From positions 3,712,342-3,776,341 of the forward strand of contig CAWJCK010000003.1 in assembly GCA_963841345.1 (NCBI GenBank): a stretch of 64,000 nucleotides of DNA, read 5' to 3'. Positions 1-64,000 of this stretch are shown here, one piece after another. This DNA comes from an uncultured Acidobacteriaceae bacterium. GTDB lineage: Bacteria > Acidobacteriota > Terriglobia > Terriglobales > Acidobacteriaceae. The notes under the pieces were generated by a model. The model was not told the DNA's origin, ran no database searches, and saw nothing but the letters and a program-made list of their open reading frames with translations. Position numbers and translations under genes: made by a program. Position 1 is the stretch's first letter, and each line of letters opens with the position of its first letter.

Positions 1-778
1 GATTCCACGTGTGCGGGAGCTCGAGGAGGGCGAACTCATGGTTTGGAAAGCGCTTCGGGTAATCGCTCTGCAGGAGTGTCCGCCAGTCTCCGAGGGCGTT
101 CGACAGGATGTCTTCCACCACATAGACTCCGCCGGGGCGGAGGCTCCCTAGCGACCCGTTCATGAACGAGACATTCCCTTCCAGAGTGTGGAGGCCGTCG
201 TCGATGATGATATCCATCTGCTCTCGCAAGGAGGGCTGCGACCAGAGATCCCGGATGGCGTTGGCGTCGAGTTGGTCGCAATAGAAGGTCTCGATGCGGT
301 CGTCTTTGAACAAAATATCGCGGTCGATGTCCGCGCCATAAATTTGCGCATTGGGGAAGAGTTCGCGCCATCCCCGCATGGAGGCGCCGGGCGTGCCATA
401 GACTCCCATACTTGATACGAGGTCCGGATTATTTGTGCCGAGTCCAAGCTCGAAGATGCGCAGCGGTTTCTTGCGGAGCTCGCCAAAGAGCACGGAATAG
501 ATGGTGGTGTAGTTGTGCTTGGTGCTTTTGTCGCTGCCATGCCGGGCCATGGCGCGACACATCGCCGTGGGTGCGAATATGTTAACGCCGCTGATCTCGC
601 CCGGCACCCGAAAGGCCATGCCCTCGGGAAAGCTGTGGACCACGGGAGCAGGGTGACCGCGAAAAGTTGCGGCGAGGCCGGTCAGGTGCGAGCGGTAATA
701 CCACCGGCCAATGCGAAGCCGCTCAAACGCCCGTGGGGAAAGCTTTCGTCGCAGCAACTCACCCGCGGACTTGTTCAT
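1..778 (-). CDS. Class I SAM-dependent methyltransferase-like protein (3' end runs off window)
   Basis: Manual translation from ATG at 778 (absent from ORF track because no stop in window): ...HGSDKSTKHNYTTIY...IFELGLGTNN...GADID...DIIIDDGLH...LRPGGVYVVED, motif-I/post-II-like pattern. Confidence 0.75.
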   Translation of the reverse strand, partial: MNKSAGELLRRKLSPRAFERLRIGRWYYRSHLTGLAATFRGHPAPVVHSFPEGMAFRVPGEISGVNIFAPTAMCRAMARHGSDKSTKHNYTTIYSVLFGELRKKPLRIFELGLGTNNPDLVSSMGVYGTPGASMRGWRELFPNAQIYGADIDRDILFKDDRIETFYCDQLDANAIRDLWSQPSLREQMDIIIDDGLHTLEGNVSFMNGSLGSLRPGGVYVVEDILSNALGDWRTLLQSDYPKRFPNHEFALLELPHTWN

Positions 779-984
779 TCACAATCTCCAACCATGATCT
801 TCCCAGTCTCCGATCAGTCGTTCGCTACTGCAGTTTAAGCCATAGCCAAAGAACCGCGAAATGGCGATCTCCTGCGCTCGGCGGAATGTGCGTCGATATC
901 GCGCAGGCAGACGAATTGGGATTTATTCTCATTTCAGTCCAGAGCCGTGATTGTCGCGGTCGACTCAATGGAGGACTGATCGAG

Positions 985-1884
985 ATGAGATTCTTGCGGC
1001 TTGGCGCTAGCGCTTTCACGCTTCTTCTATTTGTATTTACGGCTATGGCTCAAGAGAAGACGCCCACGCCGGTTCCGCTATCGCCGCAAGGTGCACCGGG
1101 CGCTTTAGGGGATGCAAATCCAGGCGATCAGCCGAGGATCACTCCCTTCCCTGCTCCGAAGGTTGCCGGGCATGAGACTCATACCGCGATTCTGATTCTG
1201 CCCGGCGGCTCGTATGCCCACCTGGCGACGGACCATGAAGGTTTGCAGGTGGCGAAGTAGCTGAACAACCTGGGTGTCTCGGCGTTCATGCTGGAGTACC
1301 GGCTAGGGCCGAAATATCATCACCCGATCGAGATGAATGACGCCAAGCGTGGGCTACGCTGGGTGCGCAGTCACGCGGCTGAGTATGGCTACGATCCGAA
1401 TCGGATTGGGGTGTGGGGATTTTCGGCGGGCGGACATCTCGCTTCGACTTTGGGAACGCACTTCGATGCGGGTGATGCGTCGGCCGCCGATCCGATCGAT
1501 CGGCTGAGCAGCCGTCCGGATTTTATGATCCTTACTTACCCTGTGATCGGGCCAATTGGGCCTGCGTCGGTGGGCTCGTTCGACAATTTACTTGGGAAGA
1601 ACGCCGATCCGGCTCTGATCGAAGAGCTGACCGACGACCATCGTGTGACGGCGCAGACTCCGATGACCTTCCTGGTAGCGGCGGATGATGACAAGGCTGT
1701 CTTTCCGGAGAACAGCGTGAATTTCTACCTGGCGCTGCGCAAGGCGGGTGTTCCAGCGGAGATGCATATCTATCTCCATGGAGGACATGGCTTTGGGCTG
1801 GCGCCCTTCGATCCGGTGCTGTCTTCGTGGACAGGGCGGTTGGCAGATTGGCTGCGGGTGAATGGATGGTTGGCGACGAACTAG
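985..1884 (+). pseudogene. Secreted alpha/beta hydrolase (acetyl-xylan esterase/lipase-like) with in-frame TAG at 1258-1260
   Basis: Signal peptide, LILPGGSY, GFSAGGH nucleophile elbow, HGGHGFGL; the two ORF halves are in the same frame; VAK*LNNLG matches the usual VAKWLN (TGG>TAG). Confidence 0.8.
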
Positions 1885-1900
1885 GAGCTATACTGCGGGC

Positions 1901-2275
1901 ATGAAGGTCTCCGCCGCTTCTGCTGTTCTTCAAGTGAAAGACGTCTCGGATGCTCTTCGCTTTTATTGCGAAGTGCTCGATTTTGAAAAAGACTTCGAGT
2001 TCGGTCCCTATGCGGGTTTGCATTTCGGCGAATGCTATGTCCACTTGTGTGCCCATACTACGTGGAAGAGGCCGCTCGGCGGTGGGGCGGTAGTTGTGTT
2101 TGCGGATGAGGTCGATGCCTACTTTAAAACAATCAAGGAGCGCGGAGCTGAGATTGCGCTTGAGCCGACGGACGAGCCTTATGGGATGCGCGACTTTGTG
2201 ATAAGAGATCCGGATGGGAATGTGCTGACCTTTGGCTGTTCACTGCCTGAGGGCATCGAAGCTCCGAAGGAGTGA
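1901..2275 (+). CDS. VOC/glyoxalase (bleomycin-resistance-like) protein
   Basis: LQVKDVSDALRFY...LDF, EPTDEPYGMRDFVIRDPDGNVLTFG. Confidence 0.85.
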   Translation: MKVSAASAVLQVKDVSDALRFYCEVLDFEKDFEFGPYAGLHFGECYVHLCAHTTWKRPLGGGAVVVFADEVDAYFKTIKERGAEIALEPTDEPYGMRDFVIRDPDGNVLTFGCSLPEGIEAPKE

Positions 2276-2300
2276 CCTGCTTTTTCCTCGATGTTTGGAA

Positions 2301-2338
2301 AAGAAAAAGGCCTCCGGCGAACCGGAGGCCTTTTCTTT
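2301..2338. terminator. Bidirectional intrinsic terminator
   Basis: AAAAGGCCTCCGG-CGAA-CCGGAGGCCTTTT between convergent genes. Confidence 0.85.
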
Positions 2339-2354
2339 GTGCTGCTGAACTTGT

Positions 2355-2660
2355 TTACTTCACCTTGAGGTAGATCATGACGAAGGTGAAAAGGGTAAGA
2401 GATTCGATGAAGGCGAGGCCGAGCACCAGCAGGAGCTGGATGCCGGCGCGGGCTCCGGGGTTGCGGGCGAGGGCCTCGGTGGCTGAGGCGGTCGCCTTGC
2501 CCTGGCCGAGTCCGCACAGACCGGCGGCGATGGCGATGCCGATACCGGCGCCGATCGGCACGAGGCTGACTGCGCCTGCGCCTTCGGTTCCCTGAGCGAA
2601 TGCCGGCACCGCGAAGCAGAGCACCGACAGGGTCATGAGTAGATATTGCAGCTTGCGCAT
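2355..2660 (-). CDS. atpE: F0F1 ATP synthase subunit c with N-terminal signal-like extension
   Basis: GLGQG...ARNP...LAFIESL (conserved carboxylate); follows atpB. Confidence 0.95.
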   Translation of the reverse strand: MRKLQYLLMTLSVLCFAVPAFAQGTEGAGAVSLVPIGAGIGIAIAAGLCGLGQGKATASATEALARNPGARAGIQLLLVLGLAFIESLTLFTFVMIYLKVK

Positions 2661-2788
2661 TGTGTTTCTCCTGCTTCCATAAGAATTGCCATCAGTGGGT
2701 GGTTGACGCTCACCGTGCTGGCGCCCTCACGCTAAATGGCGCTTCAGGTCCCGGAGTGGAAGCCGGCTCCGGCTGAAGAGCTTTGAAA

Positions 2789-3535
2789 CTAATCCGGTAG
2801 CTCCTCGTGCGAGGTCGCCTCGGCGAGGTAGATGAAAGCGAGAAGCATCCAGACATAGGACTGGATCAACGCGACGCCAGCGTGCAGGCCGAGAAAGACG
2901 ATCGGTAGAACTAACGGAAAGATCGAGAAGAAGACGAGCGTCAACAGATCGCTAGCCAGCATGTTCGCATAAAGACGGACGGTGAGCGACATGTTGCGGG
3001 CGAGGTGGGAGATGATCTCGACCGGGAGCATCAGGGGCGAGATCCACCAGACGGGCCCGAGGAAGTGCTTGAAGTAGCCGACTGCTCCCTGAGCGCGGAC
3101 GCCATGGTAGTTGTAATAGAAAAATGTGATGAGCGCCAGGCCGAGCGGGACGAAGGGCTTGGCGGTCGGCGTCTCGATGCCGGGCAGCAGACCCCAGCAA
3201 TTGCAGAGCAGGATGAAGAGAAAGAGCATGGTCGTCAATGGCACGTGGGGTTCGTAGCCGTGGCCGAGGATTGCTTCCCCCTGCGAACTGACGAATTCGT
3301 TGATCATCTCGGCGATGGACTGCGCCGGATTAGGCCGCTCCACATTCAGCGTCAGCCGCACGAGGATGAAAAACGCGATCAAGCCAGCGGCGGCGATCAG
3401 CTCGAGGGTCAATACATCGGTGATCGGCGCGCCGGGCGTTTCAGGATGAATGCCGATAGACGTCAACAGCGAGGTCAACGGACCGCCGACGAGCGAGTTC
3501 AGGAGCTGGGTAATGGAATGGATGAAGGCGTGCAT
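2789..3535 (-). CDS. atpB: F0F1 ATP synthase subunit a
   Basis: EIISHLARNMSLTVRLYANM, IQSYVW..L..IYL; start reassigned to MHAFIH. Confidence 0.95.
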   Translation of the reverse strand: MHAFIHSITQLLNSLVGGPLTSLLTSIGIHPETPGAPITDVLTLELIAAAGLIAFFILVRLTLNVERPNPAQSIAEMINEFVSSQGEAILGHGYEPHVPLTTMLFLFILLCNCWGLLPGIETPTAKPFVPLGLALITFFYYNYHGVRAQGAVGYFKHFLGPVWWISPLMLPVEIISHLARNMSLTVRLYANMLASDLLTLVFFSIFPLVLPIVFLGLHAGVALIQSYVWMLLAFIYLAEATSHEELPD

Positions 3536-3564
3536 AATTTTGTGTGATTCGGACTGCGTATAAA

Positions 3565-4002
3565 TCAGTTGCGAGTTAACAGAACAGATTCGATCGAGAG
3601 CGCGACCATGGCGAGGGCCAATCCCGCGATGATCGCATAAACCGCACCATGCAAACACCTTAGACTAACATAGAGAGCCGCACCGGCGATGCACAGACGG
3701 AGCAGAAACATGGCGATCACGAAGCCTGTGGAACGGGGTGAGCGCTGGTTGTCGAGCTTCGCGTTGACGACGCGGATGAGACGGCGGGATTCGTAGATGC
3801 CGCCGGCGGAGATGGTTGCTCCGACGAGGAAGAGCGCGGCGGATTGCCATCCGGAGATGATCCAGATAACGGGCACGCCGATCAGGGTCAGAATGCCGAT
3901 ATTCCGCACCGCGCGGAAGAGTGCGGCGCTGAGATCGGCGTCGGTGAAAGTTAGGAACGGGTTTTCGTTGGGCGACAAGGGGGCTGGTGTGGGGGCGGCC
4001 AT
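3565..4002 (-). CDS. atpI: ATP synthase subunit I
   Basis: Four hydrophobic segments, directly upstream of atpB. Confidence 0.75.
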   Translation of the reverse strand: MAAPTPAPLSPNENPFLTFTDADLSAALFRAVRNIGILTLIGVPVIWIISGWQSAALFLVGATISAGGIYESRRLIRVVNAKLDNQRSPRSTGFVIAMFLLRLCIAGAALYVSLRCLHGAVYAIIAGLALAMVALSIESVLLTRN

Positions 4003-4283
4003 CAGGATTTCTTGCTTTTGGAATTGCCGGCGGCGAGGGCCATGCGAACGGCCTCGAGCATACCGGCGATCATGCCGAGGATGAGGCCAACGACGGTGAT
4101 CCAGGTCTGATGGAGCCAGCGGTCGAGCATCGCTCCGAAAAACCAGCCGATGAGCACGGCGATGGGCAGAACGAGCGCGATCTGGATGAGGCGTTCGGCC
4201 TGGACGAGGGAGTGGGCGAGAGGTTTCTCGGGTTTGGCGTCCGGGTTGGGGGCGTTGAAGGGCATGAAGAGTATCTCCGTCAT
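4002..4283 (-). CDS. AtpZ/AtpI-family small membrane protein
   Basis: IGWFFGAMLDRWLHQTWITVVGLILG motif; first gene of the F0 cluster. Confidence 0.8.
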   Translation of the reverse strand: MTEILFMPFNAPNPDAKPEKPLAHSLVQAERLIQIALVLPIAVLIGWFFGAMLDRWLHQTWITVVGLILGMIAGMLEAVRMALAAGNSKSKKS

Positions 4284-4457
4284 CTTAAAGGTCGAGAAGC
4301 GGCGATGGCCAATAGGAGTTACCGGGTCTTACCTGGCTCGTCCAATTAGATGTTTGGGTGTTTTTCCCAGCGGCGCCAGCGGTTGACCTCGTTTTCTGCT
4401 TTCCTCGCACTTCTCATACGGGTACGATGCAGCCTAGCTCTTAGTCCCGGAGGTTTG

Positions 4458-6509
4458 ATGCGCCAGCTGTTTTTGTTTCCTGCCCTTTTGTGCTTTCCCG
4501 GCGTTCTGCTCGCCCAGACGCCGAAGGACCAGCTGGCAAAACCGCCAGCCGATGCCCATCACTATGTGATCGAATCCAGCGGCGGCAAGCATGGCGACTC
4601 GTGGATGTGGGTCAGTGCGGACGGTACCCACATGGGTCGCGAGAGCATGAATCTGCGCGGCCAGGTCTGGGAAGTGGACTCGAGCGGCAAGCCCGACGCG
4701 GCGGGGACACCGCAGACGCTGACCATCCGTGGTGTTACGCCCACCGGCGACGCTGCGGAAACATTTGCCCTGACCGACGGCACTGCGAGTTGGAAGAGCC
4801 CGATCGATAGCGGTTCCAGCAAGGACGCGGCGAATCGCTTCTACATGGCTTCCGGAGGGCCGATGGATCTCACGGCCTGGTTTGTCGAGGCCCTGCTTGC
4901 GACGCCAAGTCACTCGCTGAAGCTGTTGCCCGGCGGCGAGGCGCACGCGAGCAAGTTAACGACGCTCGAGGTTGGCCAGGGTGCTACCCATCGCACCGTT
5001 ACTCTTTGGCAGTTGACGGGCTTAAGCAACACGCCGGTTCCGGTTTGGACGGACGCTGATGGCCACTTCTTCGCGATCACGTTTGGAATTGGCTGGCTGC
5101 CGGATGCCTATGCCGGCGAGCTGCAACATATGGAACAGGCGCAGACCGATGCCATGGCCGCTCGGGCGCCGGTTCTTGCTAAAGAGCTTACGAAGGTTCC
5201 GACCGGGCCCGTTGCGTTCACCCATGTCAAGCTTTTTGACGCCGACGGTCTACGCTTTCTCGACGACCAGACAGTGGTCGTCAACGCCGGCAAGATTGTC
5301 GCCGTCGGGGCGGCGAACAGCGTCGTTGTTCCTGATGGCGCGCAGGTGATCGAAGGCAAAGGCAAGACGCTGGTCCCCGGCATGTGGGACTGTCACATGC
5401 ACGTGGGTGATGACTATACCGGACCTCAGGAGCTGTCGCTGGGAGTGACCTCGGTGCGTGATCCGGGCAACAACGACAAGCTGACTATCGACCGCCGCAC
5501 CCGTGCCGCGGAGGGTAAGCTGCTCTTCCCGCATGTCTACCCTTCGTCGCTGATTGATGGCAAGGGGCCATACACGGCGCAGGTTGCCAATGTGGCCACC
5601 AGCCAAGCAGAGGCGATCGCGCTGGTTGACAAGGCGAAAGAAGAAGGGTTTACCGGGGTGAAGTTCTACGGCACCTTCAATCCGGCGTGGCTGCCGGCGA
5701 CGATTGCCGAGGCGCATAAGCTTGGGCTTCATGTGCATGGCCACATTCCGGCGGGGATTCGTCCGCTTGAGGCCGTCAATGATGGCTATGACGAGGTCAC
5801 GCACATCAACTGGATCGTGATGCAGGCGGTGCCGGCGAGCGTGTTGCCGACCGACAATGGCATCGGGCGCTTTGAGGCTCCGGGGCGTTATGCGAAGGAC
5901 ATGGATGTCAACGATCCGGCGCTGACGGAGTTGATTTCGACGATGGCATCGAAGCACATTTACTCCGACCCGACGATGGTGGCATTTGAGGGACTGTACG
6001 TTCCGGACAACGGCGAGCTGTCGCCCGCATATGCGCCGTTCGTCGGGACTTTGCCGCCAACGGTGGAGCGCGGATTCCGGACCGGGGGCTTCGCCGTGCC
6101 GAAGGACCTGACGCGGGCGGACTACCGTGCGAGCTGGGCGAAGATGATCCAAATCCTCACCAAGATGCACCAGGCGGGGATACCCATCGTGGCCGGTACC
6201 GACGGGAGCGGAATTGAGATCATTCGTGAGCTGGAGATTTATGAGCAGGCTGGTTTCACTCCGGCCCAGACTCTGGCTGCGGCAACTATTGTGCCGGCGA
6301 CGCTGGTTGGGCAGGACGCTCATACTGGCTCTATTAGGGTTGGCAAGAATGCCGATCTGACGCTGGTTGAGGGTGATCCGGAAAAGAACATTAGCGATCT
6401 GCGGCAGACGCGCGTTGTCATGCTCGACGGCAAACTGCTGGATGCTGATGCTCTTCGGCAGGCGGTTGGTTTTTCGGGTAGGCCGAAACCGGTGGAGGCC
6501 GCGCAGTAG
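4458..6509 (+). CDS. Secreted amidohydrolase-family protein
   Basis: Signal peptide; PGMWDCHMH, VHGHIP, IVAGTDG, GSIRVGKNADL. Confidence 0.9.
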   Translation: MRQLFLFPALLCFPGVLLAQTPKDQLAKPPADAHHYVIESSGGKHGDSWMWVSADGTHMGRESMNLRGQVWEVDSSGKPDAAGTPQTLTIRGVTPTGDAAETFALTDGTASWKSPIDSGSSKDAANRFYMASGGPMDLTAWFVEALLATPSHSLKLLPGGEAHASKLTTLEVGQGATHRTVTLWQLTGLSNTPVPVWTDADGHFFAITFGIGWLPDAYAGELQHMEQAQTDAMAARAPVLAKELTKVPTGPVAFTHVKLFDADGLRFLDDQTVVVNAGKIVAVGAANSVVVPDGAQVIEGKGKTLVPGMWDCHMHVGDDYTGPQELSLGVTSVRDPGNNDKLTIDRRTRAAEGKLLFPHVYPSSLIDGKGPYTAQVANVATSQAEAIALVDKAKEEGFTGVKFYGTFNPAWLPATIAEAHKLGLHVHGHIPAGIRPLEAVNDGYDEVTHINWIVMQAVPASVLPTDNGIGRFEAPGRYAKDMDVNDPALTELISTMASKHIYSDPTMVAFEGLYVPDNGELSPAYAPFVGTLPPTVERGFRTGGFAVPKDLTRADYRASWAKMIQILTKMHQAGIPIVAGTDGSGIEIIRELEIYEQAGFTPAQTLAAATIVPATLVGQDAHTGSIRVGKNADLTLVEGDPEKNISDLRQTRVVMLDGKLLDADALRQAVGFSGRPKPVEAAQ

Positions 6510-6586
6510 CTGGCATTCGACGATAGAACCAGAAGGTCGCGGGTCTCCGCGGCTTCTGAGCGGCTGATTTGGTGGATAATGCTGAT

Positions 6587-6784
6587 ATGACTGGCATTCA
6601 ATTTGTCACCGATGAGCAAGGGAGACGGGTCGCCGTCCAGATCGACTTGAAGCGCCATAAGGCGCTTTGGGAAGACCTAGAAGACGTTCTCGTTTCAAGG
6701 AAGCGCAGTGCGGAAAAGAGCATTCCTTTTGAAAAGGTAAAGGCACGGCTGATCAAGAGCGGAAAGCTCCGTGGAGAGATATAA
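6587..6784 (+). CDS. Putative antitoxin (small, upstream of RelE)
   Basis: MTGIQFVTDEQGRRVAVQIDL...WEDLED; overlaps the RelE start. Confidence 0.65.
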   Translation: MTGIQFVTDEQGRRVAVQIDLKRHKALWEDLEDVLVSRKRSAEKSIPFEKVKARLIKSGKLRGEI

Positions 6785-7033
6785 GGTTGGTGTCAAGCCA
6801 AGCGCATTAAAAGAGCTGGAACGATTGTCCCCTCCATGGGTCGATAGAATCTTTCTCCGCATTGGAAATCTCAAAGACGACCCGCGTCCTGCTGGCTGCA
6901 AGAGCTGAAGGGCGGCGACGCCGAGTGGCGCATCCGGATCGGCGACTATCGCGTGGTCTACACCATCGATGATCGCAAGGCGCGGGTCGAAGTTACTCGA
7001 GTTCGGCACCGTCGCGAGGTCGATGACGACTAG
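6771..7033 (+). pseudogene. RelE/ParE-family toxin, 1-nt frameshift near 6901
   Basis: Manual translation: MERYKV...DPRPAGCK / (K)LKGGDAEWRIRIGDYRVVYTID...RVRHRREV*; restoring one A joins the frames. Confidence 0.8.
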
Positions 7034-7098
7034 ACGGAGCGCGCGCCGCGTGAAACTCGGAGGAGCGGTAAAGCATTTCTGAATTGAGAGGCAAGTGA

Positions 7099-8722
7099 GT
7101 GTTTGAATCGGAGTTTGAGCGTGGGCTGTTTGCGCTGCGCCAGGAAAAGCTGAAGCAGATTGCCGCCCTCGGGCAGCAGACTTATCCCAACCAATATATT
7201 GCGACGCATACCATCCCTGAGATTCGGGCGAAGTATGGCGAGGCTGCGGGCGAGGCGCTAGAAGCCGAGCGGGTGAATGTCTCCGTCGCTGGACGGTTGA
7301 TGGCGATTCGTGGACAGGGCAAGGCCGGGTTTGCGCACCTGCAGCAGAATGGGGAGCGGCTGCAGATTTATGTTCGGCAGGATGCTGTCGGCGAACAGGG
7401 ATTCGCGCTCTACAAGTTGCTCGATCTGGGCGACCACATCGGCGTGACGGGATATCTCTTCCGTACGCGGACCGGCGAGCTGAGCGTTCACGTCGAGACG
7501 ATTACTTTCCTCGCGAAGGCTATGCTGGCTTTGCCGGAGAAGTATCACGGCCTCTCCGATACCGAGTTGCGCTACCGGCAGCGATATGTCGACCTCTTCA
7601 TGAACACCGATGTTCGCGAGGTCTTTGTGAAGCGGGCGGCGGTGCTGCGGGCTTTGCGGAAGTTCTTTGACGAGCGCGGATACATTGAGGTCGAGACGCC
7701 GATGATGCAGCCGATCGCAGGTGGCGCGGCGGCGAAACCTTTCACTACTCACCACAATGCGCTTGATCTCGACCTATTCCTGCGCATTGCTCCGGAGCTT
7801 TATCTCAAGCGGCTGGTGGTTGGTGGGCTGGATCGCGTTTATGAGATCAATCGGAATTTTCGCAATGAGGGGATCTCGACCGCAGCATAATCCTGAGTTC
7901 ACGATGCTGGAGTTCTATCAGGCGTATGCGAACTATCACGACTTGATGGACTTGACGGAAGAGATTGTCAAGTTTGTCGCGATGGAGGTGAATGGGACGA
8001 CGAAGACGACGTTCAATGATGTCGAGATTGATCTTACAAAGTGGGAGAAGCTGTCGATGCTGGAAGCCATTGTTAAGTGGTGGCCGGCAAACTTCAAACC
8101 TGCGGCGACGGAGCTAGATTTCTCGAACTGGAGAAGGTTCTATTATTTCGTCGACAACGTTGCCCCTTTAGCTGATCACACTCTTGAGAATGCAGTGTCA
8201 AAAAATCTTCAAACGGCCTTGACGCGCGCGCGCGATGGTCAGGCCCTTGGAGCGAATATCGGAAAACATATAGCGGCCATCTTCGAAGCCGTCGCCGAAC
8301 CATATCTCATCCAGCCGACGATCATCTACGACTTCCCTCTCGCGGTCTCTCCGCTCTCAAAGGTCAAGCCGGATGAGCCAGATTGGGTGGAACGCTTCGA
8401 GTTCTATATTGGAGGCTTTGAAGTCGGCAACGCCTTCAGCGAGTTGAACGATCCTGAGGATCAGCGCAGGCGCTTTGAAGCGCAGATCACCGAGCGTGAA
8501 CGCGGTGACGATGAAGCACATCAGATGGATGAGGACTATGTGCGCGCGTTGGCCTATGGATTGCCTCCGACGGGCGGCGAAGGGATCGGCATCGACCGGC
8601 TAACGATGATCCTGACCGGGTCGAAGTCGATTCGGGATGTGATTTTGTTCCCGCTGATGCGTCCGGTTCAGGATACGGGCGGTGAGTCCGCTGATCCTGA
8701 AGAGTTTGATCCGATGCCCTAA
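7099..8722 (+). CDS. lysS: Lysine--tRNA ligase (class II), apparent +1 frameshift near 7883
   Basis: [37 protein letters not shown] / [26 protein letters not shown]. Confidence 0.95.
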
Positions 8723-8742
8723 ACAAAAGCGCGCGTTCTGGT

Positions 8743-8767
8743 AATGTAGTCACATTAGGACTACATT
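8743..8767. promoter_or_regulatory. Inverted repeat operator upstream of dinJ-yafQ-like TA
   Basis: AATGTAGTC-N7-GACTACATT, 25 nt before the start codon. Confidence 0.7.
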
Positions 8768-8791
8768 TGGAATAGAACCGCAGGGGGATCA

Positions 8792-9058
8792 ATGAACACC
8801 GCAGATACTTACGTCCGCGCCCGTATCGATACCGACACGAAGGAACGTGCCTCGGCGGCCCTCGAAGCAATGGGCCTGTCTGTCTCCGATGCGATTCGCT
8901 TGCTTATGGTGCGTGTGGCGAGGGAACGGCGCCTTCCCTTCGATGTGAAGGTTCCAAATGCGACCACGCGGAAGGCGATCGCCGAACTGGAGTCTGGACA
9001 GGGCAAGTCCTTCGCCAGCATCGATGCACTGATCGCGGACCTGCGTGCGGAGGATTGA
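8792..9058 (+). CDS. RelB/DinJ-family antitoxin
   Basis: VRARID...LEAMGLSVSDAIRLLM...LPFDVKVPN. Confidence 0.9.
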   Translation: MNTADTYVRARIDTDTKERASAALEAMGLSVSDAIRLLMVRVARERRLPFDVKVPNATTRKAIAELESGQGKSFASIDALIADLRAED

Positions 9059-9326
9059 TCGTTCCTCGGCTTTCAAGCGCGATTACAAGCGCGAGTCCAA
9101 GGGTAGGCACAGGACGACGCTTGATTCAGATTTGACTCAAGTTCTTGCGCTCCTATTGGACGACAAACCTCTCGAACCGCGACAACGCGATCATGAACTT
9201 GGCGGCGAGTGGGGTGGATATCGCGATTGCCATATCAAACCCGACTTACTGCTGATTTATCAAAAGCCTGACGCGGAGACCCTCCGGTTGGCGAGGCTTG
9301 GTTCGCATAGTGAGATATTCGGCTGA
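9045..9326 (+). CDS. YafQ-family mRNA interferase toxin
   Basis: DHELGGEWGGYRDCHIKPDLLLIY...RLGSHSEIF. Confidence 0.9.
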   Translation: MRRIDRSSAFKRDYKRESKGRHRTTLDSDLTQVLALLLDDKPLEPRQRDHELGGEWGGYRDCHIKPDLLLIYQKPDAETLRLARLGSHSEIFG

Positions 9327-9348
9327 CAGGTAAGAGGCTATTGCTTTC

Positions 9349-10062
9349 ATGACGCTCGCAGGATCTCATCCCGAAAAAACGCGCTGCCTCGCACTGTTAG
9401 CCGGTCTTGGCGTCGGCGCGGCAATTCACTATTACAAAAACCTAGCTCTGGCCGCCGAGGCGCGTGGACGCGCGTTGGACCTGGTGATGGCGCATGCGCG
9501 GAGCGCTCGCGTCTTTGAGTATGTCGAGACGGGGGACCGCGATGGACTGGCCGGTTATCTGAACGGCTTCATCATTCGGCTGCAGGCGGCGGGTGCGGAG
9601 TTTGCGGTGGTTCCGGCGGTGACTCCGCATTTCTGCATTCGCGAGCTGATGGCGATCTCTCCGTTGCCGGTGTTGAGCATATTTGAGCCGCTGGTTCGGG
9701 AGATTGCGCGGAGAGATATCCGTCGCGTCAGCGTGTTTGGCAGCGAGCCGGTGATGAAGGCGGGGCTCTATGGTCAGCTTGGCGAGATTGAGGTCGTCGG
9801 CCATCGGCCGGAGGAATTGCAGTATATTCGCGACGGCTATCAGGCTCTGTTGGACACGGGTGTTGGCACGGCGGAGCAACACGCCGGGTTCACGGCGCTT
9901 GCGCATACGATCATCGAGCGCGATCGAGTGGATGCGATCGTTCTGGCTGGGACGGATTTGGCGCTGGTCTTCAATGAGTCGAATACCGACTTCCCTTATC
10001 TGGACTGCGCCGCACTGCATCTTGCGGCGATTAAGAGTTTTCTTTTCGAGAGAGCAGGGTGA
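9349..10062 (+). CDS. Aspartate/glutamate racemase-family protein
   Basis: AVVPAVTPHFC, AIVLAGTDL (catalytic Cys positions altered). Confidence 0.8.
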   Translation: MTLAGSHPEKTRCLALLAGLGVGAAIHYYKNLALAAEARGRALDLVMAHARSARVFEYVETGDRDGLAGYLNGFIIRLQAAGAEFAVVPAVTPHFCIRELMAISPLPVLSIFEPLVREIARRDIRRVSVFGSEPVMKAGLYGQLGEIEVVGHRPEELQYIRDGYQALLDTGVGTAEQHAGFTALAHTIIERDRVDAIVLAGTDLALVFNESNTDFPYLDCAALHLAAIKSFLFERAG

Positions 10063-10080
10063 CCGAATGAAATTAACAGG

Positions 10081-10680
10081 TCATTCTGCAAGCTTCTTGT
10101 AAAGCGGACCGCACCTGTCGTGGCTGGCGTAGTAGGTGGCCATCACGTCAGGAGTGGCCGGACGATCTCGATAGAAGAGCAGCGTTGGCTTGTCCTTATA
10201 CGTGGTCCGCTCCGCTTCGCGGTAACCGGATTTCTCGGCGAGATGAATGGATGCGGCATTTTCAGGGTGAATGATGCAGGCGGTTTTTGTCGCGCTAAAG
10301 TGTGCATCACCCCAGAGGAGAATAGCTCTAACAGCTTCTGTCGCGTAGCCCTTCCCATGTGCGGCGGAAGAGAAGACCCATCCTGCCTCGGGAGTATCTC
10401 CTAGCGATGGGTCGAGATCGCGCTTCAGGTCGGCGAAGCCGAGTTCTCCCAGGAAGTTTCCCGTGGCTTTTTCTTCTACGACCCAATAGCCGAAGCCGAG
10501 CAATTCCCAATGGCCGGCGTATCGCAGCAGGCGGGACCAGGACTCTTCGGCGGTGAGTGGAACTCCGCCGATGTAGCGCGTAACGATTGGGTCTGCCCAG
10601 AGACTGGCGCAGGCGGCGAAGTCTTCGAGGCGATGTCCGCGCAGCGTGAGGCGGTCGGTCTCCAATATTGGAATGGTCAC
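10081..10680 (-). CDS. GNAT (RimJ/RimL-like) N-acetyltransferase
   Basis: LETDRLTLR, PEAGW, HGKGYATEA, PENAASI. Confidence 0.9.
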   Translation of the reverse strand: MTIPILETDRLTLRGHRLEDFAACASLWADPIVTRYIGGVPLTAEESWSRLLRYAGHWELLGFGYWVVEEKATGNFLGELGFADLKRDLDPSLGDTPEAGWVFSSAAHGKGYATEAVRAILLWGDAHFSATKTACIIHPENAASIHLAEKSGYREAERTTYKDKPTLLFYRDRPATPDVMATYYASHDRCGPLYKKLAE

Positions 10681-10686
10681 TCTGGA

Positions 10687-11484
10687 CTATTCTCCCAGCA
10701 TGAAGCGCTGGACCCTAGTTGCGCGCCCGGTTCCGCCGTTGCACTCGATCAGCGTTGCGCACATGCGGGCGTCGTTGCGGGCTGGTTCAAATTTGCCCGG
10801 CATGCCGGTGAGAAACCGGGCAAGCACCAGCTCTTTTTCAACACCGATGACGCTGTCGTAGGGGCCGCTCATGCCGACGTCGGTCTGGTAGGCAGTGCCT
10901 CCGGGGAGGATGCGGTCGTCGGCGGTGGGAATATGCGTGTGGGTGCCGAGAAGCGCCGTTACGCGTCCGTCGAGATACCAGCCCATCGCGACTTTCTCCG
11001 AGGTCGCCTCGCCGTGGAAATCGACCAAAATCGTCTTCGCTTTGATCTGTTTGAGTACTGCGTCGATGGTGCGAAAAGGGTCTTCCGGGGTGTTCATGAA
11101 GACCCTGCCCTGCAGGTTCACCACGGCGTAGGCCTGCCCGTTCGGCAGCATACCTTCGTAGAAGCCGTAGCCGGGCGCGGAGGGAGCGTAGTTTGCCGGG
11201 CGCACGATGCGGCGCGGGCGTTCATGGCTGTCGGCTGGGACCGACTGCATATATTCAATGATCTCCTTCTTGTCCCAGACGTGGTTGCCAGTGGTGAGCA
11301 CGTGAGCGCCGAGATCGAAGAGTTCGTCCGCAGTGGCCGGAGTGACGCCGAAGCCGCCCGCGGAGTTTTCCGCGTTGATTACTACCAGATCGACATGGTG
11401 CTGGGCGATCAGTGAGGCGAGATGTTCCCCGACAATGCGCCGGCCGGGACTGCCAAATACATCCCCCACGAAAAGAATTTGCAA
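10687..11484 (-). CDS. ymdB: TIGR00282/YmdB-family metallophosphoesterase
   Basis: GDVFG, NAENSAGG, TTGNH, DFHGEATSEK, GTHTH, TDVGMSG. Confidence 0.92.
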   Translation of the reverse strand: MQILFVGDVFGSPGRRIVGEHLASLIAQHHVDLVVINAENSAGGFGVTPATADELFDLGAHVLTTGNHVWDKKEIIEYMQSVPADSHERPRRIVRPANYAPSAPGYGFYEGMLPNGQAYAVVNLQGRVFMNTPEDPFRTIDAVLKQIKAKTILVDFHGEATSEKVAMGWYLDGRVTALLGTHTHIPTADDRILPGGTAYQTDVGMSGPYDSVIGVEKELVLARFLTGMPGKFEPARNDARMCATLIECNGGTGRATRVQRFMLGE

Positions 11485-11620
11485 TCAATCACTCCCTATT
11501 TTGGTTTGGTTACAAATTGATGAATGCTCTGCGTCCGCAAGCACAGCATTTCGCTGGACAAGTTACGAATGCGTACAATTCACAGTGCTGAATCGGCGGT
11601 CGATGTGTTAGCGTGACCGC

Positions 11621-12034
11621 ATGGCCGCGAACACCAGATTCTGCACCGGAATCCATACTTTAGTCCTGCTTGCCGCAGATCCCGATGTTCAGCAAACTTC
11701 GGACGAGATAGCCCGCAAACTGAATACCAATCCAGTCGTCATTCGTAGAGTACTATCATTGCTGCGGCAGGCGGGCCTGGTCAGCAGCCAGAAAGGCCCG
11801 AGCGGCGGTTCGAAGCTGGCCAAGCCAGGCAAGGCGATTAAGCTCGGCGACATCTACCGGGCGCTTGAACCAGTCTCGATCTTCCCTGGCTCGAACCTCA
11901 CTGGCGACCATGCGGACAAGGTGAATGGAGCGCTCGAAAAGATCTACCGCGACGCCCAGGAAGCGCTCGAGGCGGAGCTTGATGGCACAACACTCAACCA
12001 ACTGGCAAAGAAGTCCGAAAAGAAGAAGAAATAG
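11621..12034 (+). CDS. Rrf2-family transcriptional regulator (no Fe-S Cys cluster)
   Basis: TSDEIARKLNTNPVVIRRVLSLL..AGLVSSQKGPSGG. Confidence 0.88.
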   Translation: MAANTRFCTGIHTLVLLAADPDVQQTSDEIARKLNTNPVVIRRVLSLLRQAGLVSSQKGPSGGSKLAKPGKAIKLGDIYRALEPVSIFPGSNLTGDHADKVNGALEKIYRDAQEALEAELDGTTLNQLAKKSEKKKK

Positions 12035-12325
12035 CCATCAGCATAACCCCAGCGATTCCGCGGCGTTCCCCCGAACCATCCTCCAGTCTCGCCCCGAGGG
12101 GCCGACTGCCGGGCGTGGCTTCCGATCTGCGTAAGATTTACGGTGTGGTAACAAATCCGTTGCCGCCGCGCGACTTATTTTCAAGAATTGCGTCCCAGTG
12201 GAGTGGAAGTCTTCGCGGAGGGCGCGGAGGCAACGACACAGGACGATGACGGGGTCTATCATGACCAACGAGTTCACTCGACGTCTTAATGCTGTTTAGC
12301 TTTTCATTTTTTTAAACGAGGCGCA

Positions 12326-15300
12326 ATGCAAAGGTCTTTCGGTCGTTTCTCAGGGTTCTCTCTAGTTGTGCTGTCTATCGCTGTTCTGAGTCTCTCTGCT
12401 GCATCCCATGCGTCCGCGCAGGACCGGATCGTCGAGGCTATCGAAAATGGCAAAGTATCGGCGCTGCCGGGGACAATGCATCCTCTGGCGCAGGCCCGAT
12501 TCGATCAGGGCCCGCTCGACGGCGGTCGAAGGCTGCCGGGAATGAGTATCGATTTTCAGCGCACTCCAGCTCAACAGTCGGCGCTGGCGGCGCTGTTAAA
12601 AGCTCAGCTGGATCCCTCGTCGCCCAGCTACCATCACTGGCTCACAGCGGAGGAGTTTGGCGCCCAATTCGGGATGAGCCACTCGGACATCGGAAAGGCT
12701 ACGGCGTGGCTGCAGTCTCAGGGTTTCACCATTGACAAAGTGGCCGACAGCCAAAATTCCATTCGTTTCAGTGGCATGGTAGCGCAGGCCGAGGCGGCTT
12801 TTCACACGCAAATCCACAAGTACACAGTGAACGGTCAGGTACATTTCGCCAATTCGACAGCAGTGTCGCTGCCTCAGGCGCTGGCCTCCAGCGTGATCCA
12901 TGTCGGAGGTCTGAACAATTTCGGCCCCAAACCAGGCAACGTGCGCCCGAATAACCTTAGATCTGGGCCCAAACCAGCTTTTACTTCAGGATCGAATGCT
13001 CCGGATGCGGGCAGCCACTATCTGGCGCCCAGCGATTTTGCGATCATTTACGACTTGAATCCGCTTTATACCGCAGGCTTCAACGGTTCCGGGCAAACGA
13101 TTGGGATCATGGGCCAGACGGACATCGTGATGGCCGACATCACCGATTTCCGCACCAATGCGCAGTTGCCGGCTTACAACACAACGGGCAACCCCACGTT
13201 CACCAGCTACCTGATTCCAGGTGCAACCGATCCCGGGGTTCAGTATCTCTCGGGCGACGTTAACGAGGCCGATCTCGATATCGAGTGGTCAGGCGGCGTT
13301 GCGCCAAATGCCAACATACTCTTCGTAATCTCGAGCGAGGACGAGATTTTCGACGCGTTGCAGTATGCGATCGAGAACACGATCAATGGCTTGCAGGTGC
13401 CGATCCTCAGTATCAGCTACGCGGGCTGCGAAGCTGCACAATCCACTGCCGCGATACAAAGCCTCGAAGCAAGTTTTCAGCAGGCGAATGTCCAGGGGCA
13501 GACGGTCATAAACTCCTCCGGAGACTCGGGCGCGGCGGCGTGCGACGATCAAACAGAAATAGTAACCTCCGCCGTCCAGGGTTTAGCGGTGAACTATCCA
13601 GCCAGCAGCGCCTACGTGACCGGTCTCGGCGGCAGCGAATTCATGGGTGACGGCACCGCCGCGAATCCCTCGACTGGGGCTGATCAATATTGGTTGGGCA
13701 CGGGATCGACTGACCTGTTGACCTCGGCCAAGTCTTATATCCCGGAGGGAGCATGGAACGACACTGCTTTTGTAATCCCCCTTGGCGGCGGTCTCTCGGC
13801 CGGCGGCGGTGGTAAGAGTATTCTTTTCACCAAGCCAAGCTGGCAGGCAGGCGTCCCCGGGATTCCGAACGACAATGCGCGCGACGTGCCGGACCTCTCC
13901 CTGAGTGCTTCCGCAGACCATGACGGCTATCTGGTTTGCACCCAGATTATTCTTGCCTCCGACGACAACCCAGATCCGACCAGTGCCGACTTCACTTCCA
14001 GTTGCAGCGTTGGATTCAGGATCTCCGATCCTAATTACGCAGGCCCGCCGGACGAAGACGATAACGGCTATCCGACTATCTACGGTGGGACCTCGGTCGC
14101 CGCGCCGAGCTTCGCCGGAATTCTTGCCCTGATCGAGCAGAAGCTAGGCACCCCTTTGGGGAATATCAATCCGACCCTCTACACGCTGGCGTCGAATTCC
14201 GCCACCTATGCCTCGGCTTTCCACGACATCACAACGGGCAATAATGAGGTGCCGTGCACAAGCGGGTCGCCAAACTGCCCCACCAGCGGCACACAGGTGA
14301 TCGGCTACGTGGCGGGCACCGGATATGACGAGGCGACCGGGCTTGGTTCCGTCGATGGAAACGAGTTGGCTATCGCGTTTGGGACAGTCGAAACCAAGGC
14401 AGGAACCACTACCGGGGTTGTCTTGACGCCGACAGCTCCGGTGGTGGGTCAGGCAATAACGCTAAGCGCTACCATTAAACCCAACACCGGCAGCGCTACA
14501 GCGCCAACCGGCACCGTGATTTTCTCGGTTGACGGCGTCGCGGTGAACACCGCCGATGTGACGGCTGGCACCGCGACGTATTCCCCGTACAGCTTCTCGA
14601 CCGGCGGGACGCATACGATCACGGCGGCGTATTCGGGCGACTCGAACTACTTCGCTTCAACGACCACGTCGACCGTCACGGTCACCGCGGCTTCAACTGC
14701 GGCGCCGACGACAACTACTCTCTCCACGGGGGGAGTGACCACCGTCGCCCTTAACCAAGGATCGATCACGCTCACGGCGACAGTCACGTCGGCTACAGCG
14801 GGGACGATAGCCGGGCAAGTTGAGTTCACGATCGGCACGGTCACCCTTGCGCCGGTCCAAGTGACGTCCGGAGCGAGCGGTTCCGCAACGGCATCGACGA
14901 CGGTTGCTGCAACAGCCGCCAACGGATTCACGGCCGGAACCACCTCGATTTCAGCTGCGTACGGCGGCGATTCGGCTTATTCCGGATCGGCTTCAACAGC
15001 GACGGTGATTTCGGTCACCAATCCGGCTCTGACGATGACGGTGGCGAACATGACCATCTCCGGATCCGCGCCCGGCAATACGGGGACATCGGCGATTTCG
15101 ATTACCTCGACCGGCGGGTATGCGGGAACGGTGAACCTTACGGCAACGGCAACGACGCTGGATGCGAGTTATTCCATCACGCCCACTTCGGTCTCGATCG
15201 CCAGCGGCGGGACCGGAACGGCGTCGATCAGCATCCAGACAATCGCCTCAGACATCAGGAAGGGCGTGAACGGCAATCTGAGGAGGGCGACGACAAGCAA

Positions 15301-15568
15301 TAATCGGGTCATCGTGGGGGCCGCGGCGGCCTTCCTTGGCGGCATCTTCCTGCTGGGCATTCCGGGCTTCCGGAAGAAGCGGTGGCCGATGCTGACAATG
15401 CTCCTGTTGCTGGGTGCGCTGAGCGGCGGAATAGGCTGTGGCGGCGGTGGCGGTGGAAGCGGTTCGGGGGCTTCTCCGAAGGGCACTTATACGGTGACGG
15501 TGACGGCGACAGACAGCGCGACCGCCTCGATTACCGTGTCAACCAACTTTACGGTGACGATCCAGTAG
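12326..15568 (+). CDS. S53 (sedolisin/kumamolisin) peptidase with pro-domain, Ig-like (Big_3) repeats and C-terminal membrane region
   Basis: Signal peptide; EADLDIEW, SSGDSG, GGTSVAAP, GYDEATGLGS Ca site; Thr-rich Ig repeats. Confidence 0.92.
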   Translation: MQRSFGRFSGFSLVVLSIAVLSLSAASHASAQDRIVEAIENGKVSALPGTMHPLAQARFDQGPLDGGRRLPGMSIDFQRTPAQQSALAALLKAQLDPSSPSYHHWLTAEEFGAQFGMSHSDIGKATAWLQSQGFTIDKVADSQNSIRFSGMVAQAEAAFHTQIHKYTVNGQVHFANSTAVSLPQALASSVIHVGGLNNFGPKPGNVRPNNLRSGPKPAFTSGSNAPDAGSHYLAPSDFAIIYDLNPLYTAGFNGSGQTIGIMGQTDIVMADITDFRTNAQLPAYNTTGNPTFTSYLIPGATDPGVQYLSGDVNEADLDIEWSGGVAPNANILFVISSEDEIFDALQYAIENTINGLQVPILSISYAGCEAAQSTAAIQSLEASFQQANVQGQTVINSSGDSGAAACDDQTEIVTSAVQGLAVNYPASSAYVTGLGGSEFMGDGTAANPSTGADQYWLGTGSTDLLTSAKSYIPEGAWNDTAFVIPLGGGLSAGGGGKSILFTKPSWQAGVPGIPNDNARDVPDLSLSASADHDGYLVCTQIILASDDNPDPTSADFTSSCSVGFRISDPNYAGPPDEDDNGYPTIYGGTSVAAPSFAGILALIEQKLGTPLGNINPTLYTLASNSATYASAFHDITTGNNEVPCTSGSPNCPTSGTQVIGYVAGTGYDEATGLGSVDGNELAIAFGTVETKAGTTTGVVLTPTAPVVGQAITLSATIKPNTGSATAPTGTVIFSVDGVAVNTADVTAGTATYSPYSFSTGGTHTITAAYSGDSNYFASTTTSTVTVTAASTAAPTTTTLSTGGVTTVALNQGSITLTATVTSATAGTIAGQVEFTIGTVTLAPVQVTSGASGSATASTTVAATAANGFTAGTTSISAAYGGDSAYSGSASTATVISVTNPALTMTVANMTISGSAPGNTGTSAISITSTGGYAGTVNLTATATTLDASYSITPTSVSIASGGTGTASISIQTIASDIRKGVNGNLRRATTSNNRVIVGAAAAFLGGIFLLGIPGFRKKRWPMLTMLLLLGALSGGIGCGGGGGGSGSGASPKGTYTVTVTATDSATASITVSTNFTVTIQ

Positions 15569-15593
15569 AAAGCCGGGTGGAGTGTTCAGCGTG

Positions 15594-15625
15594 AAAGGCC
15601 AGAGGCTTATGCCTCTGGCCTTTTT
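15594..15625. terminator. Bidirectional intrinsic terminator
   Basis: AAAGGCCAGAGGC-TTAT-GCCTCTGGCCTTT between convergent genes. Confidence 0.85.
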
Positions 15626-15660
15626 GTGCCGGTTAACTGCGGCAGCTAAAGGCGCCGATG

Positions 15661-16239
15661 CTAGAACTTCACGACAGGCGCGGTTTTGGCTCCTTCGCTG
15701 GCGGCGAAGTAGGCGTTGTCAGGCTGGAAGCCGGCGAATCCAGCCCAGATGCTGTTGGGGAATTGGCGGATGAAGGTGTTGTAGGCCTGCAATGCCTGGT
15801 TGTAGCGGTTGCGCGCGACGGAGATCCGGTTCTCCGAACCCTCGAGCTGGTCCTGCAAGGCGAGGAAATTCTGGTTCGATTTCAGCTCGGGATAGTTCTC
15901 AGAGAGCGCGAGCAGCCTGCCGAAGGCGCTGTCGAGCTTGCCGTTGGCCTCGATCTTGCTCTGCGGGTCGCGGGCGTTGAGGAGTCCGGCGCGGGCATTG
16001 GCGATGTCGCCGAAAACAGTCTCTTCGTGAGTCGCAAAGCCCTTCACTGTGGCGACAAGGTTTGGGACCAAATCGGCGCGGCGCTGCAACTGGACGTCGA
16101 CTTGCGACCAGGCGGCCTTCTTGGTCTCGTCCAATGAAACCATCTGATTCTTGGCGCTGACGTAACTGCCAAACACCATTAGCAGAACGACTACGATGAC
16201 GGCTACGATTCCCAATCCAACTACGAGTCCACGCTTCAT
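15661..16239 (-). CDS. lemA: LemA-family protein
   Basis: AWSQVDVQLQRRADLVPNLV, ENYPELKSNQNF, ENRISVARNRYN; start at MKRGLVV. Confidence 0.93.
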   Translation of the reverse strand: MKRGLVVGLGIVAVIVVVLLMVFGSYVSAKNQMVSLDETKKAAWSQVDVQLQRRADLVPNLVATVKGFATHEETVFGDIANARAGLLNARDPQSKIEANGKLDSAFGRLLALSENYPELKSNQNFLALQDQLEGSENRISVARNRYNQALQAYNTFIRQFPNSIWAGFAGFQPDNAYFAASEGAKTAPVVKF

Positions 16240-16360
16240 TCGAACACTCCCTTTTGAAAACCCAGGCCTAAGCCTTTCGTGCTTGACTATTGTTCGGGGC
16301 CATGGCCCCACGCTTCCACCAACGACGAAGACACCGTCTCTTCGCGATTGCAGCCTAATC

Positions 16361-17134
16361 TTACCAGTCTCCCGATGCTCCGCCGCCGCCGGAGCTTCCG
16401 CCACCGAAACCGCCAAAGCCTCCTCCGCCGTCGCCGCCTCCTCCTCCTCCTCCACCGAAGCCTCCGCCCCCGAGGAACATGCCGAGCAGGAAGCCGATCG
16501 TGCCGGACGGCGCGAAGCGGGCGAGCAGGAAGAAGATAACGAGGAGGACTGCGCCGCCGATCAGCAACTGGCCAAGGCTGATCTGTTTGCCCTCACGTTG
16601 AGGCGGCCCGCGACGGGGCGCGGCCTGAAGATCGACTCCGGCATCGGCGGCGATGACCTGCGCGACCTGGACGACGGCGGAAGAGATCGCGGCGTTGTAG
16701 TTCCCTGCTTGCAATTGCGGAACGATGGAACGGCCGATGACGCCGACCTTGCTGTCGGGGAGAATGCCTTCGAGGCCATAGCCGGTCTCGATGCGGCGCT
16801 TGCGGTCCTGAATGGCGAAGAGCAGGATGACACCGCGGTCGGTTCCCTTTGCGCCGACCTTCCATTTGTCTTCGAGGGCGGTGGTGAATTCTTCTATCGG
16901 CTCGCCGTCGAGAGATTTGACCGTGACCACGGCAATCTGCGCGTGGGCCTGGAGATCGACCTGCCGGCAGAGCGCGTTTAGCCCCTGGATGGTCTGGGGC
17001 GAAAGCGCTCCGGCAAGGTCGCTGACGTAGTTGGTGGGCTGGGGAAGGTCCTGGACCCGCTCGGCGCGGAGAAGCGGGGCGGCGATAACGACGAAAAGAG
17101 CCGCGATGATGGCGCGAATCGAACGGACTTGCAT
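16361..17134 (-). CDS. TPM-domain (YgcG-like) membrane protein
   Basis: NYVSDLAGAL, IETGYGLEGILPD, Gly-rich tail ending GGGGASGDW. Confidence 0.9.
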   Translation of the reverse strand: MQVRSIRAIIAALFVVIAAPLLRAERVQDLPQPTNYVSDLAGALSPQTIQGLNALCRQVDLQAHAQIAVVTVKSLDGEPIEEFTTALEDKWKVGAKGTDRGVILLFAIQDRKRRIETGYGLEGILPDSKVGVIGRSIVPQLQAGNYNAAISSAVVQVAQVIAADAGVDLQAAPRRGPPQREGKQISLGQLLIGGAVLLVIFFLLARFAPSGTIGFLLGMFLGGGGFGGGGGGGGDGGGGFGGFGGGSSGGGGASGDW

Positions 17135-17250
17135 CAGCTCGATTGTACTCATTCAGCCAGATGGAGAAATTGGTCGCGCGAAGGCAATGAAAGGGGCTGC
17201 CGTCTGGCACCCCCTTTCATTGCTCGTTGGTTGAGCTGGGCTCGGAATTG

Positions 17251-17907
17251 CTATTTCGTACCGCCATTCGACGCCATGGCGTCAGTCTTCTGGCTGATCT
17301 CCTGGGCCATCTGCAGATGCTGGTTAATGATCGGCGCATACTGAGTGGCGGCGCCTTTCACGGCGAGGTTGGAGCCCTGGTCAGCCTCGGAGTGGAAGTC
17401 GGCCAGGTCGCCTTTATGGTCTTTGACCATGTCTTTCATGTAGGCCTTATCGAAATCGTCACCGTTCAATGCCTGGAGTTTGGCGATTGTCGCCTTGTCC
17501 TTCTTCGAGGGGCCGTCGGGGATTTTCAGGCCGATTTGTTGCGCGATCGGTTTCAACTGATCGCCCATCCTGGTGTGATCATCGACCATTTTCTGAGCAA
17601 ACTGTTTCACGCCGGCATTGTTGCTTTTCTGCAAGGCCAGCTGGCCGAGTTGGACCTCTGCCATGCCGCCTTCCAGTGCGTTCTTCAGGAAGACGCGATC
17701 CTGGGGGCTGGTCGCCCCAGCCGGAACGGCGTTGATGCCGTTGGCGGTGGTGTTCATGTTGTTGGTTGTGGTGCTCTGCGGATTATCCAGCCCGGTCTGC
17801 GCGGGCTGTCCCTGGGGCATCGTTTGCGCCATCGCGGTCACCCCGCATAGCAATAATGGGCCGGCAAATGCTGCGAAGAAGGAAGAAGTTCGGCGGAAAG
17901 AGATCAT
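17251..17907 (-). CDS. DUF4142-domain secreted protein
   Basis: DRVFLKNALEGGMAEVQLGQLA, FAQKMVDDH, FDKAYMKDMVKDH. Confidence 0.88.
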   Translation of the reverse strand: MISFRRTSSFFAAFAGPLLLCGVTAMAQTMPQGQPAQTGLDNPQSTTTNNMNTTANGINAVPAGATSPQDRVFLKNALEGGMAEVQLGQLALQKSNNAGVKQFAQKMVDDHTRMGDQLKPIAQQIGLKIPDGPSKKDKATIAKLQALNGDDFDKAYMKDMVKDHKGDLADFHSEADQGSNLAVKGAATQYAPIINQHLQMAQEISQKTDAMASNGGTK

Positions 17908-18097
17908 GGCGGTGTACTCCTCACTGATTTGGATGCCGGGTTGCCTCTGGCGGGAGGCCTATCCTGAATACGTAGTGCATTCCCGAAAGGACGCATGCGT
18001 CATCCCTTTCATATTCATACGCGCCGGAGTGTCACACCGCCCACATCTGGCCGAACGCTCCAAGCGGGTGATGACGCCCCCTGCTATATCCTGAAGA

Positions 18098-20185
18098 TTG
18101 ACCATGACTGAGACGAACCTGCTGCAGATAGCCCCTCCCGTTGCCCGCGTTGAGCATACCGAGAAGACCCTCCACAACCACACTTTGATCGACGACTACG
18201 CATGGCTTCGGGAAAAATCCAGTCCCGAGGTGATTGCGTATCTTGAGGCCGAAAACGCCTATACCGATACGGTGATGAAACCGACCGAGGCGCTGCAAAA
18301 GACGCTCTACAACGAAATGGTGAGCCACATCAAAGAGACGGATGAGTCGGTTCCCTATAAGGATGGCGGCTACTTCTACTATTTGCGCACTGAGCAGTCG
18401 CTGCAGTATCCCATCTATTGCCGCAAGAAGGGCTCGATCGACGCTCCGGAAGAGATCATGCTCGATGTGAACAAATTGGCCGAGGGCGAGGCATTTATGG
18501 CCATTGGCGGCATGTCGGTTTCAGATGATGGCAACCTGCTGGCGTATTCGACCGATACCACCGGTTTCCGGCAGTACACCCTGCATGTGAAGGACCTGCG
18601 CAGCGATGAACTGCTTGGCGAGCGCGTGGAGCGGGCGGGTTCGATCGAGTGGGCGAACGATAATGTGACACTCTTCTATACCGTCGAGGACGAGGAGCAG
18701 AAGCGGCAGTATCAGCTCTACCGGCATACGCTCGGCGCCCCGCATGATCAAGACCCGCTCGTGTATGAGGAGAACGACGAGCGCTTCAACATTGGCGTGG
18801 GGAAGACGCGTGATGGCAAGTATCTACTGCTGGAATCGGCGAGCCACACGACAAGCGAACAGCGTTTTCTCTCGGCGGACGATCCGACTGGCCCATGGAC
18901 GCTAATTATGGGGCGCCGGGATGAGCATGAGTATTATGCCGACCACCGGAGCGGCCTGTTCTACATTCGGACCAACGATAGAGGACGCAATTTTCGGTTA
19001 GTGACGGCGCCGGCTAATTCGCCTACGCCGGATAACTGGAGCGAAGTAATTCCGCACCGCGCTGAAGTGATGCTGGAAGATATCGACCTGTTTTCTTCGT
19101 TCTATGTGGCTTATGAGCGGTCCGATGGTCTGCCACGCTTGCGTGTAGCGCGCTTCGCAGGGGACGGCGTTGAGGCTGGGCCGGCGGTCGATATCGGGTT
19201 TCCTGAGCCGGTTTACAGCGCGCATCCGCATACCAATCACGAATTTGTAACAACGACATTCCGCTATAGCTACCAGTCGCTCGTGACTCCGGGTTCAGTC
19301 TATGAATATGACGTGGAGTCTGGCGCCTCGGCGCTGCTGAAGCAGCAGGAGGTTCCGGGCGGATTCGATCGCGAGCTCTACCAATCGGAACGGCTGTTCG
19401 CGACTGCCGACGATGGCGCGAAGATTCCGGTATCGCTGGTGTATCGCAAAGACATGAAGGGTGAGGGAACGAATCCGCTCCATGTGTATGGCTATGGGTC
19501 CTATGGCTACTCGCTGCCGATCGGTTTCAACAGCAATCGCCTGAGCCTGCTCGATCGGGGCTTTGTGTTTGCCTATGCGCATGTTCGCGGCGGGGGCGAT
19601 ATGGGCAAGCCGTGGCACGATGCCGGCCGGCTAATGCAGAAGCGTAATACGTTTACGGATTTTGTTGCTGCGACTGAGGAGCTGTTGAAGCAAGGATATG
19701 GCGATCCGAAGCGAGTCTCAGCCGAGGGGGGCAGTGCGGGCGGATTGCTGATGGGAGCGATTGTCAATCTTCGCCCCGAACTCTATCACGCGATCGTGAG
19801 CCACGTGCCGTTTGTGGATGTGATGAATACCATGCTCGACGCTTCCCTGCCGTTGACGGTTCCCGAATATGAAGAATGGGGAAACCCGAACGAAGCGGAA
19901 GCCTTTGACTATATGTTGAGTTATTCGCCGTACGATAACTTGCAGGCGGGGAGTTATCCGGCGATGTTAATCAAGACTTCGCTCAACGATAGCCAGGTTA
20001 TGTACTGGGAACCGGCAAAGTACGTGGCTAAGCTGCGGACATTGAAAATGGGCGACTCCGAGTTGATGCTGCATACAAACATGAGCGCCGGCCATGGCGG
20101 GGCCTCGGGGCGATATGACTATTTGAAAGAGATTGCCTTTGATTATGCGTTTCTCTTGAAAGAAGTGGGTGCGGAGAAAAGTTAG
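18098..20185 (+). CDS. ptrB: Oligopeptidase B (S9A)
   Basis: DDYAWLR, YGYGSYG, GGSAGG, NDSQVMYWEPAK, HGGASGR. Confidence 0.93.
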   Translation: MTMTETNLLQIAPPVARVEHTEKTLHNHTLIDDYAWLREKSSPEVIAYLEAENAYTDTVMKPTEALQKTLYNEMVSHIKETDESVPYKDGGYFYYLRTEQSLQYPIYCRKKGSIDAPEEIMLDVNKLAEGEAFMAIGGMSVSDDGNLLAYSTDTTGFRQYTLHVKDLRSDELLGERVERAGSIEWANDNVTLFYTVEDEEQKRQYQLYRHTLGAPHDQDPLVYEENDERFNIGVGKTRDGKYLLLESASHTTSEQRFLSADDPTGPWTLIMGRRDEHEYYADHRSGLFYIRTNDRGRNFRLVTAPANSPTPDNWSEVIPHRAEVMLEDIDLFSSFYVAYERSDGLPRLRVARFAGDGVEAGPAVDIGFPEPVYSAHPHTNHEFVTTTFRYSYQSLVTPGSVYEYDVESGASALLKQQEVPGGFDRELYQSERLFATADDGAKIPVSLVYRKDMKGEGTNPLHVYGYGSYGYSLPIGFNSNRLSLLDRGFVFAYAHVRGGGDMGKPWHDAGRLMQKRNTFTDFVAATEELLKQGYGDPKRVSAEGGSAGGLLMGAIVNLRPELYHAIVSHVPFVDVMNTMLDASLPLTVPEYEEWGNPNEAEAFDYMLSYSPYDNLQAGSYPAMLIKTSLNDSQVMYWEPAKYVAKLRTLKMGDSELMLHTNMSAGHGGASGRYDYLKEIAFDYAFLLKEVGAEKS

Positions 20186-20634
20186 CTCCACGCTTCGGTC
20201 TTCCAGAATGCGTGACCACTGAGCCGCTCGGCCGCGAAAAGGAACAGCAAGCCAAGGACAAAGACGCCAGGGACGATGGGCCAGCGGCCCTCCACGGCGT
20301 CCAGAATGGCATCCGCCAACTGGATAAAACCAGTGAGCGCCAGCAAGTTGCCGAGTGCTCTTGTCTTTCGGATCGCCATAAGGACGAATAACAGCGCCGC
20401 TATACACAGGTTGCGAGAGGCAAGATAGCCGGCGTAGATGTGCACTGCGCCATTGATCTGGTCGTGTGGAGAGACAAGCATTGCGGGATTCACGAGTGCG
20501 ATGATTCCCCCAGCAGCCATCAGGAGAGCACCGACGAGCACGACGGCGCATACCCACCAGGGCGCAGCTTGATGGTCGCTGGATACGCTGCGGCCGGAAG
20601 TTCGTTGGACATTCGATTGCTTAGATCCGCTCAT
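20182..20634 (-). CDS. Four-TM hypothetical membrane protein (DUF4267-like)
   Basis: Hydrophobic helices; YLASRN..IQLADA pattern. Confidence 0.6.
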   Translation of the reverse strand: MSGSKQSNVQRTSGRSVSSDHQAAPWWVCAVVLVGALLMAAGGIIALVNPAMLVSPHDQINGAVHIYAGYLASRNLCIAALLFVLMAIRKTRALGNLLALTGFIQLADAILDAVEGRWPIVPGVFVLGLLFLFAAERLSGHAFWKTEAWS

Positions 20635-20894
20635 ACCCCACCCCCCGCTGCACAGTAGCGCAATAACCTGCGATACGCGCCTTGGGCGATGGGGGTTCCG
20701 GGTAATTTGGCTCGCCGGGCCGATTACGCTTCGTTGCGAGCGCGGGTGAGGTTCATCATGGTCTGATGAGTTCCGAGCACCTCGGGGCCTTCTCCGTCCG
20801 CCGGCGGCGTAAGCTGCGTGTATTTTCCGTCAGAGCCCAGAACCCAAGCCTGGCGTTGATCGCGCAGGCAGACGTCGAGAAACTCCCACAGCTT

Positions 20895-21121
20895 CTTCCG
20901 ATATTGCTGATCGATTCATCAATACGCTCACGGAGCGCTTCCATTTGCTTTCGATCACGCCGTACATGGTCATGGGTCGGCGCCGCGACAATGATCTCCG
21001 GCCCGGCATGCGTAGTTTTACCGTCGGTGAATACGTCATCTTATACCGCATAGATGAGGAAGACGTCCTGATTCTGCATGTGGTGCGCGGTAGCAGAAAT
21101 CTCGAAGCCATGTTCGGCTAA
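20895..21121 (+). pseudogene. 5'-truncated ParE/RelE toxin remnant
   Basis: Manual translation: DIADRFINTLTERFHLL...GRRRDNDLRPGMRSFTVGEYVILYRIDEEDVLILHVVRGSRNLEAMFG*; no start or antitoxin. Confidence 0.7.
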
Positions 21122-21141
21122 TGGAGAGTTCCCGCTCACCA

Positions 21142-21777
21142 TCAAAGATACAAATGCCGAGGCCACTCCGAAACCGGCAGCTTCCGCCGAATAGAAGCCC
21201 GGGTCCAATCCGTAAACGCAACCGGCCAGAAGCAGGTAAGCAGCAGCCAGGACCACTTCAGTACCTCCGGCCCAAAGATCACAGCCACCGCCGCAGTCAT
21301 CACCACCCATTTCCCATACCGATAGAGCCGCCCGCGCGCAGGAGTATTGATCGGCAGCAGCATCGCCGCAAATAAAGGACTCATCCCGATCCCGGCAAAC
21401 AGCAGGTCCCGCGCCAGGCCAACGTTACCGCGAAAGTACGACACCGCAGCCGCCTCCACCAGCGCCACCGGTACGGCGATAATCAACCACTTCAGCCAAG
21501 GCCGCGAACAAACCGCCCGCGCCTCCCGCTTCCCTTCGCGAAGCAGCCTCGCCTCTCCTGAAGTCAGCAGCACCTTCCGATACTGGCAGTTTGCCATTCC
21601 CGCATCGCCAAGCGTCCTCATCGCAAGCCTGTCCGCTTCCTCAGCAGAACTTCCGCCGACAACAGTAGCCTCCCGCGCCGACTCATAATGCTCGCCAATC
21701 TCCCGCCTTACTTGAGCAGCAGAATCGGCCGCCAAACCCCGCGTCGCTTCTCTCAGCCAAATCTCCAATGCACTCAT
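21142..21777 (-). CDS. Membrane protein with N-terminal permease-prefix/HAAS-like helical domain
   Basis: LEIWLREATRGL...VRREIGEHY...AMRTLGD followed by TM helices; directly downstream of PadR. Confidence 0.7.
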   Translation of the reverse strand: MSALEIWLREATRGLAADSAAQVRREIGEHYESAREATVVGGSSAEEADRLAMRTLGDAGMANCQYRKVLLTSGEARLLREGKREARAVCSRPWLKWLIIAVPVALVEAAAVSYFRGNVGLARDLLFAGIGMSPLFAAMLLPINTPARGRLYRYGKWVVMTAAVAVIFGPEVLKWSWLLLTCFWPVAFTDWTRASIRRKLPVSEWPRHLYL

Positions 21778-21779
21778 CG

Positions 21780-22091
21780 CTACGCCTCCCCTAAAATCGA
21801 CCCGACCGCTCGCGAAATCTGCCGCCACTCCGCGCGGTCCTTGACCAACATCCCGCGTCCGGCCCGGGTGATGCGGTAATGCCGCCGAGCCCGGCCATTC
21901 TCCACGCTCTCATACGACTCCACCATCCCCTCGCTCTCCAACTTGTGCAGCGCGGGGTAAAGAGTGCCTTCCTTGAAGTCCAGCACCCCCTCGGAGCGCT
22001 CCTTGATCTTCTGCGCAATCCGGTACCCATGGCCCGGCTCCTGCGCCAGAGACTCCAGGATCAACGTCGGCAGCGTTCCCTTGAAATTCAT
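21780..22091 (-). CDS. PadR-family transcriptional regulator
   Basis: KGTLPTLIL, HGYRIAQKI, KEGTLYPALHKLE, RRHYRIT. Confidence 0.93.
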   Translation of the reverse strand: MNFKGTLPTLILESLAQEPGHGYRIAQKIKERSEGVLDFKEGTLYPALHKLESEGMVESYESVENGRARRHYRITRAGRGMLVKDRAEWRQISRAVGSILGEA

Positions 22092-22105
22092 GTATACCTC
22101 GTATT

Positions 22106-22144
22106 CCTATGCATAGGTGTACGACATAAACTCCATTTTGTCAA
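22106..22144 (-). promoter_or_regulatory. Sigma70-type promoter with overlapping palindromic operator for padR
   Basis: Minus strand TTGACA-17 nt-TACACC; perfect palindrome CCTATGCATAGG at 22106-22117 overlapping the -10. Confidence 0.65.
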
Positions 22145-22174
22145 TGAATTCGCTAGAGCAATTAGTTGGCGCGG

Positions 22175-23251
22175 CTATCGCTGCTCCTGAAATACCAGAT
22201 GTTCTCGAAAAAACGGCAGCACATCAGTATAGACGCGGCCATTTGCGCCCCAGTTCTTGTCTCCCCATCCGCCGTTATATTCTTCGGCTTCATGAGGGAT
22301 GCCAAACTCATTGAGCAAATGGGTGAAAGACTGGTTTCCGTAGACGTGGTCCTGGTTCCCGTCGCTGCGGCCCCAGTCAAACTTGAATCCGCGCAGCGAT
22401 TTCAAATTCTCTGCATAGGCCGGAATCATCGATCCGAGAAGAAATCCGTCCCGCAGCCGCGCCGTTAACTGCGAATCGATGACCAGCTCCTCGCCGGCCT
22501 TGTGCGCAGGCAGGTCGGTGTAAAGCGGCGGCTTCTCCGGATCAGGCAGAAACGCTTCAAAGATGCTCAGAAAAATCGATGAGAAGATGTCCTTCTTCAC
22601 GTCGTCAAGCGAAGTGGCCCCGGCCAGCACCTCCCAGTTAGGCCGCGAATACATCGTCTGGATCCCCGGCCCGCTCGTCGCCACAGGATGCAGCGCATAC
22701 ACCGAACCGAACACCTCAGGATGGCGCATCGCCAGGCGGATCGCGCCATATCCTCCCATGCGGTCACCAGCGATGCCTCGCGAGTCGCGAGTCGGTAACG
22801 TCCTGAAACTGGCGTCCATATATGGAACCAATTCCTGAACTGCATAGTCTTCCCAGTTTCCAGTGACCGGCGAGTTGAGATACCAGGAACACCCGAGAGG
22901 CGTGGTCATGTCCACCGAGACCAGAATGAATTCGCCGATCACGCCGCTTTCAATAGCGAGATCAAAAAGCGCCTCCGCCGACTGCCGATCAAATGCTTCG
23001 CTGTAACTGTCCGCTGCGTTCGGCAGGTAGTAAATAACCGGATAGCGTTTGAAAGACTTCTCATAACTCGGAGGCAGATAGATAGACACCTTCCGCAGCG
23101 AATCGGTGCCGATCTTGCTCTGAGACAAACTCTTCGATTGCAGTTCCCGGTGTATCACCTGGCTGCTTGCGAAAGAGGACGCCGCGTGAACCAGCACAAG
23201 ACACACGAAGAGCGTAAGCTCCGCGACGCGGAGCACCTTCCCACCAGACAT
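22175..23251 (-). CDS. Secreted esterase (alpha/beta hydrolase, Fes-like)
   Basis: VSIYLPPSY, YPVIYYL, GIAGDRMGGYGA (Asp-Arg where G-x-S-x-G is usual). Confidence 0.8.
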   Translation of the reverse strand: MSGGKVLRVAELTLFVCLVLVHAASSFASSQVIHRELQSKSLSQSKIGTDSLRKVSIYLPPSYEKSFKRYPVIYYLPNAADSYSEAFDRQSAEALFDLAIESGVIGEFILVSVDMTTPLGCSWYLNSPVTGNWEDYAVQELVPYMDASFRTLPTRDSRGIAGDRMGGYGAIRLAMRHPEVFGSVYALHPVATSGPGIQTMYSRPNWEVLAGATSLDDVKKDIFSSIFLSIFEAFLPDPEKPPLYTDLPAHKAGEELVIDSQLTARLRDGFLLGSMIPAYAENLKSLRGFKFDWGRSDGNQDHVYGNQSFTHLLNEFGIPHEAEEYNGGWGDKNWGANGRVYTDVLPFFREHLVFQEQR

Positions 23252-23272
23252 TTGGGGCTTCTCCCTCTCGAT

Positions 23273-24040
23273 TTAGACCACGCGCATTGCTTTTGTGAGA
23301 CTTGACTTGCGAGACTTCCAGGCTGATCCGGCCAGATACCACGCCGGCCATAACAGCAACCAATTTGCCATCCACAAACTGCTCGTGCTCCAGGCGTGAG
23401 CAACACCCCACACGCGAATCATCAAGGCTGTAATTGCAACCGCCAGAACAACCGCCGGCCCCACCTTGATCCGAGCCATACGCAGCCCACACCAGGCTCC
23501 CCAGATCGCAGGCAACAGAAAAAGAAGCAGGCTCTCCCGCGACATCTCCGGTATGCGAAATCTCGCCAGGCAAAACATGCACGGAGAGAGGCAAAGGAGC
23601 GCGCTCATCCAAAGAGTGCGTCGAGACACTCGACCCACAACAAAACCAACCGTCCAGGCCAGCCCAAGCAGTAGCAAGACTTGACAGAGAACAAACCCGA
23701 CCTTCGGCCCAACCATCAAGCCAGTCTCGCGAACCAGCTTCGGATCAAAGAACTGGTGATTCCGCAGCAGCCACGCGCAGAGTTGATACCCATTGGCCAC
23801 CGTAAGCGAAATACCCATCAGCAGAAAGCTCGCCGGCAGTGCCAACCCAAAGCCAGCCAGCCAGGGCCGCCAGCTCCGCCAAAGCGTCGCTTCTCTCCAA
23901 ACGATCAGTCCGAGCACATCCAGCAAGCCGTTCCAGGCGCTCCCGTCCGCCTCAAGGAGATCGCCCAATACCGCCTCTCGCTCCTCGCGTTCCAGCAATC
24001 GCGAAGCAGCCCCGACCAGCGACCAGGCAACGGAGGTCAT
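23273..24040 (-). CDS. Multi-TM membrane protein coupled to PadR
   Basis: LLEREEREAVLGDLLE N-terminal helix then ~6 TM; ATGA overlap with padR. Confidence 0.65.
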   Translation of the reverse strand: MTSVAWSLVGAASRLLEREEREAVLGDLLEADGSAWNGLLDVLGLIVWREATLWRSWRPWLAGFGLALPASFLLMGISLTVANGYQLCAWLLRNHQFFDPKLVRETGLMVGPKVGFVLCQVLLLLGLAWTVGFVVGRVSRRTLWMSALLCLSPCMFCLARFRIPEMSRESLLLFLLPAIWGAWCGLRMARIKVGPAVVLAVAITALMIRVWGVAHAWSTSSLWMANWLLLWPAWYLAGSAWKSRKSSLTKAMRVV

Positions 24041-24390
24041 GACCGGCCTCCGGCGCGATTCACTTCCCGGTTGGTCGCCCATGACACACCCTGGCTCACC
24101 CGGCGGATCGCGTCATAGAAATCCTTCGCCGCCTTAATCCCGCTCGGAGTCAAACGAACCATCCGCTTCGCGCGCCCACCGCGTTGCGCCGTGGCCTCGC
24201 CCATCCAGGTCTTGAGTAGTCCCTTGGTCTCCAGCCGATCAAGCGTCGTATAGAGCGCGCCAATCGAACAGCTTCGTCCCGTCGCCGTTTCGATCTCTTC
24301 GCGAATCGCCGCGCCATAAGCTTCGTCGCCAAGCCTTGCCGCCGCGGTGATCAAGAGGTATTCGAACTCGCCAATCATGATTAGACTCAC
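24037..24390 (-). CDS. PadR-family transcriptional regulator
   Basis: GEFEYLLI, AYGAAIREEI, SIGALYTTLDRLETKG. Confidence 0.92.
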   Translation of the reverse strand: MSLIMIGEFEYLLITAAARLGDEAYGAAIREEIETATGRSCSIGALYTTLDRLETKGLLKTWMGEATAQRGGRAKRMVRLTPSGIKAAKDFYDAIRRVSQGVSWATNREVNRAGGRS

Positions 24391-24420
24391 ATTGTGATAC
24401 TAATCACGACGAAAGTCAAT
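24391..24420 (-). promoter_or_regulatory. Putative promoter/operator of second padR
   Basis: Minus strand TTGACT-17 nt-CACAAT with inverted repeat GTGAT-N4-ATCAC inside. Confidence 0.5.
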
Positions 24421-24464
24421 CTCTAATAGCTATTTTTAGAAGTAAAAGGAAAAGTGCCGCCGGC

Positions 24465-24875
24465 CTACGCAGCCTGAAAGACTGCGACACCGTGGGCGAC
24501 GTTACTTTCGCCAAGCAGGTAGTTGTAGATAACGATGAGAGTGCGCTCGTCGGGATCAGTCAGGACTGTTTCCGTTAACGAGACCTTCCCATCTTTCCTG
24601 CCTATCCCGCATATGGCATGGCTGTCGGTGCGCGTGTAGGCCATCGTGTCGACCGCACTCGAACCTTCCACGGGATAGTCCGTCCCATCAAAACGCGCCC
24701 GCACCCGCCGCACGATCTCAGTTCCGTCCTGCCTGACTATATCTTCCTGGATCGCGACCTCATTCGGTCCTGTCTGAATCTCCTGGACCCATGACTGAGG
24801 AGCGAGAGCGCAGATGTTCGAGCGTTCAGCATCGAAACGCCACTTGCCGGCAAAAGGCTCCATCTCGAGACGCAT
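24465..24875 (-). CDS. Hypothetical beta-rich (lipocalin-like) protein
   Basis: FAGKWRFDAERS, FDGTDYPV pattern. Confidence 0.55.
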   Translation of the reverse strand: MRLEMEPFAGKWRFDAERSNICALAPQSWVQEIQTGPNEVAIQEDIVRQDGTEIVRRVRARFDGTDYPVEGSSAVDTMAYTRTDSHAICGIGRKDGKVSLTETVLTDPDERTLIVIYNYLLGESNVAHGVAVFQAA

Positions 24876-25040
24876 CGTATTCACCTCACTTAATACGATG
24901 ACGCTAAAGAGGCTTGAACAGCTTACATCGCGCAACGACTTTTTCTAATGGGAGGGAGAGCAGCACCGTTTTGGCACCTACTTTTACCGAATTGGTGTAG
25001 ATTCTCCTCGCCCGCGAGTCGGAAACCTGAATCCACCGCC

Positions 25041-27494
25041 TCACTCCACCCGCAAAGCCGTCATCGGATCCACCACCGAAGCCCGCCGCGCCGGAATCGC
25101 ACACGCCAGCGACGCCACAACCCCCATCAACGCTGTCACCGCCAGCAAAATCGCCGGATCGCGCACACTCCCCGCAGCCCAGTGTCCGAGCACCTTATTC
25201 AGAGCCACTGCCAGCAGCAGCCCAGCAGCAATTCCTCCGCCAACGCTCGCCACCGTCGAGGCGAAGACAATCCGCAGCACATGGCCGCGTTGCGCGCCCA
25301 GCGCCATCCGAATACCAAACTCATTCGTCCGCTGCGCCACCGAATACGAGACCACGCTGTAGAGCCCCACCGCCGCCAGCGCCAGAGCCAGCACGGCAAA
25401 GGCGCCAAACAGCCAAGCTATTAAATGCTCCTGCTGCCACTCTTGCTGACCGCTGATCCAGTGCTCCAGGTCCTGCACACCCGAGTTGACCTGCTGGTCA
25501 GGATCGACCGAGTTCACCTGCGCCGCGATCGAGTGCAGCAGCGAAAGCGGCGCGATTCCCGCTTTCGAACGCACCAGTATCTGCGTGTACATCCCCTGCG
25601 ACATCGTGTACGGCACAAACAACTCCGGCACGATCGGCTTCTCCAGCCCATCATCGCGCTTATCCGCGATGACCCCCACAATCTGCAGCCAGCCATTCGC
25701 GTCCGGCGCGTTCAGCCGGAATGGTGGCGTCTCCGTGAAGTCAACCAGCTTCAACGAATGCCCCAGAGCATCTCCCTTGGGGAAATAGCGTCGCGCCATC
25801 GTCTCATTGATGACCGCCACGCGCGCCGCGTTGTGGTTCTCAGCCTCGTCCCAGATCTTGCCCTGCAAAACCGCAATCTTCAGCAACGGAAAGTAATTCG
25901 GACTTACAAGGTTGACCCGGGCTTTTTGATCGTCGAGGGCCGCCTGACCAAGAAATTCCACCTTGCTATCAAATCCGTTCGACGGCGGAGTGGCATTGGA
26001 AGAGATGGCCACCATATCGACGCCCGAGACCGTTCCTGCCTTCTGCAAAAGCATGTCGAAGTATGCCGACCGCTCCGCCCACGTCTTGTAAGTCCCCTCG
26101 TGCACCGGAATCCCAACCGACATCACGTTGTGCGGATCATACCCAAGCGGCGTACGCAGCAACTTCAGAAATCCTTCCATCGCCGCGCCCGCGCCCGCCA
26201 GCATCAGCAGCGTCAAAGCAATCTGGGCGCCGATCAATATATTGTTCGTCGCTTTGCCACGCACCCCGCCCGCAATCCTGCGCGTACTCGACTGCATCAC
26301 CTGGCTCACTTCTTGCTTCGACAACTGCAATGCCGGCGACAGCCCAAAGAGAACTCCCGTCACCACAGCAATCCCCACGCTAAAGGCCAGCACCGGCAGA
26401 TTGATATGGATCACCGCCTCATGCGGAAACGAATAAGGCGGCAACAGCCCGACAATAATCGCCAGCCCCTTATACGCCAGCAGCACACCCAGGGCAGCCC
26501 CAGTCAGCGAAAGCAACAGCGACTCGGTCAGAAGCTGACGAATAATCCGCCCGCGGTTCGCGCCGATCGCCGCCCGCAACGCAAACTCATGCTGCCGCGC
26601 CGTACCCCGAGCCAGCAACAGGATCGACACATTCCCGCAGCCGATCGCCAGCAGCAGAGCAACCGCACTGAAGAGCAGCGCCAGGCTGCCGCCCAGTTGC
26701 TTGATGAAGTCGTCGTTCAACCCCACAACATGGAACGTAAAAGCCTCCGTCGGAAAATGTTTCGGCGTCTCCTTGGCGAACTGCTGGATAAGCGGCCCCA
26801 GCGCCGCATTCGCCTGCTCATGGGTCACACCCGGCTTCAGTCGCAACCCGACATAGCGCCCCAACGTCGGGTCCTGCGTCACCTTCAGCGGCAGATAGAC
26901 ATCGGAGTCGTTCCATGTAAATCGCGGCGCGGCCACTCCAATGATCGTGTAGTTCTTCCGAACCAGCTGGATCGTCTGGCCAATCACCGAAGGATCGCTG
27001 TTGTAATGACGCTGCCAGAACTTATAGCCCAGCACCGCGACCGGCTGCGGATCCTGCCCATCGATCGCATCCGAAGGCGCAATCTGCCTGCCCAGCGCCG
27101 GAGCAACGCCCATGAAATTGAACATATTCGAGGTGACGTACTCCGCATTCACATCCTCAGGAAGGTCGTGCCCAGTGACCGTCAGGTTCCACTCTTCCGT
27201 GGCGAACGCGTCCTCGACCCCCGGCGACTTCCGAATTATCTGCCACTGCGGCAGCGTCAAGCCGAAACCCTGGTCCTCCCCCGCCTTGGCCGCCTTGGTC
27301 GTAAGCCGCATGTGAACCATCCGGTCCGGCGCCGCATAAGGATACGGATTCATCAGCACGGCCCACACGATCGAGAACACCGCCGTCGTCGCCCCAATCC
27401 CCAGCATCAGCGAAATCACCGCCGTCGCCGTAAATCCCGGGCTCTGGCGCAGTTGGCGGAACGAATACTTCAGGTCCTGTATCAGCGTTTGCAT
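25041..27494 (-). CDS. ADOP-type (MacB/FtsX duplicated) orphan ABC permease
   Basis: MQTLIQDLKYSFRQLRQSPGF, GIGATTAVFS, RQHEFALRAAIGA, QRTNEFGIRMALGA, VDPMTALR. Confidence 0.92.
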   Translation of the reverse strand: MQTLIQDLKYSFRQLRQSPGFTATAVISLMLGIGATTAVFSIVWAVLMNPYPYAAPDRMVHMRLTTKAAKAGEDQGFGLTLPQWQIIRKSPGVEDAFATEEWNLTVTGHDLPEDVNAEYVTSNMFNFMGVAPALGRQIAPSDAIDGQDPQPVAVLGYKFWQRHYNSDPSVIGQTIQLVRKNYTIIGVAAPRFTWNDSDVYLPLKVTQDPTLGRYVGLRLKPGVTHEQANAALGPLIQQFAKETPKHFPTEAFTFHVVGLNDDFIKQLGGSLALLFSAVALLLAIGCGNVSILLLARGTARQHEFALRAAIGANRGRIIRQLLTESLLLSLTGAALGVLLAYKGLAIIVGLLPPYSFPHEAVIHINLPVLAFSVGIAVVTGVLFGLSPALQLSKQEVSQVMQSSTRRIAGGVRGKATNNILIGAQIALTLLMLAGAGAAMEGFLKLLRTPLGYDPHNVMSVGIPVHEGTYKTWAERSAYFDMLLQKAGTVSGVDMVAISSNATPPSNGFDSKVEFLGQAALDDQKARVNLVSPNYFPLLKIAVLQGKIWDEAENHNAARVAVINETMARRYFPKGDALGHSLKLVDFTETPPFRLNAPDANGWLQIVGVIADKRDDGLEKPIVPELFVPYTMSQGMYTQILVRSKAGIAPLSLLHSIAAQVNSVDPDQQVNSGVQDLEHWISGQQEWQQEHLIAWLFGAFAVLALALAAVGLYSVVSYSVAQRTNEFGIRMALGAQRGHVLRIVFASTVASVGGGIAAGLLLAVALNKVLGHWAAGSVRDPAILLAVTALMGVVASLACAIPARRASVVDPMTALRVE

Positions 27495-27698
27495 CGAAGT
27501 GCCCCCTTTCGGAGCAAGGGAGTCGTCAGACTCCGCGGTTCCTAAGAGCAGCCACCGGGCCACTCTCGATACCTACGCAAGCCGCTGATTTCATTCGTCC
27601 AAAGCCCAAGTCGAACACCGCCAACTGTTCACTATCACCCCGTCACTGTTCGCAACCGGACAAGAATCTGCCTCACCCGCCCCGCACATACCACCCAC

Positions 27699-29744
27699 AT
27701 GGCCGATAAGCGAAAAGTCCATCTTCGACTGGTATCCTCAAACCAGCGACCCGCCATGACTCCCCGCATCCCAAGGCACCACACCAACGGCCACTTCGTC
27801 GTCACGCGCACCACGGAACCAACCCCGTTGGAAGAGACCCAGACCCATTTCTCCACCCTCAAAGTCTGGGTGCTTCTCGTCGCAATCTTCTTCTCCGTCC
27901 ACGTCGCCGCACTCTTCTCGCCGCCGCTCCTCGACGACGCCGACGCCGCCCACGCCCAGGTCGCTAAACACATCGCCCAGACCGGAGACTGGGTCACCTT
28001 CTACATCGACGGCGTCCGCTACCTCGAAAAAGCCCCACTTCCCTACTGGATCGTCGCGCTCGACTACCGCCTCTTCGGCTACAACGTCTTCGCCACCCAC
28101 CTGCCCGAGGCCCTCGGAATCCTCGGCTGCACCATCCTCGCCTGGGTCTGGGCCCGCCGCGCTTTCGGCGAACGCGCCGCCTTCTACGCCGCCCTCGGCA
28201 TCCTCACCTGCGTCGGAGCCTTCCTCTTCACCCGCATCTTCATCCCCGAGGTCCTGCTCACCCTCTTCACCGCGCTCGCGCTCTACTTCCTCATCACCGG
28301 CCTCGAAGATCGCAAGCCCGCCAATATCTACTGGATGTGGGCCTCGCTCGCCCTCGGCGTCCTCACCAAGGGCCTCGTCACGCCCGTCTTCTTCGCCGCG
28401 GCGACAGTTCCCTACCTCATCCTCACCGGAACCTGGCGCAGATGGCGCGAACTCCGCCCAGTAACCGGACTCCTGCTCTTCCTCGCCATCGCCGCGCCCT
28501 GGCACATCCTCGCCGGCCTTCGCAATCCCGATCAGGGCCATCCCGTCGGCAACATCCCCTCACCCGGAAACGTCCACGGCTTCTTCTACTTCTATTTCCT
28601 CAACGAACATCTCTTCCGCTTCCTCGGCACCCGCTACCCCCACGACTACAACAAGCTCCCCGGCTACCTCTACTGGACACTCCACATCATCTGGCTCGCC
28701 CCTTGGAGCCTCTTCGCTCCGGTCCTCATCCTCCGCGCCTGGCAGACCCGCGAACACTGGCTCAGCGACCTCCCCGCCGCCAGCGGCCGCACCGTCGACT
28801 TCTATATCGAGAAAGCCCACCTCGTCGACCCCGCCAGCCACATGGCGCGCACCAAGTTCCGCACCCGCACCAACTGGCTCCTCGCCTTCTACGCCGCCTT
28901 CGTCCTGGTCTTCTTCTCCATCTCGACCAATCAGGAGTACTACACCTTCCCCGCCTACTTCCCGCTCATCGTCCTCGGCGCCGGGTCCCTCGCCCGCGCC
29001 GAAGAATACCCCGGAACCCCGCGCGCCTGGCTCACCTGGTGCCACGCCGCCTTCGCCGTCATCGGAGTCGCCGCCGCCATCGCCCTCGGCTACGGCCTCT
29101 TCACCTCCCGCGGAATCCCCACCGCACCCGACATCGGCTCGGCCATCGCCCATCGCGAAGTCGCCGGATACTCCCTCTCCATGGCCCACATCTTCGACCT
29201 CACCGGGCCATCCTTCGCCGCCCTCCGCGAACCCGCCCTCATCGCCATGATGGCCTTCCTCGTCGGCCCGCTCCTCGCCTGGACCCTCCGCCGCCGCGGC
29301 CACCACCTCGAAGCCACCACCTCCGTCGGATTCACCGCCGCCGTCTTCCTCATCGCCGCCCACATCGCCCTCGTCCGCTTCGAGCCCCTCATGTCCTCCA
29401 AGCCCATCGCCGACACCATCAACCACCTCGCCAAGCCTGAAGACCACTTACTCCTCTACGGAGACCAGTCCGACGGCTCCTCGATCATCTTCTACACCAA
29501 TAGACAAGCCCTATTAGTCGACGGCCGCCGAAGCACCCTGGTATGGGGATCGTTTTACCCCGACGCCCCCAAGATATTCATGACGGATAATGACTTAGTA
29601 ACTAGATGGGGCAAAGCAGAAAGAAACTTCCTCTTCGTCCCCGAAGACAGCCACGATCATGTCGAAGCGCTACTGGGAAGCCAAGCCATCGAAATCCAAA
29701 ACCTCGCCGGGAAGACGCTCTACACCGATAGGCCATTGGATTAG
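27699..29744 (+). CDS. ArnT/GT39-family glycosyltransferase
   Basis: LLDDADAAHA, YLEKAPLPYW, LTKGL; multiple TM; start uncertain. Confidence 0.88.
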   Translation: MADKRKVHLRLVSSNQRPAMTPRIPRHHTNGHFVVTRTTEPTPLEETQTHFSTLKVWVLLVAIFFSVHVAALFSPPLLDDADAAHAQVAKHIAQTGDWVTFYIDGVRYLEKAPLPYWIVALDYRLFGYNVFATHLPEALGILGCTILAWVWARRAFGERAAFYAALGILTCVGAFLFTRIFIPEVLLTLFTALALYFLITGLEDRKPANIYWMWASLALGVLTKGLVTPVFFAAATVPYLILTGTWRRWRELRPVTGLLLFLAIAAPWHILAGLRNPDQGHPVGNIPSPGNVHGFFYFYFLNEHLFRFLGTRYPHDYNKLPGYLYWTLHIIWLAPWSLFAPVLILRAWQTREHWLSDLPAASGRTVDFYIEKAHLVDPASHMARTKFRTRTNWLLAFYAAFVLVFFSISTNQEYYTFPAYFPLIVLGAGSLARAEEYPGTPRAWLTWCHAAFAVIGVAAAIALGYGLFTSRGIPTAPDIGSAIAHREVAGYSLSMAHIFDLTGPSFAALREPALIAMMAFLVGPLLAWTLRRRGHHLEATTSVGFTAAVFLIAAHIALVRFEPLMSSKPIADTINHLAKPEDHLLLYGDQSDGSSIIFYTNRQALLVDGRRSTLVWGSFYPDAPKIFMTDNDLVTRWGKAERNFLFVPEDSHDHVEALLGSQAIEIQNLAGKTLYTDRPLD

Positions 29745-29924
29745 CCAATTCTCGAGTAGGATTTTAAGAGGATATACTAGGGCGCGTTCACACTAATCTC
29801 AGTGCTTCGACGATAAGAGCGAAGTAGAGAAAAGCGACGAAGACGACATCGAGTTTCTCAAATCGCGAGAAGATACGGCGGAAGCCTTTCAGTCTGGACG
29901 GGTGGCCCACCCAACCACCATCGA

Positions 29925-30001
29925 GGGTGCCCCATCATTCCGCGCGACCGGGGCCCCCAGCGACAGGTCTTCGTCGCTGGGGTGGTTGGCGGAAGGGTGG
30001 G
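29925..30001 (+). repeat. REP palindrome (GGGTGCCCCAT family) left of RAYT, containing a 37-nt hairpin insert
   Basis: GGGTGCCCCATCATTCCGC...GCGGAAGGGTGGG; inverted copy at 30597-30634. Confidence 0.8.
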
Positions 30002-30081
30002 CGGAGCAAGTCTCCCGTCCTCGGTATCCGATCTAAACCCCTCCATCCACAAAAATGGGGCGATAAGACTAGACTTCCATT

Positions 30082-30594
30082 GTGCCCAAACATCTCGTCC
30101 GCTATCAAAACTCCACGGACTTCCATTTTCTGACCTTCAGTTGTTATCGACGACTCCCTTTGTTAGCCAGAGGAGAAGGCTATCAAGTCTTCGAAGAAGA
30201 GTTGGAACGAGTAAGGCAGCGTTACGAAATGATAGTCACGGGATATGTGCTCATGCCCGAGCACGTCCATCTCTTAGTGAGTGAACCACCCAAAGGGATC
30301 CTCGCCACAGCCATCCAGGCCTTGAAACATCAATCATCGCGAAGGCTAAAACGTCCAGACGATCCCCAATTTTGGCAACGCCGCTACTTCGACTTCAATG
30401 TCTGGAGGCAAGCCAAAATCTGGGAGAAGTTGAACTACATGCACCAGAATCCTGTCGCCCGAGGACTTGTCACGAAGGCCGAAGATTGGCCTTGGTCGAG
30501 CGTTCGCCACTGCACGACAGGTGAGGTGGGAACGATCGAGATCGAATCAGAATGGACGGCGCGAAAACGAGAACTCGAACATAGACATCTGTGA
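30082..30594 (+). mobile_element. REP-associated tyrosine transposase (RAYT, Y1 HUH)
   Basis: HFLTFSCY, VLMPEHVHLL (HUH), FWQRRYFD, LNYMHQNPV (catalytic Tyr), EDWPWSS; flanked by inverted REPs. Confidence 0.9.
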
Positions 30595-30596
30595 AA

Positions 30597-30634
30597 CCCA
30601 CCCTTCCGCACAAGCGCGGAATGATGGGGCACCC
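30597..30634 (-). repeat. REP palindrome right of RAYT
   Basis: CCCACCCTTCCGCACAAGCGCGGAATGATGGGGCACCC. Confidence 0.8.
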
Positions 30635-30733
30635 TCATCGCCGGGTGCTCCGCACTTCAACCCAACCTGCCTTTTTGGTTACACTGAGCGGGTTGTGCAA
30701 ATCGATGGATGATACTTCTTCAAGGGAGATTGC

Positions 30734-31162
30734 ATGAACGCAGCAAAAACACTAGCTCTTGCCGTCGTGCTCATCGTGTCCCCGATCTATGCGGCGGAGA
30801 AATATCCTCCACTTCCGGCAAGTGTGATAGCGGCAAAAACCGTGTTCATCGACAATAAAACGGGGTACACGCAGGTTACAGACAAGGCCTACGAGGCATT
30901 AAGTAAGTGGGGACGATACAAAATCGTGAAGGACGCAAAGGACGCCGATCTGGTCCTTCGCTTCACGGCAGACACTGAGGGCAGACCAACCCCTCCAGGC
31001 AACAACATCGATCAATCCCCCACCCCCATAGTTCTCTCCGTACGCGACCAAACGAATAATGAAGTCTGGAATGTATCGAAGAACCAGCCGTTTCATAGTC
31101 AAACGACCCTGGATATCGATGAATTCAAAAAGCGTGTCGAAGCACAAGCGAAAGGCAAATAA
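30734..31162 (+). CDS. Hypothetical secreted protein
   Basis: Signal peptide; AKTVFIDN...KWGRYKIV...DADLVL. Confidence 0.65.
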   Translation: MNAAKTLALAVVLIVSPIYAAEKYPPLPASVIAAKTVFIDNKTGYTQVTDKAYEALSKWGRYKIVKDAKDADLVLRFTADTEGRPTPPGNNIDQSPTPIVLSVRDQTNNEVWNVSKNQPFHSQTTLDIDEFKKRVEAQAKGK

Positions 31163-31250
31163 GCTTCGCAAAGGGCGAACTGGGTGCCCACCCTCTTCCG
31201 CCTCGGAATCGGCGCCAAAATCGTCTCGCAGACGCTTCATCATGAACGAT

Positions 31251-31284
31251 TGCCATCCTGAGCGCAGCGAAGGACCTGCGGTTT
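31251..31284 (+). repeat. Single TGTC-type palindromic repeat
   Basis: TGCCATCCTGAGCGCAGCGAAGGACCTGCGGTTT, same family as the 53.1-53.9 kb array. Confidence 0.75.
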
Positions 31285-31465
31285 GCCCAAAGCCGCGCAG
31301 CAGGCGCATCCGGCTAACAATGCTCCGGTGGCAGGGTGGCCCGGATCTGAAAGCCTGCAGCCGCGGAGCGACCGCCGCCCCGCAGTAGCTCCCGCCAAAC
31401 CACGAAAAGCGAGCGCCCAAAAATTGTCCTTTACAATAAGTCTCAACTTATATAAGTATTCTATT

Positions 31466-31804
31466 ATGCACAAAGCGCGCAGGCCCACACTCGACACCGC
31501 CTTCACCGCCCTGTCCGACCCAACGCGTCGCGCCATCCTCGCGCGCCTCGTCATCGGCGAAGCGACCGTCCTCGAACTGGGCAAGCCCTTCAAGATGTCC
31601 CAACCCGCAATCTCGCAGCACATAAAAGTGCTGGAGCGCGCTGGACTGATCGTCAGGCGAATCGACGGCACAAGACGCCCCTGCCGCCTCTCCAAACCCG
31701 GCTTCGACACCATCGATCAATGGCTCGCCATGATGCGCAAGGCCTTCGAGAAGAACTACGACCGCCTCGACCAGGTCTTAGCAGAAATGAAATCCCAGAA
31801 ATGA
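31466..31804 (+). CDS. ArsR/SmtB-family regulator
   Basis: FTALSDPTRRAILARL, MSQPAISQHIKVLERAGL; upstream ATAAGT-N4-ACTTAT inverted repeat. Confidence 0.9.
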   Translation: MHKARRPTLDTAFTALSDPTRRAILARLVIGEATVLELGKPFKMSQPAISQHIKVLERAGLIVRRIDGTRRPCRLSKPGFDTIDQWLAMMRKAFEKNYDRLDQVLAEMKSQK

Positions 31805-31829
31805 ATTCAAAGACTGGAGAAAAAACGCG

Positions 31830-32357
31830 ATGAACACCATGAATAAGCTGACCCTTACCACCGAAGGCGACAAGCTCGTCATCATCACCCGCCACTTCGA
31901 CGCCCCTCCCGAAGCCGTCTACCGCGCCCACACCGAGCCGGCCATCATCCAGAAGTGGCTCCTCGGTCCCGACGGATGGACCATGCCCGTCTGCATCAAT
32001 GAGGCACGGCCAGGCGGCAAGTTCCGCTACGAATGGACCAACAGCAAAGGCCAGGGCTTCTACATCACCGGCGAACTACTCAAACTCGAACCCTACAGCA
32101 GAATCGTCCACATAGAGCGGATGTTCTTACCAGACCCAACCCCCGACAGCCACGTCGAAACCAGCTTCGAGCCCGACGGCGAAGGCACACTGCTGACCAT
32201 GAGCATCACCCTGCCCAACAGCGCAACCCGCGCCCAAATGCTCTCGAGCGGAATGGAGCACGGCCTCGAAGCCAGCTACGTCCGCCTCGAAGGCGTCATC
32301 GAGCACGGCAGCTCGGCAATCGGGAACCAGGACGGGAGACTAATTGCCGGCGCCTAA
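31830..32357 (+). CDS. SRPBCC/AHSA1-domain protein
   Basis: TRHFDAPPEAVYRAHTEP, WLLGPDGW, GMEHG. Confidence 0.9.
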   Translation: MNTMNKLTLTTEGDKLVIITRHFDAPPEAVYRAHTEPAIIQKWLLGPDGWTMPVCINEARPGGKFRYEWTNSKGQGFYITGELLKLEPYSRIVHIERMFLPDPTPDSHVETSFEPDGEGTLLTMSITLPNSATRAQMLSSGMEHGLEASYVRLEGVIEHGSSAIGNQDGRLIAGA

Positions 32358-32379
32358 AAAGACCAGGCCGAGCTGCCAC

Positions 32380-32610
32380 CCTTTCACAGTGCAATCGATA
32401 AGCCATCGCAAACCAGGCTAAGTAGCGGACTTCACTCGCACTCAAGATCTATCGATACAAGCCAATCGGTCGTTCCTGGAAAAGCGTGTGCAAAAACGGA
32501 CGCATGGAAGGCATGCCAGCCTCACCGCGCCCAATTGTATCCCTGGCCTCGCAACCCGCTGAACCGTCTGCTACTTCACACCGTCAAAGTCCCCACATAG
32601 GACCCTCCTT
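32380..32610 (+). other. Structured non-coding block, possibly an orphan IS110-family end
   Basis: Long-range stem 32420-32430/32566-32576 and internal GCATG-N5-CATGC hairpin; IS110 resemblance is from memory only. Confidence 0.3.
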
Positions 32611-32881
32611 CGACCCACCCTAAAGAAGCATCCGAGTAGCCCTCCTCGGAGGCTGGCAGCTTTCTGGATCTGCTCCTACCCTTTCTCTGGATTTGCTATG
32701 GCCCGCGCAGCCCGCAGATCAGCGCAACCGCATTCACAGGGAGTTGAGGAAGCGCCCCAGGCTTTCGCCCAGGCTGTTATCGATGTCGATGGTTATTGAG
32801 CGCTAAATGCAAGTGGATTATCTTGGATGGCGCTAGTGGCAACAAATTTGACTTCGTGGTGAACGAATAGGAGGAACAAAC

Positions 32882-33559
32882 ATGGCAACTCTCCCGAATG
32901 AAGCGATCAACGACCCAAGTGTCGCAAGATTCGACATGAAATTCGAAATCGTCGTCATCCCCGTCTCCGATATCGACCGCGCAAAAGAGTTCTACGCGAA
33001 CCTCGGTTGGAGGCTCGACGCCGACTACGACAACGGCAGCGACTTCCGCGTGATCCAGTTCACGCCGCCGGGATCCGGGTGTTCGATCATCTTTGGCAGA
33101 AATGTCACCGCAGCAGCTCCCGGTTCCGCTCAGGGCTTGTACCTGATCGTCTCCGACGTCGCGGCCGCCCGCAACGAACTGCTCCGTCGCGGCGTCGAGA
33201 TCGGCGAAGTCTTTCACGGCGAGGGTGTGTACTCCGGCCCCGACGAGCCCTACCTCTTCGGCCGCGTCCGGGTCAACGGCCCCGATCCCGAGCATCGCAG
33301 CTATCGTTCGTTCGCCTCGTTCCATGATCCCGACGGCAACGGCTGGATCTTCCAGGAGATCACCACCCGACTGCCCGGGCGCATCGACTCAGCCGCGACT
33401 TTCTCTTCAACAACGGACCTCGCGACCGCGCTGCGACGCGCTGCGGCGGCCCACGGCGAACACGAGAAGCGCAACGGTGGCCAGTTCGACCAAAACTGGC
33501 CCGACTGGTACGCCGCCTACATGGTGGCCGAGCAGGCTGGAACGGAACTGCCGCAATGA
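32882..33559 (+). CDS. VOC/glyoxalase-family protein
   Basis: VIPVSDIDRAKEFY, FTPPGSGCSI, SFHDPDGNGWIFQE. Confidence 0.88.
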   Translation: MATLPNEAINDPSVARFDMKFEIVVIPVSDIDRAKEFYANLGWRLDADYDNGSDFRVIQFTPPGSGCSIIFGRNVTAAAPGSAQGLYLIVSDVAAARNELLRRGVEIGEVFHGEGVYSGPDEPYLFGRVRVNGPDPEHRSYRSFASFHDPDGNGWIFQEITTRLPGRIDSAATFSSTTDLATALRRAAAAHGEHEKRNGGQFDQNWPDWYAAYMVAEQAGTELPQ

Positions 33560-34152
33560 ATGGCCACGACGTGATCCGTAACGGGGGCGGCGCCGCCGCC
33601 CCACCGTCAACGAAAGCATGGTCAATCACGATCAGGCGGATCGCTTTCTTGTTGGTTGCGCTGGCAACGTCGGGAGGGGTTGTTGCCTTCACCGCTCCGG
33701 CATCCGGACACGCCGATGAAGTGGCCGCCCCCATCTACGGAATCAAACTTCCGCCCGGATACCGCGACTGGAAGCTGATCTCCGTAGCCCACGAGGCCGG
33801 CAACCTCAACGATTTTCGCGCCGTCCTGGGCAACGATGTCGCGATCAAGAGCTATCGGCAAGCAAGCCTACCCTTCCCCGACGGCACAATCATCGTCAGG
33901 CTCGCCTGGAGCTACACCCCGTCTGAAGAGAACAACAAAGTCTTCGGCCGTGAGCAATCCTTCGTTGCCGGGGACCCCATCAATGTTCAGTTGATGGTCA
34001 AGGATTCCAACAAATACGCCGCAACCGGAGGCTGGGGATTCGCTCAATTCAAAGACGGCAAACCTGATCAGGCAGCGGCTCTTAAAACGTGCCTCCCCTG
34101 CCACGAGCCTGCCAAAGCTCACGACTTTGTCTTCACCCATTACGCACCCTGA
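33556..34152 (+). CDS. Cytochrome P460/c'-beta family c-type cytochrome
   Basis: LPPGYRDW, FPDGTIIV, GWGFAQF, CLPCH heme motif, DFVFT. Confidence 0.85.
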   Translation: MNGHDVIRNGGGAAAPPSTKAWSITIRRIAFLLVALATSGGVVAFTAPASGHADEVAAPIYGIKLPPGYRDWKLISVAHEAGNLNDFRAVLGNDVAIKSYRQASLPFPDGTIIVRLAWSYTPSEENNKVFGREQSFVAGDPINVQLMVKDSNKYAATGGWGFAQFKDGKPDQAAALKTCLPCHEPAKAHDFVFTHYAP

Positions 34153-34220
34153 GGGCCGCGCCCCCTCAGCGCTTCGGTTCCAGGCGCAACGCGAAGTATC
34201 CGGCAAGATCGGAGGGTTGT

Positions 34221-35189
34221 ATGCACACGACAAAATTGACCCCATGGACCGGCGTGGGCATCACAGCATTAACGATCCTGCTCGTCGCAACTTTGGGCAT
34301 GAACGCCCCGAAGAAGGACAAAGCAATGGAACATCCAGTGACTTACGGCACAGTACAAGTCGACGGACTCTCCATCTTCTATAGAGAGGCGGGCCCCAAA
34401 GACGCTCCCACCATTCTTTTGCTGCATGGTCTTCCGTCATCGTCGCGGATGTTTGAGCCGCTGCTGACGCGGCTCGCCGATAACTACCACCTGGTCGCTC
34501 CCGACTATCCAGGCTTCGGACACAGCGACTGGCCCGAACCAAAACAGTTCGACTACACCTTCGACAACCTCGCTACCGTCATGAACGACTTCACCGAAAC
34601 GGTGGGATTGTCGCACTACACCCTCTACATGCAGGACTACGGTGGGCCTGTCGGATTTCGCATGGTCCTCGCATATCCAGAGCGAGTACAAGCGCTCATC
34701 GTCCAGGATGCCGTTGCGCACAACGAAGGCCTCGGTGCAAACTGGGCGACCCGGCGAGCATTCTGGGCCGATCGGCCAGCGTATGAAGAAGCATTGCGCA
34801 AGAACCTGTTGTCGCTCGCGACGACCAAGACCCGCCATGTAGGCGACGATCCGAATGTCGAACTCTACGATCCCGATCTCTGGACCGACGAGTACGCATT
34901 TCTCAACTCGCCGGGACAGGCCCAGATCCAAAGTGATCTCTTCTACGACTACCGCACCAACGTCGAAGCCTATCCAAAATGGCAGGCATGGATGCAAAGG
35001 GCGCAACCAAAATTATTAGTCCTGTGGGGCAAGCACGATCTCTCCTTCGATCTCGGCGAGCCGGAGCGCTACCGCAAAGACTTACCAAACGCGGATATCC
35101 ACATGCTCGACGCAGGGCACTTCGCGCTCGATACCAAAGCAGATGAAATTACGGCGTTGGTCCGTGAATTCATGAAGACACAGAAGTAG
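34221..35189 (+). CDS. Alpha/beta hydrolase (epoxide hydrolase-like)
   Basis: LLLHGLPSSS, PDYPGFGHS, MQDYGGP, AGHFAL. Confidence 0.88.
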   Translation: MHTTKLTPWTGVGITALTILLVATLGMNAPKKDKAMEHPVTYGTVQVDGLSIFYREAGPKDAPTILLLHGLPSSSRMFEPLLTRLADNYHLVAPDYPGFGHSDWPEPKQFDYTFDNLATVMNDFTETVGLSHYTLYMQDYGGPVGFRMVLAYPERVQALIVQDAVAHNEGLGANWATRRAFWADRPAYEEALRKNLLSLATTKTRHVGDDPNVELYDPDLWTDEYAFLNSPGQAQIQSDLFYDYRTNVEAYPKWQAWMQRAQPKLLVLWGKHDLSFDLGEPERYRKDLPNADIHMLDAGHFALDTKADEITALVREFMKTQK

Positions 35190-35260
35190 ACAGCAAGTGA
35201 AAGCCGTCTCATAGTAAGTACCGTTCACTACGGTGGAAAGTTTTGTAGAGGGACATCAGC

Positions 35261-35527
35261 ATGAAGTGCGCGAATCCGATTTGCGGTTTTGAAGCTTTGT
35301 ATTTCCGGAGCGGGAGTTTGCACTGCATCGACTCGGTAGAAGCGATTCGAGGCAACAGCGCGCCGGCCCAGCGGAAGCTCATCAGGCTCTGCGGGGAATG
35401 TACAACAGTGTGGTCGGTCCAAACCTGGAGGCCGGCTGGCCAGCAATTGAGGCTCCGTGACCTGCCTATGCAACAATTAACTGCTCGGCAGGAGGACAAC
35501 TCATGGCAAGCAGTCGAAAGACCGTAA
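35261..35527 (+). CDS. Small putative zinc-binding protein
   Basis: CANPIC...CGEC; GGGACA RBS-like sequence upstream. Confidence 0.5.
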   Translation: MKCANPICGFEALYFRSGSLHCIDSVEAIRGNSAPAQRKLIRLCGECTTVWSVQTWRPAGQQLRLRDLPMQQLTARQEDNSWQAVERP

Positions 35528-36230
35528 TCGTGACTGGCGCCTCTCAGGGAATTGGCGCCGCCGTGGTCAAAGCATTTCTGCAACGCGACTATTACGTAGT
35601 GGGCACCGCTCGCGACGCGACTAAGTCTACCGAGCTGAAGGCTTCCGACAAGCTGGTCTTAGTGGACGGAGATATCGGCCACGCTACGACCGCGCGGAAG
35701 GTGGCCGACGCCGCTGTGCAGAGCTTTGGCTCAATCGATGCCCTCGTCAACAACGCCGGCATTTTCATAGCCAAGCCATTCATCGATTACACCGCTGACG
35801 ATCTCCGCGTCTTGGTCTCTGTCAATATCGAGGGTTACATCCACATCACGCAGATCGCGGTAAAGCAGATGCTCGCTCAGAAATCCGGCGGCAGCGTCGT
35901 GGCCATCACCGCGGCCCTGGTTCAAAATCCCATCTATGGCGTGCCTGCATCAGTGTCGATGATCACAAAAGGGGGACTCGACGCCATTACACTGAGCCTG
36001 GCCTCGGAATATGCGAAAGAACACATCCGCTTCAACGCGGTCGCGCCGGGGTCGTTGACACTCCCCTTCATAAAGACAGCCAGCAGGAGCTTCTCAAGAC
36101 CTTATCTCCAATGGGCACCATCTCCGCTGCCGAAGAGATCGCAAGCGCGGTGGTCTATCTCACCGAATCGCGCCAGATCACAGGGGAGGTGCCGCACGTG
36201 GACGGCGGTGCGCACAACGGCAAATGGTAG
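35503..36230 (+). pseudogene. SDR oxidoreductase, 1-nt deletion in G run near 36047
   Basis: TGASQGIG, VNNAG, SMITKGGL; adding one G gives APGVVDTP...ITGE..HVDGGAHNGKW*. Confidence 0.85.
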
Positions 36231-36712
36231 CCCCGGCGAATCCGCAGCCTGCCAGCGCGGAACAACGGCTGCGGGACCTCGGCATCGTGCTCCCCAATCC
36301 GCCTCATCCGCTCGGCGCATACGTCGAGGCAGTCCAGTCAGGCAATCTGCTCTTCCTCAGTGGAACCCTGCCAATCAAAAACGGCAAACCTCAATACATC
36401 GGACGTCTCGGCAACGCACTCGATGTCGAAGCAGGTCGCGATGCCCTGCGGACCGCAACCCTGAATGCTCTGGCCATCGCGAAGGAGCATCTGGGATCTC
36501 TTAATCGCGTCACTAAAGTCCTCCGCGTAGGCGTATATCTGGCGACATACGGAGACTTTTACAGCCACGCCGTCGTCGCCGACGCAGCCTCAGAGCTCCT
36601 CCGCGATGTATTCGGAGAGGATAAGTCTTCGGTGCGCTCCGTCTTCGGAGTAGCCAGCTTGCCTCTGGGCGTGCCGGTCCTCCTCGAAGTCACCTTCGAA
36701 GTCGGCGATTGA
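36224..36712 (+). CDS. RidA/YjgF-family protein
   Basis: LGAYV, LLFLSGTLP, VADAASELL..VFG, RSVFGVASLP. Confidence 0.88.
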   Translation: MVAPANPQPASAEQRLRDLGIVLPNPPHPLGAYVEAVQSGNLLFLSGTLPIKNGKPQYIGRLGNALDVEAGRDALRTATLNALAIAKEHLGSLNRVTKVLRVGVYLATYGDFYSHAVVADAASELLRDVFGEDKSSVRSVFGVASLPLGVPVLLEVTFEVGD

Positions 36713-36923
36713 GAACCTTTTCCCTACCTCCGCCGTATCTCAAGCTAGAGCAAAAGTACAGCTAGCGTAGTGTGAGGTGCGCCGCTCAGCTGGAAACCGC
36801 ACCCACTCCGGCGCAGAACTCTCTTCGCGAAATCGTCATCGACGATCAGTCTAAACTTCCGCACATTACGCCAACCACACTTTTGCTCTAGAATCACCCC
36901 CATGTCACGCCTCCGCATCGTGT

Positions 36924-37409
36924 ATGCCGAAGACCTTCGGGCTCGTCGCGATCCTCGCCAGCTGCGCCGCTGCATCGGCTCAAAACCCGGCCGTCCCTAA
37001 GGAGACTCCCATGCCCCACCGCGCTCGCGGAACCTTCGAAGTCAAAGTTCAGCCACTCGCTCCGAGCGACATTCCCGGAGTCGCCCGCTTCTCCATCGAC
37101 AAGACCATCCACGGCGATCTCGAGGCAACGACCAGGGGCGAGATGCTCACTGCCGGCGACCCAAAAGCCGGAACAGCCGGCTACGTCGCGATCGAGACAG
37201 TCACCGGCAAGCTCGACAACAAGTCAGGAAGCTTCGTCCTGCAACACTTCGCGACTATGGATGCAAGTGGACCCAACATGACTGTCAAAGTTGTTCCCGG
37301 CTCTGGCTCCGGCGACCTTAAGGGAATCTCCGGCACCTTCACCATCATCATCGCCGACGGCAAGCACAGCTACGATCTCGAGTACCAGCTGACCACCAAG
37401 GCACCCTGA
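36924..37409 (+). CDS. DUF3224-domain protein
   Basis: ARGTFEVK, GYVAIETV.G.L, VVPGSGSGDLKGISG. Confidence 0.85.
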   Translation: MPKTFGLVAILASCAAASAQNPAVPKETPMPHRARGTFEVKVQPLAPSDIPGVARFSIDKTIHGDLEATTRGEMLTAGDPKAGTAGYVAIETVTGKLDNKSGSFVLQHFATMDASGPNMTVKVVPGSGSGDLKGISGTFTIIIADGKHSYDLEYQLTTKAP

Positions 37410-37442
37410 TCCTCAGCTTCGTCCTCAAGCGTTCCTCCCGCT

Positions 37443-38516
37443 TCACTTCTTCGCCGGACGCGGCACCGGCGTTACCCCAGCCTGCTCCTCCGCCGTGTAC
37501 GGCTCGCCGTAATACGGAAACTCCTTCCGAATGCGGGCCGGATCAGGAGAAACTCCATCGGCGAGCGGCTTGTTCGCTGCCAGCGTCAGCATCACATCCA
37601 TCACGTCGTCGCCCAACGCCCGCCCGTTGAAGCCGCTCACGTCAAAGTTCGCGGGCGTTCCAATCTCGTAGGGCAAAGTGTTGGGGCAGAGCCGACTCGC
37701 AATCTGCTTACCGTATTCGACGGGATCCTCGGCCGAGCCTGCGTAGGCGACCATTTTCTCCGCAAAATTCGCAATCGCCTTCGAGAAACTCTCTACATCT
37801 TCGGACGGAACCGAAGCATTGAATTGTTCCTTCAGTTCTTGGTCGCTCGGGTCGTTCAGAAAAAGGTGCGTCACCAGCGGCAAGCCCCAGCGCGAAACCT
37901 GTACCTCCGGTGCGTGGCCATAAAGGGAAATTGTAGCCCACGCATTGACCTTTCCTTTCCCGATCAGCTCGCTGGGAACTTCCAGAACAATCGCCGTCAC
38001 GTTGCGCTTCGCAAAGAAGTTCTCCCGACGAATAAAAGCGTCCCCATCGTAGCTCTTGTCCTTATAAAAGGCATTCATTAATGTGCGGAGCCCACCGGCA
38101 TCTCCCGCAAATAGTTCCGGAGCAGTCCCAACATGCGCACGCATGCCCGACTGAGTTGCGACCGAACCGGTTTCACCCTCAACCAGACTCTCTCCGGCGT
38201 CACCGCGAAGGGCGTCGTCACCCGTCGCCTTCCGCACCACAAACGGCTGAATGTGAGTATGCTCACTGCCATCTCCATGTCGTGGCTCACCAAACCTGAA
38301 CTTGAACGTAACCTCTTCCCGCGCATCACCGTTCAGGTCGAACCGGAATGCATAGAGTCCCTCGAGATGAAGCGTATCCGAAGCCGATAATCCCACATCC
38401 GGATTCACCGTCATCGCCATCACCGTCTTGCCCGCGGCGCCGTCAAAAAGATAGAAGTCGCAGGGGTTGAGGCTCGGATCTTCCCTCGCCAGTTTGGTAT
38501 CGAAATGATGTGACAT
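37443..38516 (-). CDS. DUF4331-family protein
   Basis: MSHHFD, DFYLF, YAFRFDLNGD, SRWGLP, NGRALGDDVMD, FPYYG. Confidence 0.8.
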   Translation of the reverse strand: MSHHFDTKLAREDPSLNPCDFYLFDGAAGKTVMAMTVNPDVGLSASDTLHLEGLYAFRFDLNGDAREEVTFKFRFGEPRHGDGSEHTHIQPFVVRKATGDDALRGDAGESLVEGETGSVATQSGMRAHVGTAPELFAGDAGGLRTLMNAFYKDKSYDGDAFIRRENFFAKRNVTAIVLEVPSELIGKGKVNAWATISLYGHAPEVQVSRWGLPLVTHLFLNDPSDQELKEQFNASVPSEDVESFSKAIANFAEKMVAYAGSAEDPVEYGKQIASRLCPNTLPYEIGTPANFDVSGFNGRALGDDVMDVMLTLAANKPLADGVSPDPARIRKEFPYYGEPYTAEEQAGVTPVPRPAKK

Positions 38517-38658
38517 AGAGAGTCCCTTGAAAAGCATTGGGAGTTATACGGCTCGAGTTAAGATGACGGACCCGGATCCAAGATTACCGAGGTTTCCCCT
38601 CAGGCGACACTTTTCACGAAAGATTCTTTCACGCCTGAACGCGGTCTCGAAGCGATCT

Positions 38659-40446
38659 TCAGCGTTTGCGAAGAATCTGGGTTTCCATTGGCTGGAGCGT
38701 CGCTACGACGATGTTGACAGGGCCGCTTCCCTGGGTGCCGTCGACTTCATTGATGGTAACGGCGCCCCCCGCGAGCTGGCTTACAGGCGACGGAACAGCC
38801 GGAGCTGGCTGGTTGCTGTACAGCACAGCAAAATTGTCACCGGGAGCGCTGAGGCTCGAATCGATGATGACCGACACGGTCTGTGCGGCGGTGGTGCTGA
38901 AGTTGGCGACGGTCAGGACCTCCTGGTCGTTGAGGATACGTGAAAAAGCGACTACGCCCGGACTGAAGCTGGAGATGCCAAAGGTACGCTGGTCGCCGGA
39001 GATCGGTCGAAAGTAGAAGCGTCCATAGCGGAGAGCGGCCTGGGCGGCACGGACAGTGGCCATGGCCTGGATTTGTTGGTAGAAGGGGTTGGTCCGATCA
39101 AAGGCGCCCGGGGCTCCCCATAGCGCTTCGCGCACGGCCGGGTCAGGGCCCGCGCCGTGGAGGCCCTTCTCGGTCCCGTAATAGATGCAGGGGATTCCGG
39201 GGAGCGCAAGAAGACATGCCAGGCCCGCCGTCACCTGGTTGTCGAAGATGGGGATGCCATCAGCCGGAATGAAGCGAATGCGGGCATGATTATCGTGGTT
39301 GTCCACAAAAGTTACGAAGTAGCGAGTGGCATCGCCATGCGAACTAAGGACGGTCTGCTCGATCATCTTGCGCAGGTGGTACATGCTCACCAGGGCTTGC
39401 GGAGCGGCGGAACCTTTGATGAGCGGCACGATGTTGTTAAAGAGCGGATAATCGAGAGCTGCGTCGACGCCCACCATGTCGCCCTGATCGGAGGTGTTCT
39501 TGCCGATAAAGCGGGCGATGTCGCTTTCTTCGTTGCCGTCGAGCACCTCACCGAAGGTGAAGAAGTTCTTCTTGCCGATGCTCAGGGCAAACTCGCGCAT
39601 GGAGTTACCGAAAATTTGGGCCAGGTCTCCTTTGAGATAGCGAAGGGTGTCGATGCGGAAGCCGTCGATGTCATACCGGGCGATGACGTATTGATAGGCG
39701 CGGATGAGGAAGTTCTGAACATCGGTTTCCCATGTGGACAGCTGCTTGAATGGAGCGAAATCCCCTATAGTGTCGTCGCCCCCTGAGGCCGGACTGCCCT
39801 GGCGCCGGAAGTACTCGTTTTGCTGAAATTCGACCGGCCAGACGAGTTCGTCCGGCGCCGGGTTTGGCACAGCCGCCGGACTTGTAAATGCCGGCACCGC
39901 ATTGCCGGCGGCGTCCCGCCACTGCACATCCATGCGGTTATCGCTGTACGGGACACCGCTGTCGCCATTAGGGGCGTAGCCGAAGACATCCGCGGTGTGG
40001 TTAAGGACGATATCGAAGATGACGTAGAGCCCTGCTGCGTGCGCTGCATCGACCAGAGCGCGCAGCTCCTGATCGGCGTTGGCTGGGACGTCGGCAAAGA
40101 AGGGATTGGCGCGGAGGAAGTCCTGAATGCCGTAGCCGTGATACGAACCTTGATCGAAACTGGCGTTCTTCAGTACTGGGCTAAGCCATATCGCGCCGGC
40201 GCCGAGACCCTTGATATAGGAAAGCTGTTGTTGGGTGCCGGAAAACTTGCCGCCTTGATACTGGAAGCAATTGGGATCGTCGAAGGGCGGGTGAAGAGGG
40301 GGAGCAGCCGGGTTATTGAAACGATCAACCATAAGGAAGTAGATCCACTCATCACGCCAATCGGCAGGAGAAGGAAAGGCTTGTTGGGCAGAGGTTGCAG
40401 CATCCAGAACAGCCTGAAAGTCAGGTGCAAAGAGGGAAGTCGGCAT
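38659..40446 (-). CDS. GH13 alpha-amylase-family glycoside hydrolase
   Basis: IYFLMVDRF, DIVLNH, DGFRIDT, TFGEV, FVDNHD, PCIYYGTE. Confidence 0.92.
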   Translation of the reverse strand: MPTSLFAPDFQAVLDAATSAQQAFPSPADWRDEWIYFLMVDRFNNPAAPPLHPPFDDPNCFQYQGGKFSGTQQQLSYIKGLGAGAIWLSPVLKNASFDQGSYHGYGIQDFLRANPFFADVPANADQELRALVDAAHAAGLYVIFDIVLNHTADVFGYAPNGDSGVPYSDNRMDVQWRDAAGNAVPAFTSPAAVPNPAPDELVWPVEFQQNEYFRRQGSPASGGDDTIGDFAPFKQLSTWETDVQNFLIRAYQYVIARYDIDGFRIDTLRYLKGDLAQIFGNSMREFALSIGKKNFFTFGEVLDGNEESDIARFIGKNTSDQGDMVGVDAALDYPLFNNIVPLIKGSAAPQALVSMYHLRKMIEQTVLSSHGDATRYFVTFVDNHDNHARIRFIPADGIPIFDNQVTAGLACLLALPGIPCIYYGTEKGLHGAGPDPAVREALWGAPGAFDRTNPFYQQIQAMATVRAAQAALRYGRFYFRPISGDQRTFGISSFSPGVVAFSRILNDQEVLTVANFSTTAAQTVSVIIDSSLSAPGDNFAVLYSNQPAPAVPSPVSQLAGGAVTINEVDGTQGSGPVNIVVATLQPMETQILRKR

Positions 40447-40675
40447 GATGCTCTCCTGTTCAGCTCAATCGAGAAAGCTGCGATGGATAGCTATAAATAC
40501 CACAGTAACGCTATCGCCTCTGCTGAGGATGGCTACAAATCGGTCAATTTTGACGTAACGGTACGGCAGTTTGATTCTCCCTGCTACCTGTGGGCACCCA
40601 ACAAATCGAGCCTCGGATCCTCAGATCGACCTCCTTGCCCGCGCCGGCCGGCTCCTTCGTAGCTATTCTCGACGG

Positions 40676-40860
40676 TCAGCCGCGAAGAATGGCAGCTCCG
40701 AAGGGAGCGCCCGTCAGCCCGCCATCCACCATCAGCTCGACCGCGTTGATGTACGACGAAGCGTCGGAGGCCAGGAAAAGCACTGCCTTGGCCAGCTCTT
40801 CTGGCTCACCCTTACGGGCAAGCGGAATCGTGGAAGAGAAGAAGTCAGAAGCTTTGCCGA
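40676..40860 (-). pseudogene. C-terminal remnant of an SDR oxidoreductase
   Basis: Manual translation: [38 protein letters not shown]. Confidence 0.75.
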
Positions 40861-40985
40861 TTCTTCTTGAGCGGCATTAGCGCGCGGCCCGCGCTTCCAG
40901 ATGCGAGTCTTCGTCGCTCCCGGCCGGGCCACCTACGGTTCTAAGCGGTCGCAGTCTTCTCCAACAATTCCGGCCGCAACAACTC

Positions 40986-41038
40986 TCTTGACACGATGGA
41001 AACCTTTTGGTTACGTTAATAGAAACCTTATGGTTTCC
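40986..41038 (+). promoter_or_regulatory. Promoter with tandem ArsR-type operators
   Basis: TTGACA followed by GAAACC-TTTT-GGTTAC and GAAACC-TTAT-GGTTTC just before the ArsR ATG. Confidence 0.65.
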
Positions 41039-41359
41039 ATGAACCGCAGGCAACAAAACGCTGTGTTCCGGGCCCTCGCCGATCCCACCCGCCGCGACAT
41101 CCTGGGAATCCTCTCCTCCGGCGACCAGACCGTCGGCGCCATCGCGGGAAATTTCCGCATGAGCCGGCCGGCCGTCTCCAAACACCTTCGTTCACTGCGC
41201 TCGGCCGGACTGGTCACGACCCACAAGCAAGGCACGACCACCGTCTGCGGTCTTAACCCCAAACCCCTGCGCGCCGTCGACGACTGGCTCCAGGATTATC
41301 AAGCCTTCTGGAACCACTCTCTGCAAAGACTCAAGAAATACCTGGAGGAACCAAAATGA
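41039..41359 (+). CDS. ArsR/SmtB-family regulator
   Basis: VFRALADPTRRDIL, MSRPAVSKHL. Confidence 0.9.
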   Translation: MNRRQQNAVFRALADPTRRDILGILSSGDQTVGAIAGNFRMSRPAVSKHLRSLRSAGLVTTHKQGTTTVCGLNPKPLRAVDDWLQDYQAFWNHSLQRLKKYLEEPK

Positions 41360-41835
41360 ATGCGGCAACCTTAAGTTCAGACGCGATCGTTGAGGAAGTC
41401 ACGATCAATGCTTCGGCCGAGCGCATTTTCGACGCGCTCACCAACCCGACAGAGCTCCTGAAATGGTGGGGTTGCGAAGGCAAGTTTCAGGCAGTCCGGG
41501 TTGAGTGCGAGCTGCGCCCCGGAGGCCGATGGCTGATCGTCTCCGAGGGCAACTGCGCCGGCGGCAAGACTTCGCGCGTCACCGGGCAGTATCGCGAGAT
41601 CGACCGGCCCCGCCTGCTCACCTTCACCTGGGTCCGCGACGAAGAGGACGGCATCGAAACGCTGGTCCGTTGGGAACTGGACGAGCGACAAGGAGTCACC
41701 ACGGTGCGCCTCACCCACTCCGGCCTCAGCACTGAATCCTTGCGCGCCCGCAACGACGGCTGGCCGCTGATTCTCAGCCTGCTCCATGGATACGTTGAGC
41801 AGCCGGACTTGAGCCCGCGAGAGGCAGGCGCATAA
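41356..41835 (+). CDS. SRPBCC/AHSA1-domain protein
   Basis: INASAERIFDALT, KWWG, LTFTW, TVRLTHSG, GW. Confidence 0.9.
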   Translation: MNAATLSSDAIVEEVTINASAERIFDALTNPTELLKWWGCEGKFQAVRVECELRPGGRWLIVSEGNCAGGKTSRVTGQYREIDRPRLLTFTWVRDEEDGIETLVRWELDERQGVTTVRLTHSGLSTESLRARNDGWPLILSLLHGYVEQPDLSPREAGA

Positions 41836-41979
41836 TTGAACGCCATGCGGACCCGAGGTGCAATTGCCCGCAAGAACGACCGGGCCGGACAAGCCGGCCC
41901 GCATGGAACACCTGTCCGCCGCATCCATCGCCACGTCGCGCACTACGATCAAGCTGGCTGGTCTGCTAAAGTCGTCGTC

Positions 41980-43233
41980 ATGTCCGAGCAGCCCACAGAG
42001 CAGATACGCGAATTGCTCGACTCCCTCTATCGCGCGGATTCGGGACGGATTCTGGCAACCCTGGTCCGCTTGCTCGGTGATCTTGATCTTGCCGAAGAGG
42101 CGATGCACGAAGCCTTCGCAACTGCTCTAAGCTTGTGGCCGCAGAATGGCGTACCGGATAACCCGCGACCATGGTTGATTTCAACGGGCCGATTCAAAGC
42201 CATTGATACCCTGCGCCGACGGGCGCGATTTGACGCCTCTCAAGACGAACTCGCCCGATATCTGGAGGCCCAGTGGAATTCGGCGGAGAAATCGAATGAA
42301 GAGGACAGCGTCGAGGATGACCGCCTGCGCCTGATTTTTATCTGCTGCCATCCATCTCTACCGGCGGACGCGCGCGTTGCGCTCACCTTGCGCGAGGTGT
42401 GCGGGCTCACAACCGAGGAGATAGCAAAGGCCTTCCTCACCACTCCGCGCACGCTGGCGCAGCGCATTGTGCGCGCGAAGGCAAAGATTCGAGAGACACG
42501 GATTCCCTACGAAGTGCCGTCGCCGCAGGAGTTGCCGGAGCGACTCGGCGCGGTGCTTCAGGTCATCTATCTTGTCTTTAACGAGGGCTATTCAGCTGCG
42601 GCGGGAGCGGCGGTAACCCGGGCCGAGCTGACCGGCGAGGCGATTCGGCTGGGACGATTAGTGACCGAACTCCAACCAGAGCCCGAGGTAATTGGCCTGC
42701 TTTCCCTGATGTTGCTCCAGGAATCCCGGCGCGCCGCGAGAACCTCTCCGGCCGGAGAGCTGATTCTGATCGAGAATCAGGACCGCTCGCTCTGGAATCG
42801 GGAGCAGATCGCCGAGGGAGTGGCATTGGTGGAGAGAGCCCTGAACTCCCGCCGCTTCGGCCCTTACACGCTACAGGCTGCGATTGCCGCCGTTCATGCT
42901 GAAGCAGAATCGTTCGCTGTAACCGACTGGCGGCAGATTGTCGCGCTTTACAACCAACTGGCGCGAATTCAACCGTCGCCGGTTGTAGAGCTAAATCGTG
43001 CCGTAGCAATCGCAATGTGCGATGGTCCACAGGCCGGTCTGGCGCATATCGACGCAGTGTTGGAACATGGCGAATTGGCAAATTACTACCTGGCCCACTC
43101 CGCCCGTGCAGATATGTACCGCAGGCTCGGCAGGCCCGCTGAGGCACGATCAGCTTATGAGAAAGCCCTGGCGCTGACCCAACAGGAACCGGAAAGGCAA
43201 TTCCTTCAGGAGCGGATTCGCCAGCTGAAATAG
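41980..43233 (+). CDS. ECF sigma factor with C-terminal TPR extension (ECF42 type)
   Basis: DLAEEAMHEAF, DDRLRLIFICCHP, REVCGLTTEEIA, QDRSLW, GPYTLQAAIAA; adjacent YciI genes. Confidence 0.9.
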   Translation: MSEQPTEQIRELLDSLYRADSGRILATLVRLLGDLDLAEEAMHEAFATALSLWPQNGVPDNPRPWLISTGRFKAIDTLRRRARFDASQDELARYLEAQWNSAEKSNEEDSVEDDRLRLIFICCHPSLPADARVALTLREVCGLTTEEIAKAFLTTPRTLAQRIVRAKAKIRETRIPYEVPSPQELPERLGAVLQVIYLVFNEGYSAAAGAAVTRAELTGEAIRLGRLVTELQPEPEVIGLLSLMLLQESRRAARTSPAGELILIENQDRSLWNREQIAEGVALVERALNSRRFGPYTLQAAIAAVHAEAESFAVTDWRQIVALYNQLARIQPSPVVELNRAVAIAMCDGPQAGLAHIDAVLEHGELANYYLAHSARADMYRRLGRPAEARSAYEKALALTQQEPERQFLQERIRQLK

Positions 43234-43266
43234 AAAAATAAGCAACTGTCAAAAAAAAGAGTGACC

Positions 43267-43296
43267 TGTCGAATTCCGGTAGGGCCGTTCGACTAT
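43267..43296 (+). promoter_or_regulatory. Putative ECF42 target promoter 1
   Basis: TGTCGA-17 nt-CGACTAT upstream of the first yciI. Confidence 0.7.
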
Positions 43297-43345
43297 GTGG
43301 TGAAGGCCGAGAAACCGGCCCCACAACACTCAAGGAGAGAACACC

Positions 43346-43774
43346 ATGCGCTTCATGATGATCATGTTTCCGAAAGTTTACGAAACCGCAAAACCCGGCT
43401 GGGTGCCCGACATGCAAAACATGGAGGCAATGGGCAAGTACAACGATGAATTAGGCAAAGCCGGCGTGCTGCTCGCCCTCGACGGCCTGACCCCGCCCGC
43501 AACCATGAGCGCGCGCGTCACCTTTAAGGACGGAAAATCGACGGTGACCGACGGCCCGTTTACCGAAGCGAAGGAAGTGGTCGGCGGCTACTGGATCATC
43601 GATGTGAAGTCGCGCGAAGAGGCGCTCGAATGGGCCTCGCGCATCCCCGGACAGGATAACGAAATGGTAGAAGTTCGCCGGATGTTTGACGCAACCGACT
43701 TCGATCCCGAGACCCAGAAGTATATCCAGGAGAGGTTCGGCGATGAGGTTGCCGCCGAGATGGGCATACAGTAA
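43346..43774 (+). CDS. YciI/DGPF-family protein
   Basis: VTDGPFTEAKEVVGGYWII, EVR. Confidence 0.9.
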   Translation: MRFMMIMFPKVYETAKPGWVPDMQNMEAMGKYNDELGKAGVLLALDGLTPPATMSARVTFKDGKSTVTDGPFTEAKEVVGGYWIIDVKSREEALEWASRIPGQDNEMVEVRRMFDATDFDPETQKYIQERFGDEVAAEMGIQ

Positions 43775-43791
43775 ATAAACTCTCCCCGCTT

Positions 43792-43821
43792 TGTCGATTT
43801 CGCGAAGCCTCGAACGACTAT
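43792..43821 (+). promoter_or_regulatory. Putative ECF42 target promoter 2
   Basis: TGTCGA-17 nt-CGACTAT upstream of the second yciI, identical boxes and spacing. Confidence 0.7.
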
Positions 43822-43906
43822 AGGACAAAAGAACGATGATCTACGGCTCCTGAAGAAACGGAAAATGGATCATCGGGAAGAAACACAAGAACCCAGGAGA
43901 AACGTC

Positions 43907-44275
43907 ATGCCGCAGTATTTGGTTTGTAACTACATGCCCGACAACTTCGACCCGTCCACCGTAACCGAGGCGATGATGGAAGAGATCCACGCGCTCAACC
44001 GCGAGATGATTGCTTCCGGCGTAAGGAAGTTCGCCTGTGGCATCGCGCCGCCAGCCAGCGCCAAGACGCTGCAGAAGCAGTCCGACGGCAAGGTGCTCGT
44101 CACCGACGGGCCGTACACCGAGACCAAGGAGCACATGGGCGGCTTCTGGATACTCGAATGCGCCAATATCGACGAGGCGCTGGCATGGGCAAAGAAAGGC
44201 GCAATCGCCTGCGATATACCAGGCGAGGTACGCGAACTTCTATTCTTCCCGGCGCCGGACGAAGCGACGAAATAG
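43907..44275 (+). CDS. YciI/DGPF-family protein
   Basis: VTDGPYTETKEHMGGFW. Confidence 0.9.
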   Translation: MPQYLVCNYMPDNFDPSTVTEAMMEEIHALNREMIASGVRKFACGIAPPASAKTLQKQSDGKVLVTDGPYTETKEHMGGFWILECANIDEALAWAKKGAIACDIPGEVRELLFFPAPDEATK

Positions 44276-44369
44276 TCTCAACGCCGCGACCTAGGAAGAT
44301 GCACCGTCTTGACCGAGCCGGCGCGAACCTGAGCAGCTGGCTCTAACCGGGAACAAGAGGAGAAGAAGA

Positions 44370-44771
44370 GTGAAATACATCTGTTTGGGATATTACCAAC
44401 CTGACAAGGTCGCAAACATGTCTGAGGACGAACGCAACGCCATGTTTGACGAGTGTTTCAGCTACGACGACAAACTGCGGAAGAACGGGCATTTTGCCGC
44501 TGGCGAAGCTCTTCAGCCCGCCAATACTGCAATGACCGTCTATTGGGAAAACGGAGAAGCTACAGTGACAGACGGCCCTTACACGGAAACGAAGGAGCAA
44601 CTGGGTGGAATTCTGGTGCTGGAAGCACGAGATTTGAATCATGCAATCCAGCTCATCTCACAACACCCTGGAATAAAGAATGGGCCGTTCGAGATACGTC
44701 CCGCGGGGGATTTAAACGAAATGATGAAGCAGAGCGAGAAACGACGGCTCTGTGGAAGAACCGCCACTTGA
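44370..44771 (+). CDS. YciI/DGPF-family protein
   Basis: VTDGPYTETKEQLGG, FEIRP. Confidence 0.9.
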   Translation: MKYICLGYYQPDKVANMSEDERNAMFDECFSYDDKLRKNGHFAAGEALQPANTAMTVYWENGEATVTDGPYTETKEQLGGILVLEARDLNHAIQLISQHPGIKNGPFEIRPAGDLNEMMKQSEKRRLCGRTAT

Positions 44772-44950
44772 CACCGACTTAACCTGTTGATATCAACGTA
44801 AACTATCAGCGATCCGAAAAGCAGGACCAAAGCCATCCAGCCTCCAGCGCTTAAACCGAGAAATGGCTAAAGAGATCGCGAGCGTCCCCATTCAAAATCG
44901 CCAAAACCGGCGGAGAACCCGCCGACAATGCTTAACATGGAGCACCCGGC

Positions 44951-47415
44951 ATGTCATTCCTTCACGATCTGAAAATTGCTGCACGTTCCCTGTCGCGGGC
45001 CCGTGCCCTGTGGATCACCGTGGCCCTCACCCTCGCCCTCGGCATCGGCGCCAACGCCGCCATCTTCAGCATCGTACGCGCCGTGCTGCTCGCCCCGCTC
45101 GCCAATCGTGACGAGAATCGCCTGCTCTACGTGCGCCAGAGCGCGCCCGGCATCGGCCAGGCGAACACCTCTTTTTCCGTGCCTGAAATTCAGGACATCA
45201 GCCACGGGCTCAAGACCATTAAAGAGATCGGCACCTTTTCCGAAAGCGACTTCAGCATGATCGGCCTCGGCTCACCGCGCGAACTCCACGGCGGCGTCGT
45301 CGACGGCAACTACTTCGAAGTGATGGGTCTGCGGCCGGTGCTGGGTCGCCTGCTCGGCCCCGCAGACGACGGCCCCAATGCCCCCGGCGCCATCGTGCTC
45401 ACCTATCGCTTCTGGCGCAACGGGATGCACTCCGATCCCAACGTACTTGGCAAAACCGTTCGGCTCGAAAGCTGCTGCGGCGCGCGCTCGGGCACCATCG
45501 TCGGCGTCCTCGAGCCGTCTGTCCCCTACCCCGTCGAAACCGAGATCATCGCCAACATCGTCACCAGCCCCCATCACCTCTCCGCCACCATGGTCACCGG
45601 CCGCGAACATCGCATGACCGAGGTCTTCGCCCGCCTCAACCCCGGCGCTACTCTCGACTCCGCGCGCGCCGAGCTCGGCACCGTCTACTCAGCCATGACC
45701 GCCGCGCATCCTGAGACCTATAAACCCAACGAGCACTACCAGATCAGCGTCACGCGCATGCACGACCAGATCAACTCGCGCGCCAACACCATTCTCTGGG
45801 TACTCTTCGCCGCCTCGGGCCTGCTCTTCGTCATCGCCTGCTCCAACGTCGCCAATCTCGTGCTCGCTCGCACGGTTCGCCGCGAAACCGAACTCGCCGT
45901 CCGCTCCGCCCTTGGCGCAAGCACAGCGGCCCTCCGCCGCTCCCTGCTCGCCGAGAGCGTCGTCCTCTGCGGCAGCGGAGCGCTCGCCGCCCTTATCCTC
46001 GCCGTACCCATGGTCACCGTGCTGGGCCACTATGCCCAGCGCTTTTCCGTCCGCGCCGAGGGCCTCACCCTCGACTTCACCATCGTCTGGATCGGCATCG
46101 CCCTCGCGCTCATCGCCGCCGTCTTCCTCGCCTTCGTTCCGCGCCTGCCTTCTGCCGATCCGAAGCATGGCATCAGCATGAGCGGCGGCTGGAACTCGCG
46201 TCACCGGATCCAGCAGTCGCCGCCTCCGCGTCTTCGCCGTCACCCAGATCACCGCCTCATTCCTACTCCTCGCCGGAGCCGGCGCGCTCCTGCGCACTCT
46301 CATGGTGCTCGAGCAGACCCGCCCGCCCTTCGACACCTCCCACGTGCTCGCCATCAACCTGCCGACAATGAACTATGGCCGCACCCCCGAACAGGTACAG
46401 GAGTTTTATCGAGAGGTGAAGCAACGCGTTGGCGCGATTCCCGGCGTCGAACACGTCTCCACCGGCTTCAGCGTTCCCTGGCGCGACTCCCAGGGAGCCG
46501 ACATCACCATGACCTTCGCCATGGACGGCGCCGCTCGCCAGAACGCTAACGACGACCTGCGCGCCAAATTCCGGACCAACTCCCCCGGCTATTTCGAGAC
46601 TCTGGGAGTTCCGCTTATCGCCGGCCGCGATTTTAGAGACACCGACAAAGAAGGCTCCGAACGCGTCGTGATCATCAGTCAAAGCGTCGCGCAGAAACTC
46701 TTCCCCGGCCAGGACCCGCTCAACCGTGAGATGCGCTGGACCGACCCCGTCGTGAAGTTCATCGGTATCAGCGATGGGCCGCGCCGCGTCGTCGGCGTCG
46801 TGCCTGATATCGACGATGAGAACATCATCCCCGAGCCGGGAATCACCATCTACCAGCCCTCCGACCAGGAAGGCTGGGAAAGCCGTCTCTTCGTTCGCAC
46901 CAAGGGCGATCCGTATTCGTTCGTGCCCATCATCACCCGCACCATCCACGACATGTCGGCGGAACAACCCGTCGAGCGCGCCAGCACACTCGAAGACATC
47001 CGCGCCGAGGTCCTCACCCCCGACCGCCTCAACGCGATCGTCTTCGGCGGATTCGCCGCCGTCGCTCTCTCCATCTCCGTCGTCGGCGTCGCCGGCGTTC
47101 TCGCCTTCTCCGTCAGCGGACGTACCCGCGAATTCGGCATCCGTCATGGCGCTTGGCGCGCAGCCGCGCAGCATTCTCACCGGGGTCCTCTCTGAGGGCC
47201 TCATCATCGCCAGCATCGGAGTCGGCGCCGGCATGGTAGTCGGCCTCGCCTTCGCCCGCGTCCTCAGCAAATACATCGGCGAGGTGCAACTGCCCGGCGT
47301 CCTGCTCTTTGTCGTTTCCGCCTTCGTAATCCTGGCTGCGGCGGTCATAGCATCAGCCGTCCCGGCAGCGCGGGCCGCGAAGGTTAACCCGGTAGAAGCC
47401 CTGCGTTCGGAGTAA
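44951..47415 (+). pseudogene. ADOP-type orphan ABC permease with two +1 frameshifts (~46190, ~47145)
   Basis: HDLKIAARSL, GIGANAAIFS, RETELAVRSALGA, RTREFGIR(M)ALGA, VNPVEALRSE across three frames. Confidence 0.85.
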
Positions 47416-47533
47416 AGTCAGCAAACGTGGGTTGCCCTCTCTTGAAGACAAGTCTTAGTCTTCAAGAGAGGGAGGATCAATCGCTCCAAACCGGAACTGT
47501 TGAAGCACCCTTCATTTAGCTTGCTGCCACCAA

Positions 47534-48544
47534 CTATTTCGCTTTCGCAGTATCCAACCGAAGAAACCGCGCCGCATTGTTATAAAGAATGTCCCGCTTC
47601 TGCTCCGGCGACAGGTAATCCGCATACTGGATAACGCCGATCGAGTACGCCATCAACTTCGGCCACTCCAACTGGTCGGTTCCAAACATGATGCGGTCTT
47701 CAAAGCCACCTTCGACTAGACGCTCGATGTAGCGGTTGACCTCTTTGAGCGGATAGCTCCAGATCAACCCGGCGACGTCCACATAAACGTGCGAGTCCGC
47801 CTGTAGCAGCGTGAGCATGTTATCGATCATCGGATAACCGGCATGCATCACCTGCACCCGCAACTTCGGGTGCTTCGCCAATAGCCCCTCCAACAGCAGC
47901 GGGTCCCCCATCGAGCCGCGGAACTTAGGCGAAGTGACGTTGGCGCGCCCCGATCCGCCCGTCCCCATGTGAATGGCAACCGGAATGTCGAGCTCCTCGG
48001 CCAGCGCGAAGTATTGATCGACCGAAGGATCGCTCGGCGACAGCCCCTCATATTGCAGGCCAATCTCGCCCATCACCTTAAAGCCGCCAGTGGTGAAGTC
48101 CTTCCGCAACTCATCCAGCGGAACCCGCGCACCCGCATTTCCGCTGAACGCCGTGCCCGGAATCACCCGACCCGGAGCGGCATCTTTCCACTTCTGCACG
48201 CTCGTTGGATCGCCGAAGACAACCGCCGTCACGTTAAGGCGCTCCATCTCCGCGACCACGTCCTTGATGTATTCGCCTTTGGCGGCCGGGTAAAGTTTGG
48301 GCGTGCACTCCTCCTGGCTCCAGCCGGAGAAACCCTCCTTCGTGCTCGGATCAGACGCCAGAAACTTCGACTCGTTCGGGCACATCGGTCCCCCCGGAAA
48401 CGACTCGTCCATGGCATGAACGTGAACATCGAGCACCGGAGGGACTGTGTTGCTCGTGTTTTGTGCCGATGAGAAGTTACAGCAGAGTGCGAACGCAATC
48501 GCCGACGGGAACGAAAGCGTCACTTTTTGGAAGTGATGCGGCAT
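47534..48544 (-). CDS. Secreted amidohydrolase_2-family protein
   Basis: LDVHVH, VAIHMG, VMHAG, IMFGTD. Confidence 0.88.
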
Positions 48545-48593
48545 GGATGATCTCCTGTGCAGAGAATCATAACTGCGGAGAGCATTCGACGTT

Positions 48594-48992
48594 TCAATCC
48601 TTCCCGTATTGCTCATCGCTCACATGTTCGAGCCAGTCGACCACCTTGCCGTCGAGCTTCTCCTGGATCGCAATGTGCGTTACAGAGGTCGTCGGAGCAG
48701 CGCCATGCCAGTGCTTCTCACCCGGCGCGAACCAGACCACATCTCCAGGGCGAATCTCCTCGACCGGACCGCCCTCCCGCTGCGCTCGTCCGCACCCCGC
48801 GGTGACAATCAGCGTCTGCCCAAGAGGATGCGTATGCCACGCCGTCCGCGCACCCGGCTCAAAGGTTACGCTCGCGCCCTGCACAAACGCCGGGTCAGGC
48901 GTTTGAAATAGCGGATCGATGCGAACCGTCCCCGTGAACCAATCTGAAGGTCCCTTCGCGGACGCTTGTGTACCCGCTCTCTTGATATCCAT
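48594..48992 (-). CDS. Cupin-domain protein
   Basis: [37 protein letters not shown]. Confidence 0.92.
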
Positions 48993-49044
48993 GTGCTCTG
49001 CCCCTTAGTGCTGTGTGTGATGTGATTCGCCCGAAGTTGGTTCG

Positions 49045-49200
49045 ATCATGCAGCGGCCTGCCGCGGCATGATCTTTACCGTCGCTGAACGCGCCCGTGCG
49101 CCAATCATCGGCTTGAGATACGGACTGCTGTGGTACTTCGCCCGGTAGGCATCGTCGATGCGGTCGTTGATGGATCCTTCCGGTGACTCAAAGCTCACCC
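49045..49200 (-). pseudogene. C-terminal remnant of a DUF2255-like protein
   Basis: Manual translation: INDRIDDAYRAKYHSSPYLKPMIGARARSATVKIMPR. Confidence 0.55.
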
Positions 49201-49247
49201 TTTGCAGGACGGTACGGGGGATCATGAATTACCCTCATGGGCTATAG

Positions 49248-49493
49248 TTGTCCATGCCCAACAATACATGTGAACACTGCGGCGGTTCACAACTCATCAG
49301 CGGTCTCACTGTTTCTGCTTCTGGTGGTGGTGGTGACGTACGTCCCGGCCTCCTCTGCAAAGAGAAAGAGAAAGGCTTTTTCAAACGGTCCGAAAGGGAG
49401 AAACGGGAGACCCTTTTTGCCGACCTGTGCACCTCTTGCGGCACTGTAAAACGTTTATACGTGAAAGACCCGAAACGTGATTGGGTCGTATAA
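49248..49493 (+). CDS. Small zinc-ribbon protein
   Basis: CEHCGG...DLCTSCG. Confidence 0.6.
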   Translation: MSMPNNTCEHCGGSQLISGLTVSASGGGGDVRPGLLCKEKEKGFFKRSEREKRETLFADLCTSCGTVKRLYVKDPKRDWVV

Positions 49494-49748
49494 CTTTCAC
49501 GGTTTCAATCGGGACTGTCCCCGGCCCAATGGGCGCAAAGGACCTCTCTCGGCATGCCGGCGGCGATGATCTCCCCGCCTTCTGCTGGACCGCGGCCTGG
49601 TACCACCGAGAGCTCTGCCCGTTGTATCCGCGCAGCTTTGTTTTCAAAGGATATGTTCATGACAACATTCTCATTTCTCCGACGAATCGGGTATGCGGAC
49701 TTTGCCCGTCGGAGGGGTGCCGTCGCGCACGGACGCTCCGCTAAAAAG

Positions 49749-50771
<1,023 letters not shown>

Positions 50772-50818
50772 TCACGAACGATCCGCCCCACCGACAAGCA
50801 AGGCGGATCGTTCGTCAG

Positions 50819-51877
50819 CTACTCCGCCTTGAGCGAAGCCATATCGATCGAGAAGCGATACTTCACGTCGGACTTCAACAGCCGCTCATAAGCCTCATTA
50901 ACCTTCTGGATCGGAATGACCTCAACATCCGAAGTGATGTTGTTCTTCCCGCAGAAATCAAGCATCTCCTGCGTCTCCGGAAGGCCACCGATCGGAGAAC
51001 CCGACAGGCTCCTCCGCCCAAAGAGCAACCCGAATGCAGCAACCGCCAGCGGCTTCTCCGGAGCGCCGACGAGCGTGATGGTCCCGTCACGGCGCAGAAG
51101 CTGGATAAACGCGTTGATGTCATGATCCGCAGAAACAGCATCGAGAATGAAATCAAAGCTGCCCGCGTGCTTCGCCATCTCATCTGCGTTCTTCGAGATA
51201 ACAACCTCATCGGCGCCTAGCCGAAGAGCATCGTCCTTCTTCCCCGGCGAAGTCGTGAAGACCACCGTCTGCGCTCCAAGCGCATGAGCGAACTTCACGC
51301 CCATGTGCCCAAGTCCGCCAAGGCCCACAATGCCCACCTTCTTGCCCTTCGTCACACCCCAGTGCTTCATCGGCGAGTAAGTGGTGATGCCCGCACACAA
51401 CAGCGGCGCCGTTCCCGCAAGATCGAGGTTCGACGGAACACGCAGCACAAAGCGTTCATCGACAACAATGCTGTCGGAGTACCCACCATAAGTCACACCG
51501 CCAGTGTGCTTGTCCGGAAAGTTATAAGTGAGCGTGATGTTCGGGCAGAACTGCTCCAGCCCAGCCTTACACTCGGCGCAGGTCCGGTCCGAATCCACCA
51601 AACATCCCACCGCACCGAGATCGCCGGCTTTGAACTTCGTGACAGCCGACCCAACCTTTGTCACCCGCCCAACAATCTCATGCCCCGGAACGCAGGGATA
51701 CACCGTCGGCATCACTTCCTTCCACTCATTACGCGCCTGGTGAAGGTCCGAGTGGCAGATACCGCAGAAGAGGATCTCGATCTGAACATCATTCTCAGTA
51801 GGTTCCCGCCGCGCAATCGTGGTCGAACCAAACGGCGATGTTGCACTGGCAACGGAATACGCTTTTGCGTTGTACAT
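50819..51877 (-). CDS. Zn/NADP-dependent alcohol dehydrogenase (YahK/cinnamyl-ADH-like)
   Basis: CGICHSD, GHEIVG, CAGITTY, GLGGLGHMG. Confidence 0.93.
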   Translation of the reverse strand: MYNAKAYSVASATSPFGSTTIARREPTENDVQIEILFCGICHSDLHQARNEWKEVMPTVYPCVPGHEIVGRVTKVGSAVTKFKAGDLGAVGCLVDSDRTCAECKAGLEQFCPNITLTYNFPDKHTGGVTYGGYSDSIVVDERFVLRVPSNLDLAGTAPLLCAGITTYSPMKHWGVTKGKKVGIVGLGGLGHMGVKFAHALGAQTVVFTTSPGKKDDALRLGADEVVISKNADEMAKHAGSFDFILDAVSADHDINAFIQLLRRDGTITLVGAPEKPLAVAAFGLLFGRRSLSGSPIGGLPETQEMLDFCGKNNITSDVEVIPIQKVNEAYERLLKSDVKYRFSIDMASLKAE

Positions 51878-52098
51878 TGGTTTTCTTAATCTCCCGGCTG
51901 AAGGTATATGCGAGGTGTGCTGCAGTTGGCAAGCAGGATGAGGCTCTCAATCCCCGCCCAATCTGAATCCTACGGAGAGAGACCCTCGCAGCGCTTTCCC
52001 AATCCTGCCTATTCTTTGCCTAATCCTGTTTGCATTTGAATTTTGTGCACAAAGCCAATCTCGAGCATTAGGCTGGAGAGCAAGCGGAGGAAAGCACC

Positions 52099-53049
52099 AT
52101 GCCGAAACAAATGGCAAAGCCCACGCAATCGAACCCAGCCGTGATCGAGATGCGCAAAGCCCTGACCACAAAGGTTTCTGTGCGCGCACCACTGCTCGGC
52201 GAAAATCCCACTCCCGTCCCCGGCCTCGCGCTCTACCGCCGCACCACGACCACCGCATGCTATCTCGCCACCTACGAGCCCAGCCTCTCCGTCTTCCTGC
52301 AGGGGCGAAAGCAAATCAACCTCGGCGGCACCGAATACCTCTGCGACGGTTCGTCCTTTCTCCTCACCTCGATCGACGTCCCCGTGCAAAGCCAGATCGT
52401 CGAGGCCTCAGAGCAAGTGCCCCTGCTCTCCATGTATCTCCGCCTCGACATGCCGACCGTGCGCGAGGTCCTCAGCCGCGAAGATATCCCCGACCCCGCA
52501 ACCTCAACGCAAGCTCGCGGACTCGCCGTCGGAGAAACCACCGTCGGCCTGCTCGACGCCTGCGCCCGCCTCATCGATCTCCTCGACACTCCCGAAGACA
52601 TCCCCTTTCTCAGCCCCCTCATCCAGCGCGAAATCGTCTACCGCATCCTCCGCACGCCACAGGGGGTGCGTCTCCGCGCCATCGCCACCGCCGGCGACCT
52701 CAGCCACCGCACCGCCCGCGCCATCGCCTGGCTCCGCGCCAACTACGCCAAGCCGCTCCATATGGAGCAGCTCGCCACCGTCGCCCGCATGGGCGTCTCC
52801 ACCCTCCACCACCAGTTCCGCGCCCTCACCGCCATGAGCCCGCTCCAATACCAGAAGCAGCTCCGCCTTCAGACAGCCAGGCAGCGCATGTTGATGGACG
52901 GCATCGACGCCACCGGAGCCGCCTACGAAGTCGGCTACGAAAGCGTTAGCCAGTTCAGCCGCGAATACAGCCGCTTCTTCGGCCAGCCACCCATGCGCGA
53001 CATCAAAGCCCTCCGCGAAGGAAAAGTCGTCGCCATCAACGCCGCGTAA
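52099..53049 (+). CDS. AraC-family regulator (YqhC-like), divergent from ADH
   Basis: YEPSLSVFLQGRK, SPLQYQKQLRL, VGYESVSQFSREY. Confidence 0.92.
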   Translation: MPKQMAKPTQSNPAVIEMRKALTTKVSVRAPLLGENPTPVPGLALYRRTTTTACYLATYEPSLSVFLQGRKQINLGGTEYLCDGSSFLLTSIDVPVQSQIVEASEQVPLLSMYLRLDMPTVREVLSREDIPDPATSTQARGLAVGETTVGLLDACARLIDLLDTPEDIPFLSPLIQREIVYRILRTPQGVRLRAIATAGDLSHRTARAIAWLRANYAKPLHMEQLATVARMGVSTLHHQFRALTAMSPLQYQKQLRLQTARQRMLMDGIDATGAAYEVGYESVSQFSREYSRFFGQPPMRDIKALREGKVVAINAA

Positions 53050-53091
53050 GCCCGATGAATGTCGTTCTCATAAGTTCATCAACTGCCGCGC

Positions 53092-53940
53092 TGTCATCCT
53101 GAGCGAAGCACGAAGTGCGAGTCGAAGGACCTGCACAGACTCGCCCCAAGAACATTGTCATCCTGAGGCGAAGCCGAAGGACCCGCGGTTGGGATGCTAG
53201 CCCCACCACATAAATGGGTGCCCCATCCTACGCGGCTTCATCGCGTAGGGTGGGTGGATCAAATCTCCCCACCTAACAAATGTCATCCTGAGGCAAAGCC
53301 GAAGGATCTGCGGTTGGGATGCTAGCCCCACCACATAAATGGGTGCCCCATCCTACGCGGCTTCATCGCGTAGGGTGGGTGGATCAAATCTCCCCACCTA
53401 ACAAATGTCATCCTGAGCAACGCGAAGGACCTGCGGTTTACTTCATGCCGCGCCCAAAGGCGCCGGGTGCCCCATTCAAGCCCTCCGTGTTGGGCTTGAG
53501 TGGGATCGCAGACTTACCGCTCCGACAATCGCCATTCCCAGAAAAGATGTCATCCTGACCCTGAGCATCGCGAAGGGAAGGATCTGCGGTTTGCCTAATG
53601 CCGCGCCAAAGGCGCATCCAATCCTCGAACCACTCTCATTCCCAGAAGGAATGTCATCCTGAGGCGAAGCCGAAGGACCTGCGGTTTGCCTAATGCCGCG
53701 CCAAAGGCGCATCCAATCCTCGAACCACTCTCATTCCCAGAAAGAATGTCATCCTGAGCGACGCGAAGGATCTGAGCTTCCAGCGATACCGGGGTGCTCA
53801 TTCAAGCCCCCGGTGTTGGGCTTGAGTGGGATCGCGGACCCACCCCTCGAACAACCGCCATTTCAAGAACAAATGTCATCCTGAGGCGAAGCCGAAGGAT
53901 CTGCGGTTTACCTAATGCCGCGCCGAAGGCGCATCCGACC
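53092..53940 (+). repeat. Array of 8 co-oriented TGTCATCCTGA..GAAGGA(C/T)C palindromes interleaved with GGGTGC-type REPs
   Basis: Units start at 53092, 53156, 53281, 53406, 53548, 53652, 53747, 53874; two near-identical 125-nt tandem units. Confidence 0.92.
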
Positions 53941-54016
53941 TGCAGTTCGCGATGATTGCTTATTCCCCAAACGTGTTACAGACATCCACCCCAACCCCAG
54001 CTAAACTAAATCTCCG

Positions 54017-54812
54017 ATGGCAACAGGAGCCCAAACTACAACGCTGGCGATCATCCACGTCGAGGGATCAAACCCGCCAGCCTTCGTCCTCACCCGCTCC
54101 GACCACAAATCCCTCGCGCCAGTCAACATCCTCACCCCCTACGAATTCCCCGTAGAAGGCAGCCCCCAATTCCGCCTCATGCGCCAGCTCCGCTGGTATC
54201 TCGAACGCTTCCTCGACTACCCATACCACCCCGACACAATCGCCGCCGAACACGTCCTCGATGCCTTCAAAGAATGGGGCAGCCAGGCCTTCAACGCCAT
54301 CTTCGACCGCCGCGAAGCAGGAGAGTGGCTCAAACAAGCCAACATCAGAGAGAGACTTGGTAGCAGCGGCAACTTGGTATCTCAAAGCGGTCGCGCTCGA
54401 CGAAAAACTGGGCAAACTATACGGAGCCGCCATCTCCCATCACCAGTTGGGCGTGGTCGCCGCAAAACAGGGCGAATTTGAGACCGCACGGAGGTGGTAC
54501 CTCAAGTCCCTCGGCATTAAGGAGAAGCAGGGCAATTCGCACGAAGCGGCCAGCACCTATCACCAGTTGGGAAACCTCGCTCAACAGGAACGCGACTTTG
54601 CAGGGAAAGAGGGAAAGGGGGAAGCTTGCGCCAGCTGGCTGACTCGGTCCATAGCAGGTTTTCGCCAGACGTCCGATCAGCGCTCAGCGGGGCGCAACGC
54701 CAGGCACTTTCTTCGGTTCTATGAGAGCGCATCCCCGGAAGACCAACAGAAGATGGAATCCATCTGGCACGAAGCAGATCTCGGCCCCTTCCCAACCCAA
54801 TCCGAGTCCTAG
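54017..54812 (+). pseudogene. Internally deleted CHAT/TPR-type protein remnant
   Basis: N-terminal LRWYLERFLDYPY..WGSQAF segment joined out of frame to TPR repeats (HQLG..A..QGEFETARRWYLKSL). Confidence 0.55.
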
Positions 54813-55475
54813 CGCCTCAGCCGCACTAACCCGCGAATCGGACCGCCTCCCAAATCATGGAGCGACCCCCAAATTTGAGACAGAGTAAGAAGTCCCCATT
54901 TTGATGGAATGGAGGCTTTGGATGAGTCGGAAGTATCGGGTATGGAGTTTGTTGGAGAAGCGGGCAGCGGTTGACCGGATGGGGAAGGAGAAGCACGGTG
55001 AACTGGCGGCCGAGCTGGGGATCTCGAAGCGGCAGCTGTATGCCTGGCGGGACCTTTTTCGGCGTTTGAGGGAGACGGCGAAGAAAGAAGGCAGCCGGGA
55101 GCGGGCCTTGGAGGGGGAGAACCGGAAGCTGAAAGAGGCGCTGGCGACCAAGGTGCTGGAAGCGGATTTCTTACAAGGTGTGTTGCGCAGAATCGAGGCT
55201 CGACGCCAGCCGACCAGCGGCTCCGGCGAGACTGCATCTACGAAGAGGTCCGAGTGATGCGGTCTGCAGCGCACCTTAGCATCGAGTCCATGTGCCGTCT
55301 GGGGCAGGTCAGCCGGGCGGGGTTTTATCGTCATTGGAAGCAGCATGAGCCGCGCGTCGAGCAGGCCGAGCTGCGCGCGCGGATGCACCAGATCGTGCTC
55401 ACCCACCGGCGCAACTATGGTTATCGCCGGGTCACGCAGGAGCTGCGCAACCAGGGCTGGGCGGTGAACCACAAA

Positions 55476-55512
55476 CCGGGTCCCCACGGACAGGTCTTCG
55501 TCCGTGGGGTGG
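55476..55512 (+). repeat. 37-nt hairpin element inserted in IS3 orfB
   Basis: Removing 55476-55515 restores AVNHK-RVARLM; AAA on both sides. Confidence 0.8.
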
Positions 55513-55891
55513 AAACGGGTGGCGCGGCTGATGGCCGAGGACAACCTGCTGTGCCTGCGCAAGCGCAGCTTCGTTCGCACCACCGACTCCGGCCACGATC
55601 TGCGCGTCTGGGTAAACCTGGCCAGCCGCATGCAGCTGACCGGGATCGACCAGCTCTGGGTGGCCGACCTCACCTTCCTCCGGCTGGCCGAGGAGTTCCT
55701 CTATCTGGCCGTGGTGCTGGACGCCTTCTCGCGCCGCGTGCTTGGCTGGGCGCTGGACCAGCGGCTGGATGCAAGGCTTGCGGTGGCCGCTCTGCGCCAG
55801 GTGTTATCGGTAATCTAAAATTCCCCAGATTCGGCGTTTGAAAAATCCCCAGTTGAGGACAAACCGATCATTCTGACCGAGGAGGGTCGGG

Positions 55892-57151
55892 ATGGTGCGA
55901 CTGGAGGGTTTCATGGAGATACAGCAGCTTCATCACGACGGGGTCAGCGTCAGCGAGATAGCACGGCGATTGGCCCTGGACCGCAAGACGGTTCGGAAGT
56001 ACCTGCGTCAGGCGCCACGAGAGTACGAGCGCGTGCCTAAGAGTTGGAAGGTGGATCCTTTTCGCTCCTATCTTCGGGAACGCTGGGAGTTGGGCGTACA
56101 CAACGCGACGCGCTTGTTTGTGGAGATCCGCAAGCGCGGGTATGACGGTTGTCTTACACAGGTGAAGACCGTAGTGCGGCCGTGGCGAAGCGAAGGCCAG
56201 GAGCGGGCGTTCGTCCGCTTTGAGACCGCACCCGGCGAGCAGGCGCAGATGGACTGGGGCCACTTCGGCAACTGGGACGGCAAGCGGCTGTACGGATTTG
56301 CACTGACCCTGTGCTGGTCGCGGATGCAGTACGTGGAGTTCACCCAGCGGCAGGATGCGGAGACGTTGTTGAACTGCATGATGCACGCGATGACGTTCTT
56401 CGGCGGTATCCCGGCGACGGTGCTGACCGACAACATGAAGACGGTGATCCTGGACCGGATTGATGGTCAGCCGCGCTTTCATCCGAAGATGCTGGACTTC
56501 GCCAGCTACTACGGTTTCCTACCGCGGGTCTGCCATCCATATAGGCCACAGACCAAGGGCAAGATCGAGTCCACGATCCGCTACATCAAGGGCAGCTTCT
56601 GGCCAGGCCTAAGCTTCGATTCGCTCGAGGAGCTGAACCGGCTGGCGCTGGTCTGGTGCGAAGAAGCCAACCGGAGGGTCCATGCCACCACCCGCGAGGT
56701 TCCTCTGCAGCGCTTCCCTCACGAAGGGCTGATGCCGTTAAACGGCCAGCCTGCCTATGACACCAGCTATGTGAGCCATCGCCAGGTCGCGAAGGACTGC
56801 CTGGTGGCCTATCGCGGCAACCGTTACTCGGTGCCGCATGTCCACGCCGGCAAGAACGTCGTTGTTCGCGAGCCGCTCGACTCGGGCACGATCCGTATCT
56901 TTTCTCAGCAGGAACTAATCGCTGAACATCGTCTGTCCACGCGGCGCGGAGAGATGGTCGTGGAGCGGTCCCACTATGCCAGCCTGCCGCGAAGATTGCG
57001 TCTGCCGCGCTTCCGCGCAGATCGTCGGATCGTAGAGCTGACACCCGGTCCGGGAGTTGGCCTCCACTATGTGGCACCAGAGGTGGAGTTCCGGCCGCTG
57101 TCGATCTACCAGTCGATCTGTGAGGAGGTGGCCCATGTCGCTTCAGTCTGA
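55892..57151 (+). CDS. istA: IS21 transposase IstA
   Basis: RFETAPGEQAQMDW, LTDNMK, PQTKGKIE. Confidence 0.95.
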   Translation: MVRLEGFMEIQQLHHDGVSVSEIARRLALDRKTVRKYLRQAPREYERVPKSWKVDPFRSYLRERWELGVHNATRLFVEIRKRGYDGCLTQVKTVVRPWRSEGQERAFVRFETAPGEQAQMDWGHFGNWDGKRLYGFALTLCWSRMQYVEFTQRQDAETLLNCMMHAMTFFGGIPATVLTDNMKTVILDRIDGQPRFHPKMLDFASYYGFLPRVCHPYRPQTKGKIESTIRYIKGSFWPGLSFDSLEELNRLALVWCEEANRRVHATTREVPLQRFPHEGLMPLNGQPAYDTSYVSHRQVAKDCLVAYRGNRYSVPHVHAGKNVVVREPLDSGTIRIFSQQELIAEHRLSTRRGEMVVERSHYASLPRRLRLPRFRADRRIVELTPGPGVGLHYVAPEVEFRPLSIYQSICEEVAHVASV

Positions 57152-57917
57152 ACGCCTGCTCAACCACATGCAGGGTCTGCGCCTGACTCATCTGCCCTAC
57201 TGCTACGAAGCACTTGCCGAAGAGGCATCCGTGAAGGACCTCCCCTACCTTGAGTTCCTCGAGCAGGCGCTGGAGGCGGAGAGTCAGGCCAAGCATACCC
57301 GGAACGTGCGGCTGAAAACCCAGTGGGCCCACTTTCCCTATAAGAAAGGACTGGATCAGTTCGACTTCGCCTTCCAGCCGTCGGTGGACGAACGCAAGTT
57401 GCGGGAACTGGCTGGCCTGGCTTTCCTCGAACGCAAGGAGAACGTGCTGCTGCTCGGACCGCCGGGGGTGGGGAAGACCCATCTCGGCATCGCGCTCGGC
57501 ACCGAAGCCATCGTGGCCGGCTTCTCCGTCTATTTCCTCACCATGCAGGATCTGGTTCAGCAGTTCCAGCGCGCCCGCGACGAGAACAAGCTGAAGGAGA
57601 GGATGGCCCTGCTGGTCAAGCCCAAGCTGTTGATCCTCGATGAGATCGGCTATCTGTCGCTGGACTCCTTCGCTGCCACCTGCCTCTTCCAGCTGGTCAG
57701 CGAGCGATACGAAAAAGGCTCGATCATCCTGACCTCGAACAAGAGCTACGGCGATTGGGGCTCCATCTTCGCCGACAACGTCATCGCCTCGGCCATCCTG
57801 GACCGGCTGCTCCATCACTCCACCACCATCAACATCAAGGGCGAGAGCTATCGGCTCAAAGACAAGAAAAAGGCCGGCGTCATCACCGCAAAACTGCCTG
57901 CAAAGGACGGAGGCTAG
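57135..57917 (+). CDS. istB: IS21 helper ATPase IstB
   Basis: GPPGVGKTH, LILDEIGY, TSN..W...F, AILDRLLHH. Confidence 0.95.
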   Translation: MSLQSERLLNHMQGLRLTHLPYCYEALAEEASVKDLPYLEFLEQALEAESQAKHTRNVRLKTQWAHFPYKKGLDQFDFAFQPSVDERKLRELAGLAFLERKENVLLLGPPGVGKTHLGIALGTEAIVAGFSVYFLTMQDLVQQFQRARDENKLKERMALLVKPKLLILDEIGYLSLDSFAATCLFQLVSERYEKGSIILTSNKSYGDWGSIFADNVIASAILDRLLHHSTTINIKGESYRLKDKKKAGVITAKLPAKDGG

Positions 57918-59012
57918 ATCGCCACAGTCCGCGCGGAAGCATGCGGCTCCGGGCTCTGCCCTCCGCCGCATCCTTCCGCCACACCTTAACTCGCCTCAGG
58001 CTGGGGAATTTTCAAGCGTCCCTAAGTGGGGAATTTTCAGTTGACGATGACACCAGGCGATCGACCTGCGCCAGCCTGCCCCAGGCCTGGTGCATCACTC
58101 TGACCGCGGCGTGCAGTACGCCTCCAATGCCTATGTCGAGCTGCTGCTCGAGCACGGCATCGCACCCAGCATGAGCCGGGCCGGCAACCCGTACGACAAC
58201 GCAAAGTGCGAGAGCTTCCTCAAGACCCTCAAGCAGGAGGAGATCTACACTCGGCAATATCGCGACCAGGCCGATCTGGAGGCCCACATCGGCCAGTTCC
58301 TGGAGCGGTATTACAATCGCAAGCGGCTGCACTCGGCGCTCAACTACCGGACGCCAGAGCAGTTCGAACAAAGTCTGTTAGCCAGCCCGGCAGCGGTGCC
58401 GGTACCAAGCATGAGTTTTTTCAGGCATGGGGGAATCTATCGTCCCGATGTTCACCGACAAGCCGGGGAGGAGCCGTTATGACCCCTCCCCAGCCCATCG
58501 CTCTTACCGCCCATCGGTGCGATGAGTTCCAGCCGGGTATTCCTTGGCGAATTGCTCTCCAGCAGAACCCGCCTCCGCTTCCCCGGCCAACCTCAGCCTG
58601 CAACAGCAACTCCCGTTCGCCAAGAAAATCCCAGCGAGCGGCGCAAAGGGACTTCTCTCGCTGTCTCACCCCAGGGGGTCACTCCACCGTGTCAAGTACC
58701 TTCCTCGACAACACCGCACCCTAACCTCAGTGATCCCAGCCACTTAGAAGCAAAAAATAGTTGGCACAGTGAACCACCCCAACTTGATAAACTGGATATA
58801 GGGTTCAAGAAAAAGATTGGGAACCTCAAAGGCAACTGCCGCTGAAGCTGTCGAAGGGTTCGTTATCTGTGTTCACGGCTAATTCGTCGAAAAAAGGATT
58901 TTGAAGCACGCCCCAGACAGAATCAAGATTTATGCCAAAAATGGGCTCCCCAAGCCGCTGAAACTAAAGAACTAAGGCAGTAATAGGGGGGAGGGGGGGT
59001 ACCCCCAATCCA

Positions 59013-59363
59013 TCACATCCCCGGCATCGGAACACACTCCAGCACCTGCACCGAAGACCCAGGCATATGAAAGTGAGGATGGCCCTTCAACAGCGCCACC
59101 GCCTCATCGATCGACTCCGCCTGCAGGATGCTGTAACCGGTAATCGCCGTCTTCTCCGGAGCATGCGACCCTCCGGTTAACGTCGTCGAGTTGTCCAACG
59201 GCGCGCCCAGGTCGACCACCGCCCCGCCGGTGCTGTCGTACCAGGCCTTCCAGGCCGCCATCCCCGCCGCCATCTGTTCCGGCGTCGAATTCGCAAACAT
59301 CTCCGCAACAGACGCCCCGCTCAAAGCGCCTTCCGCCCGATACAAAACCAGATATTTCTTCAT
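59013..59363 (-). CDS. YciI-like small protein
   Basis: MKKYLVLY, AWKAW, VDLGAPL, ITGYSILQAES..EA..LLKGHPH. Confidence 0.7.
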   Translation of the reverse strand: MKKYLVLYRAEGALSGASVAEMFANSTPEQMAAGMAAWKAWYDSTGGAVVDLGAPLDNSTTLTGGSHAPEKTAITGYSILQAESIDEAVALLKGHPHFHMPGSSVQVLECVPMPGM

Positions 59364-59559
59364 AAGCCCCCAACCATCCAGAGTGAACAACCCACCAACA
59401 ATAGTCTTCTCGCTTGAAACTGAGGGAAATAATTTCCACCTTCCTGCAACCAACAATTCACCAAACATTGATCATTCCGGACACTTCTCCATGCTTGTTC
59501 CGGAGTATCCTGAGGGCAAATGAAGCGAATCGACAACACGATCATGTTAGGAGATAAAC

Positions 59560-60411
59560 ATGAATACTCTGATAGAAGCGCGGAGCGCAGGCCTCCGCCT
59601 GCCCTCACCCCAAGCTAACCCATTCAACCGTGCAATCCTTCCCTCTTCGATGCAGGAGCTTAGAGCAAAGTTCACCTCCTTCGACCAAACCCTCGATCTC
59701 ACTCCCATCAAATACAAACTCATGAAGGACAAGGATTGGACGCTCGAGCGCGCCAATCAAGTCGAGCCTCAGTACAAGGCGTTCCTCTTCCTCATCGGCT
59801 CCAGGGTCAAAGCCGAGTTCGTTCCCACCTTCGACATCGACGAAATGTGGCACATGCACATTCTCGACACCCGCAAATACATGACCGATTGCGCGCTGCA
59901 CTTCGGCGAGTACATTCATCACTATCCTTACCTCGGCATGAAGGACGCGGAGGACCGCTCCCGAGCGGAAAGCCTCTTCGCCGCAACCTGCACAACCGTC
60001 GCCGAAGCCTTCGGCATCAATATCCACGACCTCGACGCCACCAGCTGCGGCGGAGGCGGTTGCGGAGGCCATGGCTGTGGCGGACACGGCTGCGGCGGAG
60101 GCCACTCCAGCTGCGCCAGCGGACACTCCGACTCCGGCAGCCACGGTGGTCATGGCACTAATAACGACAGCGGCGACGCCGGAATCATCTCCAGTTGCGG
60201 CTCGAACGGCGGTGATTCCGAACGCAAGCGTCGCCAGCCTCCAGAGGACGACTCCGAGAAGAAGGCCGGATTCTGGCGCCGTATCTTCAACCTGTCACCG
60301 ATGGAAGGGAAGGACGACTGGTACGCCTCAGTCACTCCGGAGTTCTTCGATGCAACTGAATTCCGGCCCGATGCTTCATCCCTCCAGGTGATGTCAAAGA
60401 GCGTCAACTAA
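59560..60411 (+). CDS. Glycine-rich-domain (GRDP/DUF1399-like) protein with Cys/His/Gly repeat tail
   Basis: DWTLERANQVEPQYKAFLFL, VPTFDIDEMWHMHILDT..Y..DC...FG..IHH.P; tail SCGGGGCGGHGCGGHGCGGGH. Confidence 0.75.
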   Translation: MNTLIEARSAGLRLPSPQANPFNRAILPSSMQELRAKFTSFDQTLDLTPIKYKLMKDKDWTLERANQVEPQYKAFLFLIGSRVKAEFVPTFDIDEMWHMHILDTRKYMTDCALHFGEYIHHYPYLGMKDAEDRSRAESLFAATCTTVAEAFGINIHDLDATSCGGGGCGGHGCGGHGCGGGHSSCASGHSDSGSHGGHGTNNDSGDAGIISSCGSNGGDSERKRRQPPEDDSEKKAGFWRRIFNLSPMEGKDDWYASVTPEFFDATEFRPDASSLQVMSKSVN

Positions 60412-60431
60412 AGTCTGAACCGTAAAAGGCA

Positions 60432-60465
60432 AAAGCCGGACTCCGTAACAACGGAGCCCGGCTTT
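60432..60465. terminator. Intrinsic terminator between convergent genes
   Basis: AAGCCGGACTCCG-TAACAA-CGGAGCCCGGCTTT. Confidence 0.7.
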
Positions 60466-60495
60466 CTGGTGTTCCAACTCGGAAGGCAGACCCGA

Positions 60496-61731
60496 TCAAA
60501 CCCTCGGCGGAAGCAGCGTCTCTTCGCCGATAGGATTAGCCAGCGCTTCCGGCACATAGCGCCGCATCACGCCATCCCGCAGCAGTTCGAATATCTCGCC
60601 GCGCCACAGGATCTTATTGCTCGCATAACTCGCCGCCCAGAAAGCAAAGCCCATCAGGTCGCGCAGCGGATACAGCAGTACCGTCCGCAGTAGGTTTTCC
60701 TCTCCCACGACAGCGCCACCCACCATCGCCGCCAGCAGCATCCTCGAAACCACGCTCCACGCAAGCGCGGCAAAACCGAGCTGCGGCATGCCTAGCACTA
60801 CCGACATCGCACATATCAACAAACCGTAGGGCATGCTGAAGGTTAGCGCCGTTCCCAAATGGCCCATCGGACGCGAAAACCGCGTGCTCTTCATCCACCG
60901 GATCTGATGCTGGATCGATCGCGAGAAGCTCTCGTTCAGCACGATATGGTCGATCACGTGATGCGAGAGAACGACCTTGTGGCCATGCTCCGCGACCCGC
61001 TTGCCGAGCACGAAGTCGTCGGCGCAGTAGCGCCCCAGCGTACCGAAGCCGCCAATCTCCTCCACGCACGAGCGCCGCACCGCCATCGTCGGCCCCAGCG
61101 CAAACTGCATCCCCTCGATCCACTCCGCAGCCAGCACGCCCGCCGCCATCTCCACGCTCATTGCCGTCGCCTCGAGCTTCGACCAGAGGCTCTTGCCATC
61201 GCTAACGCCGCGATAAAGGCACGTCACCAGCCCGACAATCGGATCGGCAAACGGTCCGGCAACCTCGCGCAAATACGACGGGCTCACTCGCACATCGCTG
61301 TCGCTAATGACCAGAATCTCAGACTGAGCGGCAAGACCCATCAGTTCCAACGAGGAGACTTTGGCGTTGGTGTAAGCCGGCTCGCCCGTGGTCAGGAATT
61401 GGACCGGCACACGCGGGTGCCGCTGAGCAACCCGCCTGGCCACCTGCAGTCCGCCGTCACCATGGTCGCGAGCGCAAAACAGAATCTCATAGTTCGGGTA
61501 ATCCTGCGCAAAGAAACCTTCGAGCCGGGCCTCCAACTCGGGCTCCTCCCCGTGTAGCGGCTTGAGCAGGCTCACCCGCGGAAAGAAATCCCGTTCCCGC
61601 GCCAGGAACGATCGCCGCTTCCGCGCAAACGAGCCGGCAGCGACCAGCACCAAAACGCAGTAGATCGAGGAGCACAACAGACCAATAAGGCCCGCGGCGA
61701 GCAACAGCTTCGGGATGGCGGCAATAGTCAA
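60496..61731 (-). CDS. hpnI: HpnI-like/ceramide glucosyltransferase-family GT2 enzyme
   Basis: VSLLKPLHG, NAKVSSL, ISDSDVRV, ADDFVLG, HQIRW; start uncertain. Confidence 0.8.
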   Translation of the reverse strand: MTIAAIPKLLLAAGLIGLLCSSIYCVLVLVAAGSFARKRRSFLARERDFFPRVSLLKPLHGEEPELEARLEGFFAQDYPNYEILFCARDHGDGGLQVARRVAQRHPRVPVQFLTTGEPAYTNAKVSSLELMGLAAQSEILVISDSDVRVSPSYLREVAGPFADPIVGLVTCLYRGVSDGKSLWSKLEATAMSVEMAAGVLAAEWIEGMQFALGPTMAVRRSCVEEIGGFGTLGRYCADDFVLGKRVAEHGHKVVLSHHVIDHIVLNESFSRSIQHQIRWMKSTRFSRPMGHLGTALTFSMPYGLLICAMSVVLGMPQLGFAALAWSVVSRMLLAAMVGGAVVGEENLLRTVLLYPLRDLMGFAFWAASYASNKILWRGEIFELLRDGVMRRYVPEALANPIGEETLLPPRV

Positions 61732-61862
61732 AGATGCAATCCGAGCGAAGGAACGGCAATCGCGCAATTTACGCTGACAATAGTAAGCCTAGTCCCAAGG
61801 GGCGTATGGCATCAAGAGCCTCTTGAGGCAGAGGCGAAACGCCCATCACCCAGAGGCGGGAA

Positions 61863-62351
61863 TCAGTTTCTGCGTCCGCCGGGGGTTACATGAATCGTCG
61901 GCGCGGCGCCGGTTCGCCCCTTAGCTGCGGGGAGCCCCTTCATTGCGGCGTGAAGCGGTGGGGTCCGTTGCGATGCGGTCGCTTCGACCGTCCGTGGCAT
62001 GGGAACGATTGCCGATTCCTGGCCAAAACCCTGCTGCATCCGCCCCAGCATCTCCGTCCGCACATAATCGACGAAGCTCTGCATCTGCCGATTCATCTCT
62101 TCCATCCGCTCCCGCATCTGTAGAACGATGGCGATCCCGGCGATGTTCACGCCAAGGTCCCGGGCCAGGTTCAGAATGAACTCCAACCGTTCCAGGTCCT
62201 CATCGGTGTAAAGGCGCGTATTCCCCTCGGTCCGCGACGGCTTCAGCAGACCCTCGCGCTCGTAGAGGCGCAGCGTCTGCGGGTGAATCTCATACATCTC
62301 GGCCACCGCCGAGATCATGTATGCGCCTTTGGATTTGCGTTTGGTGGGCAT
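61863..62351 (-). CDS. HspR-like MerR-family regulator
   Basis: YMISAVAEMYEIHPQTLRLYEREGLL.PSRTEGNTRLY, LGVNIAGI; same cluster as dnaJ. Confidence 0.9.
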   Translation of the reverse strand: MPTKRKSKGAYMISAVAEMYEIHPQTLRLYEREGLLKPSRTEGNTRLYTDEDLERLEFILNLARDLGVNIAGIAIVLQMRERMEEMNRQMQSFVDYVRTEMLGRMQQGFGQESAIVPMPRTVEATASQRTPPLHAAMKGLPAAKGRTGAAPTIHVTPGGRRN

Positions 62352-62375
62352 GGATGTCCATTTAATCGTTCGGAA

Positions 62376-62597
62376 TCAGTGCACTTTCTGTGGCTGTGCG
62401 GTTCGCTTTGCGATCTGTGCCATCAATCTGAGGGCCTCATTCACTGACTCGGCATCGGGAAATACCTCCATCACATCAGGAGCTAGCGCGATGAGATTCG
62501 TACCCTCCGCGAACCGCTCAGCGAAACGACCCCTCTCGCCACCCCGAAAATCAATCTCGGCCGGCATGTCGTCGTCGATTTCATCTACCTTCTTCAT
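62376..62597 (-). CDS. Putative antitoxin partner of BrnT
   Basis: DDDMPAEIDF.GGERGRF..LAPDV..VFPD.ESVNEALR; overlaps brnT. Confidence 0.75.
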   Translation of the reverse strand: MKKVDEIDDDMPAEIDFRGGERGRFAERFAEGTNLIALAPDVMEVFPDAESVNEALRLMAQIAKRTAQPQKVH

Positions 62598-62862
62598 AGT
62601 CTCGCCTTTCCGCCGCTGTTGCCGATCTGGCACTAATGATGCGAATCGTATCTCCCTCAATTGTATGAGCTACTGCCAGCAGCCGACCGCGCACACTTTC
62701 ACCAAGGCTGAAGTATCTCTGTTCCTCGATCGAGTGCCTTTCGTCAGGCACGGTCACCAGTAGGCGATCACCAAAGACGCTCGTCGCTTGCGTAAAGGTT
62801 ATCCCATGTTTGGCATAGTTTCGGCTGGCCTTCCTGCTGTCCCAGTCGAATACCAAGGCCAT
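62581..62862 (-). CDS. BrnT-family toxin
   Basis: FDWDSRKA..NYAKHGITF, EQRY..LG, IRIISARSAT..ERRDY. Confidence 0.92.
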   Translation of the reverse strand: MALVFDWDSRKASRNYAKHGITFTQATSVFGDRLLVTVPDERHSIEEQRYFSLGESVRGRLLAVAHTIEGDTIRIISARSATAAERRDYEEGR

Positions 62863-62865
62863 GAG

Positions 62866-64000
62866 TTAAACCTTCTCCCAAATAGCCCCGCGCGGATCGT
62901 CCGGATTCAACTTAGCCAGCTCGCGCAAGATCTCCTTCGATCGCTCATCCTTGAGTTGCGGCACCACGATCTCTACCGTCACGATCTGGTCGCCGCGCAA
63001 TCCTTCCTGGGCTGCCGAGGGCACCCCACGCTCGCGCATCCGAAGCTTCTGCCCGCTCTGCGTGCCGGGCGGAATCTTCAATTGCGCTCGACCATCAATC
63101 GTCGGAACCTCGATCTTCGCGCCCAGCGCCGCCTCAGCAACTGTCACTGGCAAAGTGATCAGAATATTGTCGCCCGATCGCTCAAATACCGGATGACTTC
63201 CCGCCTTGATGATCAGGTAAAGGTCACCCGAAGCTCCGCCATTGGTTCCCGCATTCCCTTTGCCGGCAAGCCGGATGCGCTGCCCATCGCGGGTGCCGGG
63301 CTTGATCCGGAAGTCGATCGTCTCCGTCCGAGTTACCGTGCCCTTGCCATCGCAGGTCGGGCAGCTATTCTGCAGCTTGCCCGTGCCGCCGCAGCGCGGG
63401 CACTGCAGAGTGAACTTCATCTGCCCGCCCATCTGCGTGACCTGGCCCGTTCCGGTGCATTCGGGGCAGAGTTGCGCCGACCCCGTCGAAGCCTTTCCCT
63501 TGCAGGTCGGGCAGGTCTCCTGCCGCTGCACTTGCAGGCGCGTTGTCCCGCCGCGAACAGCGGTCCAGAAATCTACCGAGACCTTGTATTCCAGATCTGT
63601 TCCGGCCTCAGGCCCGTGCGGCTGTCGCTGTCCGCCGGAGAATATCCCCGAGAAGATGTCCCGGAATCCGCCCCACGATGAATTGGCAGAATTAGCCGAG
63701 CCGGCCGAACCCGCCGAGCCGCTCCCTGTCGGATGCGTCTGGTAATCAGAGAAATCGAAGCCGCCAAAGTCGAACGGAACCTCCTGCGCTCCACCGCGCG
63801 GCCGTCCGCCCATCCCCGGTGTGTAGCCACCTCGCGCCGCCGCTTCTGCCGCCGCAGGGTCGATATTGTCCGAATAGAAGCCGAACTGGTCGAAGATCTT
63901 CCGCTTCTTTTCGTCGCTCAGGATGTCGTTCGCCTCGGAGATTTCCTTGAATTTCTCCTCGGCCTTCTTGTTGTTCGGATTAACGTCGGGATGATATTTC
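62866..64000 (-). CDS. dnaJ: DnaJ-class chaperone (5' end beyond window)
   Basis: KYHPDVNP J-domain at the window edge, G/F-rich linker, four CxxCxGxG repeats, GDLY, PPGTQSG. Confidence 0.92.
   Translation of the reverse strand, partial: KYHPDVNPNNKKAEEKFKEISEANDILSDEKKRKIFDQFGFYSDNIDPAAAEAAARGGYTPGMGGRPRGGAQEVPFDFGGFDFSDYQTHPTGSGSAGSAGSANSANSSWGGFRDIFSGIFSGGQRQPHGPEAGTDLEYKVSVDFWTAVRGGTTRLQVQRQETCPTCKGKASTGSAQLCPECTGTGQVTQMGGQMKFTLQCPRCGGTGKLQNSCPTCDGKGTVTRTETIDFRIKPGTRDGQRIRLAGKGNAGTNGGASGDLYLIIKAGSHPVFERSGDNILITLPVTVAEAALGAKIEVPTIDGRAQLKIPPGTQSGQKLRMRERGVPSAAQEGLRGDQIVTVEIVVPQLKDERSKEILRELAKLNPDDPRGAIWEKV

Follow-up and report, generated by a model that had tools for sequence, protein, structure and literature searches.

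A 38-nt hairpin unit of Acidobacteriaceae that probably inserts as a discrete, REP-sized mobile element

A hairpin unit beside a RAYT-like gene and within an IS3 element

The window analysed here, a stretch of 64,000 nucleotides, comes from the genome of an uncultured Acidobacteriaceae bacterium, which we call G000 and which is assembled in three contigs (C1, C2 and C3). It holds two copies of a short hairpin unit, one in a REP next to a RAYT-like transposase gene and the other in orfB of an IS3-family element. The features of both sites are as follows (positions are those of the window).

29923 to 30001, plus strand: left REP, with the tag GAGGGTG and the arms CCCCATCATTCCGCGC / GCGGAAGGGTGGG; it hosts copy 1, and the composite forms one long hairpin of -26.9 kcal/mol
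29948 to 29985, plus strand: hairpin unit, copy 1, 38 nt, in the loop of the left REP; CC GGGGC CCCC AGCGAC aggtcttc GTCGCT GGGG TGG, 66.5 bits with the covariance model
30082 to 30594, plus strand: ORF of a RAYT-like Y1 (HUH) transposase, 170 aa; PF01797, 50.6 bits (cut-off 23)
30597 to 30636, minus strand: right REP, inverted, with arms as in the left REP and a 4-nt, insert-free loop
54856 to 58817, plus strand: host IS3-family element (orfA and orfB), split by an IS21-type insertion at about 55802-58052
55473 to 55475, plus strand: left copy of the duplicated target AAA (AAAC when the unit's first C is included), from the alignment with C3:1204901-1205125
55476 to 55512, plus strand: hairpin unit, copy 2, 37 nt, with the stem ACGGAC/GTCCGT, in orfB of the IS3-family element
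55513 to 55515, plus strand: right copy of the duplicated target AAA, from the filled/empty alignment

A preliminary description of this DNA had reported a hairpin at 29949-29985, and the sequence there reads exactly as stated. By comparing many copies we have set the start of the unit one base upstream, so that it begins with CC and its limits become 29948-29985. The second copy of that description, with a compensated stem, the same loop and the same GGGGTGG end, is present at 55476-55512 (CCGGGTCCCCACGGACAGGTCTTCGTCCGTGGGGTGG), and its 5' tag is one G shorter than that of copy 1. Both copies share an identical 8-nt loop and an identical GGGGTGG end, while their stems differ by two compensated pairs (AGCGAC/GTCGCT vs ACGGAC/GTCCGT). 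The pattern CCCC-N6-AGGTCTTC-N6-GGGGTGG matches twice in the 64-kb window, against 0.00 matches expected from 100 shuffles. As single-stranded DNA, each copy is predicted to fold into a 10-bp hairpin of -12.5 kcal/mol (z about -3.5). An Rfam scan of 29700-30800 (E<=10) gave only a chance match to Chlorobi-1, with 12.7 bits, and no family match.

Considering all copies, the general form of the unit is 5'-CC GGGG Y CCCC / 6-nt arm / 8-9-nt loop / 6-nt arm / GGGG T GG-3'. The ends, 5'-CCGGGGYCCCC and GGGGTGG-3', are invariant and not symmetric (CCGGGGY-CCCC vs CCA-CCCC), and the inner 6-bp stem varies freely yet stays paired. The 150 distinct unit sequences contain 82 distinct arm pairs, almost always complementary; 97% of the cells of the seed alignment are paired, and none of 500 shuffles reached its covariation score. 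Loops in this genus read (A/G)GGTCTTC or CGGTCTYTG. Units from other genera have a different stem and loop and a total length of 34-43 nt, with the termini (CCGGGGTCCCC...GGGGTGG) unchanged, and hence we regard the termini as the conserved recognition part. When copies were located from their termini only, the arms contained 65 G.T mismatches and 10 A.C mismatches. Since G.T far exceeds A.C, the strand that folds should be the CC...GG strand, as DNA or as RNA. One could argue that a replication-linked mutation bias produced this excess; we rejected this by reasoning, since the G-to-A change expected on the C-rich strand would yield A.C.

Regarding the RAYT locus, the loop of the left REP holds copy 1, and the right REP has the same arms as the left one and a short loop, now measured as 4 nt, all of which bears out the preliminary description. 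The orthologous RAYT loci of two sister genomes, G005 and G002 (loci L022 and L023; protein identities of 74% and 73%), have the same left REP but with an empty loop, ccgcgcTTTTTgcgg (TTTTT). The left REP of G000 reads ccgcgcGA[unit]TTGgcgg, and the flanks of the unit, GA and TTG, make no clean target duplication. The RAYT gene is flanked by a different REP, and the hairpin unit is just an insert in one of the two.

Copies, empty sites and target duplications

The genome-wide search proposed in the preliminary description brought up further copies. With a covariance model built from 26 sequences (E<=0.01), we found about 105 copies in nine genomes of the genus: 25 in G002, 21 in G000, 18 in G001, 14 in G007, 9 in G003, 8 in G004, 7 in G005, 2 in G006 and 1 in G008. 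In a sample of the family with one genome per genus, 17 of 61 genomes had a match, and the matches were strong in five. A search of public genomes with the exact pattern gave at least 120 loci, nearly all of them in Terracidiphilus, Tunturibacter, Silvibacterium and other Acidobacteriaceae. One perfect copy, with CTCA duplicated, lies on a contig binned as an uncultured Gammaproteobacteria (L095), which is either a mis-binned contig or a case of horizontal transfer.

The unit is hosted by at least six families of repeats. Many copies of G000 are passengers in amplified composites, such as the 285-bp array at C3:3220300-3225500 and the array of about 400 bp at C2:397500-398900; both arrays are built from several nested palindromic modules, the hairpin unit among them. 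Because most G000 copies belong to such composites, independent insertions must be far fewer than copies. The unit also forms head-to-tail arrays with a period of 41-44 nt, which equals the unit plus the duplication. Array L139 consists of six copies with a period of 42 nt and AAAG in common, and the three copies of L099 have AGTAA in common; further arrays were found at L140, L105, L136, L131, L190 and L002. At L081, L147 and L172, the unit lies in tandem heptamer repeats of the CCCTGTT/CCCTATT type, with CTG duplicated. Further copies of genome G048 (L222 and L223) are apparently inside coding sequences that we take to be transposase-like, with the motifs ...ANVAWLRLAVIAH... and ...TSK^PVALLLADMGVTKTH... 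(here and below, ^ marks a junction), and these contexts suggest IS genes as frequent hosts.

The comparison of filled and empty sites, also proposed in the preliminary description, revealed both paralogous and orthologous empty sites. Copy 2 sits in the IS3 orfB after the Lys codon of ...GWAVNHK^RVARLMAE..., and an identical filled copy lies on C2. The filled site reads aaccacAAA^unit^AAAcgggtgg, with AAAcgggtggcg as right flank, and the empty form is aaccacAAAcgggtgg. An empty IS3 copy at C3:1204901-1205125 has aaccacAAAcgggtggcg at the site and a single mismatch in 225 nt (99% identical); it is without the 40 nt, and its reading frame is intact, ...GWAVNHKRVARLMAE... Since this 99%-identical paralogue without the 40 nt keeps the ORF, we can conclude that AAA was duplicated at the IS3 site. 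Both IS3 copies have also received IS21-type elements: the one bearing copy 2 at 55802-58052 (istA ORF at 55892-57151), and the empty one at C3:1.205 Mb, which is split by the same kind of element at another position.

A second type of host is a membrane-protein gene of G007, which reads ggcGGAA^unit^GGAAcaagctgg. The insertion of 42 nt (38+4) is in frame, duplicates GGAA and adds TGVPGDRSSSLGWG to the protein, while the G000 orthologue (71% protein identity) is empty and reads ggtGGAAcaagctgg. Further filled/empty pairs with G000 gave duplications of AAAT (L084), of AAG (L055) and of GAAGG (L012, whose host repeat is empty at C3:2331045), as well as AAG/AAT at L037, within a hairpin loop that is empty on C1. 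The genic empty sites are all intact conserved ORFs, so the filled state is the derived one. Empty sites could in principle arise by precise deletion between short direct repeats, but this has to be set against the fact that the empty states are intact conserved ORFs. The 40-nt insertions shift the frame in two of the three measured IS3 orfB cases, and an in-frame case was seen once only, in G007.

Other explanations of these inserts were considered and rejected. Translational bypass, with the AAA codons at the IS3 insert as take-off and landing sites, fails in a G002 copy that is without matching codons in the right frame. An in-frame GTG within the 3' arm is no sign of function, as it follows from the insertion phase. 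Regarding templated repair from a donor together with its flanks, the duplicated bases derive from the target.

The IS3 codon occupied by copy 2 has been hit repeatedly. Lineage A is filled twice and empty once in G000, and empty in both copies of G005; lineage B, which is about 85% identical to A, is filled in one copy of G002 and empty in three. Within A and B alike, the filled form is most similar to empty copies from the same lineage, and the differences between A and B are, on inspection, largely synonymous, which argues that both evolved as functional empty elements. Lineage C, with about 30% protein identity, is filled in G008 by a unit with another stem and loop, and is represented in G000 by three empty copies on C2. 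Its unit is placed after the homologous Lys codon (GWEVNAK^RIYRIY vs GWAVNHK^RVARLM). The three hits at this one IS3 codon are independent, and either target specificity or selection would account for them.

To quantify the duplications, we fixed the boundaries of the unit at CC and GG and compared 184 non-redundant contexts with 2000 permutations of the flanks. An exact flanking repeat of at least 3 nt was found in 34 of the 184 contexts, compared with 7.8 ± 2.6 after permutation (maximum 18), and one of at least 4 nt in 18, compared with 1.9 ± 1.4 (maximum 8). Repeat lengths were 3 nt in 16 contexts, 4 nt in 13, 5 nt in three, and 6 and 7 nt in one each. No exact flanking repeat was present in 103 of the 184 contexts, among them that of copy 1 in the REP loop. 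The duplicated flanks vary by site (AAA, GGAA, GAAG, AAAT, CTCA and others), and the reconstructed targets follow C^RRR(R)^C, in which purines fill -3 to -1 and a C stands on either side, at -4 and at +1. Of 166 contexts, 33 had flanks that could pair over 6 bp or more within 16 nt, in comparison with 8.7 ± 2.8 in the control; because of this excess, we consider the preference for loops of other palindromes to be real but partial.

Strand polarity and replication

At every locus examined in G000, the CC...GG strand of the unit is on the C-rich strand. Along C3 the unit is oriented '-' as far as 3.29 Mb and '+' from 3.74 Mb onwards, and GC skew changes sign at about 3.725 Mb. In the other genomes, the CC...GG strand was on the C-rich strand at 86 of 122 loci (p=7e-6), and at 58 of 70 when only loci with an absolute skew >0.06 were counted (p=2e-8), keeping in mind that skew measured over 3-8 kb predicts the sign of the regional skew only about 82% of the time in G000. 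Only about 52% of the predicted genes are on the G-rich (leading) strand, and for this reason we rejected gene-strand bias or direction of transcription as the cause of the polarity. Other small repeats of G000, present at 30597-30636 and many further loci, are as polar or more so and lie almost always on the C-rich strand, namely GGGTGCCCCA (87 of 94) and GTCATCCTGAG (95 of 98). Among contexts with a duplication of at least 3 nt, the polarity holds in only 21 of 30. The polarity may be a property of the whole class of small repeats, or be inherited in part from the host repeats.

The dnaA gene is at 0.618 Mb (C3:617778-618260), and the cumulative GC-skew minimum, at 1.4 Mb, is some 0.8 Mb away. 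As dnaA does not coincide with this minimum, the absolute assignment of leading and lagging strands, made by GC skew alone, is uncertain. In this three-contig assembly C3 shows four changes of skew sign, which, together with the dnaA offset, suggest large inversions or assembly joins. Within the window, the skew in 25-kb bins goes from +0.09 to -0.10 at about 12000-13500 (the sign changes near 12.6 kb), which is the cumulative-skew maximum of C3. Since this maximum falls inside it, the window probably holds the replication terminus region.

Mobility of the unit and comparison with known systems

According to these results, the unit is probably a REP-sized, 38-nt, non-autonomous mobile element of Acidobacteriaceae that inserts as a discrete unit. 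Insertion duplicates 3-4 nt (rarely 5) of the target, with a preference for C^RRR(R)^C. Its landing sites include loops of other palindromic repeats, above chance, as well as IS transposase genes and, in frame, one ordinary gene, and the inserted unit is afterwards multiplied passively within composite repeats and head-to-tail arrays. The hairpin is probably recognised as a folded single strand, CC...GG, with G.T tolerated and A.C not. Because this strand is almost always on the C-rich strand, as in other REP families, insertion or retention may be coupled to replication. The enzyme presumably acts in trans. As to its nature, we give modest weight to a Y1 HUH enzyme of the RAYT/TIRYT class and somewhat less to a DDE enzyme with a 3-4-nt stagger, and leave the remainder, a large share, to further routes (reverse transcription and break repair, for example). 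A Y1 enzyme could be reconciled with the duplications, speculatively, if the hairpin were joined into the nascent strand at the fork and a few template bases were copied again, or through repair.

The preliminary description had interpreted the unit as structure-selected, independently mobile and far smaller than a MITE, and this part of its reading is supported by the filled/empty pairs, the duplications, the covariation and the many unrelated hosts. The unit has further copies and empty sites and is not always part of a larger repeat, though many copies have been amplified in composites. The proposal that the adjacent RAYT mobilises it has fared worse, given duplications of 3-4 nt and a copy number that does not follow Y1_Tnp. 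Taken further, that proposal would make the unit a minimal REP: at the replication fork the RAYT would recognise its tag and hairpin in single-stranded form, excise it by a cut at either side and insert it elsewhere. We regard it as possible, though we lean against it. The tag and stem start of the unit, GGGGTCCCCA, is identical at 8 of 10 positions to the GGGTGCCCCA of the RAYT-flanking REPs, and its stem is kept in structure and not in sequence, with wobble on one strand, in line with the way in which the hairpins of IS200/IS605 and REPs are read (PMC3333891, PMC3479197). The strong polarity, common to the REP families of this genome, would also fit. IS608-type elements are coupled to the lagging-strand template (PMC3333891), and Y1_Tnp occurs widely in the family (56 of 61 genera). 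However, the better-folding strand is on the C-rich strand, which is not the one expected for the lagging-strand template, and Y1 enzymes of the IS200/IS605 type insert without target duplication (PMC2817692), while the duplications found here are target-derived and vary between sites. Copy number speaks against the proposal too. Y1_Tnp gave no match in G048 (100% complete, 4 strong copies), G001 (80% complete, 18 copies) and G006; G007, with 14 copies, has only IS200-type genes and no RAYT homologue at 1e-20; and G008 has a RAYT yet only one copy.

Duplications of 3-4 nt would fit a minimal MITE, that is, two abutted terminal inverted repeats of an IS moved in trans by a DDE enzyme with 3-4-nt staggered cuts. 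IS3-family enzymes make such cuts, and IS1397 and ISKpn1, of the same family, target REP loops. This model would also explain the preference for palindrome loops, a unit that begins with CC and ends with GG, and head-to-tail arrays that share the duplication. Nevertheless, we consider it unlikely, as the arms vary with compensation (82 pairs) and carry G.T on one strand, which fits a folded strand and not a double-stranded binding site; the two ends are not symmetric, and a duplex of 38 bp would be too short to bend into a two-end synapse. About 7 Mb, made up of the G000 genome and some 1 Mb of loci, yielded no IS with matching ends, nor any longer element that had the termini of the unit together with a duplication of 4 nt or more. 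Half-sites resembling GGGGTCCCCAGCGAC, sought as the end of an IS, and distant CCGGGG.CCCC...GGGGTGG pairs led only to mini-elements and arrays. The IS3 element of the window was rejected as parent, its ends beginning TGGAGTGACCCCC, unlike the unit, and a Tn3-like origin (GGGG ends and 5-bp duplication) was discarded for want of GGGG at the start of the right end.

One could also argue that the unit is not itself mobile and that a functional motif (a protein site, an RNA or terminator-like signal, or a replication signal) has been spread by gene conversion, templated repair or repeat amplification, the empty sites being slippage deletions. Most copies do lie inside amplified larger repeats (the 285-bp and about 400-bp arrays), over half of the contexts are without a duplication, the polarity is common to all the other small repeats, as for a polar chromosomal signal, and occupation of the same IS3 codon in three lineages could reflect selection for an effect on the IS. 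We find this very unlikely in view of insertions that break intact conserved ORFs, with a clearly ancestral empty state, and of exact, identical boundaries at unrelated sites. In addition, the duplication is target-derived and donor flanks are not copied, IS3 lineages A and B diverged mostly synonymously, as functional empty elements would, and Rfam offers no family. The least probable alternative is a spread through RNA, in which the transcribed CC...GG strand would fold with G.U pairs and be reverse-transcribed into nicked or replicating DNA, leaving short duplications of variable length. Wobble pairs on one strand only, duplications of 3 to 5 and rarely 6-7 nt and the polarity with respect to replication agree with it, and endonuclease-less retrotransposition of group II introns shows such a polarity. 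The exact ends, with no tail or 5' truncation, do not; G.T is tolerated in DNA hairpins too, and most copies are in repeats without an evident promoter.

Within the preferred reading, of a discrete mobile element, a more specific version would place the unit in a class of its own among very small transposable elements. In this version, one tagged hairpin of 38 nt would enter the DNA at replication forks in the form of a folded single strand, through a domesticated enzyme or one encoded by the host, and would leave a 3-4-nt duplication; its targeting would be site-specific, the same Lys codon (GW.VN.K^R) having been hit in three IS3 lineages. This version is doubtful at present, and we put it forward as a conjecture. 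If it were true, a REP-type element would for the first time offer an insertion signature that can be read, REP spread could be studied directly, and the unit would be a parasite or a silencer of insertion sequences.

Independently of the enzyme, the 38-base unit is among the smallest elements with clear signs of mobility, and if it truly moves as 38 nt, the size limit for mobile elements that generate duplications falls by about half. REP-sized insertions normally leave no readable trace. Because the unit has exact boundaries, duplications, empty sites, a target consensus and polarity, mechanisms can be tested on a defined substrate. The hits at the IS3 codon and the in-frame insert of 14 codons in the membrane protein show that the unit alters genes, and in the annotation of Acidobacteriaceae genomes such inserts show up as frameshifts or odd insertions.

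Among known systems, the IS200/IS605 elements (IS608, ISDra2) resemble the unit in a hairpin that is read by its shape, in strand specificity and in an orientation tied to replication, the bias of the unit being based on GC skew. They differ in having two different subterminal hairpins and tnpA, and in inserting 3' of a fixed tetra- or pentanucleotide with no duplication, whereas the flanks of the unit vary and are duplicated. The Rickettsia palindromic elements (RPE) are likewise palindromic and found in frame in protein-coding genes (PMC3733652), but they measure about 100-150 bp, and the unit is in frame once only.

REPs and REPINs with their RAYT or TIRYT (PMC2817692, PMC3116915, PMC3733652, PMC8266576) share more traits with the unit: a length of 20-40 nt, a G+C-rich imperfect palindrome with a short tag at its foot, a compensated stem, nesting in palindromes, occasional in-frame sites in ORFs, and clusters and arrays; copy 1 even lies in a RAYT-adjacent REP. 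REPs nested in palindromes and in frame in ORFs have been described before, as have acidobacterial Y1 genes flanked by inverted repeats (PMC3733652), and the spread of REPs has been called mechanistically unknown (PMC8266576). The unit, in contrast, has the tag CCGGGGY...GGGGTGG and not GTAG or CGTC, although its GGGGY resembles the GGGTG of the local REPs. It is a single hairpin instead of a doublet, has a low copy number (1-25 per genome), does not flank a single-copy RAYT in inverted orientation, and its abundance does not follow any particular Y1 gene. Its insertions also carry 3-4-nt duplications that derive from the target and have given five clean pairs of filled and empty sites, and in the REP/REPIN literature searched we found no report of either for REP-sized units.

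The bacterial MITEs (Correia/NEMIS, RUP, ERIC, Nezha, MITEAba12; PMC3184786) are, like the unit, non-autonomous, hairpin-capable, flanked by short target duplications and located near or in genes. They are, however, 70-400 bp long, with sequence-conserved terminal repeats of 15-30 bp traceable to a parent IS, while the unit has 34-43 nt and arms that vary freely with compensation.

Finally, Nostoc and other cyanobacteria carry small dispersed repeats (SDRs), which Elhai et al. (2008, Genome Res; cited in PMC3116915) reportedly described as hairpin units of 21-27 nt with compensatory changes, nested in other repeats, tandem heptamers included. Their presence or absence among members of a host repeat family was reportedly taken as evidence of mobility, the mechanism being unknown. 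They belong to another phylum and have no sequence relationship to the unit, and neither a consistent target duplication nor a replication polarity is known for them. By this description, the unit resembles SDRs in being a compensated hairpin of no more than 40 nt, nested in repeats (the heptamers of L081, L147 and L172) and absent from a member of its host repeat family at C3:2331045, and cyanobacterial SDRs are the nearest description to the unit.

Follow-up and report, generated by a model that had tools for sequence, protein, structure and literature searches.

Palindromic repeats that disperse through genomes and may settle inside genes have been described in several groups of bacteria. 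The Rickettsia palindromic elements (RPE) and the cyanobacterial small dispersed repeats SDR1-8 are reportedly known from the work of Ogata et al. in 2000 and of Elhai et al. in 2008 (Genome Res 18:1484), respectively. The REP, BIME and REPIN elements, which are GTAG- and CGTC-tagged palindromes, are mobilised by RAYT (Di Nocera et al. 2013, PMC3733652; Bertels & Rainey 2011, PMC3116915), and the intragenic REPs of other phyla have been found notably in uvrA/B/D, recBCD, polA and dnaE2 (PMC3733652). The former paper also discusses the RPE, and the latter cites the SDR work of Elhai et al. (2008). With regard to inserts within coding sequences that are bypassed in translation, the coding gap of T4 gene 60 is a mobile insert (bioRxiv 10.1101/2022.08.31.505936), and the mitochondrial 'byps' of Magnusiomyces have been reviewed (PMC5009743).

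The locus described here lies in a window of 64,000 nucleotides from an uncultured Acidobacteriaceae bacterium, which corresponds to positions 3712342-3776341 of contig C3 in genome G000 (5.95 Mb, 58.8% GC, three contigs). A short hairpin interrupts the orfB gene of an IS3 element in this window, and the insertion, its boundaries, its family, its structure and the recurrent use of its site can all be read directly from the sequences compared. The reading that we favour, with a probability of roughly 70%, is that the segment represents a copy of a REP-like palindromic mobile element, 38 nt long and non-autonomous, that inserted into a Lys codon of IS3 orfB.

A 40-nt insertion in an IS3 transposase gene

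The 37-mer CCGGGTCCCCACGGACAGGTCTTCGTCCGTGGGGTGG lies at 55476-55512 of the window on the plus strand and occurs nowhere else in it, with 0 of 100 shuffles matching. It is the canonical 38-mer of the family described below minus one G of the 5' CCGGGGT, carries the ACG/CGT variant of the stem, and is composed of a 10-bp GC-rich stem (CCCCACGGAC/GTCCGTGGGG) and an 8-nt loop (AGGTCTTC). The covariance model of the family matches it with 56.1 bits (E = 8.7e-12). Folded as RNA, the 57-nt window context reaches -28.5 kcal/mol; the canonical 38-mer folded as DNA reaches -12.5 kcal/mol (z = -3.1), a stability equalled by 1 of 200 shuffles.

Positions 55470-55521 of the window read CAC AAA CCGGGTCCCCACGGACAGGTCTTCGTCCGTGGGGTGG AAA CGG GTG. 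The left AAA (55473-55475, plus strand) is the Lys codon of the VNH-K-RVARLM motif, in frame with the upstream part of orfB, and the right AAA (55513-55515, plus strand) is in frame with the downstream part. An empty IS3 paralog in the same genome (C3:1204724-1205124) has a single AAA at this place, in the context ...GAACCAC AAA CGGGTGG..., and is exactly 40 nt shorter than the window copy, with one mismatch otherwise over a 442-nt stretch that spans the site. The window insert thus amounts to 37 nt plus a 3-nt repeat. Since AAA is followed by C at both places, the repeat may be AAA or AAAC (an ambiguity of 4 nt), with a net gain of 40 nt either way. The empty form encodes ...GWAVNHKRVARLM..., a conserved HTH_21 motif, and the filled form is therefore the derived one. 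In the latter, the hairpin splits the HTH_21 domain of OrfB and shifts the downstream frame by +1, which would certainly abolish OrfB as annotated.

The original prediction had proposed, from the window alone, a precise 40-nt insertion that frameshifts IS3 orfB, and this is borne out both by the paralog, in which alignment with the window copy leaves CAC AAA CGG and removes exactly the 40 nt, and by empty relatives in other genomes. Among the IS3 relatives gathered from 41 and then 301 genomes, about 27 are empty, with no hairpin anywhere in the locus, which disposes of the notion that all relatives of this IS3 carry the segment.

The interrupted element belongs to the IS3 family by its gene content, with an orfA that encodes HTH_Tnp_1 and an orfB in the -1 frame that encodes HTH_21 and an rve core; an intact relative (L163) presents HTH_21, rve and rve_3 (Pfam). 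In the window, orfA (54901-55257, plus strand) with its HTH_Tnp_1 domain (Pfam) is followed by the N-terminal part of orfB (55254-55475, plus strand), which lies in the -1 frame relative to orfA and covers positions 5-41 of the 60 positions of the HTH_21 profile. The middle part of orfB (55513-55801, plus strand), displaced by +1 by the insert, holds the remaining HTH_21 and the start of rve. An IS21-family element of 2251 bp with istA and istB (55802-58052, plus strand) then lies within the IS3, and CCAGG is duplicated at 55797-55801 and 58053-57. Beyond it, orfB resumes intact (...AIDLRQPAPGLVHHSDRGVQYAS...PYDNAKCESF...) in the remainder of the IS3 (58053-58817, plus strand), which comprises the DDE core of orfB, otherwise intact, and the right end, at 95% identity to the other chromosomal copy. 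Apart from its inserts, the window copy has the full length of an IS3.

The genome has this IS3 in three copies, namely the window copy, the empty copy on C3 and a truncated copy on contig C2 (C2:53260-54056) that bears an identical hairpin. The two chromosomal copies are mosaic, with 99.8% identity in the left part and 95% in the right part. Since the two hairpin-bearing copies differ in their later damage (IS21 in one, truncation in the other), the hairpin came earlier than the other lesions in its lineage, and the insertion would thus be older than the split of these two copies, the IS21 insertion and the C2 truncation. The hairpin-marked IS3 is found at two loci, on the chromosomal contig and on C2, which it reached after gaining the hairpin; presumably it was mobilised in trans or before the later decay.

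The hairpin family, its structure and its surroundings

Loop-centred and pattern searches recovered related hairpins in the window genome and in 8 of the 9 genomes of the genus. Their 38-nt consensus is CCGGGGT-CCCC-NNN-GAC-AGGTCTTC-GTC-NNN-GGGG-TGG, or by position N1-C-G-GGG(T/C)-CCCC-NNN-GAC-AGGTCTTC-GTC-NNN-GGGG-T-G-N38, which places an outer 3-bp helix, a GGG(T/C) bulge, a 10-bp stem and the conserved AGGTCTTC loop in succession. When one genome of each prokaryotic species was scanned with the pattern CCCCNNNGACRGGTCTTCGTCNNNGGGG, at least 136 copies in at least 120 loci were returned, nearly all of those listed being labelled Acidobacteriaceae, Terracidiphilus or Silvibacterium. The hairpin family is widespread in the Acidobacteriaceae and common among soil Acidobacteria. 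The stem triplet pairs among these copies are GGC/GCT (35), ACG/CGT (18), AGC/GCT (17), AAC/GTT (10), ACA/TGT (8) and others. A covariance model (R1) matches 19 times in the window genome, at about 10 independent loci that include a divergent 39-nt subfamily, and finds matches in 24 of 41 relatives. These copies across genomes make the hairpin a member of a dispersed family whose boundaries are consistent. In an alignment of 58 distinct copies, the 5' end reads (C)CGGGG(T/C) and the 3' end TGG.

In these 58 sequences, 96.9% of cells are paired, compared with 86.8% in shuffles. Double-sided changes occur in 73 cells against 23.5 expected, a value reached by 0 of 500 shuffles and lost in all slid controls; covariation is informative only in the outer helix and at the three pairs left free by the search pattern, which fixed 7 of the 10 inner ones. 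The covarying pairs are 1-38, 12-31, 13-30 and 14-29; the inner two of the free pairs are 92-98% paired, against 44-49% in shuffles. The terminal pair 1-38 occurs as C-G, U-A, G-C and A-U, and the ends of the element are therefore fixed at 38 nt. The wobbles are strand-specific, with 53 G·T (G in the 5' arm, T in the 3' arm) compared with 2 T·G, 3 A·C and 2 C·A. It follows that the hairpin matters on one strand only, as single-stranded DNA or as RNA. In functional and structural terms, the hairpin is a REP/RPE/SDR-like mobile palindrome. A search of Rfam 15 over 55300-55700 at E <= 10 gave no family, its sole match being a chance one to a fly lncRNA model, and a description of the family was found neither in Rfam nor in the literature searched.

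Several copies sit inside the loops of unrelated palindromes, for example in the arrangements GGGCACGACTTCA-E-..TTCAGTCGTGCC, GTGGCTTTTTCC..-E-..GGAAGTAAAAGCCAC and GGGTGCCCCAGGTC-E-..GACCTGGGA, where E is the element. The window itself holds a second family member of the AGC/GCT variant (29948-29985, plus strand) within the left flanking REP of a RAYT gene (Y1_Tnp, 30082-30594), where it occupies the loop; the right REP (30597-30636) has the same arms as the left one and a 4-nt loop. Head-to-tail arrays with a period of 41-42 nt are also found, the copies being otherwise singletons. One array (L080) has six units, and its spacer AAAG also stands at both outer ends. In L012, L072 and other arrays, neighbouring units have different stems, which argues for separate adjacent insertions and not for slippage.

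With regard to genes, in-frame copies with Pfam domains on both sides are found in UvrA, PriA, Lhr, an alpha-amylase, a GH3 protein and an FG-GAP/UnbV protein. The UvrA copies occupy two different sites, one of them within a REP that is itself inside uvrA, and the others lie in the Cys-rich region of PriA, the Helicase_C domain of Lhr, the catalytic domain of the alpha-amylase and the GH3 glucosidase. A further in-frame copy (L016) falls in a putative RNase R (rnr), as judged from the ORF reading only. The bias toward DNA-repair and replication genes reported for intragenic REPs (PMC3733652) appears here as well. Read by eye, the canonical consensus is free of stop codons in all six frames, and the copies spanned by ORFs use essentially two of them, f3 and r2, which give GVPxDRSSSxGW on the same strand and HPTDEDLSVGTP on the opposite strand; this restriction looks like selection on the encoded loop. 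The RPE-like persistence in frame within protein genes is thus a property of other copies, and the IS3 copy, at 40 nt, is out of frame.

A partner that could mobilise the family was sought among the surrounding genes. When 2973 ORFs from the at least 120 loci were clustered, only generic families recurred as neighbours, such as ABC ATPases. No RAYT gene flanked by the element was found in the window genome, whose Y1_Tnp loci have other REPs, of the GGGTGCCCC type. Moreover, the presence of Y1_Tnp does not track that of the element, as G001 has 14 copies and no Y1_Tnp, and many Y1_Tnp-positive genomes are without copies. A cognate RAYT was therefore rejected as a candidate, both because the Y1_Tnp loci carry other REPs and because a phyletic correlation is lacking.

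Junctions and the recurrent lysine codon

Of 80 distinct copies, 9 have an exact direct repeat of 4 nt on the two sides of the 38-mer, compared with a mean of 0.9 and a maximum of 5 in 2000 shuffles, and about 85% of copies are without a perfect flanking repeat. Positions -4 to -1 show increased matching at a period of 42 (0.38-0.60, compared with about 0.25), and the four bases on either side of the element are A-rich or purine-rich. Because the repeat varies in length and a perfect one is mostly absent, a classical transposase with a fixed stagger is unlikely. The two known empty sites also disagree, the window giving AAA or AAAC, and the filled copy L131 of genome G002 giving 'AG+38-mer' between CGT and AAG with an ambiguity of 1 nt. 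Donor-like copies in G002 are flanked as ...TAG-38-mer-AAAG, so that the extra AG of L131 could have come with the element. The possible AAA duplication of the original prediction is accordingly present at the window copy, but no fixed AAA holds family-wide, the flanking repeats ranging from about 1 to 7 nt and often being A-rich and of 3-4 nt. Taken together, the junctions seem to fit an A-rich, microhomology-guided integration with variable ends and a net gain of 40-42 nt, and to fit a fixed staggered cut less well.

A generic model of this kind would run as follows. The family would spread by copy-and-paste via the single-stranded hairpin form of one particular strand, probably mobilised by an enzyme acting in trans, and would integrate at short A-rich sites, in many cases within a hairpin loop or beside an existing copy. 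The junctions would involve the use or duplication of 1-4 nt, and on occasion of up to 7 nt, possibly in a microhomology or duplication step, for a net 40-42 nt. Genic copies of 42 nt would survive as in-frame loops of 14 residues, and the IS3 copies, 1-2 nt short at the 5' junction, would cause a frameshift. In IS3 the element entered the Lys codon of the motif VN(H/R)K-R(V/I)ARLM in the HTH_21 domain, where the insert separates the DNA-binding N-terminus from the DDE core.

The same Lys codon is filled in four IS3 lineages. Besides the window and C2 copies, it is occupied in L131 of G002 (AAC CGT AG[38]AAG CGC, +40), in L132 of G036, which belongs to another family of the same order (CAC AAG[38]AAG CGC, +41, with three loop changes), and in L166, on a soil-metagenome contig (CAC AAG[38]AAG CGC GTG, +41). 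All four have the ACG/CGT stem, a variant that makes up 18 of the at least 136 copies listed, and their lengths of +40, +40, +41 and +41 include none of +42. Their 3' junction (TGG/AAR) lies in the frame of the in-frame genic copies, and the shortfall of 1-2 nt falls at the 5' junction. Over the length of the IS, the filled copy of G002 shares 99.7% identity with an intact empty one, with the 40-nt 'AG+38-mer' as the sole difference, and two further intact empties bring the genome to three empties beside one filled copy. In a tree of OrfB, the filled copies are scattered among empties over at least three supported clades, and the flanks are lineage-specific right up to the Lys codon. A search for further filled IS3 copies by their junction pattern gave a single metagenome match (L166), and in 401 genomes of the family the pattern returned the known copies only, plus one false positive (L169). 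Another ACG/CGT copy was not found in the window genome, which thus offers no donor candidate.

Four gains are more parsimonious than one gain followed by at least seven precise losses; they would, however, call for a real target specificity, for which random A-rich targeting in the generic model cannot account. That four diverged lineages carry one variant at one codon points to targeted insertion, and this recurrence is the part that would surprise specialists.

Several other accounts of the site were set aside. The scatter of filled copies in the OrfB tree speaks against a single ancestral insertion, and co-conversion tracts around the hairpin are absent, lineage-specific bases reaching it. 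A structured target was rejected since shuffled sequences fold as well as the empty sites of two IS3 lineages. A guide-like relation of the stem triplet to the flank was also dropped, as the flanks of ACG/CGT copies, compared by eye, share no motif; so was -1 frameshifting, there being no X XXY YYZ heptamer before the hairpin.

One alternative to the preferred reading, which we regard as unlikely, is that the ACG/CGT hairpin homed specifically to the HTH_21 Lys codon of IS3 transposases via a nuclease or integrase acting in trans or a guide-like interaction, and would serve to regulate this IS3 clade or to knock it out in a targeted way, a more pointed version of the brake discussed below. Such homing would account for the shared codon and stem of the window/C2, L131, L132 and L166 inserts, their dispersal among empties in at least three supported OrfB clades, the lineage-specific flanks up to the codon, the lack of the hairpin at any other position in about 30 IS3 loci, and four inserts that are all out of frame (+40, +40, +41, +41) when genic copies elsewhere are in frame. 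It sits badly with ACG/CGT copies that stand elsewhere in unrelated contexts with no common target motif, with a target that has no significant fold and with the want of a candidate enzyme; the sample consists of four lineages only, and the element is otherwise not tied to IS genes (about 10 loci in the window genome, at least 120 listed elsewhere). By a similar token, it is a doubtful proposition, to be held tentatively, that the ACG/CGT variant is directed to this one IS3 codon as a heritable off-switch, or as a switch made reversible or bypassable by the duplicated Lys codons, which would permit a precise excision or a ribosome hop.

A very improbable alternative is an old functional insertion, made once in an ancestral IS3 and kept because it is tolerated or regulates transposase synthesis, through a ribosome hop between identical Lys codons or a frame shift, with rare precise excision yielding constitutively active, proliferating empties. 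The same site and variant would be expected from it, as would a hairpin that is near-perfectly conserved when the IS flanks differ by 17-40%; in three of the four inserts the same Lys codon stands in frame before and after the hairpin (AAA/AAA, AAG/AAG and AAG/AAG), which makes a length of 40 or 41 nt immaterial to a hop. The ORFs of the filled copies are intact apart from the hairpin and the later IS21 or truncation, and G002 has its three intact empties and one filled copy. However, at least 7 precise losses would be needed on the tree in place of 4 gains, and L131 (CGT AG[38]AAG) is without a matching take-off codon and could not have given rise to its empty sister by direct-repeat slippage. 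There is no slippery heptamer, the codon after the putative take-off is CCG, neither a stop nor obviously rare, and the hairpin keeps the canonical loop and bulge of the family with none of the drift expected under a constraint on structure only. Scant credence can likewise be given to the idea that one original insert passed laterally among diverged IS3 copies residing together, through template switching or short-patch recombination. A single origin would agree with one variant at one site, the mosaic IS3 copies (99.8% left, 95% right) attest to IS-IS recombination, and the DNA just downstream is the most conserved stretch of orfB, with distant matches starting at query position 213-214. Yet co-conversion is missing, since in the window copy, L131 and L166 the bases directly next to either end of the hairpin are specific to the lineage; a divergence of 20-40% is high for homologous exchange, and the junction lengths vary among lineages.

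The suggestion that such insertions could act as a host brake on IS activity fares less well than the insertion itself. An enrichment in IS genes is absent, as 1 of about 10 independent loci in the window genome lies in an IS and an IS3 OrfB is near the hairpin in 0 of the at least 120 listed loci elsewhere (at least 136 copies). Elsewhere, copies within genes typically preserve the reading frame without inactivating the gene, and the brake would not be absolute, given that a hairpin-bearing IS3 reached two loci. A special, possibly targeted relationship with this IS3 gene has the recurrence of the site as its only favouring feature.

Comparison with known mobile palindromes and bypassed inserts

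The REP, BIME and REPIN elements resemble the acidobacterial hairpin in being GC-rich imperfect palindromes of 20-40 nt that are dispersed, have covarying stems, tolerate G·T pairs and are in part intragenic. As a short, repeated GC-rich palindrome the hairpin agrees with a REP; however, the GTAG/CGTC tag is absent, its ends being CCGGGGT and TGG, and neither is a RAYT of the window genome flanked by it nor does it co-occur with Y1_Tnp in the genomes compared. REPs are reported in uvrA/B/D and other such genes, and the acidobacterial copies lie in uvrA (twice), priA, lhr and a putative rnr. REPINs are inverted doublets, whereas the acidobacterial hairpin occurs as singletons or head-to-tail, with short A-rich flanking repeats.

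The MITEs are likewise non-autonomous, with arms comparable to terminal inverted repeats and short flanking direct repeats, but they measure 70-300 nt. The present element has 38 nt, its flanking repeat is variable, at 1-4 nt by the IS3 junctions, and mostly absent, and a parent IS with matching ends was not found. The strand-specific G·T wobbles and the covariation of the arms argue for a single-stranded hairpin rather than for recognition of double-stranded terminal inverted repeats.

The bypassed inserts share with the IS3 copies a GC-rich hairpin, a length of 27-55 nt, a position within coding sequence and identical take-off and landing codons (here AAA...AAA). These codons are matched as AAA/AAA in the window and as AAG/AAG in L132 and L166, and not in L131, so that one of the four IS3 inserts is unmatched. 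In contrast to the known cases, no stop or hungry codon follows the take-off and no known nascent-peptide signal is present, and the likeness is one of sequence.

The RPE are similar as selfish palindromes that persist in frame inside essential genes as surface peptides, in restricted frames. RPE-1 measures about 100-150 bp and belongs to obligate intracellular alpha-proteobacteria, whereas the hairpin has 38 nt (+4) in free-living Acidobacteria, and the copy studied here is out of frame and inactivating. The SDRs, proposed as the smallest mobile elements, are alike by description, as tiny hairpins with compensatory changes that nest in other repeats and in themselves and have no known enzyme; they differ in length (21-27 nt, compared with 38 nt) and in phylum. 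We know of no report of recurrent insertion into one transposase codon for SDRs.

Set beside these systems, the hairpin family is a well-delimited addition to the very short list of mobile DNA of less than 50 nt, from a phylum whose repeats have barely been studied. Filled and empty alleles are available in two genomes, and the boundaries of the moving unit are therefore known to the base. Nesting in palindromes, insertion next to itself and in-frame survival in DNA-repair and replication genes are combined in one family. Furthermore, the 60-bp IS3 target could be used as a trap for the insertion machinery, which has so far been impossible for elements of the REP, RPE and SDR types. If true, the targeting would amount to a new form of conflict or regulation between mobile elements, sequence-specific and exerted by a non-coding element of 38 nt.

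Hairpin copies in frame within genes

Several copies of the hairpin, a 38-nt family palindrome, lie within genes of other genomes. At locus L080, in a Terracidiphilus MAG (JBEKQD010000071.1, locus positions 3686-3940), six hairpin units are arranged head-to-tail with a 42-nt period, three with the free triplet pair AGC/GCT followed by three with GGC/GCT. This array is in frame within a 321-codon open frame and encodes a 14-residue tandem repeat, GVPSDRSSSLGWKA. A nested insertion is found in uvrA of another Terracidiphilus MAG (JBAUBR010000420.1, locus L086, positions ~800-900), where a GGGTGCCCC-type REP is in frame in the gene, the 38-nt hairpin sits within the REP loop, and the reading frame is kept across the entire REP and hairpin stretch. 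In two further MAGs (loci L100 and L074), orthologous genes hold a hairpin at the identical site; the stems have decayed (GCC/GCC and GGC/GCG). This is an old in-frame copy inherited vertically, which could aid in dating the hairpin family.

Mosaic IS3 copies and their IS21 insertions

The window IS3, whose orfB is split by the hairpin at 55476-55512, is 99.8% identical in its left part to the other chromosomal copy, and its right part (58053-58817) shares only 95% identity with contig C3:1203963-1204727 of the source genome. On these identities the IS3 copies are mosaic, which suggests IS-IS recombination between them, possibly by way of the IS21 common to both. Two IS3 copies are each interrupted, at differing positions, by a 2251-bp IS21-family element (istA/istB), which in the window IS3 occupies 55802-58052 with a CCAGG duplication at the insertion. 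Further coordinates of the element are C3:1205125-1207375, C2:356002-358253 and C3:4483629-4485729, and the genome carries near-identical IS21 copies at other places too. Just upstream of the IS3, at 53092-53940, other palindromic repeats of the GTCATCCTGAGG.. and GGGTGCCCCA.. types are packed into a dense array.

Amplified, REP-nested and divergent hairpins in the source genome

The hairpins at C3:3220665-3225179 arose by segmental amplification and not by separate insertions; here a repeat with ~285 bp spacing occurs five times, its modules being GTCATCCTGA..., GATGCCCCATTCAAG, the hairpin and AAGCCATCCTTTGGCTTGAGTGGGAT. Window positions 29920-30640 comprise a RAYT gene (Y1_Tnp, 170 aa) bordered on both sides by GAGGGTGCCCCATCATTCCGCGC-type REPs in inverted orientation; hairpin copy 1 (29948-29985) lies within the loop of the left REP, and the loop of the right one is 4 nt. 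A divergent subfamily of 38-39 nt (e.g. CCGGGGTCCCCGGCGAGCGGTCTCTGCTCGCTGGGGTGG; C2:397561-398804, C3:348605 and C3:2476809) shares its outer parts with the main hairpin but differs from it in the inner stem and loop; its members occupy the loops that GTCATCCTGAGCGAAGCCGCG-type repeats form.
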